DNA of 63,891 nt, the filler included, from Octopus bimaculoides (Eukaryota): the NCBI RefSeq assembly GCF_001194135.2. It is 5 parts of 5 records of this genome, joined end to end, with 100 filler letters (N's around TTAATTAATTAA, not from the genome) between each part and the next. Parts side by side here need not be neighbours in the genome. Positions count along the whole stretch, not along the records: positions 30,699 to 45,375 come from NC_069001.1; 4 more parts are not named here. One strand, written 5' to 3'. Positions 1-63,891 of the stretch are shown here, in pieces. The notes below the pieces were generated by a model. It was not told the origin of the DNA, did no database searches, and worked only from the letters and a program-made list of their open reading frames with translations. The translations under genes and the position numbers were made by a program. Positions within the stretch are counted from its first letter, which is position 1, and each line of letters begins with the position of its first letter.

Positions 1-13070: not shown

Positions 13071-13824
13071 NNNNNNNNNNNNNNNNNNNNNNNNNNNNNN
13101 NNNNNNNNNNNNNNNNNNNNNNNNNNNNNNNNNNNNNNNNNNNNNNNNNNNNNNNNNNNNNNNNNNNNNNNNNNNNNNNNNNNNNNNNNNNNNNNNNNNN
13201 NNNNNNNNNNNNNNNNNNNNNNNNNNNNNNNNNNNNNNNNNNNNNNNNNNNNNNNNNNNNNNNNNNNNNNNNNNNNNNNNNNNNNNNNNNNNNNNNNNNN
13301 NNNNNNNNNNNNNNNNNNNNNNNNNNNNNNNNNNNNNNNNNNNNNNNNNNNNNNNNNNNNNNNNNNNNNNNNNNNNNNNNNNNNNNNNNNNNNNNNNNNN
13401 NNNNNNNNNNNNNNNNNNNNNNNNNNNNNNNNNNNNNNNNNNNNNNNNNNNNNNNNNNNNNNNNNNNNNNNNNNNNNNNNNNNNNNNNNNNNNNNNNNNN
13501 NNNNNNNNNNNNNNNNNNNNNNNNNNNNNNNNNNNNNNNNNNNNNNNNNNNNNNNNNNNNNNNNNNNNNNNNNNNNNNNNNNNNNNNNNNNNNNNNNNNN
13601 NNNNNNNNNNNNNNNNNNNNNNNNNNNNNNNNNNNNNNNNNNNNNNNNNNNNNNNNNNNNNNNNNNNNNNNNNNNNNNNNNNNNNNNNNNNNNNNNNNNN
13701 NNNNNNNNNNNNNNNNNNNNNNNNNNNNNNNNNNNNNNNNNNNNNNNNNNNNNNNNNNNNNNNNNNNNNNNNNNNNNNNNNNNNNNNNNNNNNNNNNNNN
13801 NNNNNNNNNNNNNNNNNNNNNNNN

Positions 13825-13868
<44 letters not shown>

Positions 13869-13924
13869 TAACAGAATGAGATAAAAATCCAATGCTGCGA
13901 AAGATTTCAGTACATTTATAAAGA

Positions 13925-13975
13925 GGTCTTACAGCTGTTTCCGGTATATTTTATATATCGCTTCATCGGACACGG
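13925..13975 (-). ncRNA. Degenerate minimal type I hammerhead ribozyme motif (left arm)
   Basis: Minus strand: GTGT-CCGATGA-AGCGATAT-ATAAA-ATATACC-GGAAAC-AGCT-GTA-AGAC. Core CUGAUGA has one substitution; palindromic AGCT loop 3; GUA cleavage triplet. Confidence 0.55.
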
Positions 13976-14206
13976 TGTGAGAAAATGGTTAAGCAATAGT
14001 TATTCTTGATAAGATATAAAGTAGACAGTGCAGTGGAAAAATGAAAATACTATTGGAACTTACTCACAAGGTATACCATTCTGCCTAAATAATGGAACTA
14101 CAGATACAATATCCCTGCATATCTCACGTCTAATTTCATTCCTCCACTTCACTCTCTATTTCATATCTTCTCTAGATTAACTATTGCTTAACCATTTTCT
14201 CACACC

Positions 14207-14256
14207 GTCTCCCTCTGAAGGGATATATAAAATATCCCGGAAACAGATGTAAGACC
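14207..14256 (+). ncRNA. Degenerate minimal type I hammerhead ribozyme motif (right arm)
   Basis: GTCT-CCCTCTGA-AGGGATAT-ATAAA-ATATCCC-GGAAAC-AGAT-GTA-AGAC. Perfect 7-bp stem II and GTCT/AGAC stem I; the core is mutated. Confidence 0.5.
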
Positions 14257-14337
14257 TATTTATGAATGTTCTAAAATCTTTCACAGCCTTGGATTTTTAT
14301 CTCAATCTGTTATTTTTTTTTATATATACACATGCTG

Positions 14338-14435
14338 ATATATGACCTACGTTGGACTCCTCATTCGCATAATCACACGCACAGTATATATGACCTACGT
14401 TGGACTCCTCATTCGCATAATCACACGCACAGTAT
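14338..14435 (+). repeat. Exact 48-bp tandem duplication
   Basis: atatgacctacgttggactcctcattcgcataatcacacgcacagtat occurs twice, at 14340 and 14388. Confidence 0.97.
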
Positions 14436-14519
14436 TAACCTCGCAATTTGAGTTTCCTGCTTCTACGATCTACAGGCTAGAATTGTGAGAAATTGTTTTG
14501 GTGGTAAATTATATTCGAC

Positions 14520-15111
14520 GGTGTTGCGGTGGTCAATTGTTTGCGTCTTGATTGATTTTGCTTATATGATTGCGAATTAAGCGTTAATTTTCTGCCTCGT
14601 CATTGATTAATTTTCTGGTGACGTGGTGCTTATTTTTTCTTATATTTTTCGATGAGAGGATATGTTTTAAAATATTTTGCTGTTTTATTTGCGTAATTTA
14701 TCAGTTAATCTAATTAATGTTTTTTGTATGTTGTTTTTTTCGTAACGCTGTTTGCGTTGGTGATAATTCTGCTTTGGTCAAGATTAAGGAATGTTAATGA
14801 CTTGTTCTTGAGTAAATTTCGATGTAAAACTGATTAAGGACATATTTATTTACTGGAGGAGTTTATGATGTTGTAAATGTTATTTCATGGCTGAGTGTTT
14901 TTTTGCCTTATGTGTTTAGGATTTTGTTTTGTATTTGGTCTATCTTATTGAATTTTCTGTCAAGCTAATTGAAGACTTTTGTTTGAAGTATCATAAGTAT
15001 ATTTGTTTGTGTATGTGTGTTCATGTCCGTTGTGGTCAGGTTTTACTTTTCTTCGTATGTTTAAGTATCTATATAAACATATAAACATAATAAAAATCTG
15101 GTTTAGGAAGA

Positions 15112-15180
<69 letters not shown>

Positions 15181-15350
15181 AAGCTTGAGCGACATTTAGT
15201 AATGTGGTTGGAATTTTCTTTTGGTCATATCGCTGATTGGTGTGGCAGATTGAAGTGATCGCTTTATCCAAATAAAGATACCAATTTGTTTATCATGTGT
15301 TCTTTGAATTGTAGGTCTTTAGATATTTTAGTTTGTGTGCATTCTTTTAT
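14520..15350 (-). mobile_element. Possible highly degraded Penelope-like RT relic
   Basis: Broken minus-strand frames give ISFTSKFTQEQ / LTFLNL...RIIT and QHTKNI, reminiscent of PLE IKFT.E...FLD and thumb motifs. Weak, with many stops. Confidence 0.3.
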
Positions 15351-15361
15351 ACTTTTAATCC

Positions 15362-15759
15362 GTTATTCTTTTACTTGTACTAGTCATTTGACCGCGGCCA
15401 TGCTGGAGTAACGTCTTAAATGATGTTTTTTTTATCGAAGAAATCGAACCCAGGACTTGTTCTTCGTAAGCTTAGTACTTATTCTATCGGTCTCTTTTGC
15501 TGAACCGTTATGTCACAGGGACATAGGTACACTAACATCGGTTGTCAAGCGATGGTGGCGGGACAAAAACAAACACACACACACACACACATATACGACA
15601 AGCTTCTTTCAGTTTCCATCTACTAAATCCACTCACAAGGCTTTTGTCGTCTCGAAGCTATAGTAAAGGACACTTGCACAAGGTACCTCGCACCGAGACT
15701 GAACCCACAACCATGTTTTGGGGGAGCAAGCTTCCTAGTACACAGCTACGCCTGCGCCT
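15362..15759 (-). mobile_element. Full-length, diverged SINE family B with central (CA)n linker
   Basis: Collinear with 37170-37573: tRNA head, ccttgtgcaagtgtcc CORE-like motif, microsatellite, 3' half. Confidence 0.9.
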
Positions 15760-15910
15760 ATGTGTATGTATTTTGGGGAAGGCGTATTATTATGTGATAC
15801 ATCATATATTTTTAAATATAGAATTTTACGAGGTTTTGTTTATTTATGTGAGCACATGTAAATATCTATGTTGTCACCAGAACTGGTTGCGTTCTTTCTT
15901 ATGTTCTGAT

Positions 15911-16479
15911 GTGGAGGCGCAATGGCCCAGTGGTTAGGACAGCGGTTTCGATTCCCAGATCGGGCGTTGTGAGTGTTTATTGAGCAAAAACACCTAAAGC
16001 TCCACGAAGCTCCGGCAAGGGATGGTGGCGAACCCTGCTGTACTCTTTCACCACAACTTTCTCTCACTCTTACTTCCTGTTTCTGTTGTGCCTGTAATTG
16101 AAAGAGTCAGCCTTGTCGCACTGTGTCACGCTGAATATCCCCGAGAACTACGTTAAGGGTACACGTGTCTGTGGAGTGCTCAGCCACTTGCACGTTAATC
16201 TCACGNNNNNNNNNNCGGCAAGGGATGGTGGCGAACCCTGCTGTACTCTTTCACCACAACTTTCTCTCACTCTTACTTCCTGTTTCTGTTGTGCCTGTAA
16301 TTGAAAGAGTCAGCCTTGTCGCACTGTGTCACGCTGAATATCCCCGAGAACTACGTTAAGGGTACACGTGTCTGTGGAGTGCTCAGCCACTTGCACGTTA
16401 ATCTCACGAGCAGGCTGTTCCGTTGATCGGATTAACTGGAACCCTCGACGTCGTAAGCGACGGAGTGCCAACAACAACA
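15911..16479 (+). mobile_element. SINE family A with (AAC)n tail and TSD; contains a 193-bp assembly overlap across a 10-N gap
   Basis: Homologous to 2273-2662. TSD TATGTTCTGAT at 15900-15910 and 16480-16490. Segment 16013-16205 is repeated identically at 16216-16408. Confidence 0.9.
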
Positions 16480-17083
16480 TATGTTCTGATATGTTTTAGT
16501 ACGTTTGATTATGCTTTTCATTAAGGCATTCTTTAAGATGTCTCTATGTCTGTGACCTATAGGAGATGTAAGAGGTGTCTAGTTCGGGGCTTTGCGGTTC
16601 CATTCTTGCAGGTGTTTTTTTCTTTTTTTTGTTTTTTTTTGTTTTGGTGTGTATGTACCTGCAAGTCTAAATATTATCGGGTATGAAGTTCGTATTAATT
16701 TTTGAAGATGAAATTTTTCTTTTTGTTTCTCTTGCGATATGAGGATCTCATTGCTGCTACTTAGTGAAGGTGTGTGTTTCGTGTCTTACGATATTTTTCA
16801 ATGGTGCATAATTGACAGCCTCTGGAGGCCTTTTGGTGCGCAGTCTATTGTTTCTCATTTTATATTTACTATTTGCCGTTTCCTGTTAAATCGCAGATGT
16901 CATTAGGCAGAGAATCTTACATACACCAACACTCATTTACTCCTTCAAATACACACACACACACACACACACACATTTGTTTGTGTGCATGTGCGAATGG
17001 CGTTTCTGCGTGCATGTGTAATTTTCTCCCTCTCTATATATACCTATACGCACACATATGCACACACGCAAACACATGCTCAT

Positions 17084-17129
<46 letters not shown>

Positions 17130-17834
17130 NNNNNNNNNNNNNNNNNNNNNNNNNNNNNNNNNNNNNNNNNNNNNNNACATATATATATATATATATATAT
17201 ATATATTTCTTCGAAACGCCGGAGTTTTAATGGTGGCAGCTGATGAAGGGGATGTTTCTATGTGGCCTGCTTGTTTGTTGCACCTTGTTTACCATTTTGT
17301 CCTTGTTCTTTTGCCACGTCATGTACCCAGTTATGTATCTATATGTACATGTAGATGAACGTATATACATACATGTACATATATATATATACATATACTC
17401 ATATATTGTTTATATATATATATATATATACATACATATATGCTATGTATATATATTTCAATCACTACTTCTACACCTGCATACATATATACACGAAAAT
17501 ACATACGTACGTACATACATACATACATACATACATACATACATACATACATACATACATGCATACATACTTACATACATTATAATTTAGAATGAAGTTC
17601 TGTCAATAGATTCAACTGTTTACATAAGATTGGACAAAGTTGCTTCTGACTGAAAAACAGAATGTCTTCTATGCCGCATCTCAGCTTTTGTCAGCTGGGA
17701 AATAGCCACGCTCTTTCACTGGACTCGTCTGTTGACACATCAGACAAAAAAGTCATAATGTGGCATGAATTTATATGCTTACCAAAACATTATAATTCTT
17801 GCTTTGGAACACTTCAGAAAATTACATCAGGGCT

Positions 17835-17883
17835 GCCGCTGCTGCTGCTGCTGCTTCTTCTTCTTCTTCTTCTTCTTCTTCTT

Positions 17884-17966
<83 letters not shown>
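17835..17966. repeat. Compound (GCT)n-(CTT)n-(ATT)n microsatellite
   Basis: Direct. Confidence 0.97.
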
Positions 17967-18010
17967 TAATTGTCAACATCATCATCACCATCATCTTCAC
18001 TATTATTATA

Positions 18011-18142
18011 TCATCCTCTCGGAGTCGATAAAAATTAAGTACCAGTAAAACACTGGGGTTTGGAGACGCGTGGCTTAGTGGTTAGGGTGTCAGCATAATG
18101 ATCGTAAGATTGTGGTTTCGATTCCTGGACCGGGCGACGCGT
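18011..18142 (+). mobile_element. Fused SINE fragments: Nin/Deu-domain piece (18011-18060) plus family C tRNA head (18061-18142)
   Basis: tcatcctctcggagtcgataaaaattaagtaccagt..cactgggg matches the Nin-type body. tggagacgcgtggcttagtggttagggtgtcagcat..gtttcgattcctggaccgggcgacgcgtt closely matches the start of the 52715 copy. Confidence 0.8.
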
Positions 18143-19010
18143 TTTTGAGACTACTTGATTTCTAAGGATGTTTGCATTGTGTTTTTTTGTTTTTGGTACA
18201 TAAGTCATAGTCTTGGGGGAGCATGGATGAACCCTTCGTTTCATCTTTTAACTCTGGGCTTTTACAACCACTGATTAATTTGTGGTTGGTCGTGCAGAGA
18301 TTTTGTTGTCATTTACTTTCAAAGTTTTAAGGTCCTCAGACTCTTTAATTCTGTAGATTTTGGCTACCTTAGTTGAAGTTAGCTCCTTTTGCAATTTCTA
18401 TCTTATTTGATTCTTAGTTTTCTTCTGTATTTCTCTACCTGTTTTGTTTCAGAATGCTGTCCATTCTTGTTTTCGTAGTAGTTAACGATGTCATTATTCA
18501 GTCTCCGGTTATGTTTAATTATGTTTGCGGGCCAATCGTGGCTAATTCATATAGGACGAGTCCTCTTTCACCTTATTTTCCTTGAAAATAGAGATAGCTA
18601 TGGTTTGCCTTAAAGTGAGGTATTTTGCTGGTAGTGAGAAGTTTAAACGTTCTTCCGAACAGTCTCATGGTCAGATAGATTCGAGATCATGACACCGAAA
18701 CCATATTGTCCTCAGATGTAGCTAAAGTGTTGGTAACTTTGTCACAATTTTTAGAGCTAAGCTCAGTTTTTAGGACTAGCCTTACTATTCAGTCTTTTTC
18801 CATCTTTTTCTTCATTTGAGCAAGTTAGATTCTGTCGTCTTTGTTTATGCCCAAATATTTATGAGTGCTTCTTGTATAACGATGTCTAGGTCAAATCTGA
18901 TGGATGATGTTGTGAGTGAGATTTCCCCTCTTATCAAGTTCAAATTCCTTTCTTATATCATTGCTAAACTGCGTTAGTATTGCTCAAAAATTCTCCTAAC
19001 TCCTGATCAT
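18143..19010 (-). mobile_element. Older, heavily degraded R4/Dong-clade non-LTR relic (end of RT, thumb and post-RT region)
   Basis: Broken minus-strand frames give HKYLGIN...MKKKM...IVRLVLKTELSSKN...NTLA, RK*GERGL, QWL..SPELKDET.G (compare WMKSSGLKAETEG at about 9270) and ANILRNQVVSK. Confidence 0.75.
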
Positions 19011-19902
19011 TCTTAGTAAATAGTTTCTTGTCACACATGATGAATGAGTGACTGAATTTTCTGATAATTTATGTTTGTTAGCTTGTATTCATACCATCCA
19101 TATCTTGTGTTTTTCAGTTTACTAAAACGTGGTAAAAGTGCTATACAGAAAAAAGAAAGGCGAAAGAAACTCATCTGATTGTTCATCTTTGCATAACTCC
19201 GGTAGTTTGGTTTATAAAGAGAGATGCTGTCCACTTTGTCATACCACGTCGAAGAAACTTAGAAATTACACCCACATGTGAGCGCGCACAGGCGCACTTA
19301 TACATGCATATCCGACTTGCTCCATCACAGAAACTTCCCTCACATAAATTCATCTCCCGAATTTTCTTCACAAGGGTTGCATGAACCCATAATGGAATAC
19401 AACACTCTTACACAAGATGCCACAGAATGAAACAAATAGGAAATCATACGATTGCAGGGACGTCTGTTTAACTAGGCCCATTCCGAAATACACTTGGTGT
19501 GTTCGAATGTATGCATACGTAGATACGTCAACGTGCGTGTGCGCGTATACACACACACACATACGAGTGTATGAATTTTATGTCAGATTGTGTATTTGCG
19601 GCAACATCTAGACGTCTATATATGTATACGAACTTTCTGTCTAATGCACATGTATATGTATTCGACTGTGGGAGTGTATTCAAATATGTATATGTATGAT
19701 TGTATGTATGCCTCTGTGTGTGTATACACACACGTACACACACACAAATGCACATACACACACGCACACGCATATATATATATATATATATATATANNNN
19801 NNNNNNNNNNTATATACATTTATAAACTTGTGTGTTCTGCAATGAGAACGTGGTTTGGAAACTGCGTTTGAACGTGCTTTTAAAGAAAATAAACTTCAGG
19901 TA

Positions 19903-19946
<44 letters not shown>

Positions 19947-20155
19947 AACGGAGAGAAGTATATACATATATGTACATATCAGTACAGATATGTACATATG
20001 TATTTGTATATATATGTATATATACATAGGCAAATGTGCATATACACTTCTGAATACCTATTTCCGCACATGTGTCTGTATATATATTCTACATACCTAT
20101 GTATGTACCTGTATGTACGAAACTGGCTTATGTATGTATATATCTATATATATAT

Positions 20156-20207
<52 letters not shown>

Positions 20208-20321
20208 TTCGTGTGCGTGTCGGTATAGGTGTCTTTCTGTGTGTAAGCGTGTGTCTGTGAATATATATGTAAATATGTGTGTATGATTGGATGTATGAGC
20301 TTGTTCTTGATGTTGTTGTTG

Positions 20322-20353
<32 letters not shown>

Positions 20354-20489
20354 GGTGAACTTGTTATTGAGTTGTGAGTGTCTGCGTAGTCTTTCTAAGA
20401 ATAAATATTGATGCAGATAATTGCATTTGAAGTTCGCAATTGTTTAGAGTAAACAGATTGTCTGCTTGGAACTTGTTGAAGAGTCACAG

Positions 20490-21043
20490 ACACAACACCA
20501 ACAACAATAACAACAATAACAACAAAATCAACAATCACTGCAGCAGCAAAACCGACAACAATAACAAAAACAACTACTACTGCTGCTCTATTCCACATCC
20601 TTCTCTTTCCCCTCCTCCTTCCCTTCATCCTTCTCTTCCTCTTCCTTTATTCCTCCTCCTCTACCACTTCCTCCTTTTCCACCACCACCACCACCACTAC
20701 CACCACCACCACCACCACAACCATCACGCAACTTCCTCCTCCTCCTCCTCCACTTCCTCCTCCACTTCCTCCTCCACTTCATCCTCCACTTCATCCTCCA
20801 CTTCCTCCCCCACTTCCTCCTCCACNNNNNNNNNNNNNNNNNNNNNNNNNNNNNNNNNNNNNNNNNNNNNNNNNNNNNNNNNNNNNNNNNNNNNNNNNNN
20901 NNNNNNNNNNNNNNNNNNNNNNNNNNNNNNNNNNNNNNNNNNNNNNNNNNNNNNNNNNNNNNNNNNNNNNNNNNNNNNNNNNNNNNNNNNNNNNNNNNNN
21001 NNNNNNNNNNNNNNNNNNNNNNNNNNNNNNNNNNNNNNNTTTT

Positions 21044-21127
<84 letters not shown>
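20490..21127. repeat. Compound trinucleotide tract (CAA, CCT, CCA, a 12-bp cctccacttc(a/c)t unit, ACT) spanning a gap
   Basis: Direct. Confidence 0.93.
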
Positions 21128-21319
21128 TAACCAGCCTATGTAACAATTAGACAAAAGAAGGCAGCACAACGTTGGAAAATGGGGCTGCTAGAAATAGCAG
21201 CCTCATATCTCTGAACTTAAACGTTACTGTGGTTTCAAGAAGACAGAAATACAGTAAATTATCTTTTTCAGAGTTAGGATACCTTTGATCATAAATCTGT
21301 CAGCAAGGGGTGGCGTGGC

Positions 21320-21628
21320 TTTTCCTATAGCCCAAGACCGACCAAATATTTGTGATTGGATTTGGATGACGGAAACGAAAAGAAGCCAGACATATATACT
21401 TATGCTCCGTGTGTGGGACTTTGTGTATGTGTTTCTTCCCCACCATCGCCTGACAACTGGTGTTGATCTATGTACGTCCTCGTAACTTAACAGTTCGACA
21501 AACGAGACCGATAAAATAGGTACCAAGCTTGAAAATATGTGTATTGTTATTCATTCATTCGACTAAATATTCTTGAAAGGCGCAACAAAATGGCCGCAGT
21601 ACAGTGACTGAAGCAGGTAAAAGATAAA
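21320..21628 (+). mobile_element. Diverged, 5'-truncated SINE family B
   Basis: ctatagcccaagaccgaccaaa..ttgtgattggatttgg..gacggaaac..aagaagcc; ccccaccatcgcctgacaactggtgtt..; gtaactta.cagttcgacaaacgagaccgata; ends gtgactgaagcaggtaaaagataaa. Confidence 0.8.
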
Positions 21629-23105
21629 CATAAAGAAATGATTACAACACATTGTTTCGACGTGAATTCAACTCCTCAGTGATATTTAAAACCGCGATTT
21701 ATCAGCACGATACGAGAACTTCTATTTCTATATTGTAAACAATAAACACAATATTTACTTGTGTGTGTTCTGGGAGATACCAAGTTAGAATTAATTCAGC
21801 ATCAACACACACAAAGTCTACAGTGAGAAATTTATTCTCAAAGACAAAATTCTCATGCCCATGCAATTTTCATTCTATTTTGCTGGAACATGTTAAAAAT
21901 AGATGCACAGATGTGGATGTGCTGTAAAAAGTTTGCCTCGCAGCCACACTGTTCTGGGTTCAGTCCCATGCTATAACAAAAGCTGAGGAGTGGGGGGCTT
22001 CACTCCCAGTGGTCTTCCTGCACGCCAGACACCCACCTGGAATTTCTGAAGGCTCATGTGTTGCTAGATAATCGTTGAACCTATATTAAGTTAATCCGTC
22101 CCTTTGACAGATTTTGTGACCCTGCAACTCGTCCTACCAGGGAAGACCTAGTGTCGGTGTTGGTTTAGTCGTCGACGACCAGTACAGGCACCAAGTATTA
22201 ACAGATTCCATGTTACCAGAGCGCTCTCATGTGTGTTACTAGCAACAAATACACGCGCACTAACACATACGGGCACACAGACTCACATACTCATACACAC
22301 AAATAAACAAACACGCACACACGTATCTTTGTAAATACAGAATATACAGGATGTTCTTAAAACAGCTTTACGGCTTCCACAATTTATTGTATCTATTAAG
22401 GTTGAATTTCATCAACGAAAATAAATATTATTGAAGTTTTAATTTATGTTCTTCGTTGTAATCATGAAACTACTTTCGTTTGTTTTAATGAAGATGAATT
22501 TTTCAAATTGTAAAGGTAATACGCATACATCCTATATACATATTAATATATACATATATTGATACATATACACTCACACATAAATACATACATACATACA
22601 TACATGTATTTATATATATATGAATGAATTCATATATATATATTTATATATATATATANNNNNNNNNNATATATTTGCATACTTGTGTGTGTATGTATAT
22701 TCTAGAACACGCGCTCATTTATGTATACTCACACATAGATAAACGCAATTTCAAATAATTGCAAATGTGTTGTAATGTATGTTTCTTTAACCCTTTTTTA
22801 CACACACAACACACCTACACACCCCAGACTATATTAAATATGTGGTACCCTACAAAATTTCTAATTACACTATAAAATTTAAACTTCTTTGAATACATAA
22901 TTCTTCATATTGATAAATATGGGCAAGGTGCACGTGGAAATTACATTGCCAGGAACTCATAAACACACTCACACACGCATGCAAACACACTCGCACACGC
23001 ACACAGACACACGCACACACGAGTATGCGCATATTCTTTTATGTATATATATATATCATACTGGCGATTAGGGACGTCACTGTAAATAGATATACACAAA
23101 TGCAC

Positions 23106-23184
<79 letters not shown>

Positions 23185-23399
23185 CATATGTGTGTACGTA
23201 TATATATGTATATAGATATAAATATATATGCATACAAATGTGTGTATATATGTATGTATATGCATATATTTTTTGTTTATTTACATATATGTGTTTATGT
23301 GTGTCAGTATTTTAATATACGTACACATAATCATTCATGTGACAGTATAGTGTTTAATACATATAATGTATACATACATACATCATACATATATATATT

Positions 23400-23457
<58 letters not shown>

Positions 23458-23759
23458 TGTATCTGTGCGTGTATATCTGTCTACATCTACATGCGTGTGC
23501 TTGTGTGCTTATGCGTAGGTGCGTGCACGTAAATGTGCATTATTGTTGTTGTTTTGTAGGAAGAAGTGTTAGGTAAGATGAATAAATTAGGTGCTAGTCA
23601 TGAAAAAAAAACATTTATTAATATACACATGAATATATATACTTCCCGAAATATATTATCATTAAAATGTTTTCTTGAGATTTTTGTTTTATGAGCATTT
23701 ATTTCTCGTCGTTCGCTTTCTTTTAGAAATTATCATTATTATTATGATTATTATTATTA

Positions 23760-23824
<65 letters not shown>

Positions 23825-24072
23825 GCTGTTATTATTTTTGATTCGTTGCAATTCTGTCTGAATTTTATTTTCTCAAAATTAACACTTTCTAGAATTATTT
23901 AATAAAGTTTGAGATGTTATATTGCCTTTTATAAAACATGATACGAACATTCTAAATATTTCTAAACAAGCTTGTGAATATGGTAATGACGAAAAGGAGG
24001 TGAAGGGAGAGTCCTGTCATCATCATCATCATCGCTGTCATCGTCGCCATCATAATCATCATCATCATCATC

Positions 24073-24111
<39 letters not shown>

Positions 24112-24667
24112 AAAAGGAAAATAATTATCAAACATTTATTTATCATACAGCACGCAATCGCACACATACAAACTCATGCACCTACTTATATATATATATA
24201 TATACATACATATCTAAATAAAATATATTATGTATATATAATGTATTATATGTGTATATATATATTGTATATGTATGCATTCGATTTGTATTTTCCCATT
24301 TCTCATACAGCATATTGTATTTTAATGTATTAGCCAAATATATTACCATATTAGCATTCGTGTTTGCGTATTTGTCTTTTGCCAAAAATAAAGAGAAAAA
24401 TATTATCATCTTTTACAATTCTTAGTTTGACAAATACATCATGTGGTTTTGTTTCTTCAAATAAGAATTAGGTACATCTTGGCAAACAATCTTTATGAAA
24501 ACTATTCAATATTAGCAATAATTTTCAAGGTTAACAAATGACTTGTGAGAAGGCTTTAACATTGTTACTGGATGATGCCTATATCTATCCTCGTAGGTAA
24601 TCTATCAATTAACTTATAAAATAAAACAAGTTACGTATAATTTTTAGTTGTACCAATTACTGATTGA

Positions 24668-24705
<38 letters not shown>

Positions 24706-25004
24706 AGTTTTTTAACTGCCATTAATCAGGTCGTTTTAATTATTTAAATTTTCAGATAGTTCTACACTTCACAATTGTAAGTGGGTGTTACTGTGATCCT
24801 GTTGCTAAGGAGCTATGTCAGATTTATAACGACCTGTCTGGTAGTCTGTCTATATGCTAAAGTGCCATAGCATTCTCGCCTTGGCATTTTCTAAGATAGG
24901 TGGAGTTTCAAGGGTACCAAGGATCTTCCTTTTGCAGGAAGTGAAATTGAAGAGCACAAATAAGAATCCTTTATGCTATAGACACACGGCGGTCAACTAA
25001 AACA

Positions 25005-25135
25005 TATTTTTCGAGCCCGAAAGGATGAAAGGCAAAGTTGACATCGTCGGAATTCGAACTCAAAAAATAAAGCCGGAAAAATTGGCACTAAGAGTTTTGT
25101 GCGGCATGCTAGCGTTTCTGCCAGTTCACCAGCTT
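25005..25135 (-). mobile_element. Nin/Deu-type tRNA SINE, partial
   Basis: gaaaggatgaaaggcaaagttgacatcgtcggaattcgaactca...gcatgctagcgtttctgccag is homologous to 35125-35231. Confidence 0.8.
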
Positions 25136-25149
25136 CTGTATCGCAAATA

Positions 25150-25491
25150 ATTATAATTATAATGTGCTGAGAGGAATTCTTTGGCGGTTTGAATAATTCA
25201 CCTTTGGAAACATGGGTGTTTTGCTCAACATCCTTAAACAAACCTTATTCAAGGACTTTTTAAGCAAGATGGGCTACTCGACCTGAAGAAAATTCCAACT
25301 GGACCCCACCTGCGAGGTCATGCGCCGTTTATCTTGATATGAGATCACCATGTCGCACACATATGGTTGTGATGCATGTGCCTGGTGTACTCTTATCAAA
25401 CGGGTAGTCATGATGGGTATACTGGGCTTCGTATATTTTACCCCAGTGTCACTTTGATGGCATGCACTGCTTTCTCACTCAATAATAATAA
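25150..25491 (+). mobile_element. Unclassified interspersed repeat ending in an (AAT)n tail, probably a non-LTR/SINE 3' end
   Basis: Compositionally distinct block ending gcatgcactgctttctcactc-aataataataat. It resembles a common octopus repeat from memory; no second copy is present in this window. Confidence 0.45.
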
Positions 25492-25884
25492 TATATGAGC
25501 TGATGTGTGCGAAGCTTTGTGAAACTGGAATTAATTAAAAGCACACACTAAGCACCGATAACTAAAATAAACTGTAAACATTTATATTTAACTCATGGAA
25601 AGAACTTTGCCACGGTAATAGTTTTATCATTTACCGTTTCTATATGAGAACAAGAGTTCTTCTAGGGATGTGAACAGCAAATTCGGTGTCTGTAGTTAAC
25701 GAAGTCCATCGATGAAGAAACACGTGCTCTGGAGTCCGACGTCATCATTAATTGTCCAGCACTGTGCGTTTTCACAAACATTACCTATAAGTATTTCTCT
25801 TCGAAGACAATTACTGCAGTAAAAATTCTAAAGATCTTCCCACTTTTGAGTGTACACGAACATGTTAAATATGAATTTCTACAG

Positions 25885-25933
<49 letters not shown>

Positions 25934-25943
25934 NNNNNNNNNN

Positions 25944-25977
<34 letters not shown>

Positions 25978-26154
25978 TGTGTATGTGTATACACACACAT
26001 ATATATACATATGTATGTACGTATGTATGTGTGTATGTATGCATATACATATATATGTACGTATGTATGTGTGTATGTATGCATATACATATATATGTAT
26101 GTATGTATGCATGATTGTATGTACGTATATGTGTGTGAGTGTGTGTGTGTGGTG

Positions 26155-26195
<41 letters not shown>

Positions 26196-27229
26196 TATGT
26201 CCATTGGTAACAGTCTATTCAATGATCCTAGTCTGGATTTGTTCATTTTGAAATCTTTATACATCTGATCTACACTTGACGTTATCTCATTACTTCACCC
26301 ATGCTGTTTATGTTTTATATTCGATAGATTTTTGTTGAATATATTTCCTGAGAGTGGATGCATTTTTAACCTATGATCGAAGCAGCTTTTCGACGTATAA
26401 TCAGTGCCAACTCATTTGTGCTGACACAAACGGGATTTACTCGATGACAAATATCTCGGCAACTAGTTGGTATGTTGTGCGAAAGTGGATTTAGCACACA
26501 TGTGTAGAATGATATATTTCTTTATGCTTAATCTTTAAAAAGCAGGTATATACAGCACACGAATTCTTCGAATTGCCTGGAGTAAATTATCATCACTTTT
26601 CTACCACAGAACATATAGAAACCGAAATAGGAATGGACCACAAATTTAAGTATACTGTGGTCAGTTATCGAATTTCCTAAATCCTATATGAAGGATCTTG
26701 ATTAGGCTGCACGGGTGCGTATGAGAAAGTTATGTTGGTATCACTTCTCAAATTGTTCCATTCTAATAATGAGCCTATTCCGAAATGTTGGCTTTTCAGC
26801 AAGTTTCTTCTAAAGTTCTTTATTCTGACTACAGGTTAAATATATTATATTATTACGGGTCAAATTTATTTGAAGTTACTTCAAGTACAGAAAATGTCCT
26901 TTAGATATTTAGAGTTTTCCTTCCTAATCAAATTTTTTGTCAAAATCTTAAAAGGTATTTCGCAAGAGGGAAGCAAAACGTATATATATATATATATATT
27001 CTCTCTATTGAATTTTATACACCACTTTATTTCTAAGCAGCTGTTCGCTTTATACATACATTTTCTGTTACTTATTCATGATTATATTTTTGCAATTTCT
27101 TCCATTTTCATATTCTAAAATTCTTTAGTTTGGCATATATAGATTTTTTTGAGTTGTTTGCTATCTGAAGAACACGACCAATAAATCGATGTGTATTCTT
27201 GAGCCTTTTAGTCTGAGCAAGAACACATA

Positions 27230-28200
27230 CAAGGGTTGGACAAAATAATGGAAACACCTAGAATCATAGCATCATAATTTTTAAAATCTATAAAACCGTT
27301 AAAAGCTTGTTTATTTCTGTTTCTTTGATTTATTATTAGTGTTGCTTAATATGTTTTTCTAAAATTGCTGTTTCTTTTCAAATATTATCAGAAAAAGGCT
27401 AATTAAAATTCATTAAAATGATAGACCTATCGGACTTTCAAAGAGGTCAAATTGTTGGTGCTCGTATGGCAAGCGCTAACGTAATGAAAACAGCCGAAAT
27501 ATTTGGTGTATCAAAAAGTACTGTCTCGAAAGTAATGACAGCCTTTGAGAAAGAGGGAAAAACCTCCTCCTCGAAACAAAACTCCGGAAGGAAACCAAAA
27601 CTTTCAGATAGAGACCGTCAGACTCTTACGCGAATTGTTAGAAAGAATCACAAAAAAGTACAGCTCCTAAAATTACTGCAGAGCTTAAGGGCCACCCCGA
27701 GAACCCAGTTTGCACAAAAACTGTTCGCCAGGAGCTGCACAAAGCCGAATTTCACGGAAGGGCTGCAATCAGAAAACCACTACTTTCAAAAACAAACGTT
27801 GCAAAGCGTTTAGAGTGGAGTCAAAACCTACAGAATTGGTCCCTACAGCAGTAGAGGAATGTTATTTTCTCGGATGAGTCATCCTTTACCCTATTTCCGA
27901 CCACCGGCTGAGCATACGTGTGAAGATAGTCAAAAGAAGCATTTGACCCAGACTGCCTTCTTCCAACTGTTAAACATGGAGGAGGATGTGTGATGATCTG
28001 GGGCGGGGGCTTTATCTTGGAAATCCGCCGGCCCAATGGCTTCCATTCTTGGAAGAATTAATAGTCAAGACTATTTAAGCATTTTATCTGATCAAATTCA
28101 TCCAATGGTTGCAGAACTGTTTCCGGAGGGAAACGTAATCTTTCAGGATGATAATGCACGAATTCACACAGCTAAAGTTGCTACTGAATGGCATGAGGAA
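27230..28200 (+). mobile_element. Tc1-family DNA transposon, 3'-truncated pseudogene
   Basis: TA plus left TIR CAAGGGTTGGACAAAATAATGGAAACACCT. Transposase from ATG 27418: HTH (DLSDFQRGQIVGAR..GVSKSTVSKV), SGRKPKLSDRD, IRKPLLS..KRLEW, FSDES, TVKHGGGCVMIWG, FQDDNARIHTAK. At least 2 frameshifts and several stops; ends before the SPDLNPIE motif and the right TIR. Confidence 0.93.
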
Positions 28201-29244
28201 GAAAATCGGGGATCTCGTGTGAATGAGTTCAGCATATAACATGAACAAACTCCATTGAAGGTATACAATATCTAAATGGAGGTGATATATAGGAGACCAT
28301 GCTAGGAGTAATATCTAATTTCTGTATCGCATGCAGGGTTCTCTGAGATTTTACCTTGCTCTATGAGATTTCCACGATTGGCGCTATCTTGGTTTATCTA
28401 AGTGCCATTAGATTTCCTTAATTCAGTTGAATGCTGGAGAACCAAAAGTAGAATTTTGATCTTTTGTAAGGATTTCAAGTAAAGAATTCCCTGAAGGCTC
28501 CTTAAAGTTCATGGGGTAAAAGATGAGCAACCTGATGGTCAAGTGTACAGTTATGTTGCTGTTTAGAATAGAATTATTCTTACTGTTTAATCTGCGGGTA
28601 AATATTGATAACTAGAGGGACTTACCCATAGACAATACAGTGCAGATGTTTAAATACGAACCACAAACCTGTCTCCAGTTCTCCGCTACACTACCCGCTC
28701 AGCAAACCACACTTACATATCGACTCAGCATGCTGCAATTTCCACCCATTAAACATGAAATGCGAGAAATATAATAATATATATATAAATAGACAAAGCA
28801 AAAAAGCAAAAAAAAGTATATATAAACAAAAAAAAAAACAGAAATAAAGTTTGAGCGGCAAAAAAAAAATGAAAGAAAGAAAGTCTAAGAAAATGGATTA
28901 AAGAACCTAAAATACATAAATAAAGAAATAAAATATTGATATATATTTCCAAGTTTTCCAGGGGGTAAAAAACGCTGGAAAACTCAAAAATTCTCTCATT
29001 TCGATATGTATATTTTTTAATACTATATTGTATGTCAGTTTCCTTTCAAGTCTTTTGTGAGACTTTCATATTTCAAGGAAATATATTATCAGCATATAGA
29101 TTCTGTTTTGAGTTTGTCGCTGTGGCTGTTGTTTTTCTACGCTTATATATTTTTTTTCACAGAAGTGGGGAAGGGGTTACTATGACAGCCCCTTTAACTT
29201 ACATATATAAATATACTATTATTGTTGTTGTAGTTATTGTTGCT

Positions 29245-29245
29245 G

Positions 29246-29292
<47 letters not shown>

Positions 29293-29396
29293 TTCCTCTT
29301 CCTCTTCTTCTTCTTCTTCTTCTTCTTCTTCTTCTTCTTCTTCTTCTTCTTCTTCTTCTTCTTCTTCTTCTTCTTCTTCTTCTTCTTCTTCTTCTT
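29245..29396. repeat. (TTC)n microsatellite running into a gap
   Basis: Direct. Confidence 0.97.
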
Positions 29397-29708
29397 NNNN
29401 NNNNNNNNNNNNNNNNNNNNNNNNNNNNNNNNNNNNNNNNNNNNNNNNNNNNNNNNNNNNNNNNNNNNNNNNNNNNNNNNNNNNNNNNNNNNNNNNNNNN
29501 NNNNNNNNNNNNNNNNNNNNNNNNNNNNNNNNNNNNNNNNNNNNNNNNNNNNNNNNNNNNNNNNNNNNNNNNNNNNNNNNNNNNNNNNNNNNNNNNNNNN
29601 NNNNNNNNNNNNNNNNNNNNNNNNNNNNNNNNNNNNNNNNNNNNNNNNNNNNNNNNNNNNNNNNNNNNNNNNNNNNNNNNNNNNNNNNNNNNNNNNNNNN
29701 ATGTATAC

Positions 29709-29742
<34 letters not shown>

Positions 29743-30555
29743 ATACACACAACACACACTTGTATATATACATATATATTGCATGTATATTGTGTGCAAG
29801 TGCATGTCTCTGTGTGCATGCGTGAGCGGGTGAGCAGTATACGTCACAGCCTTTATCGCACACGTTAATCGTTCAAATAATTCCTGATATGGCGATCAGT
29901 TCCATCTTTTCTATTACGTTTCCGTCTCTTTTTGTGACGTATCTATTTACATTGTGTAGTTATATAAACAGACCTAAGGGCAGTACTATTCACATCGTTT
30001 GACACAATCAGCTTTTGCGATCGTAAAATATCGTGATTTTAGAAAGTAAAAAAAAAAAAATTAAAAAGAATAAGAAAATAATAGGAATTCAAAATTCAAA
30101 CAGCAAAATTGTATATACGTACATAAAATTCATAGTTGTGTAACATATATATACACGCAACTCAAAGAATGCACACGCATATGTATGCAAGATGTAAGTG
30201 TACACACCCGTGTGTCCATCGGTGTGTATATATATTTACATGTACACACAATTCTCTTCCCATATATACATATACATATATTTATACACACACAGACATA
30301 CTATATACTATATATATGTGAGTGTGTCTGTGTAAGTATATATATTGCATGTATGTGTGTATATATATGGGTGTGTATGCGTGCTTGTGTGTGTGTGTAT
30401 GTGTGCGCACATGCAATATATATACTGACATATTTGCATATATATCATATGATATATATATATGTATATATACGTAATTATATATATATATATATTGCAT
30501 ATACATGTATGTACATATTTATACATATATACATATATATATATACATATATATT

Positions 30556-30598
<43 letters not shown>

Positions 30599-30698
30599 NN
30601 NNNNNNNNNNNNNNNNNNNNNNNNNNNNNNNNNNNNNNNNNNTTAATTAATTAANNNNNNNNNNNNNNNNNNNNNNNNNNNNNNNNNNNNNNNNNNNN
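30599..30698. other. Artificial scaffold join (44 N + TTAATTAATTAA + 44 N)
   Basis: The identical 100-nt construct occurs four times; the 12-mer gives TAA stops in all six frames. Confidence 0.95.
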
Positions 30699-30731
30699 TG
30701 CGCCTATGAATTTTTTTTTTTTTTATTTTTT

Positions 30732-31190
30732 AAAAGGGTCTCTTCGGCAATAGAAGCGGCAAGAAATATTCGTTGTGTACTGAAATAAAGCATTTAAGTG
30801 TCCTGACATACCAATGATGATTTGGCCAGTTTCACTCAGTAATTTTTTTTTTTTTTTTTTTCTACGGGTTCTTCTCGATCTGGACGACAAAGTTCTTTCA
30901 ATATTGAAGACTGTAGTTGAGGAAAATGCAGAGCGAGCTGCACGAGAATTAGAACTGTTGAATTTCAAGTCACACTTCGATCATGAAATAACTTCACGAA
31001 CGAGGAAAAGTGGCTAAATTTGGTCAGTGGGTCTTTTATCATCTGAAAGCTTCTCGGTTTCATTAAAGTGTTGCCCTTTGCTCGTCCTTAAAGAGTAGAC
31101 TTTCTACTTTTCTTCATAAAGTAATGAAAAGCGTGTTCTCTATAATTATATCCAACGAAAACGAGACAGTGTTTAGCGTCCAATGAAAAA
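30732..31190 (+). mobile_element. Degraded mariner transposase relic
   Basis: Frameshifted segments: KGSSAIEAARNIRCVY, SRSGRQSSFN, LKTVVEENAERAAREL, GKVAKFGQWV, then FLHK..EK..LYNYIQRKR.CLASNEK. These are collinear with the mariner HTH-linker-catalytic start. Confidence 0.72.
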
Positions 31191-32204
31191 GATCAAGTCA
31201 CTTGCTATGCAAGTACATCTCCGTAGTATATTATTTATATATATATTAATGACTTATAGGCACACGGTATTTCGTTATACAACTATAATATGCTACAAAC
31301 TATATTAAACGTTTCTTTTTATAATACTGTGTGCTACTGTGTTAGCAGTGCATTTAAATCACGTGTTAGTCATCTATACAGATTTCCTACAGATACATCT
31401 CTACATGCTGGCGAAGGAGCAAAACTCCTGAAGGATGGCATATACACCCATTACACACTTTTTTCATCCTTTTATATATTTTTTTTTTTGCTGAAGGCGA
31501 AATTAGATGCTATTTTTTATAAGTTTAGCAACCACTTAGGGGTACTCTTGTTGGGTTGATGTTTCATGAGATAGAGCAGGAGGTCAGTTAGTAAGGGTGA
31601 ATCGAGTAAGAGACTCGGACCAGGTTTCAATCCCTGTCCAACGCAAGTTACCGTAATTTATGCTATTTATTTCTTTGAAACCTGCATGAATNNNNNNNNN
31701 NNNNNNNNNNNNNNNNNNNNNNNNNNNNNNNNNNNNNNNNNNNNNNNNNNNNNNNNNNNNNNNNNNNNNNNNNNNNNNNNNNNNNNNNNNNNNNNNNNNN
31801 NNNNNNNNNNNNNNNNNNNNNNNNNNNNNNNNNNNNNNNNNNNNNNNNNNNNNNNNNNNNNNNNNNNNNNNNNNNNNNNNNNNNNNNNNNNNNNNNNNNN
31901 NNNNNNNNNNNNNNNNNNNNNNNNNNNNNNNNNNNNNNNNNNNNNNNNNNNNNNNNNNNNNNNNNNNNNNNNNNNNNNNNNNNNNNNNNNNNNNGCTTCT
32001 GATGCTGCTGCTGCTAGTGTTGTTATTGTTGTTGCAAATGAACCGTATTACCAATGCTCCCTTCAAAATTCCTACCCCCACCCTACAACCTGTCCGTTCT
32101 CAACCACCCACCCACCCCGCTATTCTTTCAGGACTCCTCCTTGTCTCCACGCCTCCACTTCCGCCTATATGTATGCACATTGGATAGAAAACCCCGCATT
32201 AACT

Positions 32205-32537
32205 TCCTATGTAGTCATCATCATCATTGTCAACATCATCGTCATCGTCATCATCATCATCGTCATCGACGTCGTCGTCGTCGTCGTTGTGGTCGTCATT
32301 GCCACCACCATCGTCATCTTCATCAGCAGCAGTAGCATCACCAATACCATCACCACCGCCTCCACCATCATCATCATCATCGTCGTCGTCATTATCAGCA
32401 GTACCGCCACCACCACCACCATCACCACCATCATCGTCATCATCAACCCCCCTCCCCACATCTTATTCGTACGTATCCCTCCCCCATGAGATGTTTCGCT
32501 AATCTTTCTTCTCAAGTAACTTTACCACGATATTAAA

Positions 32538-32574
<37 letters not shown>

Positions 32575-32983
32575 AAAATACTGTTTTAAATCCCCTTGTC
32601 ACCATCGCCCCCCGCCCATGCACCCCTCACAATCCCATTAGTTTCACTCCTACCTCCTACCACCACCACCACCACCACCACCATATAAACACCTATATAA
32701 CATTTTCAAAAATCTTTAAAAAACAACTTTAAAACAATCACGCACAACAACTACGATCACCATCATCATCATCATCATCATCACCATCATCATCACAATC
32801 ATCATCATCATCACCATCATCAACATCACCATCACCATCGTCATCAATATCACCATCAATATCACCATCACCATCATCATCATCATCATCACCATCATCA
32901 TCACCATCATCATCACCATCATCATCATCATCATCACCATCATCATCACCATCATCATCACCATCATCATCACCATCATCATC

Positions 32984-33041
<58 letters not shown>

Positions 33042-33090
33042 CCATCATCATCACCATCATCATCATCACCATCATCATCATCATCGTTGT
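32205..33090. repeat. (CAT)n/(CAC)n/(CGT)n and (ATT)n trinucleotide tracts
   Basis: Direct; source of the poly-Met/His/Asp ORFs. Confidence 0.95.
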
Positions 33091-33279
33091 TGTTTTAATT
33101 ATAATTTTTTGTTTTTGTTTTTGTTTTTTAACATACTATAATTGTATGTTTTATTTTTATTTTTTTATTTTATTTTTTGTTTGTTTCTTTCTAAACTTTC
33201 GACGTCATTTATCCACATTCCAGAGAAACTCAAACTGTTCAGTCACACATGAAATATCTCATCGATTTCATCTACACAC

Positions 33280-33305
33280 ACACACATATATACACACACA
33301 CACAA

Positions 33306-33343
<38 letters not shown>

Positions 33344-33450
33344 ATATATATATACACACACACACACAANNNNNNNNNNCACACAAATATATATATACAC
33401 ACACACACACACATATATACACACACACACATATATACACACACACACAA

Positions 33451-33494
<44 letters not shown>

Positions 33495-33550
33495 ATATAT
33501 ATATACACACACACACACAAATATATATATACACACACATACACACACAA

Positions 33551-33583
<33 letters not shown>

Positions 33584-33764
33584 TATATACACACACACAA
33601 ATATATATACACACACACACACATATATGCACACGCACATATACACACACACAAATATATATATATATATACACACACACACACGCACATATATACACAC
33701 ACACACATACACACACACACACATATACACACACATACAAATATACACATTTTATAATAAAAGT

Positions 33765-33808
<44 letters not shown>

Positions 33809-33865
33809 GTATATATATATATGTATATACATATATATATATATATATATACACATGTATATATA
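33280..33865. repeat. Alternating (CA)n-(TA)n compound repeat with a recurring acacacacaaatatatatat unit
   Basis: Direct. Confidence 0.93.
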
Positions 33866-34810
33866 NNNNNNNNNNNNNNNNNNNNNNNNNNNNNNNNNNN
33901 NNNNNNNNNNNNNNNNNNNNNNNNNNNNNNNNNNNNNNNNNNNNNNNNNNNNNNNNNNNNNNNNNNNNNNNNNNNNNNNNNNNNNNNNNNNNNNNNNNNN
34001 NNNNNNNNNNNNNNNNNNNNNNNNNNNNNNNNNNNNNNNNNNNNNNNNNNNNNNNNNNNNNNNNNNNNNNNNNNNNNNNNNNNNNNNNNNNNNNNNNNNN
34101 NNNNNNNNNNNNNNNNNNNNNNNNNNNNNNNNNNNNNNCATCATTCAGTTTCCTTTCCTTCCTTCTTCCCTTTTTTTCTTTTCCTCGTTTCTGTCCATTT
34201 TTTTAGTCTTGATTAGTTTCAAATTTGAGGAAGAAAGAAAGAGGCGGAGGAGGAGGAGGAGGAGGAGGATGTTGTTGATGCTGGTGGTGGTGGTGGTGGT
34301 GGTGGTGATGATGATGAGCAGCAAAAACATGAACGACAAAGTAAAGGTTTGTGGTAGTGGTGGGAGGGATGTTTAATGTTTCTGTCGTGGTAGGAGTTGG
34401 GGAGAAGTTTACGTTCATGGAGGAAGAAAATACAGAGATAAGGGAAGCTAATTGGGGATTTTTGCGGCAAGATTGTGTGTGCATACGTGTATGTGTGTGC
34501 ATCTCTTATATATATGTGTGTGTGTGTGTTTGTGTATGCGCATACATACAGATAGATAGGTACATACGTACATAGACAGAGACAGGTAGATAGTTAAGCA
34601 GACACAGATAGACAGAAAGATGGATAGAATCATTGACTGAGAGACAGGTAGTTCGGGAAACGGACACACACACAGACTGCTTTAATGGAGGAACAAATAT
34701 GCAGATAAGGGAAACTAATTGGAGTATTCTATGGTAACATTGTGTGTATATACGTGTACATGTCTCTTTCTCTCCCTCTCTCTGTATATATGCATATGTA
34801 TGTAAATATA

Positions 34811-34841
<31 letters not shown>

Positions 34842-34974
34842 TGATACAGACATAGAAGCAGACACTCTTTTTCATTTTCTTTTCCTCTCCTCTTTTTCTT
34901 CCTCTTTCTTCGTCTTCTTTCTCAAAGTTGAAACTGTAATCAAGAAAAGGAAGGAAGGAGAGGAAATAGATAGG

Positions 34975-35005
<31 letters not shown>

Positions 35006-35018
35006 GTAGATAGATATA

Positions 35019-35231
35019 TTTCTTTATTGCCCCAGAGGGCTAAACACAGAGGGGACTAACAAGGACAAAGGGATTAAGTCGATTGCATCGACTCCAGTGC
35101 GTAACTGGTACTTACTTAATTGACCTCGAAAGGATGAAAGGCAGAGTCGACCTCGGCGGAATTTGAACTCAGAACGTAAAGACAGACGAAATACCGTTAA
35201 GCATTCCGCCCGGCGTGCTAACGATTCTGCC
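35019..35231 (-). mobile_element. Near full-length Nin/Deu-domain tRNA SINE
   Basis: Reverse complement: ggcagaatcgttagcacgccggg (A box) ... gagttcaaattcc (B box) ... gtcgactctgcctttcatcctttcgaggtcaattaagtaagtaccagt (Deu/Nin-like core). Confidence 0.85.
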
Positions 35232-35244
35232 ATATATATATATT

Positions 35245-35400
35245 CTTCTTTTCAGTTTCTGTCTACCAAATCCACTTACAAGGCTTTTTGGTCGGCCCGA
35301 GGCTATAGTAGAAAACACATTCCCAAGGTGCCACGCAGCAGGACTGAACCTGGAACCATATGGTTGGGAAACTTTCTTACCACACAGCCACGCACCCCTG
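35245..35400 (-). mobile_element. SINE family B 5' half
   Basis: ttcttttcagtttctgtctaccaaatccacttacaaggc...ggactgaacctggaaccatatgg...cacacagccacgc. Confidence 0.9.
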
Positions 35401-35412
35401 CAGATATTACAA

Positions 35413-35545
35413 AACAGGCACTCCGTCAGTTATGACAATGAGGGTTCCAGCTGATCCGATCCACGGAACAGCCTGCTTGGGAAACTAATGTACAAGTGGC
35501 TAAGCATTTCGCAATCATGCATACCCTTAATGTATTTCAGGCATG
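35413..35545 (-). mobile_element. SINE family A 3' fragment
   Basis: ggcactccgtcagttatgacaatgagggttccagctgatccgatccacggaacagcctgc is the reverse complement of the end of 2273-2662. Confidence 0.82.
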
Positions 35546-35936
35546 GATCTTGTACGTTGCTTTGTAAAACTCGTCCCCGCATATTGTTTACCAGGAGCTG
35601 TTTCACAACGAAAACCAATCGTGTTTATGAAAATACATCCGGAAACTCATAAATATCCGTCGAGTATATATTAAAAGATGAGTAAATAGGAGAGATTGGA
35701 TTGAGCAAACATGTTTTATTGCATAAACACTATAATTGTTTTCTTAACTTTACCGGCAGATAATTGCCGATATATTATTATGTAATATATAATAAATACA
35801 TTAAATTTATTACATTGCGTCTGTATTATTTCAACAACATTAGCAGATAAAGACTCCTCAAGTATGAACGCAAAATGTTTGCTAAAACAAATCATCAGTT
35901 ACGATATATGTCTGTGCTTTTAGCACCGCACTTCTA

Positions 35937-36366
35937 CGAAGGTCGGCTAAAGGCTGGTCAAGATTCCCACATGGAGTGTAACTAAATGAGGTTTATTTTT
36001 CAACAAAGGCCCTCCTGCGGTCCACACACTTCTTCCATTGGTGTTGCCGTGCTTGGGTCCTATTAAAGAAGCTTTCATCTTGTTGATGAAGCCGGAGCAA
36101 CCGTGTCAGCATGAATGTCGGGGCTAAATCCTTTTTCTGTAGGAGGTACTTGATAACACCACGATGCCAAATTTTGTCCATTCTTTTAAAGATATGCCTC
36201 CAATAATTATATTTGAAATCTTCTTTGAACGGTCAGATATCAGTTTACCTGTAAAGAAACAATGCAGTGATTAAGAAGACGGGTTGAAAGCAATGCATGC
36301 AAGATTTCACAGGTCTAACGTTACTCTTTCAGAGACGGCCTATGAACTTTTCAGCCTACCTTCTTG
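35937..36366 (-). mobile_element. Internally deleted non-autonomous mariner
   Basis: Imperfect TIRs TA-CGAAGGTCGGCTAAA and (reverse complement) TA-CAAGAAGGTAGGCTGAAAAG. The ORF joins the mariner N-terminus MDKIWHRGVIKYL to the C-terminus WKKCVDRR..VEK*. Confidence 0.85.
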
Positions 36367-36506
36367 TATGAGAGGACCTTTGAAGGCGAATACTGCAGTA
36401 GTGCACCATTCTATTATTACATCCACGCTTAGTAAAATTTGAAAGATTGCTGTATATGGAATGTATTAGTTTGACGCTCGGTAAAGGTGGAAAAGAGAGA
36501 GAGGGT

Positions 36507-36540
36507 TTTTAACGTTTCGGACATATCTCTTCATCAGAAA
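36507..36540 (-). ncRNA. Possible minimal hammerhead motif (PLE type), degenerate
   Basis: Minus strand: TTT-CTGATGA-AGAGATATGTCC-GAAAC-GTT-AAAA. Intact CUGAUGA and GAAA cores, palindromic AACGTT, weak stems I and II. Confidence 0.4.
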
Positions 36541-36580
36541 GGAAAGCGGAAAAGTCCAGAGAAGGAAAAAATATCACCAA

Positions 36581-36710
36581 CTGGAGCACAGCTTTTTGGG
36601 GTTTAAGTCAAACAGATCAACACTTGCTCAAACTGTCACGCAGTGGGACTGAACCCGCAACAATATGGTTGGGAATCAAGCTTCTTACAACACAACCATG
36701 CTTGTAGCTA
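36581..36710 (-). mobile_element. Internally deleted SINE family B
   Basis: The 3' piece ctggagcacagc..ttaagtcaaacagatc is joined directly to the head piece acttgctcaa..cacgcagtgggactgaacccg..atggttggg. Confidence 0.7.
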
Positions 36711-36969
36711 TATAAAAAAGGAAAATATAACGAAACATTTTCGAAATCGTTAAAAGACGGCCGTGTGGTATGTTTGTGGGAAATATTTTATTGATGATTA
36801 TAAATTGATGTTCTGCATAATAATTTCAAGGGTGTGGTTATTAGTGGTCTGGCTATTAATTAATAAAATATAAAATTACCTAATATTAATTTTAACTATT
36901 AGTTTAATGCATTTATCGTTCTAATTTATGTTGTTTTATGTAATTGTGAGAAGCAAGAAATGTTTAGAT

Positions 36970-37130
36970 ATGATGGTTGGTGTGGCTCTGGGATAAGGCG
37001 TTCGCTTCCCAACCACATGGTTCCGGGTTCAGACTCATTGCGTGGAACCTTGGTCAAGGCCGACCAAAGTCTTGTAAGGGGATTTGGTAGATAGAAACTG
37101 AAAAAAAGCCTGTGATGTGTGTGTGTGTTT
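36970..37130 (+). mobile_element. SINE family B 5' half with a small deletion
   Basis: tcgcttcccaaccacatggttccgggttcag..tgcgtggaaccttgg|caaggccgaccaaagtcttgtaagggatttggtagatagaaactgaaa. Confidence 0.85.
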
Positions 37131-37169
37131 GTATATATCTGTATGTCTTTGTGCTTGTGTTTCTTTATT

Positions 37170-37573
37170 TATTTATACTCTTTACACTTTTACTCTTTTA
37201 CTTGTTTCAGTCTTGTGACTGCGGCCATGCTGGAGCATCGCCTTTAGTCGAGCAAATCGACCCCAGGACTTATTCTTTAGAAGCCTAGTACCTATTCTAT
37301 CGGCCTCTTTTGCAGAACCGCTAAGTTACGGGGACATAAACACGGCAGCATCGGTTGTGAAGCGATGTTGGGGGCACAAACACAGAAACACAAACACATA
37401 CATATATATATACATATATACGACGGGCTTCTTTCAGTTTCCGTCTACCAAATCCAATCACAAGGCTTTGGTCGGCCTGAGGCTATAGTAGAAGAGACTT
37501 GCCCAAGATGCCACGCAGTGGGCCTGAACACAGGACCATGTGGTTGGTAAGCAAGCTACTTACCACACAGCCA
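37170..37573 (-). mobile_element. Essentially full-length SINE family B
   Basis: tRNA head, ttgggcaagtctcttct CORE-like motif, central TA/CA microsatellite, 3' half with (TTTAC)-like tail. Confidence 0.93.
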
Positions 37574-37673
37574 NNNNNNNNNNNNNNNNNNNNNNNNNNN
37601 NNNNNNNNNNNNNNNNNNNNNNNNNNNNNNNNNNNNNNNNNNNNNNNNNNNNNNNNNNNNNNNNNNNNNNNNN

Positions 37674-40600
37674 TACGTACGTACGAATGAATGTACGTAC
37701 GTACGAACGAACGTACGTACGTACGAACGATCGATCGTACGTATGAACAAATGATCGAAGGAAGGAAAGAACGTGCGTACGTAAGTTCGTACGTACGAAC
37801 GAATAAACGAAAGAAGGAACGTAATTACGAACGAACGAACGTATGTTCCTACGTACATATATATGAATGAACGAACGAACGAAGGTACGTACGTACGTAC
37901 GAACGAACGTATGTCAGAACGATCGAACGTACGGACGAACGAAAGAATGAACGAACGATCGAACAACGAATTAACGAACAAATGTAGGTACATACGTACG
38001 AACGATCGAACAAACGTATGTACGACGGTAGGAACGAACGAATGAACGAACAAACGAAAGAACGAACGAAAGTACGTACGTACGAACGAACGAGCGAAAG
38101 ATTGAAAGAACGAACGTACGTATGAAAAAAAAACGAACGAACAAAGAAACGGACAAACGTACGTACGAACGAAAGAACGAACGAACGTACGTAAGTTCGA
38201 AAAAAAAACGAACGAACGAAGAATTGAACGTACGTATGTACGAACGAACAAACGAACAAACGAAAGAATGAACGAACGATTGAACGAAAGAATGTACGTA
38301 CGAAAGAACGAACGAACAAACAAACGTACGTACGTACGTGCGAAGGAACGAACGAACGAACGAGCGAAAGAACGAACGAAGTAACGAAAGAATGGACGAA
38401 CGAACAAGGCAACGATCGAGCAAGCGTAAGAACCTACGTACGTACTTATGTACGAACAAACGAAGGAACTAACGAATGAACGTACGTACTTACGTACGTA
38501 AGAACGAACGAACGTACAAAAGAACTAACGTACGTCCGTACGTACGAACGAACGAAGTTAAGGAACGAACGAACAAACGAACGAAAGAACGATTGAACGT
38601 ATGTACGTACATACGTAAGAATGAACGTACGAACGAGCGTACGTGCGTACGAATGAATGAACGTACGTACGTTCGAACGATCGAAAGAAGGAAAGAACGA
38701 AGTAACGAATGAACGTACGTACTTACGAACGAACGAAAGAAAGAACGAACGTACGTACGTATGTACGTAAGTACGAACGAACGAAGGTACGTACGTACGT
38801 TCGTACGTAAGTACGAACAAACGATCGAACGAACGAAAGAAAGAACGAACGTAATTACGGACGTACGAACGAACGTACGTAGATACATATATAAGTACCT
38901 ACGTACGAACGAACGTAACAACGAAGGAACGAACAAACAACAGAACGAACGAACTAAAGAACGAATGTACGCACGTACGTAAGTAGGAACGAACGTACGC
39001 ACGTATGTACGTACGTACGAAACATGAAATAAGCGAATGAAAGAACGTAAGTATGTACGTAAGAACGAAGAAACGAAAGAATTAACGAACGAACGAAAGA
39101 AGGAAAGAAAGATCAAACAAACGTACGCACGTACGTACGGACGAACGAACGTACGTACGGACGAACGAACGTACGTACGTACAAAGGAATGAACGAAATA
39201 ACGTACGAAAGAACGCGCGAACGAACGAACAAACTAACAAACGTACGCCCGTACGTACGAACGAACGAACGTACGAACGATTGAACGAAAGAATGTACGT
39301 ACGTACGAAAGAACGAACGAACGAAAAAACGTACGTACGTGCGAAGGAAGGACCGAACGAACGACTGATCGTACGTACGGAAGAACGAAACAAACGAACG
39401 AACGAACAAAAGAACGAACGAAAGAATGGACGAACGAACGAACGATAGAGCGATCGAGCAAACGAAATAAACTACGTACGTACGTATGTACGAACAAACG
39501 AAGGAACGAATGAACAAACAAACATACGTACGTAGGAACGAACGCATGTGCGAACGAAAGAAAGATCGAACGAAAAAACAAACGAACGTACGTACATACC
39601 TCCGTACGTTAGAACGAGCGAATGAACGAAAGAACGATTGAACGCATGTACGTACATACGTAAGAATGAACGTACGAACGAGCGTACGTGCGTACGAATG
39701 AATGAACGTACGTTCTAACGATCGAAAGAAGGAAAGAACGAAGTAACGAATGAACGTACGTACTTAGGTAAGAACGAACGAACGAAAGAAAGAACTAAGG
39801 AAAGAAAGAAAGAACGAACGAACGTACGTACGTACGTATGTACGCAAGTACGAAGGTACGTACGTACGTACGTACGTAAGTACGAACGAACGATCGAACG
39901 AACGAACTTACGTTCGTACGTACATTCATTCTTTCGTTCGTTCGTTCGTACGTAGGTTCGTACGTACGTTCGTTAGTTCGTAGTTCGTTCATTCATTCAT
40001 ACATATATACATATGTAAATACGTACGTTCGATCGTTCGTTCGTTGGTTCTTTCGTTCGTTCATTTCGTTGGTATCTCGTACGTACGTACGAATGAGCGA
40101 ACGAACGATATGAACGAACTAACGAACGAACAAACGAACGAACGAACGTACGTATATTCGTACTTACATATGTATGAATGAACGATCGAACGAACGAGCG
40201 TGCGTATGTTCGAACGTACATACGTATAAATGAATGAACGTACGTACGTACGAACGAACGAGCGAAAGATTGAAAGAACGAACGTACGTATGAAAAAAAA
40301 CGAACGAACAAAGAAATGAACGTACGTATGTACGAACGAACAAACGAACGATAGAACGAACGTAGGTATCTATGTACTTGCGAACGACCGAGCAAACTTA
40401 CGTAAGTAGGTACATATGTACGTACGAACGAACAAACGAACAAAGTAACGAACGTACGCGCGTACGTACTTTCGGTCATTCTTACGCGCGTACGTTCTTT
40501 CGTTCATTCGTTCGTTTGTTCGTACGTACGTACGATCATTCGTTCGTACGTACGTTCGTTAGTTCGTACGTTCGTTCGTTCATTCATTCATACTTATATA

Positions 40601-43600
40601 CATATGTAAATACGTACCTTCGTTCGTATCTTTCGTTCGGTCATTTCGTTGATAAGCTCGTGCGAACGAACGATATGAACGAACTAACGAACGAACGAAC
40701 GAACGAACGAACGAACGAACGAACGAACGAACGTACGTACGTATATTCGTACTTTCATATGTATGAATGTACGAACGAGCGTGCGTATGTTCGTACGTAC
40801 ATATATATGAATGAACGAACGAACGAACGTACGTACGAATATACGAACTAACGAATGTACGTACGTACGTACGTACGAACGAACGTACGTACGACGAACG
40901 TACGTACGTACAAACGAACGAAACGTACGTATGAACAAATGATCGAAGGAAGGAAAGAACGTGCGTACGTAAGTAAGTTCGTACGTACGAAAGAAGGAAC
41001 GTAATTACGAACGAACGAATGTACGTATGTTCCTACGTACATATATATGAATGAACGAACGAACGTACGTACGGACGGACGAACAAACGAATGAAACGAA
41101 CGAACGAACGAATGAAACAAACGAATGAACGAACGTATGGCGTACGTACGAAAGAACGAAAGAACTCACGAATGAGGCAACGAACGTACGTCCGTACGTA
41201 TGTACGGATTTACGTACGTAAGTAAGTATGTAAGAACGAACAAACGATCGAATAAACGAATGAACAAAGAAACGGACGAACGAAAGAACGAACGAACGTA
41301 CGTAAGTTCGAAAAAAAAAACGAACGAACAAAGAATTGAACGTACGTATGTACGAACGAACAAACGAACAAACGAAAGAATGAACGAACGATTGAACGAA
41401 AGAATGTACGTACGAAAGAACGAACGAACGAACAAACGTACGTACGTGCGAAGGAACGAACGAACAAACGAACAAACGAAAGAATGAACGAACGATTGAA
41501 CGAAAGAATGTACGTACGAAAGAACGAACGAACAAACAAACGTACGGACGTACGTGCGAAGGAACGAACGAACGAACGAGCGAAAGAACGAACGAAGTAA
41601 CGAAAGAATGAACGAACGAACAAGACAACGATCGAGCAAGCGTAAGAACCTACGTACGTACTTATGTACGAACAAACGAAGGAACGAATGAACAATCAAA
41701 CGTACGTAGGAACGAACGCATTTGCGAACGAAAGAAAGATCGAAGGAGAAAACAAACGAACGTACGTACATACATCCGTACGTAGGAACGATCGAACGAG
41801 TGAACGAACGTACGAACGAAAGAGCTAACGTACGTCCGTACGTACGAACGAACGAAATTAAGGACCGAACGAAAAAACGAACGAAAAACGACTGAACGTA
41901 TGTACGTACATACGTAAGAATGAACGAGCGTACGTACGTACGAATGAATGTACGTACGAACGAACGAACGAAGGAAAGAAGGAAGTAACGAATGAACGTA
42001 CGTACTTACGTACGTAAGAACGAACGAACGAACGAAAGAACGAACAAACGTGCGTACGTACGTATGTACGTATGTACGTAAGTACGAACGAACGAAGCTA
42101 CGTACGAACGAACGAAGGTACGTACGAACGAACGATCGAATGAACGAAAGAAAGAACGTAAGAACGAACGAACGTAATTACGTAGTACGAACCAACGTAC
42201 GTAGGTACGTATATAATTACCTACGTACGAACGAACGTAAATACGTCCGTACGTACGTAACAACGAAGGAACGAACAAACAAATGAACGAACGAACTAAC
42301 GATCGAATGTACGCACGTATGTACGTAGGAACGAACGAACGATTGAACGAACGAACAAACAAGAGACCGAACGAAAGTACGTACGTACGAACGAACGACC
42401 GAGCGAAAGATTGAAAGAACATACGTACGTACGAAAAAAAGAACGAACGAACAAAGAAATGAACATACGTATGTACGTACGAACAAACGAACGGAAGAAC
42501 GATCGAAAGTACGAACGTTCGAAAGTAGGAACGATCGAACGTGGGTATGTATGTACGTACGAACGACCGAACGAACGTACGTAAGTAGGTACATATTTAC
42601 TTACGAACGAACGAGCAAACGAACAAAGTAACGAACGTTCGCGCGTATGTACGAACGTACGTACGTTCGGTCATTCTTACGCACGTACAGTCGTTTGTTC
42701 TTTCTTTCGTTCGTTCGTATTTAGTAACGTACGTACGTTCGTTCGTTGGATCGTTCGTACGTACTTACTTATGAACGTACGTACGTTCATTCGTTCTATA
42801 GTTTGTTCGTTCGTTCGTACGTACGTGCATTCGTTTGTCCTTTCGTTCGATCGTTAATTTGTTCGTTCGTTCGGTAGTTAGTTTCTTCATTCGTTCGCTG
42901 TTTTGTTCGTAGGTACGTACGTACGTACATTAATTCATTCGTACGTACGTACGTACCTACGTGCATATGTGCTTACGTACGTACGTGCGTTTGATCGTTC
43001 TTTCGTTTGTTCATTCGTTATTTCGTTCGTTCGTTCATTCATTCTTTCGTTCGTTCTTTCGTACGTACGTTCGTTCGTTCGCTCGTTTGTTCTTTCGTTC
43101 GTTCGTTCATTTTTCCATTCGTTCGTTCTGTCGATCGTTCGTTCGTTCATTTGTTTGTTTCGTTCGTTCGTTCGTTTGTTCCTTCGTTAGTTTCATACGT
43201 TCGATCGTTTGTTCCTTCGTTAGTTTCATACGTTCGATCGTACGTACGTTCGCTCTTTTGTTCGTTCGTTTGTTCTTTTGTTCGTTCATTTCGTTGGTAA
43301 GCTCGAACGTACGTACCTATGAGAGAACGAACGATATTAACGAACTAACGAACGAACAAAAGAAAGAACGAACGAACAAACGAAAGAATGAACTAACGAA
43401 CGTAAGTATATTCGTAATTACATATGTATGAATGAACGAGCGAACGAACGAGCGTGCGTATGTTCGTACGTACATATGTATGAATGAACGAACGAACGAA
43501 CGAAAGTACGTACGTACGAACGAAGGTACGTACGTACGAACGAAGGTACGTACGTACGAACGAACGATCGTACGTATGAACAAATGATCGAAGGAAGGAA

Positions 43601-45375
43601 AGAACGTGCGTACGTAAGTTCGTACGTACGAACGAATAAACGAAAGAAGGAACGTAATTACGAACGAACGAAAGAACGAACGGACGAAGGTACGTATGTT
43701 CCTACGTACATAAATTTGAACGAACGAACCAACCAACGAACGTACGTACGTACGAACGAACGTATGTCAGAACGAACGAACGTAAGGACGGACGAACGAA
43801 CGACCGAATGAAACGAACGAACGACCTAATGAACGAACGTATGTACATACGTACGAAAGAACTAACGAACGACGCAACGAACGAACGTCCGTACGTATGT
43901 ACGGATTTACGCGCGTAAGTACGTATGTAAGAACGAACGAACGATCAAACATACGAACGAACAAAGAAACGGACGAACGTACGTGCGAACGAAAGAACGA
44001 ACGAACGAACGATTGAACGAACGAACGTACGTAGGTACGAAAAAAAACGAACGAACAAAGAATTGAACGTACGTATGTACGAGCGAACGAACGAACAAAC
44101 GAACTACATAAGTAGGTACATATGTACATACGTACGTATAAACGAACGAACAAACTAACGAACGTACGCACGTACGTACAAACGATCGAACGAACGTACG
44201 TATGAACGAATGAACGAAAGAACGTACGAAAGAAAGAAAGAGCGAACGAACAAACTTACGAACGTACGCACGTACGAACGAACGTACGAAAGAATGAACG
44301 AACGATTGGACGAAAGAATGTACGTACGTACGTGCGAAGGAACGAACGAAGGAACGAACGAAAGAACTAACGAACGAAAGAACGAACGAACGACCGATCG
44401 AACGAAACAAACAAACGAATGAACGACTGAGCGAAGGAGCGAACGAACATACGAACGAACGAAATTAAGGAACGAATGAAATTAAGGAACGAACGAACAA
44501 ACGAACGAAAGAATGATTGAACGTATGTACGTACATACGTAAGAATGAACGTACGAACGAGCGTACGTACGTACGAATGAAAGAAAGTACGTACGTACGA
44601 ACGATCGAACGAACGAACGAAGGACAGAGCGAAGTAACGAATGAACGTAGGTACTTACGTACTTAAGAACGAACGAACGAACGAACGAAAGAACAAACGA
44701 ACATACGTACGTACGTATGTACGTAAGTACGAACGAACGAAGGTACGTACGTACGTACGTACGAACGACCGATCGAATGAAAGAAAGAACGTAAGAACGA
44801 GCGAAAGTAATTACGGACGTACGAACGAACGTACGTAGGTACGTATATAAGTACCTACGTACGAACGAACGTAAATACGTCCGTACGTACGTAACAATGA
44901 ACGAACGAACTAACGAACGAATGTACGCACGTACGTACGTAGGAACGAACGAACGAACGTACGCATGTATGTACGTACGTACGAAACATGAAAGAAACGA
45001 ATGAAAGAATGTAATTACGTACGTAAGAAAGAATTAACGAACAAATGAATGAACGAAAGAAGGAACGAACGATCGAACAAACGAATTAACGAACAAATGT
45101 AGATACATACGTACGAACGAACGAACAAATGAATGAACGAGCGAAAGAACGTATGTACGAAGGAACGAGCGAGCGAAAGATTGAAAGAACGAACGTACGT
45201 ACGTAAAAAAATACGAACGAACAAACGAACGAAAGAACGATCGAAAGAACGAACGATCGAACGAACGAACGTAGGCATGTATGTACGTACGAACGACCGA
45301 ACGAACGTACGTAAGTAGGTACATATGTACGTACGAACGAACGAACAAACGAACAAAGTAACGTACGTAAGTAGG
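37674..45375. repeat. Complex CpG-rich tetramer satellite (ACGA/ACGT and variants), array 1, with kb-scale higher-order repeats and internal inversions
   Basis: 4-nt phased mosaic. The marker atgaacaaatgatcgaaggaaggaaagaacgtgcgtacgtaag recurs at 37743, 40931 and 43576. Strand polarity flips at about 39910, 40075, 40470, 40650, 42665 and 43295. Confidence 0.95.
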
Positions 45376-45475
45376 NNNNNNNNNNNNNNNNNNNNNNNNN
45401 NNNNNNNNNNNNNNNNNNNTTAATTAATTAANNNNNNNNNNNNNNNNNNNNNNNNNNNNNNNNNNNNNNNNNNNN
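45376..45475. other. Artificial scaffold join (44 N + TTAATTAATTAA + 44 N)
   Basis: Same construct as 30599-30698. Confidence 0.95.
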
Positions 45476-45784
45476 ATATGTATATGTATTTTTCCATATG
45501 TGTATTTTCATACACTGTTTTTAACATTTTCATTTTAATATCAGAGAATGTGTGATAATCAGTATGTAACAATACAAAGCTTTATACTTTAAATATATTT
45601 TATCATCAAAGAATGTATATATGCATTTTAATTCTCGAACTGTTTTTTAACATTTTTTATTATTCTCAAAGACTTTTGATAATCTTTTTCTAAAAAAGTG
45701 AAACCGGTTAAGTAAATAAATATTTTTAAAAAATAAGTGCATTTTCAAACCTTCTTTCATATATATATATATATATATATATGC

Positions 45785-45804
<20 letters not shown>

Positions 45805-45816
<12 letters not shown>

Positions 45817-46045
45817 CTGTCTCCTTGTCTTGACATCATGCAACAATTGTATGGCAATGAAATGTGTATTACTGCCATATGAATGATATTCATTTCCAAT
45901 TTTCCATGAAAATTTGTCCATGGGGAAATATCATGTTGCTTGGATACACAGGTGAGGGCTGCTAAGAAACGGTATCTGGTCATGGAAGCATCTGGTTCAA
46001 TGAATTACATCTGAACCATGCAAACAAAGAAAACGAACATTTAAA
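45805..46045 (+). mobile_element. 3' half of a family B SINE variant with an RTE-type tail
   Basis: Follows (TA)n(TG)n. gtttctgtctccttgtcttgacatc...ccatggggaaatat..ttgcttgga..caggtgagggctg...ccatgcaaac..gaaaacgaacatttaaatgatgacg. The start matches the reverse complement of 53185-53265, and the end is homologous to the reverse complement of 51775-51900. Confidence 0.7.
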
Positions 46046-46094
46046 TGATGACGACGATGATGACGACGATGACGATGATGATGGAGACGATGAC

Positions 46095-46128
<34 letters not shown>

Positions 46129-46221
46129 ACGAGGGAGACGATTATGATGCTGATGATGAAGATGATGACGATGATGATGACGATGATGATGATGGTGATG
46201 ATGATGATGGTGATGATGATG

Positions 46222-46253
<32 letters not shown>

Positions 46254-46332
46254 GATGATGATGGTGATGATGATGGTGATGATGATGATGATGATGATGA
46301 GGAGGAGGAGGAGGAGGAGGAGGATGGAGACA

Positions 46333-46364
<32 letters not shown>

Positions 46365-46385
46365 TGATGAATGATGAATGATGAT
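46045..46385. repeat. (GAT)n tract with GAC/GGT/GAG variants
   Basis: Direct; contiguous with the SINE tail. Confidence 0.95.
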
Positions 46386-46493
46386 TTAAAAACTCCTATG
46401 AAATTTCCATAACTATCTTCTCTATCTTCAAATTCAATTATGGAACAGATTAACACCTGGTGCCTGGCACCAGGTGTATATATCGTCAGCACC

Positions 46494-46535
<42 letters not shown>

Positions 46536-46639
46536 CAAGGTTTCATGTGTACAATACAGTGGGTTGGAAATTTTCATTTAGCTGAGATTATCCATGCAAT
46601 TAGAAAATAGAATCTCCCTCTCTCTTTGGGTGAGTTTAA

Positions 46640-46858
46640 GCCTTTAGCATTTAGATTACTCTGTCAAACGTAACGTTTATCTATTCCCATTGTTTCGAAT
46701 TAATCACTCCTTGTCTTGTTGCTTTGCGATTTTGATGCTGTGATTGTTTATTTTTAGAATGACATTGTCAGGTAGGTGTGAGATGCCAGATCTGGCCAGT
46801 TTGACTATGAAACAAGTAGAATATTTGGGCCAGATGTGGCTGCTTTAGATGCTGAAGA
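46640..46858. mobile_element. piggyBac-like MITE (diverged)
   Basis: Flanked by TTAA at 46636-46639 and 46859-46862. Imperfect TIRs GCCTTTAGCATTTA and (reverse complement) TCTTCAGCATCTA. Confidence 0.55.
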
Positions 46859-47184
46859 TTAAAAGTAAAAAAAAAAAAAAACAGAAAAGCAAAGCAAGAG
46901 AAATATCTTCAAAAAGATGAATTAAATGCAATTTTTGGAAAATACTAAAAATGCAGCATGAAGGGTCTGCTTCCAGTATTCATTTTGCATTGTTTGTATC
47001 GATTATATTCCTAGAGGGAGTTTTTGTCTGCTAATTGCATGGATAATCACAGTTAATCTGAGTTGTCTACCTCGCTGTGTTACTGATGGTTGTGAGATTC
47101 TACAGAGTTGAGTACACAGGATGCTCCACTGAGCAGGTTTTTTATCTCTCTGTATATGTAGTGTGAGAGTAAACAATATGTGTG

Positions 47185-47293
47185 TGTGAGAGAGAGAGAG
47201 AGACAGACAGAGACAGACAGAGACAGACAGACAGATAGAGAGATGTAGAGAGAGAGAGAGAGAGATGTAGAGAGAGAGAGAGATGTAAAGAGG

Positions 47294-47325
<32 letters not shown>

Positions 47326-47602
47326 CAGACAGACAGATAGAGAGATGTAGAGAGAGAGAGAGAGAGATGTAGAGAGAGAGAGAGATGTAAAGAGGGAGAG
47401 AGAGAGAGACAGAGACAGAGACAGACAGACAGACAGACAGAGATGTAGAGAGGGAGAGAGAGACAGACAGACAGAGATGTAGAGAGGGAGAGACAGACAG
47501 ACAGACAGAGATGTAGAGAGGGAGAGAGAGATGTAGAGAGAGATGTAGAGAGAGCAATAGAGAGAGCAATAGAGAGAGCAATAGAGAGGGAGAAGGAGAT
47601 TA

Positions 47603-47637
<35 letters not shown>

Positions 47638-47822
47638 GAGAGCAAAATGGTAAAGACAAGGAAAGAAATGAGTAAGAGAGAAAGAGAGAGGAAGAGAGGA
47701 GATACTTAAGAAAGAGATAAAGAGAAAGTTTGTTAAGATAGATAGACAGATAGAGAAAGAGAGAGGGGGAGATACTTAACAGAGAGATAGAGATGCTGGT
47801 TAAGATAGATAGATAGATAAAT

Positions 47823-47894
<72 letters not shown>

Positions 47895-47938
47895 ATAGAT
47901 TTAGATAGATAGATAGACAGATAGATAGCTAGATAGCT

Positions 47939-47987
<49 letters not shown>

Positions 47988-47988
47988 C

Positions 47989-48030
<42 letters not shown>

Positions 48031-48034
48031 GAAG

Positions 48035-48090
<56 letters not shown>
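47185..48090. repeat. (AG)n/(AGAC)n/(AGAT)n compound tract with an internal block duplication of about 100 bp
   Basis: Direct; the block acagatagagagatgtag(ag)n-atgtag(ag)n-atgtaaagaggg occurs at about 47230 and 47333. Confidence 0.93.
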
Positions 48091-48289
48091 TATTTATTTA
48101 TTTATTCATTCCTTTCCTAATACTTTCAACTTCCCTGACTGAACTGTGAATATAAACACATTGCTGCATGTTCTCTTCCCACCGACACCCAACCTACTCT
48201 GCCCACTCCACTCCCTCCCCCCCACCTCCGTCATCATTGCCATCATTGTTCTCATCATCATCATCATCGTTGTCTGTCGTCATCATTGT

Positions 48290-49960
48290 TACCACCACCA
48301 CCACCACCACCTTCTTCTTCTTCTCCTCCTCCTCCTTCTTCTTCTTTTCTTCTTCTTCTTCTTTTCTTCTTTTCCTTTTTTTCCTTCTTCTTCTTTTCCT
48401 TCTTCTTCTTCTTCTTCTCCTTTTTTTCCTTCTTCTTCTTCTTTTCCTTCTTCTTCTTCTTCTTCTTCTTCTTCTTCTTCTTCTTCTTCTTCTTCTCCTT
48501 CTTCTTTTTCTTCTTTTCCTTCTCCTCCTTCTTCTTCTTTTCCTTCTCCTCCTTCTTCTTCTTCTTCTTCTTCTTCTCCTTCTTCTTTTCCTTCTTCTCC
48601 TTTTCCTTCTCCTCCTTCTTCTTCTTCTTCTTCTTCTTCTTCTTTTCCTTCTTCTTTTCCTTCTTCTTCTTCTTCTTCTTCTTCTTCTTCTTCTTCTTCT
48701 TTCCTTCTTCTTCTTCTTCTTCTTCTTCTTCTTCTTCTTCTTCTATTTCCTTCTTATTCTTCTTCTTCTTCTTCTTCTTCTTCTTCTTCTTCNNNNNNNN
48801 NNNNNNNNNNNNNNNNNNNNNNNNNNNNNNNNNNNNNNNNNNNNNNNNNNNNNNNNNNNNNNNNNNNNNNNNNNNNNNNNNNNNNNNNNNNNNNNNNNNN
48901 NNNNNNNNNNNNNNNNNNNNNNNNNNNNNNNNNNNNNNNNNNNNNNNNNNNNNNNNNNNNNNNNNNNNNNNNNNNNNNNNNNNNNNNNNNNNNNNNNNNN
49001 NNNNNNNNNNNNNNNNNNNNNNNNNNNNNNNNNNNNNNNNNNNNNNNNNNNNNNNNNNNNNNNNNNNNNNNNNNNNNNNNNNNNNNNNNNNNNNNNNNNN
49101 NNNNNNNNNNNNNNNNNNNNNNNNNNNNNNNNNNNNNNNNNNNNNNNNNNNNNNNNNNNNNNNNNNNNNNNNNNNNNNNNNNNNNNNNNNNNNNNNNNNN
49201 NNNNNNNNNNNNNNNNNNNNNNNNNNNNNNNNNNNNNNNNNNNNNNNNNNNNNNNNNNNNNNNNNNNNNNNNNNNNNNNNNNNNNNNNNNNNNNNNNNNN
49301 NNNNNNNNNNNNNNNNNNNNNNNNNNNNNNNNNNNNNNNNNNNNNNNNNNNNNNNNNNNNNNNNNNNNNNNNNNNNNNNNNNNNNNNNNNNNNNNNNNNN
49401 NNNNNNNNNNNNNNNNNNNNNNNNNNNNNNNNNNNNNNNNNNNNNNNNNNNNNNNNNNNNNNNNNNNNNNNNNNNNNNNNNNNNNNNNNNNNNNNNCCAC
49501 CACCACCACCACCACCACCACTGCCACCACCACTGCCGCCGCCACCACCATCACTACCATTACCACCACCACCACCACCACTGCCAAGAGCACCTCCATT
49601 ATTACCATCGCCACCGCCGCTACCACCACCACCACTGCTGCTGCCATTGACAATCACCAATACCACCGTTGCCGCTACCACTACCGCCGCCGCCGCCGCC
49701 GCCGCCACCACCAAAACAACAACAATAACAGCGGCAGTAGCAACAGCAACTTTAACAACAATAAGCAAAACGTAACTATTTGCAGTCACCAACACGACGG
49801 AGAGAAACAAAGACAAAGATTTGTTTGCATCACAAACAAGACTGACACCGACAAAAACAAGACTAAGAACAAGATCAACATCGACAACAGCAACAACAGC
49901 AGTAAAAACAACATCACCAGCCACAACAACAACAACAACAACACTAAAAAATAAGAATCA
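48290..49960. repeat. (CTT/CCT)n and (CAC/CGC/CAA)n tracts on either side of a gap
   Basis: Direct. Confidence 0.93.
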
Positions 49961-50164
49961 TGAACAACTGTGAACATCGTTAAAAATACCAAGAATAATT
50001 GCAATAATTAAAACAATTGCGACAAACTCTAAAAGATATTCTGTAGAAATCGCTGCAACAAATGATTAGTTCACAGAATGGAACTGTGCGAAAGTTCAAC
50101 CAGAAGTGTTAAATACATTGATCACCTTCACTCTCATTGATCACCACCAATGATGATGATGATG

Positions 50165-50640
50165 GTGATCATCATCATCATCATCTTTAACGTCTGTTTT
50201 CTAGTTTTTCATGCTGGTATGGGTTGAATGGTTTGACAAGAGTTGGTTCAAGTTATTTTACCTATTGAGATTATTTTCATTTCATTTCAGTTCAGTTACC
50301 TTTCTATTTGTATATCTATTAATATANNNNNNNNNNNNNNNNNNNTACAACAGATACACAGGAAGATATATATATATATCTTCCTGTGTATCTGTTGTTA
50401 TTCCACCAAGCTGCACCAGGCTCCAGTTGTCTGTTTTAGAATGGTTTCTATGGCAGGATGCCCTTCCTATGCCAACCACTTTACAGAGTGCTTTTTACAT
50501 GATACCAGCACAAGTGCTTTTTATGTGGGGTCACCAAGTAACTTGCAAGACAAAGACACCCCTCAGCTGGGAGGAGGGAGTAGTAGAGAGAGTAGGAGGC
50601 TTTGTGCCAGTTGATGAGAGATTAGAGGTATAGAGGGACA
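50165..50640 (-). mobile_element. RTE-type retroposon 3' end with (GAT)n tail, interrupted by a locally copied segment
   Basis: catcatcatc-tttaacgtctg..catgctggtatgggttg ... gctgcaccaggctcca...ggatgcccttcctatgccaaccact, homologous to 51775-52040. Confidence 0.7.
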
Positions 50641-51774
50641 GGGATAGGCATCTTGGTGTGTAGTAGACCCAGGAATAATTACTAGTGGGACTTACACTTT
50701 TCGCTCTCCAGCCACCACCAAGACTCAGTTCAAGTTATTTACCTATTGAGATTATTTTCATTTAATTTCAGTTCAGTTATCTTTCTATTTGTATATCTAT
50801 TAATATAATATCTCTTCCCGTGTATCCGTTGTTATACCTATAGACTCATGTGTCTGTCTATCTTTCTGTCTGTCAGTTTAATCAAATATCATATCTACTT
50901 TCTTTTCTACCGATGTATGTATCTGATTACTTTCATAATACTGGTAAGCATTGAAACCTAAGCACTTAAACCTAATAACAAAAAGAAAAAAGGAATAATG
51001 TCAGTACCTCAGCATGGCCTCAGCCTTTGGTCTGAAACACATCTATAATACATTAAAAGTCAGTTTGAATCTTGCTTGCTTGCTTGCAATGTTACCCAGC
51101 CAAACTGGAGCATAATGTGAAATACTATGAATTAACTTTACCCTGAAATGTTAATACAAATGGCATGAAACAAGTTTCGCATAAATTGGAGTAGTAGTGA
51201 TTGAGATATTTGGGGTTTGGTGGTATAAATACCCAAAACAGGTGCATAATGGGAAAATGTTCCCAATTTAACTTCATCCTGAAGGGAAGAATCTCTAACC
51301 TTTTGATGTAACATTTGTTGAAAGCATGCGAAATAACTTGAAAAAGAAAAAAAACCCTGCAAAACAAAACTATTGCTGGGAAACTCAGAGTTTACTGGTG
51401 ACCCCAAGGGTCATGGGCTGTTTAGTAAAAGATAAAAGTGTAACATCCACAGCTATTTGCTAAGATTATTTCAGTTATTTATTGATTATCTATCAATTTT
51501 AATTTATAGATCTTCATCATATCGTTTCATTATGTTAAATATTTCAACTGTGTCTGTGATTTAAACACACAAATGTAGAACAATACAGACCTTCTCCCCT
51601 CCCCCTCTCTCTCTTTATCTATCTTACTTTCTCTCACGTCTTCTCTTTTTATTCTTTTCATTCTGTTTCTCTGTTTGTCTCCCTCTTCTCCCTCCTCTTT
51701 CTCTCTATATGTAACTCTTTGAGTTATTACCTCCCTTGGCGTAAGTGTAACACAAGGACAAACTTGACAAGAAC

Positions 51775-52040
51775 AATCATCATCGTCGTTATTTAACGTC
51801 CGCTTTCCATGCTAGCATGGGTTGGACGATTTGACTGAGGACTGGCGAACCAGATGGCTGCACCAGGCTCCAATCTGATCTGGCAGAGTTTCTACCGCTG
51901 GATGTCCTTCCTAACACCAACCACTCCGAGAGTGTAGTGGGTGCTTTTACATGCCACCGGCACGAAGGCCAGTCAGGCGGTACTGGCAACGGCCACGCTC
52001 AAGTGGTGTTTTTTATGTGCCACATGCACAGGAGCCAGTA
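51775..52040 (-). mobile_element. RTE-type SINE/LINE 3' end with (GAT)n-like tail
   Basis: Reverse complement contains gttggtgttaggaaggacatccagc...ccatgctagcatggaaagcggacgttaaataacgacgatgatg. GC-rich relative to its flanks. Confidence 0.75.
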
Positions 52041-52714
52041 AAAGAGTATTATAGTTGTGTTTAAGTATATGTATGATACATTTAAAAATATACATACATA
52101 CACAAAAATACATACATGCATACACAAAACGTATATAAACATAAATGATTCAGTCGATAAAAACCTTAAAGAACGATTCAGCTGAAAAACAAAATTGAAG
52201 AAATAAAAAAAATTTTACTGAAATTGCCGAACACTTTCAGTTTTGATAAACTATCTCCGAAAAATCGCCTTGAAATTAACGAAATTAAATAAAGACCAGT
52301 CAATAGCTGATAAGAAATAATTTAATACACCAAACTATATGTGTCTGCATTAATACAAGAATATAGTAATTATAATAAATTGAAGATTCTACTACACCCA
52401 GCATAAGTAAACAAACTATTGATAAAATATATTTCATGACCCAAATTAGAGCCTTTCTATAGAATAAATAAACATGTTGTGAAAAGCAAATTAAAGAAAA
52501 TTAATAATAAAAATAATAATCATTTATCGAACAGAACAACACATGTATTCCATCCAATTGTGAAAGATCGTTACAGATACATTATGGAAACTCAAATATG
52601 AAATGTCTTCTCATCAGTAACGTTCCGGAATTTCGTAAGACACTAAATTATATGTAAATTATTAATGTAATTTATGCATTTAGATGTAAATATGAAGGTT
52701 GCAGATGAATGACG

Positions 52715-52966
52715 TGTGGAGGCGCGTGGCTCAGTGGTTAGGGTGTCAGCATCACGATCGTAAGATTGTGGTTTCGATTCCTGGATTGGGCGACGCGTTG
52801 TGTTCTTGAGCAAAACACTTCATTTACGTTGCTTCAGTCCACTCAGCTGGCAAAAATGACTAATGCTGCGATGGACTGGCGTCCTGTCCAGCTGGGGAAC
52901 GCATACACCATTGAAACCGGGAAACCGGGCCCATGAGCCTGGTTAGGCTTTGAAAGGGCGCATTTA
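52715..52966 (+). mobile_element. Full-length tRNA-derived SINE with CORE/Meta-like body (family C)
   Basis: A box tggctcagtggtta and B box gtttcgattcc, then gttgtgttcttgagcaaaacactt...gcgatggactggcgtcctgtccag...gaaaccggg. Confidence 0.85.
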
Positions 52967-53015
52967 TATGTTTCCAGGCAAAGCTATATTTCCTCATGGG
53001 TACATGAATCCAGTT

Positions 53016-53150
53016 AAAAAAATCACAGGTAAAAAAGTCACAGGAAAAATTCACGGCCATAAAGTCACAGGGGTTTTGTCTGGGTGTGGTTTGTCCGGAT
53101 TACATAAATTAATTGTGACTTTTTTCCTAGCCAAAATTGTGACTTTATTA
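53016..53150. repeat. Four direct and two inverted copies of an AAAAAGTCACAG-like motif (possible DNA-transposon subterminal repeats)
   Basis: aaaaaaatcacagg, taaaaaagtcacagg, aaaaattcacgg and ataaagtcacagg; then tgtgactttttt and tgtgactttatt. Confidence 0.6.
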
Positions 53151-53179
53151 CCGCTCACCGGCTACACGTGTTCACAGAA

Positions 53180-53390
53180 TAATGGAAATGAATGACACCG
53201 CTTGTATGAGAAGGGCACTTGTTTACAACGACTATACGATGTCAAGACAAAGAGACACAAACATACAACACCCATATCTATCTATCTATCTATCTGATGG
53301 GCTTCTTTCAGTTTCCGTCTACCAAATCCACTCACAAGGTTCTGGTGGCACGCGGCACGCAGTGGAACTGAACCTGAGACCATGTGATTT
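53180..53390 (-). mobile_element. SINE family B variant (head, (TAGA)n linker, start of RTE-type 3' half), truncated
   Basis: Head at 53294-53390. 53185-53265 is homologous to the reverse complement of 45805-45900. Confidence 0.8.
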
Positions 53391-53399
53391 AACTACACG

Positions 53400-53546
53400 C
53401 CGGTGGCTGTGTGGTACGTAGTTTGCTTACCAACCGCATGGTTCTGGGTTCAATCCCACTGCATGACTCCTTAGGTAAGTGTCTTCTATTATAGCCATGG
53501 GCCGACCAAAGATTTGTGAGTGGATTTGGTATACAGAAACTGAAAG
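53400..53546 (+). mobile_element. SINE family B 5' half
   Basis: gtggctgtgtggtacgtagtttgcttaccaaccgcatggttctgggttcaatcccactgc...ggccgaccaaagatttgtgagtggatttggta. Confidence 0.9.
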
Positions 53547-54409
53547 AAACCCGTCATATATATATATATATATANNNNNNNNNNNNNNNNNNNNNNNNNN
53601 NNNNNNNNNNNNNNNNNNNNNNNNNNNNNNNNNNNNNNNNNNNNNNNNNNNNNNNNNNNNNNNNNNNNNNNNNNNNNNNNNNNNNNNNNNNNNNNNNNNN
53701 NNNNNNNNNNNNNNNNNNNNNNNNNNNNNNNNNNNNNNNNNNNNNNNNNNNNNNNNNNNNNNNNNNNNNNNNNNNNNNNNNNNNNNNNNNNNNNNNNNNN
53801 NNNNNNNNNNNNNNNNNNNNNNNNNNNNNNNNNNNNNNNNNNNNNNNNNNNNNNNNNNNNNNNNNNNNNNNNNNNNNNNNNNNNNNNNNNNNNNNNNNNN
53901 NNNNNNNNNNNNNNNNNNNNNNNNNNNNNNNNNNNNNNNNNNNNNNNNNNNNNNNNNNNNNNNNNNNNNNNNNNNNNNNNNNNNNNNNNNNNNNNNNNNN
54001 NNNNNNNNNNNNNNNNNNNNNNNNNNNNNNNNNNNNNNNNNNNNNNNNNNNNNNNNNNNNNNNNNNNNNNNNNNNNNNNNNNNNNNNNNNNNNNNNNNNN
54101 NNNNNNNNNNNNNNNNNNNNNNNNNNNNNNNNNNNNNNNNNNNNNNNNNNNNNNNNNNNNNNNNNNNNNNNNNNNNNNNNNNNNNNNNNNNNNNNNNNNN
54201 NNNNNNNNNNNNNNNNNNNNNNNNNNNNNNNNNNNNNNNNNNNNNNNNNNNNNNNNNNNNNNNNNNNNNNNNNNNNNNNNNNNNNNNNNNNNNNNNNNNN
54301 NNNNNNAATATAAAATGGGAGTAAAGAGTCGAGTTTTTTTTTTAGGAGAAAACCTGTTCTTCATGTAGACCAGTGAGATTTCTGTGTGTGTGTGTGTGTG
54401 TGGAATAAA

Positions 54410-55050
54410 TACTTTGCAATGATTACTTCCCAAACATGTGGTCTCGGGTTCAGTCTCACTGTGCAGAAACTCAGATGTCTTCTGGGATCTTTTCCCTTTG
54501 AACGGCACATCGAGAAATTAATTTTTTGTAACTAAACACTTTCAAACTTCGGACACTGGTACAATGTGTCATATAAAACATCTTTTACTCTTGGCGTTTT
54601 TAAGAAAATTGTTTATTTTCAAAGTTATTTCGTGTTAAAGTTGTCGTATTTCGGTAATTTCAACCAATCAATGACGAATATTCAGCTGAATAAAATTACT
54701 GCCATTGTTTGTCAACAACAACTATCGGCGGTGCATATTTCTTTTGTCACTGTTATTTATGACATATTTCATCTCAGTTACGTTTGTATGAATAAAAGAG
54801 TGTATCTGAAGCATGTTTACTTCATGGCACCACCACAATCTTTAACACGAAATAACTTTGAAAATATAAACTTTTCTCAACACCACCAAGAGTAAAAAAT
54901 GTTTTATATGACACATTCTACCAGTGTCCGAAGTTTGAAAGTGTTTAGTTAAAAAAAAATTAATTTCTCGGTGTGCCGTTCAAAGGTAAAGATCCGTCTT
55001 CTGGAGCTATGGGCTGACCAAAGTCTTGAAAGTGAATTTCCTAGACGGAA
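54410..55050 (+). mobile_element. Diverged SINE family B split by a MITE
   Basis: The head (cttcccaaacatgtggtctcgggttcagtctcactg..gtcttct) resumes after 54995 (gtcttct..ctatgggctgaccaaagtcttg..gacggaaactggaagaa). Confidence 0.75.
54485..54995. mobile_element. 511-bp MITE with TIRs of about 160 bp and an 8-bp TSD (Merlin- or hAT-type)
   Basis: TIRs begin GGATCTTT(T/A)CC..TTTGAACGGCACA and extend to gtgttaaag(a)ttgt. TSD GTCTTCTG at 54477-54484 and 54996-55003. Confidence 0.9.
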
Positions 55051-55165
55051 ACTGGAAGAATCGCGTTGTATGTATGTGTATGTCTACATACATACATACA
55101 TAAATACACACATATACATGCACCCACATATACATATATTGATATGTATGTCTGTATCTGTATAA

Positions 55166-55209
<44 letters not shown>

Positions 55210-55786
55210 ACTATATAAGCAAGAAATTACTATGACTCTTTGCATACCTGCTGATGAAGGTCACGACGGTGTTCGAAGATATACAAATAACGCATTTGTT
55301 TCAATGTGCATCTTTATTTTAATTTCAACTGTCACTTCGTTTACATTGTACTTATGTATCATTACACACACACACACACAAGCATGTATCATCCATGTGG
55401 CATAGGCGACTAATTAGAAAGTCTAATAAATTATTAATATTGTTCAGAATCAACTCAATTTACTCCACACTCCATTATTCTTTCAATGAAAGCTTAATAT
55501 TTTTCATTAAAGATATTAAAAAACCTTGAAAGCCCGCCTGTTCCTTCCCCTCTTCTTCTCAATGTCAACTACGCTCTCACTTCTTCATTCCCACCTCCTT
55601 TAACTTCGCCTTCCATCCATCCTTTTTTTACTTTCTTCTCTGTCACCCAACAGTATCAAACCTGTCGTCTGTCTAACTGCATTTCAAATCTTTTATCATT
55701 TCGGTCTTCACCTGCTTCAATCTTTCCTCCTACTTACTTTGCGCCTCACCCCGACTCTTTCCGTCTCTAAATCACTATACACTTAC

Positions 55787-55974
55787 CTGTCCCACCTGAT
55801 ACTCTTCTGTTGCTGTGTAGCCGCCCTGTGCAAAAAACACGACCAAACAGCACCTGTTCTTCAATAGAAATTTCAAAATGGTTTCAGTCACTATTGTAAA
55901 ACTTTTTATAATCGTTAGAAACCGACTTCCTTTGTCTGTCTTTTTATATATTTTACTCAATGAAAGTGGGCCGT
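55787..55974 (-). other. Candidate orphan exon (188 nt; or 39 nt from the alternative acceptor at 55825)
   Basis: Minus strand: acceptor tcttattttttccattgcag|, donor CAG|GTAAGT. One frame is open throughout (GPLSLSKIYK...GGYTATEEYQVGQ). Lies in a repeat-poor island; no recognisable homology. Confidence 0.3.
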
Positions 55975-56618
55975 CTGCAATGGAAAAAATAAGATTGTTT
56001 TTAATTTTATTATTATTTGCTTGTTACAAGGCAGGTAGTTTGAAATCCTGTTTATTTGTCATTGCTTCCTTCTTTTCCTTCGACTCAAGTTTCTGAGCTT
56101 ATCTGAAGTATGACGTCGGAAAAAATAAGTAGGTTTCCCGCCAAGAGTCCCATTTTACGTCTCATCGGCATTTTCCTTCGTTTTATTTGATAGATTTTAA
56201 GCTACAGTTGAATCTTTTCAGCCTATAATTTCTTTTATTTCTTTGGCATGAATTTTATGAAAAAAAAATCTATTTCGTGTTCACTGTTAATCTAAAAATA
56301 GCTTTTATAATGTTCCTTTCTCTGTTAATCTTTGAATCAAATTTTACTTTGTTTTTCGTCAACGTTTCAAACCTATTACTGATAAGTAATATTAGTTCCA
56401 TAAAATATTCCCAGGGAATATAAAGTCAGTTGAGTTGAACCAGTATATTACAGACCGATAGGCTAGCAGAATAGATTCGAAATAGCTAGACATAACCAAC
56501 TATGCCGACCTCCGTCTCTGTTAAAAGGAAGAAAGAAAAGAAATAACGTGGACAATAAAAGCGTTTTCGCCACTTCATTATGATACTTAACAACCGCCTC
56601 TCTCTCTCTCTCTCTCTC

Positions 56619-56718
56619 NNNNNNNNNNNNNNNNNNNNNNNNNNNNNNNNNNNNNNNNNNNNTTAATTAATTAANNNNNNNNNNNNNNNNNNNNNNNNNN
56701 NNNNNNNNNNNNNNNNNN
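56619..56718. other. Artificial scaffold join (44 N + TTAATTAATTAA + 44 N)
   Basis: Same construct. Confidence 0.95.
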
Positions 56719-56725
56719 GACAGAC

Positions 56726-56789
<64 letters not shown>

Positions 56790-56831
56790 TGATTGATAGA
56801 AAAACAGACGACAGACAGAAAGGCAGACGAC

Positions 56832-56890
<59 letters not shown>

Positions 56891-56931
56891 CAGACACAGA
56901 TATATATATAGAGAGAGGGGGGGAGAGGGAA

Positions 56932-56972
<41 letters not shown>

Positions 56973-57528
56973 GTGTGTGTGTAAGAGAGAGAGAGAGAGA
57001 GAAAGATGAATGGATGGACAGACAGACGGTTGGAGAGACGGATAGACAGACAGGCAAACAGACAGCGATAGATAGATAGATCGATCGATCGATCGATCGA
57101 TAGAAAGATAGATAGATAGATAGATAATTTCAATAAACAGACAGACGAAAATATATCAGAGATAGGGAAAAGCAGATACAGACATATAGAGAAACGAATG
57201 GCTTTCACGAAGCGGTGGACCGTGAAAGATCTTGTCCGGACGACAGGAAGAAGTTTATAGCCGATGTTAACTGATACTAAAGAGATAAATAAATAGATAG
57301 ATAAAAGGAAAAGAAAAAAGGAGAAAAGAAAAGAGATATACAAAGAAGGGAAGACGTGGTGGGTGGGTGAGTGGGGCAAAATATGCTAGAACGAGTATTA
57401 ATGAGCGCAATCTATAGCTTTGGTGAATAGATAGTATTATATTTTGATTAGAAGTGAGTCTATGTGTGGGTGTCCGCATGCTTTTCATCTGCTATTGATA
57501 TATATACCTATGTATATATGCACACGCG

Positions 57529-57575
<47 letters not shown>

Positions 57576-57873
57576 NNNNNNNNNNNNNNNNNNNNNNNNN
57601 NNNNNNNNNNNNNNNNNNNNNNNNNNNNNNNNNNNNNNNNNNNNNNNNNNNNNNNNNNNNNNNNNNNNNNNNNNNNNNNNNNNNNNNNNNNNNNNNNNNN
57701 NNNNNNNNNNNNNNNNNNNNNNNNNNNNNNNNNNNNNNNNNNNNNNNNNNNNNNNNNNNNNNNNNNNNNNNNNNNNNNNNNNNNNNNNNNNNNNNNNNNN
57801 NNNNNNNNNNNNNNNNNNNNNNNNNNNNNNNNNNNNNNNNNNNNNNNNNNNNNNNNNNNNNNNNNNNNNNNNN

Positions 57874-57910
<37 letters not shown>

Positions 57911-57911
57911 C

Positions 57912-58076
57912 ACGATGGGCTTCTTTCAGTTTCCGTCTACCAAATCCACTCACAAGGCTTTGGTCGGCCCGAGGCTATAGTAGAAGACACTTGCCCAACG
58001 TGCCACGCAGTGGGACTGAACCCGGAACCATGTGGTTTGTAAGCAAGCTACTTACCACACAGCCAGTCCTACGCCT
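57912..58076 (-). mobile_element. Young SINE family B 5' half
   Basis: Close to consensus: gggcttctttcagtttccgtctaccaaatccactcacaaggctttggtcggcccgaggctatagtagaagacacttgccc...cacacagccagtcctacgcct. Confidence 0.93.
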
Positions 58077-58289
58077 GCATATATGGGTACAGGACATCAC
58101 CAACTGTGAAAACATGAAGTACGTAAACAAGCGAGTTGAATGGAAAAGGATGGATATAGGATGTATAAAGGGAAATAAGAGAATAAAAATAAAAATATAT
58201 GTTGGATGTTACAGTTAATAACTGGCAGAAGTAAGAGATTAATCAAGGGCTGAGAGTTTTATGTGTTAGAACTTATCAAACATCGTCAT

Positions 58290-58390
58290 ACGACAGGCTT
58301 CTTTCAGTTTCCACTCACAAGGCTTTGGTCGGTCCGGGGCTATAGTAGAAAACACTAGTTCAAGACCTCACGCAGTGGGACGGAGCCCGT
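58290..58390 (-). mobile_element. Deleted SINE family B fragment
   Basis: ggcttctttcagtttcc|actcacaaggctttggtcgg..ctatagtagaaaacac..cacgcagtggga. Confidence 0.8.
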
Positions 58391-58474
58391 AATTATGTAT
58401 ATATGTCTGTATAAAAGTATAGTTTATAACTTTGTGTTGCGATTGTTAATGGAGAGATGTGTATCTGCTGCAAC

Positions 58475-58760
58475 AGAAAACTATTCAACAGAAACTATGT
58501 AAAAGTAAGTTACACATGTACCCCAAACATAAAAGATAGAACTCACAATCCAACTAAATTAACGTCGCTTATGTACGCATGCAGAAGCACAGATGCATGC
58601 CCAGTCAACCAGTTACGTATAGAAGAGGCAACAATATATGAAACAGAATGCGGCCCTATTAAACTGAACTGCACTATTGAGCTTAAACACTACACAGGAA
58701 TGGCTGAAGGTAGGTTTAAACAACTTTAACCATACGTCAACCTTCAAACTACGAGAAAAA
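58475..58760 (+). mobile_element. Penelope-like element relic: linker plus start of the GIY-YIG endonuclease
   Basis: KLFNRNYVKVSYTCTPNIK...CRSTDACPVN...IYET...HYTGMAEGRFKQ, then (frameshift) NHTSTF. Matches the PLE NRNTVKVSYSC / CNCR..CPL / IY..YIG..F..R..NH pattern. Confidence 0.78.
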
Positions 58761-58974
58761 TGGAATAAATTTAATGCATTAGGCTTGCGTTGTAAATATA
58801 AATGTCATTGTATTATATAGCGAGCCTTTCCGTACATATTCCTTTTAGGGGTCTCTTTTTGGATTGATTTCCAATAAACCTTATGGTAATTCGGTCCGGA
58901 AAGTATTTGTGGACTCTTTGTGACATGTATAGTTAGTGATTTTTGTTTGCGGGGTGCGTGCATTATTCAGAGAT

Positions 58975-59110
58975 TATACATTATGCATGAGACTCATATT
59001 ATTTGTGAAACAGAGATTCAGAATATTGCTGGTCGTGTTGTTTTGGGTTAAAATTATCCCAGTGGTTCTAGAGAAATAGACCAACATACCCAAGAACAGA
59101 AAAGTTAGAT
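58975..59110 (-). mobile_element. Possible CR1/L2-type LINE AP-endonuclease C-terminal fragment
   Basis: TTSNILNLCFTNNMSLMHNV resembles the APE motif TR..NILDLVFTN....I.NV; short. Confidence 0.5.
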
Positions 59111-59672
59111 TGGACAGAGAAAAAGAGATCTCAAATCGATTCAATGAAGGAATCAAAGACAGCATCGGAGAATCTCGCTTAAAAAAAAGAATAACTCAGA
59201 AATCTAGAATGATAAAAGATATTATCATGAAAAGAAATGAAAAGAATGAAAAGCCGATGCTGAAGAAAACTGCGTAATTTATAAAGAGCCACAAACTTTT
59301 ATTAGATTCATTGGTTTAGGATAGTTGTGAGTGAGGCGGCACAAAGATGCCGAAACCACGGGTGTAACAAGGTCCCCTTATGCTAATGAATCGAGTTTGT
59401 TCTGAATTCACATTTGTCTGAAATTGTTTTCCAATACACACACGCACACACACATACGCACACACACACACACACACACACGCATACACACACATACACT
59501 CGTATGTGTATACATGAACGCATATTTAGTAAGTACGAGGATGTCTTATCCTCATAAGGGATTATTATATCTAAAATTTTACTGGTTTAATCGCCAATAC
59601 CGTTAAGGAAAATCTCTTCGATATGTAGGAGATTATTATAAGTATAAATATGATTAAGGAAGAGGAATGGAG

Positions 59673-59721
<49 letters not shown>

Positions 59722-60416
59722 NNNNNNNNNNNNNNNNNNNNNNNNNNNNNNNNNNNNNNNNNNNNNNNNNNNNNNNNNNNNNNNNNNNNNNNNNNNNNNN
59801 NNNNNNNNNNNNNNNNNNNNNNNNNNNNNNNNNNNNNNNNNNNNNNNNNNNNNNNNNNNNNNNNNNNNNNNNNNNNNNNNNNNNNNNNNNNNNNNNNNNN
59901 NNNNNNNNNNNNNNNNNNNNNNNNNNNNNNNNNNNNNNNNNNNNNNNNNNNNNNNNNNNNNNNNNNNNNNNNNNNNNNNNNNNNNNNNNNNNNNNNNNNN
60001 NNNNNNNNNNNNNNNNNNNNNNNNNNNNNNNNNNNNNNNNNNNNNNNNNNNNNNNNNNNNNNNNNNNNNNNNNNNNNNNNNNNNNNNNNNNNNNNNNNNN
60101 NNNNNNNNNNNNNNNNNNNNNNNNNNNNNNNNNNNNNNNNNNNNNNNNNNNNNNNNNNNNNNNNNNNNNNNNNNNNNNNNNNNNNNNNNNNNNNNNNNNN
60201 NNNNNNNNNNNNNNNNNNNNNNNNNNNNNNNNNNNNNNNNNNNNNNNNNNNNNNNNNNNNNNNNNNNNNNNNNNNNNNNNNNNNNNNNNNNNNNNNNNNN
60301 NNNNNNNNNNNNNNNNNNNNNNNNNNNNNNNNNNNNNNNNNNNNNNNNNNNNNNNNNNNNNNNNNNNNNNNNNNNNNNNNNNNNNNNNNNNNNNNNNNNN
60401 NNNNNNNNNNNNNNNN

Positions 60417-60572
60417 TTACGTCCCCGTAACTTAGCGGTTCGGCAAAAGAAACCGATAGAATAAGTATTAGGCTTACATAAGAATAAGTCCTGGGGTCGA
60501 TTTTCTCGACTAAAGGCGGTGCTCCAGCATGGCCACAGTCAAATGACTGAAACAAGTAAAAGAGTAAAAGAG
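60417..60572 (+). mobile_element. SINE family B 3' half
   Basis: tacgtccccgtaacttagcggttcggcaaaaga.accgatagaataagta...ctccagcatggccacagtcaaatgactgaaacaagtaaaagagtaaaagag. Confidence 0.92.
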
Positions 60573-60724
60573 CATGCAAAAATACGGACATAATATATAT
60601 TTACAATTGCTTACAAAAATATAGATTAATGTGTATTTTTTCTATGTTCATAATTTTTTGTTTACAATATTGAAAAAGTATGCCACCAAAGAAAAGACGT
60701 AATCCCCCCCCCCCCCAGAAACAC

Positions 60725-61165
60725 GTATAAAGCGAGGACGATTACAGAAAACAAAGGCGAGTGTCTCGACAGAGAATGGAGATGAGACTTTCTCAAGGTC
60801 AGCAGATGCACGTCATTCTCAAGAGAGAAGGGAGATGAGATTTTCCCAAGATCAGCTTAAGGCATACTGCAATACTTAATGCTGAATCATTAGAACAACG
60901 TTTAACACGCCAGATTAGACAGAGGTCCAATACAATAGCTCTCAGAAATAGATCATATGCAAATTCGCTCTTCGCAACACCAGGAGCTGCTTTCAGATAT
61001 GATCCATCCTATTCCTATAAAAATGATAATTCTGTACAAAATGGTGTGCTACACTCAAATTGTCGTTTCTGCAAAGCTTTCAAATTTCCAAATGAAACAA
61101 ATGACATGTGCTGCTCGGGCGGTAAGGTAAGACTGCAAGCACTACCAGCTCCTTACCGTCTCCCA
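60725..61165 (+). mobile_element. Helitron RepHel N-terminal fragment (charged repeats plus Cys-rich motif)
   Basis: A long stop-free frame not in the ORF track reads AESLEQRLTRQIRQR...AAFRYDPSYSY...NCRFCKAFKFPNETNDMCCSGGKVRLQALP. It matches the Helitron AF.YDP...C..C.A.KF..E...CC..GKV.LP motif. Upstream, MEMRLSQ and EMRFSQDQ are repeated. Confidence 0.75.
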
Positions 61166-61315
61166 TTGCAACCCATTTCTAGAATGTACCCATTTACCTA
61201 GAATATCTCCATTACACCTCCATTCATTTGACTGTCAACCATACGACGGGTCGTGTTAGACGTAGCGCTGACCGCCACAAAGGAGAGTATTCCACTGAGC
61301 TTTTCGGTGGGTTAC

Positions 61316-61415
61316 NNNNNNNNNNNNNNNNNNNNNNNNNNNNNNNNNNNNNNNNNNNNTTAATTAATTAANNNNNNNNNNNNNNNNNNNNNNNNNNNNN
61401 NNNNNNNNNNNNNNN
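61316..61415. other. Artificial scaffold join (44 N + TTAATTAATTAA + 44 N)
   Basis: Same construct. Confidence 0.95.
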
Positions 61416-61439
61416 ATATATATATATATATATACAAAT

Positions 61440-63891
61440 ACGTACGTGCGTACGCACATCCGTTCGTTCGTTCGTACGTACGTGCGTTCGGTTGTCCTTT
61501 CGTTCCTTCGGTAATTTGTTCGTTCGTTAGTTTGTTCATTCGTTCGCTCTTTTGTCCGTAGGTACGTACGCACGTACATTAATTCATTCGTACGTACGTA
61601 TCTACTTACATATGTGCTTACGTACGTACGTGCGTTTGATCGTTCTTTCGTTTGTTCATTCGTTCTTCCGTTCGTACGTACGTTCGTTCCTTCTTCCGTT
61701 CGTTCGTTTGTTCCTTCGTAATTTTCATACGTTCGATCGTACGTACGTTCGTTCTTTCGATCGTTCGTTCGTTCGATCATTAGTTCGTTCGTTCGTACGT
61801 ACCTACTTACGTACGTTCGTTCGTTCGTTTATTCATTCATAGGTATATACATATGTAAATACGTACGTTCGTTGGTTTTTTCGTTCGTTCATTTCGTTGG
61901 TAAGCGAACGAACGATTTGAACGAACTAACGAACGAAAGAACGAACGTACGTATATTCGTACTTACATATGTATAAATGAACGAACGAACGAGCGTGCGT
62001 ATGTTCGTACGTACATATGTATGAATGAATGTACGTACGTACGAACAAACGTACGTACGTACGAAAGAACGATCGTACGTATGAACAAATGATCGAAGGA
62101 AGGAAAGAACGTGCGTACGTAAGTAAGTTCGTAAGTACGAACGAATAAACGAAAGAAGGAACGTAATTACGAACGTACGTATGTTCCTACAAACATATAT
62201 ATGAACGAACGTATGTCAGAACAAACGAACGTACAGACGGACGAACGACCTATTGAACGAACGTACGTACGTACGAAAGAACTAACGAACGAACGTCCGT
62301 ACGTATGTACGGATTTACGTACGTAAGTACGTATGTAAGAACGATCGAACACACGAACGAACAAAGAAACGGACGAACGTACGTACAAACGAACGATTGA
62401 ACAAACGAACGTACGTAGGTACGAAAAAAAAACGAACGAACACAGAATTGAACGTACGTATGTACGAACGAACGTACATAAATAGGTACAGATGTACGTA
62501 TGAACGAACGAACAAACTAACGAACGTACGTACGTACGCACGAAAGAACGTACGTACGAAAGAACGAACAAACTAACGAACGAACGATTGAACGAAAGAA
62601 TGTACGTACGTGCGAAGGAACGAAAGAAACAAACGAATGAACGAACGAAAGAAGGAACGAAGTAACGAAAGAATGGACGAACGAGCAAACGGAAGAACGT
62701 ACGTATGTACGAACAAACGAATGAACAAACAAACGTACGTAGGAACGAACGCATGTGCGAACGAAAAAACAAACGAACGTACGTACATACATCCGTACGT
62801 AGGAACGAACGAAGGTACGTACGTACGAACGAAAGATCGATTGAACGTATGTACGTACATACGTAAGAATGAAGGTACGAACGAGCGTACGTACGTACGA
62901 ATGAATGAACATACGTACGTACGAACGAAGTAACTAATGAACCTACGTAAGAACGAACGAACGTACATACGTCAGTACGAACGAACGTAATTACGTACGT
63001 ACGAAACATGAAAGAACGTAAGTACGTACGTAAGAACGATCGAACAAACGAATTAACGAACAAATGTAGGTACATACGTACGAACGAACGAACAAGCGTA
63101 CGTACAACGGAACAAACGAACGAACGTACGTACGTTCGGTCATTCTTACGCACGTACGTTCGTTCGTATTTAGTAACGTACGTGCGTTCGGTTGTCCTTT
63201 CGTTCGTTCGGTCGTTAGTTTGTTCATTCGTTCGCTCTTATGTCCGTAGGTACGTACGCACGTACATTAATTCATTCGTACGTACGTACATATGTGCTTA
63301 CGTACGTGCGTGCGTTTGATCGTTCTTTCGTTTGTTCATTCGTTTTTCGTTCGTTCGTTCATTCATTCTTTCGTTTGTTCGTACGTACGCTCGTTTGTTC
63401 TTTCGTTCATTCATTCTTTCGTTTGTTCGTACGTACGGTCGTTTGTTCTTTCGTTCGTTCGTTCATTCTTCCGTTCGGTCGGTCGTTCGTTCATTTGTTT
63501 CCTTCGTTAGTTTCGTACGTACGTTCGTACTTTTGTTCGTTCATTCGTTCGTACGTAAACGTACGTTCGTACGTACATTCATTCTTTCGTTCGTTCGTTC
63601 GTTTATTCATTCATACGCATATACATATGTAAATACGTACGTTCGATCGTTAGTTCGTTGGTTCTTTCGTTAGTTCATTTCGTTGGTAAGCTCGTACGTA
63701 CGTACGAATGAGCGAACGAACGAACGTACGTATATTCGTACTTACATATGTATGAATGAACGAACGAACGAGCGTGCGTATGTTCGTACGTATATATGTA
63801 TGAATGAACGAACGAACGAACGTACGTACGAACGAACGATCGTACGTATGAACAAATGATCGAAGGAAGGAAAGAACGTGCGTACGTAAGT
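61440..63891. repeat. ACGA/ACGT complex satellite, array 2 (runs off the window end)
   Basis: Same markers as array 1 (at 62081 and 63848) and the same inversion junctions (61889, 63134, 63675). Confidence 0.95.

What the first reader, a model, noticed from the sequence alone, without database searches (positions are those of the whole stretch)
37674..45375. CpG tetramer satellite whose higher-order unit contains fixed, inherited inversions
Seen: a 4-nt phased mosaic (ACGA, ACGT, ATGA, ACAA, AAGA and others) is organised into variable higher-order repeats. The marker recurs at 37743, 40931 and 43576 (spacing 3188 and 2645) and at 62081 and 63848 (spacing 1767). Strand polarity flips repeatedly at the same short junction words: forward-to-reverse TTCGGTCATTCTTACGC(A/G)CGTAC at about 40471, 42666 and 63135; reverse-to-forward TCATTTCGTTG(G/A)TA..C(T)CG at 40061, 40641, 43286, 61889 and 63675. 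Inference: an ancestral unit containing an inversion was amplified as a block (rolling-circle, BIR or breakage-fusion type), or these words are recurrent strand-switch sites. Most satellites are unidirectional, so this could be a centromeric or subtelomeric domain, or a fold-back amplifying element. I do not recognise it as a described family.
Basis: partly seen in the sequence, partly recalled or inferred. Interest (0 to 1): 0.78.

Follow-up and report, generated by a model that had tools for sequence, protein, structure and literature searches.

The report
Four-base satellite with inherited inverted blocks
This is a real, non-coding, essentially untranscribed satellite DNA array built from the four-base units CGAA and CGTA, whose roughly 2.6-kb higher-order repeat carries a short inverted block with conserved junctions also found in a sister species; it is an interesting but recognisable kind of satellite architecture, not a new class of element.

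Summary
Positions 37674-45375 are a 7.7-kb period-4 array, bounded by N gaps on both sides. CGAA makes up 31% of units and CGTA 20%, and CpG observed/expected is 3.4. A 45-mer marker recurs exactly at 37742, 40930 and 43575, giving higher-order units of 3188 and 2645 bp.

Three T-rich inverted blocks interrupt the array: 39913-40087, 40469-40661 and 42657-43311. They are bounded by a conserved forward-to-reverse word (A: 40471, 42666) and a conserved reverse-to-forward word (B: 40061, 40641, 43286).

Homology extends across both sides of A and B, so the junctions were copied as part of a block rather than made repeatedly. Short contigs from four runs of this species (three studies) support the junctions, with error-free crossings at about single-copy depth in up to two runs each. 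A sister species about 5% diverged carries A and B at single-copy depth, so the inversion predates that split.

The general satellite is abundant, about 1,000-3,000 marker copies. The junction words are few to tens of copies, so this is a local variant. RNA-seq shows almost no transcription. Conserved inversion sites in satellites are already described in Tribolium. No long reads were available, so the long-range order and the chromosomal location are untested.

The parts
37674..45375 (+). Whole satellite array (7702 bp, no internal N). The base unit is the 4-bp CGAA/CGTA mosaic, and it is bounded by N gaps at 37574-37673 and from 45376.
37674..40861 (+). Higher-order copy 1, cut by the gap at its start. 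It is 3188 bp from marker to marker and contains two inverted blocks, because a module of about 582 bp is locally duplicated (39909-40258 matches 40491-40839 at 81%).
40862..43506 (+). Higher-order copy 2 (2645 bp): about 2.0 kb forward plus one inverted block of 655 bp.
43507..45375 (+). Higher-order copy 3, truncated. The contig ends about 18 bp before the position where junction A is expected (45368 aligns to 42638 and 40456).
37742..37786 (+). 45-mer marker TATGAACAAATGATCGAAGGAAGGAAAGAACGTGCGTACGTAAGT, exact. It is also exact at 40930-40974 and 43575-43619. The marker region is about 1,000-3,000x single-copy depth in the genome.
39913..40087 (-). Inverted block R1 (175 bp). It is entered through the atypical junction A' at about 39912 and left through junction B1.
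   Evidence: Error-free short contigs cross A' at 39878-39938 in runs X7 and X8.
40469..40661 (-). Inverted block R2 (193 bp), homologous to R1. It lies between junction A (40471) and junction B2 (40641).
42657..43311 (-). Inverted block R3 (655 bp), between junction A (42666) and junction B3 (43286). It carries about 250 bp of extra generic GTTC-rich sequence compared with R1 and R2.
40471..40493 (+). Junction A word TTCGGTCATTCTTACGCGCGTAC (forward to reverse). The switch passes through a GTAC run and keeps the 4-nt register. A second copy is at 42666-42688.
43286..43305 (+). Junction B word TCATTTCGTTGGTAAGCTCG (reverse to forward). It contains non-tetramer filler and breaks the register. 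Other copies are at 40641-40660 and, one base shorter, at 40061-40079.
39983..40191 (.). Imperfect palindrome centred on junction B1 (about 40087). The arms are about 105 bp and 81% alike, and both carry the ACATATGTAT...GAATGAA motif.
   Evidence: It lies at about the top 1% of the null, before correcting for the 51 centres tried.

Best explanation
This is a non-coding satellite DNA array in an animal genome. It grew from a CpG-containing tetranucleotide repeat, a mosaic of CGAA units (which give polarity) and CGTA units (which are self-complementary). It is organised into a diverged higher-order repeat of about 2.65 kb.

In an ancestor of this array, a short stretch was laid down in the opposite orientation between two units. 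Most likely this was an inverted copy of the start of the unit. One end (junction A) switches strand cleanly and in register inside a self-complementary GTAC run. That is what microhomology-mediated template switching or recombination at a palindromic tract would produce. The other end (junction B) is untidy, with filler bases and a register shift.

The unit carrying this inverted block was then duplicated in tandem, by unequal exchange or segmental duplication. This included a second local duplication of about 582 bp and a secondary rearrangement that made junction A'. All copies therefore share the same junction words. The arrangement is old: it predates the split from a sister species about 5% diverged. 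It is a local variant of a much more abundant satellite family.

Shown: the array, its periodicities, the junction homology, support from reads of this species, presence in the sister species, and near-absence of transcripts. Inferred: the strand-switch mechanism, the order of events, and the lack of a sequence-specific function beyond being heterochromatin-type repeat DNA.
For: Array and units.

Higher-order periodicity: the exact 45-mer occurs three times. Co-linear blocks are 80-99% identical at offsets of about 2.65, 3.2 and 5.85 kb, against about 70% background.

Single origin of the junctions: exact 20-23-mers, with homology continuing on both sides.

Register: it is kept through GTAC runs at A', A1 and A2 and broken at B1-B3 (CpG phase runs).

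Not a local misassembly: single-copy depths are 48.8, 42.3, 10.7 and 57.2 for X7, X5, X12 and X8. Error-free short contigs at 54-73x cross junction A (42568-42678) in X5 and X7. Contigs at 53-63x cross junction B (43280-43368). Contigs at 47-100x cross A' (39878-39938) in X7 and X8. All four runs (three studies) show depth over the A and B3 bins.

Age: in run X15 (organism B) the flank ortholog has depth 29 and 31 substitutions in 601 bp. Its contigs cross junction A (42612-42688, depth 25.6, 6 differences) and junction B (43258-43347, depth 38, 8 differences).

Local variant of an abundant family: marker bins are about 1,000-3,000x single copy. Junction bins are 30-88x by contig depth. In raw reads they are only about 5-8x (A) and about 2x (B).

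Silent: 26 and 37 reads out of about 12-13 million in two RNA-seq runs.

No RNA family or tRNA hit. No prokaryotic or metagenomic match.
Against: No long reads could be obtained. The order and number of blocks over 7.7 kb rests on a gap-containing scaffold, which I infer to be a short-read assembly.

One 230-bp patch is 98.7% identical between copies 1 and 2. That could be gene conversion or an assembly or gap-filling artefact.

Mirror symmetry, which a fold-back or template-switch origin predicts, is not above the array's own background at A1, A2, B2 or B3. It is only weakly above it at B1 and A'. The mechanism is therefore inferred from register and microhomology, not demonstrated.

Junction copy numbers differ several-fold between the contig-depth estimate and the raw-read estimate.

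The raw-read runs look like Hi-C libraries, and most of their reads matched only partly.

Adjacency to the SINE-rich flank rests only on a 100-N scaffold gap.
Confidence: 0.72

Rival explanations
1. Recurrent strand switching: the junction words are hot spots where orientation flips arose independently several times.
For: The forward-to-reverse switches all occur in register at self-complementary GTAC runs, which are plausible template-switch sites. One junction (A', about 39912) uses a different sequence from A, so more than one event did happen in this array.
Against: A1/A2 and B1/B2/B3 share homology well beyond the words, on both sides. They occupy equivalent positions in co-linear higher-order copies. 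The words are made of non-canonical tetramers (GGTC ATTC TTAC GCRC; GGTAAGCT) that independent events would not recreate.
Confidence: 0.05
2. Assembly artefact: the inverted blocks, or the long-range order of the blocks, are chimeric joins made by a short-read assembler walking through a high-copy repeat.
For: The scaffold has N gaps on both sides of the array, and the contig ends 18 bp before an expected junction A. The family is present in thousands of copies. There is a 98.7% patch between two copies. No long reads were available.
Against: Error-free short contigs at single-copy depth cross A, B3 and A' in one or two of the four runs examined, and all four runs (three studies, 2015, 2022 and 2025) show depth over the A and B3 bins. 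Contigs from a sister species cross A and B. The higher-order copies are only 74-87% alike, so most words are locus-specific and can be assembled.
Confidence: 0.08
3. Foldback-type transposon or other mobile-element cargo: the forward and reverse tandem-repeat blocks are the inverted termini of a foldback element (like FB, Tetris or Rehavkus) that has multiplied.
For: Foldback elements carry tandem repeats in long inverted termini and can seed satellites (PMC12581902). Junction segments fold into long hairpins: -42 kcal/mol with z -7 at A1, and -31 with z -5.6 at B3. The junction words are multi-copy.
Against: The arms are very unequal (about 2.0 kb against 0.18-0.65 kb), and their mirror similarity is not above the background of the array. 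There is no non-repeat middle domain and no genuine ORF. The only long ORF is a by-product of the 12-nt periodicity. The modules are in tandem inside one array rather than dispersed. Hairpin potential follows trivially from any orientation switch.
Confidence: 0.07
4. Functional dyad architecture: the conserved inversion sites are maintained because hairpin or cruciform-forming switches help organise (peri)centromeric chromatin, as proposed for Tribolium.
For: The junctions are conserved between copies and in a sister species at about the flank's divergence. They have strong hairpin potential. The same idea was proposed for conserved inversion sites in Tribolium satellites (PMC13081366).
Against: The junction words are low-copy compared with the family, so they are not a general feature of the satellite. 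Junction divergence in the sister species (about 8%) is no lower than flank divergence (about 5%), so there is no sign of constraint. The arms are asymmetric. The chromosomal location is unknown.
Confidence: 0.08

Closest known systems
Tribolium major and minor satellites with 'macro-dyad symmetries' and conserved inversion sites (T. madens TmSat1/TmSat2; T. freemani TfSat01): PMC13081366, PMC12581902
   Same: Both are tandem satellite arrays made of inversely oriented subarrays. The sequences at the points where orientation changes are conserved among copies and differ from the canonical repeat. Both have predicted hairpin potential at the switches (compared).
   Different: In Tribolium the monomers are about 110-700 bp, the arms are multi-kilobase and roughly symmetric, and inversion-site variants number in the thousands at about 98% identity. 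Here the base unit is 4 bp, and the arms are very unequal (about 2 kb against 0.2-0.65 kb). The junction words are few to tens of copies and 84-85% alike. The array sits in a different phylum, if my recollection that the flank SINE is from an octopus is right. The location is unknown.
Complex satellites whose monomer contains inverted subunits (T. brevicornis 1061-bp satellite; T. madens MAD2; T. audax TAUD2), as summarised in PMC12581902
   Same: An inversion is part of the amplified repeat unit itself and is inherited by every copy.
   Different: Those units are homogenised, genome-wide major satellites with near-equal inverted halves. Here the inverted block is a minor fraction of a diverged 2.65-kb unit and is specific to a local variant.
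Inversions and strand switches inside human centromeric and pericentromeric satellite arrays in complete assemblies (established knowledge; related papers are listed but I did not read them)
   Same: Otherwise head-to-tail arrays contain blocks of opposite polarity that long reads confirm as real.
   Different: Those are mostly large, single events within megabase arrays of 171-bp or 5-bp-derived units, not a junction repeated with the higher-order period.
Simple-sequence satellites derived from microsatellites, such as the tetranucleotide satellites of decapod crustaceans (from memory, not checked here)
   Same: A very short base unit is expanded to kilobases or megabases, with variant units fixed into longer-period patterns.
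   Different: Here one of the two main units (CGTA) is self-complementary and the array keeps a very high CpG content (observed/expected 3.4).

Membership tests
Satellite DNA with higher-order repeat (HOR) organisation | Long head-to-tail tandem array of a short base unit | tested here: met
   Period 4 over 7.7 kb. Self-match at lag 4 is 70.6%. 705 CpG spacings are exactly 4.
Satellite DNA with higher-order repeat (HOR) organisation | Copies one HOR period apart are more alike than neighbouring stretches in general | tested here: met
   Blocks are 80-99% identical at offsets of about 2.65, 3.2 and 5.85 kb, against about 70% background. The offset histogram peaks there. The copies are diverged, about 74-87% overall.
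Satellite DNA with higher-order repeat (HOR) organisation | High genomic copy number | tested here: met
   Typical 130-bp bins are about 1,000-5,000x single-copy depth at 95% identity or more in four runs. Marker bins are about 1,000-3,000x. A megabase-scale total is only a rough inference.
Satellite DNA with higher-order repeat (HOR) organisation | Heterochromatic, centromeric or subtelomeric location | not testable with these tools
   The array is bounded by N gaps. There is no cytology or chromatin data.
Tribolium-type macro-dyad satellite architecture | Arrays composed of inversely oriented subarrays | tested here: met
   Seven alternating polarity segments.
Tribolium-type macro-dyad satellite architecture | Conserved, distinct sequence at the inversion sites | tested here: met
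   Junction words A and B are exact or nearly exact among copies and are present in a sister species. Copy number is only few to tens.
Tribolium-type macro-dyad satellite architecture | Direct and inverted arms of multi-kilobase, roughly matching length (dyad symmetry) | tested here: not met
   Forward runs are 1.9-2.2 kb, plus one short 381-bp run. Reverse blocks are 175, 193 and 655 bp. Mirror similarity is not above background.
Foldback transposon (FB, Tetris, Rehavkus type) | Two long inverted termini that match each other | tested here: not met
   Anchored mirror alignments at A1, A2, B2 and B3 fall within the null. Only B1 (top 1%) and A' (top 1% at 60 nt) are weakly high, before correcting for the 51 centres tried.
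Foldback transposon (FB, Tetris, Rehavkus type) | Dispersed copies with target-site duplications; a middle domain or transposase | tested here: inconclusive
   No genuine ORF and no non-repeat domain in the array. Dispersal and target-site duplications cannot be examined, because both ends are N gaps.
Functional centromeric repeat | Occupied by centromeric histone / site of kinetochore assembly | not testable with these tools
   No chromatin data are available.

The most novel reading that the evidence does not exclude
The dyad-type satellite organisation with conserved inversion sites would extend beyond Tribolium to a distant animal lineage. A 2026 paper states that it is documented only in Tribolium (PMC13081366). 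Here it would be built on a partly self-complementary CpG tetramer, with the conserved switches maintained because they form hairpins or cruciforms that shape (peri)centromeric chromatin.
Probability: 0.08. Interest if true: 0.7.

Novelty: new member of a known kind. Interest (0 to 1): 0.36.

Why it matters
Satellites remain poorly described outside a few model groups. My searches found no paper describing a satellite family for cephalopods, which is what I believe the host to be.

This array shows three things worth knowing:
- A tetranucleotide repeat can mature into a kilobase-scale higher-order unit.
- An orientation switch can become a heritable part of that unit.
- Such an array can stay stable at one locus across a species split, instead of being rapidly homogenised.

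It is also a practical warning for assembly. The contig breaks just where a junction is expected, and the CpG density makes the array a large potential methylation target.

If the inverted module turned out to be a general feature of centromeric regions, it would bear on the idea that DNA dyad structure, rather than sequence, marks centromeres. The low copy number of the junction words argues against that.

Tried and rejected
1. Coding potential. The 283-aa ORF on the minus strand (37556-38407) and similar frames are by-products of the 12-nt periodicity. CGAA and CGTA units contain no stop codon in several frames. Rejected.

2. Structured RNA or tRNA-derived origin. There are no Rfam or ARAGORN hits anywhere in the piece.

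3. Transcription or small-RNA source. Two RNA-seq runs of about 12-13 million reads each gave 26 and 37 partial hits, despite thousands of genomic copies. Small-RNA libraries were not available.

4. Fold-back origin tested by mirror symmetry. I aligned each junction's left arm to the reverse complement of its right arm, and compared the scores with random pairs of forward windows. The result was not above background except weakly at B1 and A'. The blastn palindromes at centres 40087 and 39915.5 are therefore only suggestive.

5. CpG decay signature. C-to-A variants (AGAA, 6.4%) are as common as the deamination products TGAA (5.4%) and CAAA (4.3%), so there is no clean methylation-decay pattern.

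6. Long-read confirmation. Searches for PacBio and Nanopore runs returned nothing.

7. Raw Illumina runs X20-22. These look like Hi-C libraries (GATC-GATC loose ends). More than 95% of the laid reads matched only partly, so they gave only rough junction depths.

8. Contaminant or symbiont. The marker is absent from 185,579 prokaryotic species genomes, and junction A is absent from metagenome contigs. The family is present at high depth in every individual of the species examined.

9. Naming the organism. Run labels are coded. A literature search for a flank SINE 20-mer found nothing. My belief that the flank repeat is the abundant octopus SINE rests on memory only.

10. Intermediate periodicity. 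There is only a faint bump at lags 40-44 and no sign of nucleosome-length periodicity.
Full report
**What is there**

The piece is 30699-45375. It is a scaffold from an animal genome with several N gaps: 31692-31994, 33370-33379, 33866-34138, 37574-37673 and from 45376. The finding occupies the last contig, 37674-45375. This is 7702 bp without internal N and is flanked by gaps on both sides.

It is a period-4 array.
- Self-match is 70.6% at lag 4, against 14-24% at lags that are not multiples of 4.
- Tandem Repeats Finder reports period-4 arrays at 37675-42581, 42691-43287 (consensus TCGT, the other polarity) and 43325-45354.
- There are 1164 CpGs, observed/expected 3.4, and 705 of the CpG-to-CpG spacings are exactly 4.
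- With every segment turned to the A-rich orientation, the in-register units are CGAA 31%, CGTA 20%, AGAA 6.4%, TGAA 5.4% and CAAA 4.3%.
- CGTA is self-complementary. Only CGAA/TTCG gives the array a polarity.

**Higher-order structure**

A 45-mer marker is exact at 37742, 40930 and 43575, spacing 3188 and 2645 bp.

A strict self-comparison gives co-linear blocks of 80-99% identity, against a background of about 70% between arbitrary in-register stretches. Aligned length per available kilobase peaks at offsets of 2600-2800, 3200-3400 and 5800-6000.

There is also sub-structure. A duplication of about 1045 bp lies inside copy 1 (38579-38837 matches 39624-39906). A repeat of about 104 bp lies at 41352-41579. 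A duplication of about 582 bp (39909-40258 matches 40491-40839, 81%) explains why copy 1 is about 540 bp longer than copy 2.

**Polarity**

AT skew divides the array as follows.

| Segment | Orientation | Length |
|---|---|---|
| 37674-39912 | forward | 2239 bp |
| 39913-40087 | reverse (R1) | 175 bp |
| 40088-40468 | forward | 381 bp |
| 40469-40661 | reverse (R2) | 193 bp |
| 40662-42656 | forward | 1995 bp |
| 42657-43311 | reverse (R3) | 655 bp |
| 43312-45375 | forward | 2064 bp |

The forward-to-reverse word TTCGGTCATTCTTACGCRCGTAC (junction A) is exact at 40471 and 42666. The reverse-to-forward word TCATTTCGTTGRTAAGCTCG (junction B) is exact at 40641 and 43286, and one base shorter at 40061.

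It has a different sequence. There, mid-unit sequence (39624-39906, homologous to 41879-42148) abuts R1, so it looks like a later rearrangement.

The short forward segment 40088-40468 is a unit reduced to its start plus its end.

**Were the junctions inherited or made repeatedly?**

The two copies of junction A align at 84% over 162 columns, with clear homology on both the forward and the reverse side. They differ by a 12-nt (three-unit) indel. The three copies of junction B align at 85%, again on both sides.

The junction words are built from non-canonical tetramers and sit at equivalent positions in co-linear units. That pattern means one origin followed by block duplication, not independent switches.

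**Is it real DNA or an assembly product?**

No PacBio or Nanopore runs could be found. I therefore used Logan contigs from four runs of the same species, from three studies dated 2015, 2022 and 2025.

Single-copy depth in the unique flank is 48.8, 42.3, 10.7 and 57.2 for runs X7, X5, X12 and X8. Error-free contigs cross the junctions at about single-copy depth:

| Junction | Span of contig | Runs | Depth |
|---|---|---|---|
| A | 42568-42678 | X5, X7 | 54-73 |
| B3 | 43280-43368 | X5, X7 | 53-63 |
| A' | 39878-39938 | X7, X8 | 47-100 |

The local joins are therefore genuine. They are seen at single-copy depth in runs X5, X7 and X8, which come from two studies, and run X12 of the 2015 study also shows depth over the A and B3 bins. 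The higher-order copies are only 74-87% alike, which explains why short reads could assemble the locus.

What remains unverified is the long-range order over 7.7 kb. One 230-bp patch is 98.7% identical between copies 1 and 2 (38240-38469 against 41456-41685). This is either gene conversion or a gap-filling artefact.

The contig stops at 45375, about 18 bp before the point where junction A is expected by homology.

**Abundance**

At 95% identity or more, typical 130-bp bins of the array collect about 1,000-5,000 times single-copy depth. Pure (CGAA)n stretches collect tens of thousands. The marker bins collect about 1,000-3,000 times.

The junction bins are much lower. At 97% identity, contig depth gives 47-88x for A and 30-77x for B3. 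Sampled raw reads give about 5-8x and about 2x. B2 gives 0-7x.

So the satellite family is a major repeat, which I infer only roughly to be megabase-scale. The inversion-bearing unit is a local variant with few to tens of copies.

The two 2025 runs show about 2.5 times more satellite per genome than the 2015 and 2022 runs. I did not resolve this.

**Age**

Three other species labels (organisms B, C and D) share the unique flank at about 5% divergence. In run X15 (organism B) a 654-nt contig of depth 29 differs by 31 substitutions over 601 bp. Run X17 (organism C) shows 15 differences in 290 bp at depth 9.2.

Organism B has a contig crossing junction A (42612-42688, depth 25.6, 6 differences) and another crossing junction B (43258-43347, depth 38, 8 differences). 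Both are at its single-copy depth. The simplest reading is that these are the orthologous locus, so the inverted arrangement predates that species split.

Organisms C and D have contigs for the marker and for the interior of R3. A sixth organism (F) matches only the generic (CGAA)n parts.

**Mechanism**

Written in the GNNC register, all three forward-to-reverse junctions pass from GAAC through GTAC to GTTC without losing register:
- A': GAAC GAAC TTAC GTTC GTAC
- A1: GTAC GTAC TTTC GGTC ATTC
- A2: GTAC GTAC GTTC GGTC ATTC

Junction B contains filler (GGTA[A]GCT) and register shifts (phase runs). A clean, in-register switch inside a self-complementary tract, paired with an untidy second junction, is what microhomology-mediated template switching or illegitimate recombination at palindromic GTAC runs would leave. 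This step is inference.

A fold-back origin predicts mirror symmetry around the junctions. I tested this against random pairs of forward windows. Only B1 (100-nt arms, top 1.1%) and A' (60-nt arms, top 1%) stand out, and that is before allowing for the 51 centres tried. A1, A2, B2 and B3 are unremarkable.

B1 is nevertheless the centre of a palindrome of 2 x 105 bp at 81%. It shares the distinctive ACATATGTAT...GAATGAA motif at matching distances on both arms. I therefore lean towards R having started as an inverted duplicate of the start of the unit, later blurred by indels. R3 carries about 250 bp of extra generic sequence.

Junction segments fold into long DNA hairpins: -42 kcal/mol (z -7) at A1 and -31 kcal/mol (z -5.6) at B3. 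Forward control segments give only -11 to -13 kcal/mol. This follows from any orientation switch and is not evidence of function.

**Other readings tested**

- Coding: the long ORFs across the array are by-products of the periodicity.
- RNA genes: no Rfam or tRNA hits.
- Transcription: two RNA-seq runs gave 26 and 37 partial reads out of about 12-13 million each, so the array is essentially silent in those libraries.
- Contamination: the marker is absent from prokaryotic genomes and junction A is absent from metagenome contigs.
- Foldback transposon: not supported. The arms are unequal and do not match each other, there is no middle domain, and the modules are in tandem. Dispersal and target-site duplications could not be examined.

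**Comparison with what is known**

The closest described architecture is in flour beetles. Tribolium madens, T. freemani and T. castaneum satellites form arrays of inversely oriented subarrays with highly conserved inversion-site sequences ('macro-dyad symmetries'). The authors state that these had been documented only in that genus (PMC13081366; PMC12581902). Older Tribolium satellites also have inverted subunits inside the monomer.

The present array shares the inverted subarrays and the conserved, distinct junction sequences. It fails the symmetry criterion (about 2 kb against 0.2-0.65 kb). Its junctions are few rather than thousands, and they show no stronger conservation than the neutral flank. 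I therefore do not file it as a macro-dyad satellite. It is a new member of the broad kind 'satellite with a higher-order unit that contains an inversion'.

I found no paper describing this family or any cephalopod satellite. The organism's name was hidden. My guess that it is an octopus rests on recognising the flank SINE from memory.

**Verdict**

The location and function claims are untested. Interest is moderate (0.36).

Noticed in passing
window 45358-45375 and the gap from 45376: The contig ends about 18 bp before the position where junction A is predicted by homology with 40456-40471 and 42638-42666. The assembler seems to have broken at the orientation switch.
   Followed up: partly
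window 38240-38469 vs 41456-41685: A 230-bp patch is 98.7% identical between higher-order copies that are otherwise 74-87% alike. It is either gene conversion or a gap-filling or collapse artefact.
   Followed up: no
window 35245-35385, 36592-36700, 36975-37110 (minus strand), 37425-37573: At least four copies of a SINE-like interspersed repeat lie in both orientations in the flank. ARAGORN and Rfam find no tRNA in them. From memory this resembles the abundant octopus SINE, but I did not verify that.
   Followed up: partly
window 35442-35483: This roughly 40-bp stretch has extreme depth in the sister-species runs, about 600,000-720,000 against a single-copy depth of 29. That is roughly 20,000 or more copies, so it is part of a very abundant interspersed element.
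   Followed up: no
window 35968-36270: Another dispersed repeat in the flank, about 50-500 times single-copy depth, with many partially matching contigs running off into unrelated sequence.
   Followed up: no
window 32200-33090, 33274-33865, 34966-35016: The region is dense in microsatellites. There are long (ATC)n/(ATCATC)n tracts (330 bp at 32756-33085), a compound (AC)n/(AT)n tract of about 600 bp, and (ATAG)n. Together they give strong negative GC skew at 32200-34200.
   Followed up: no
whole array, runs X7 and X5 against X12 and X8: Satellite depth relative to single-copy depth is about 2.5 times higher in the two 2025 runs than in the 2015 and 2022 runs. For example, the marker bin is about 3,200x against about 1,000x. 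This could be library bias or copy-number variation between individuals.
   Followed up: no
window 37556-38407 (minus strand): A 283-aa open reading frame (FVRSFVRTYVR...) runs through the satellite. It arises because 3 x 4 nt gives a 12-nt periodicity and the main units contain no stop codons. It is not a gene.
   Followed up: yes
runs X20-X22 laid on window 42560-43400: These 2026 'GENOMIC OTHER' Illumina runs show loose ends with CGATCGATGG-type ligation junctions, and more than 95% of the laid reads match only partly. This is consistent with Hi-C libraries cut at the GATC sites that the satellite itself contains.
   Followed up: partly
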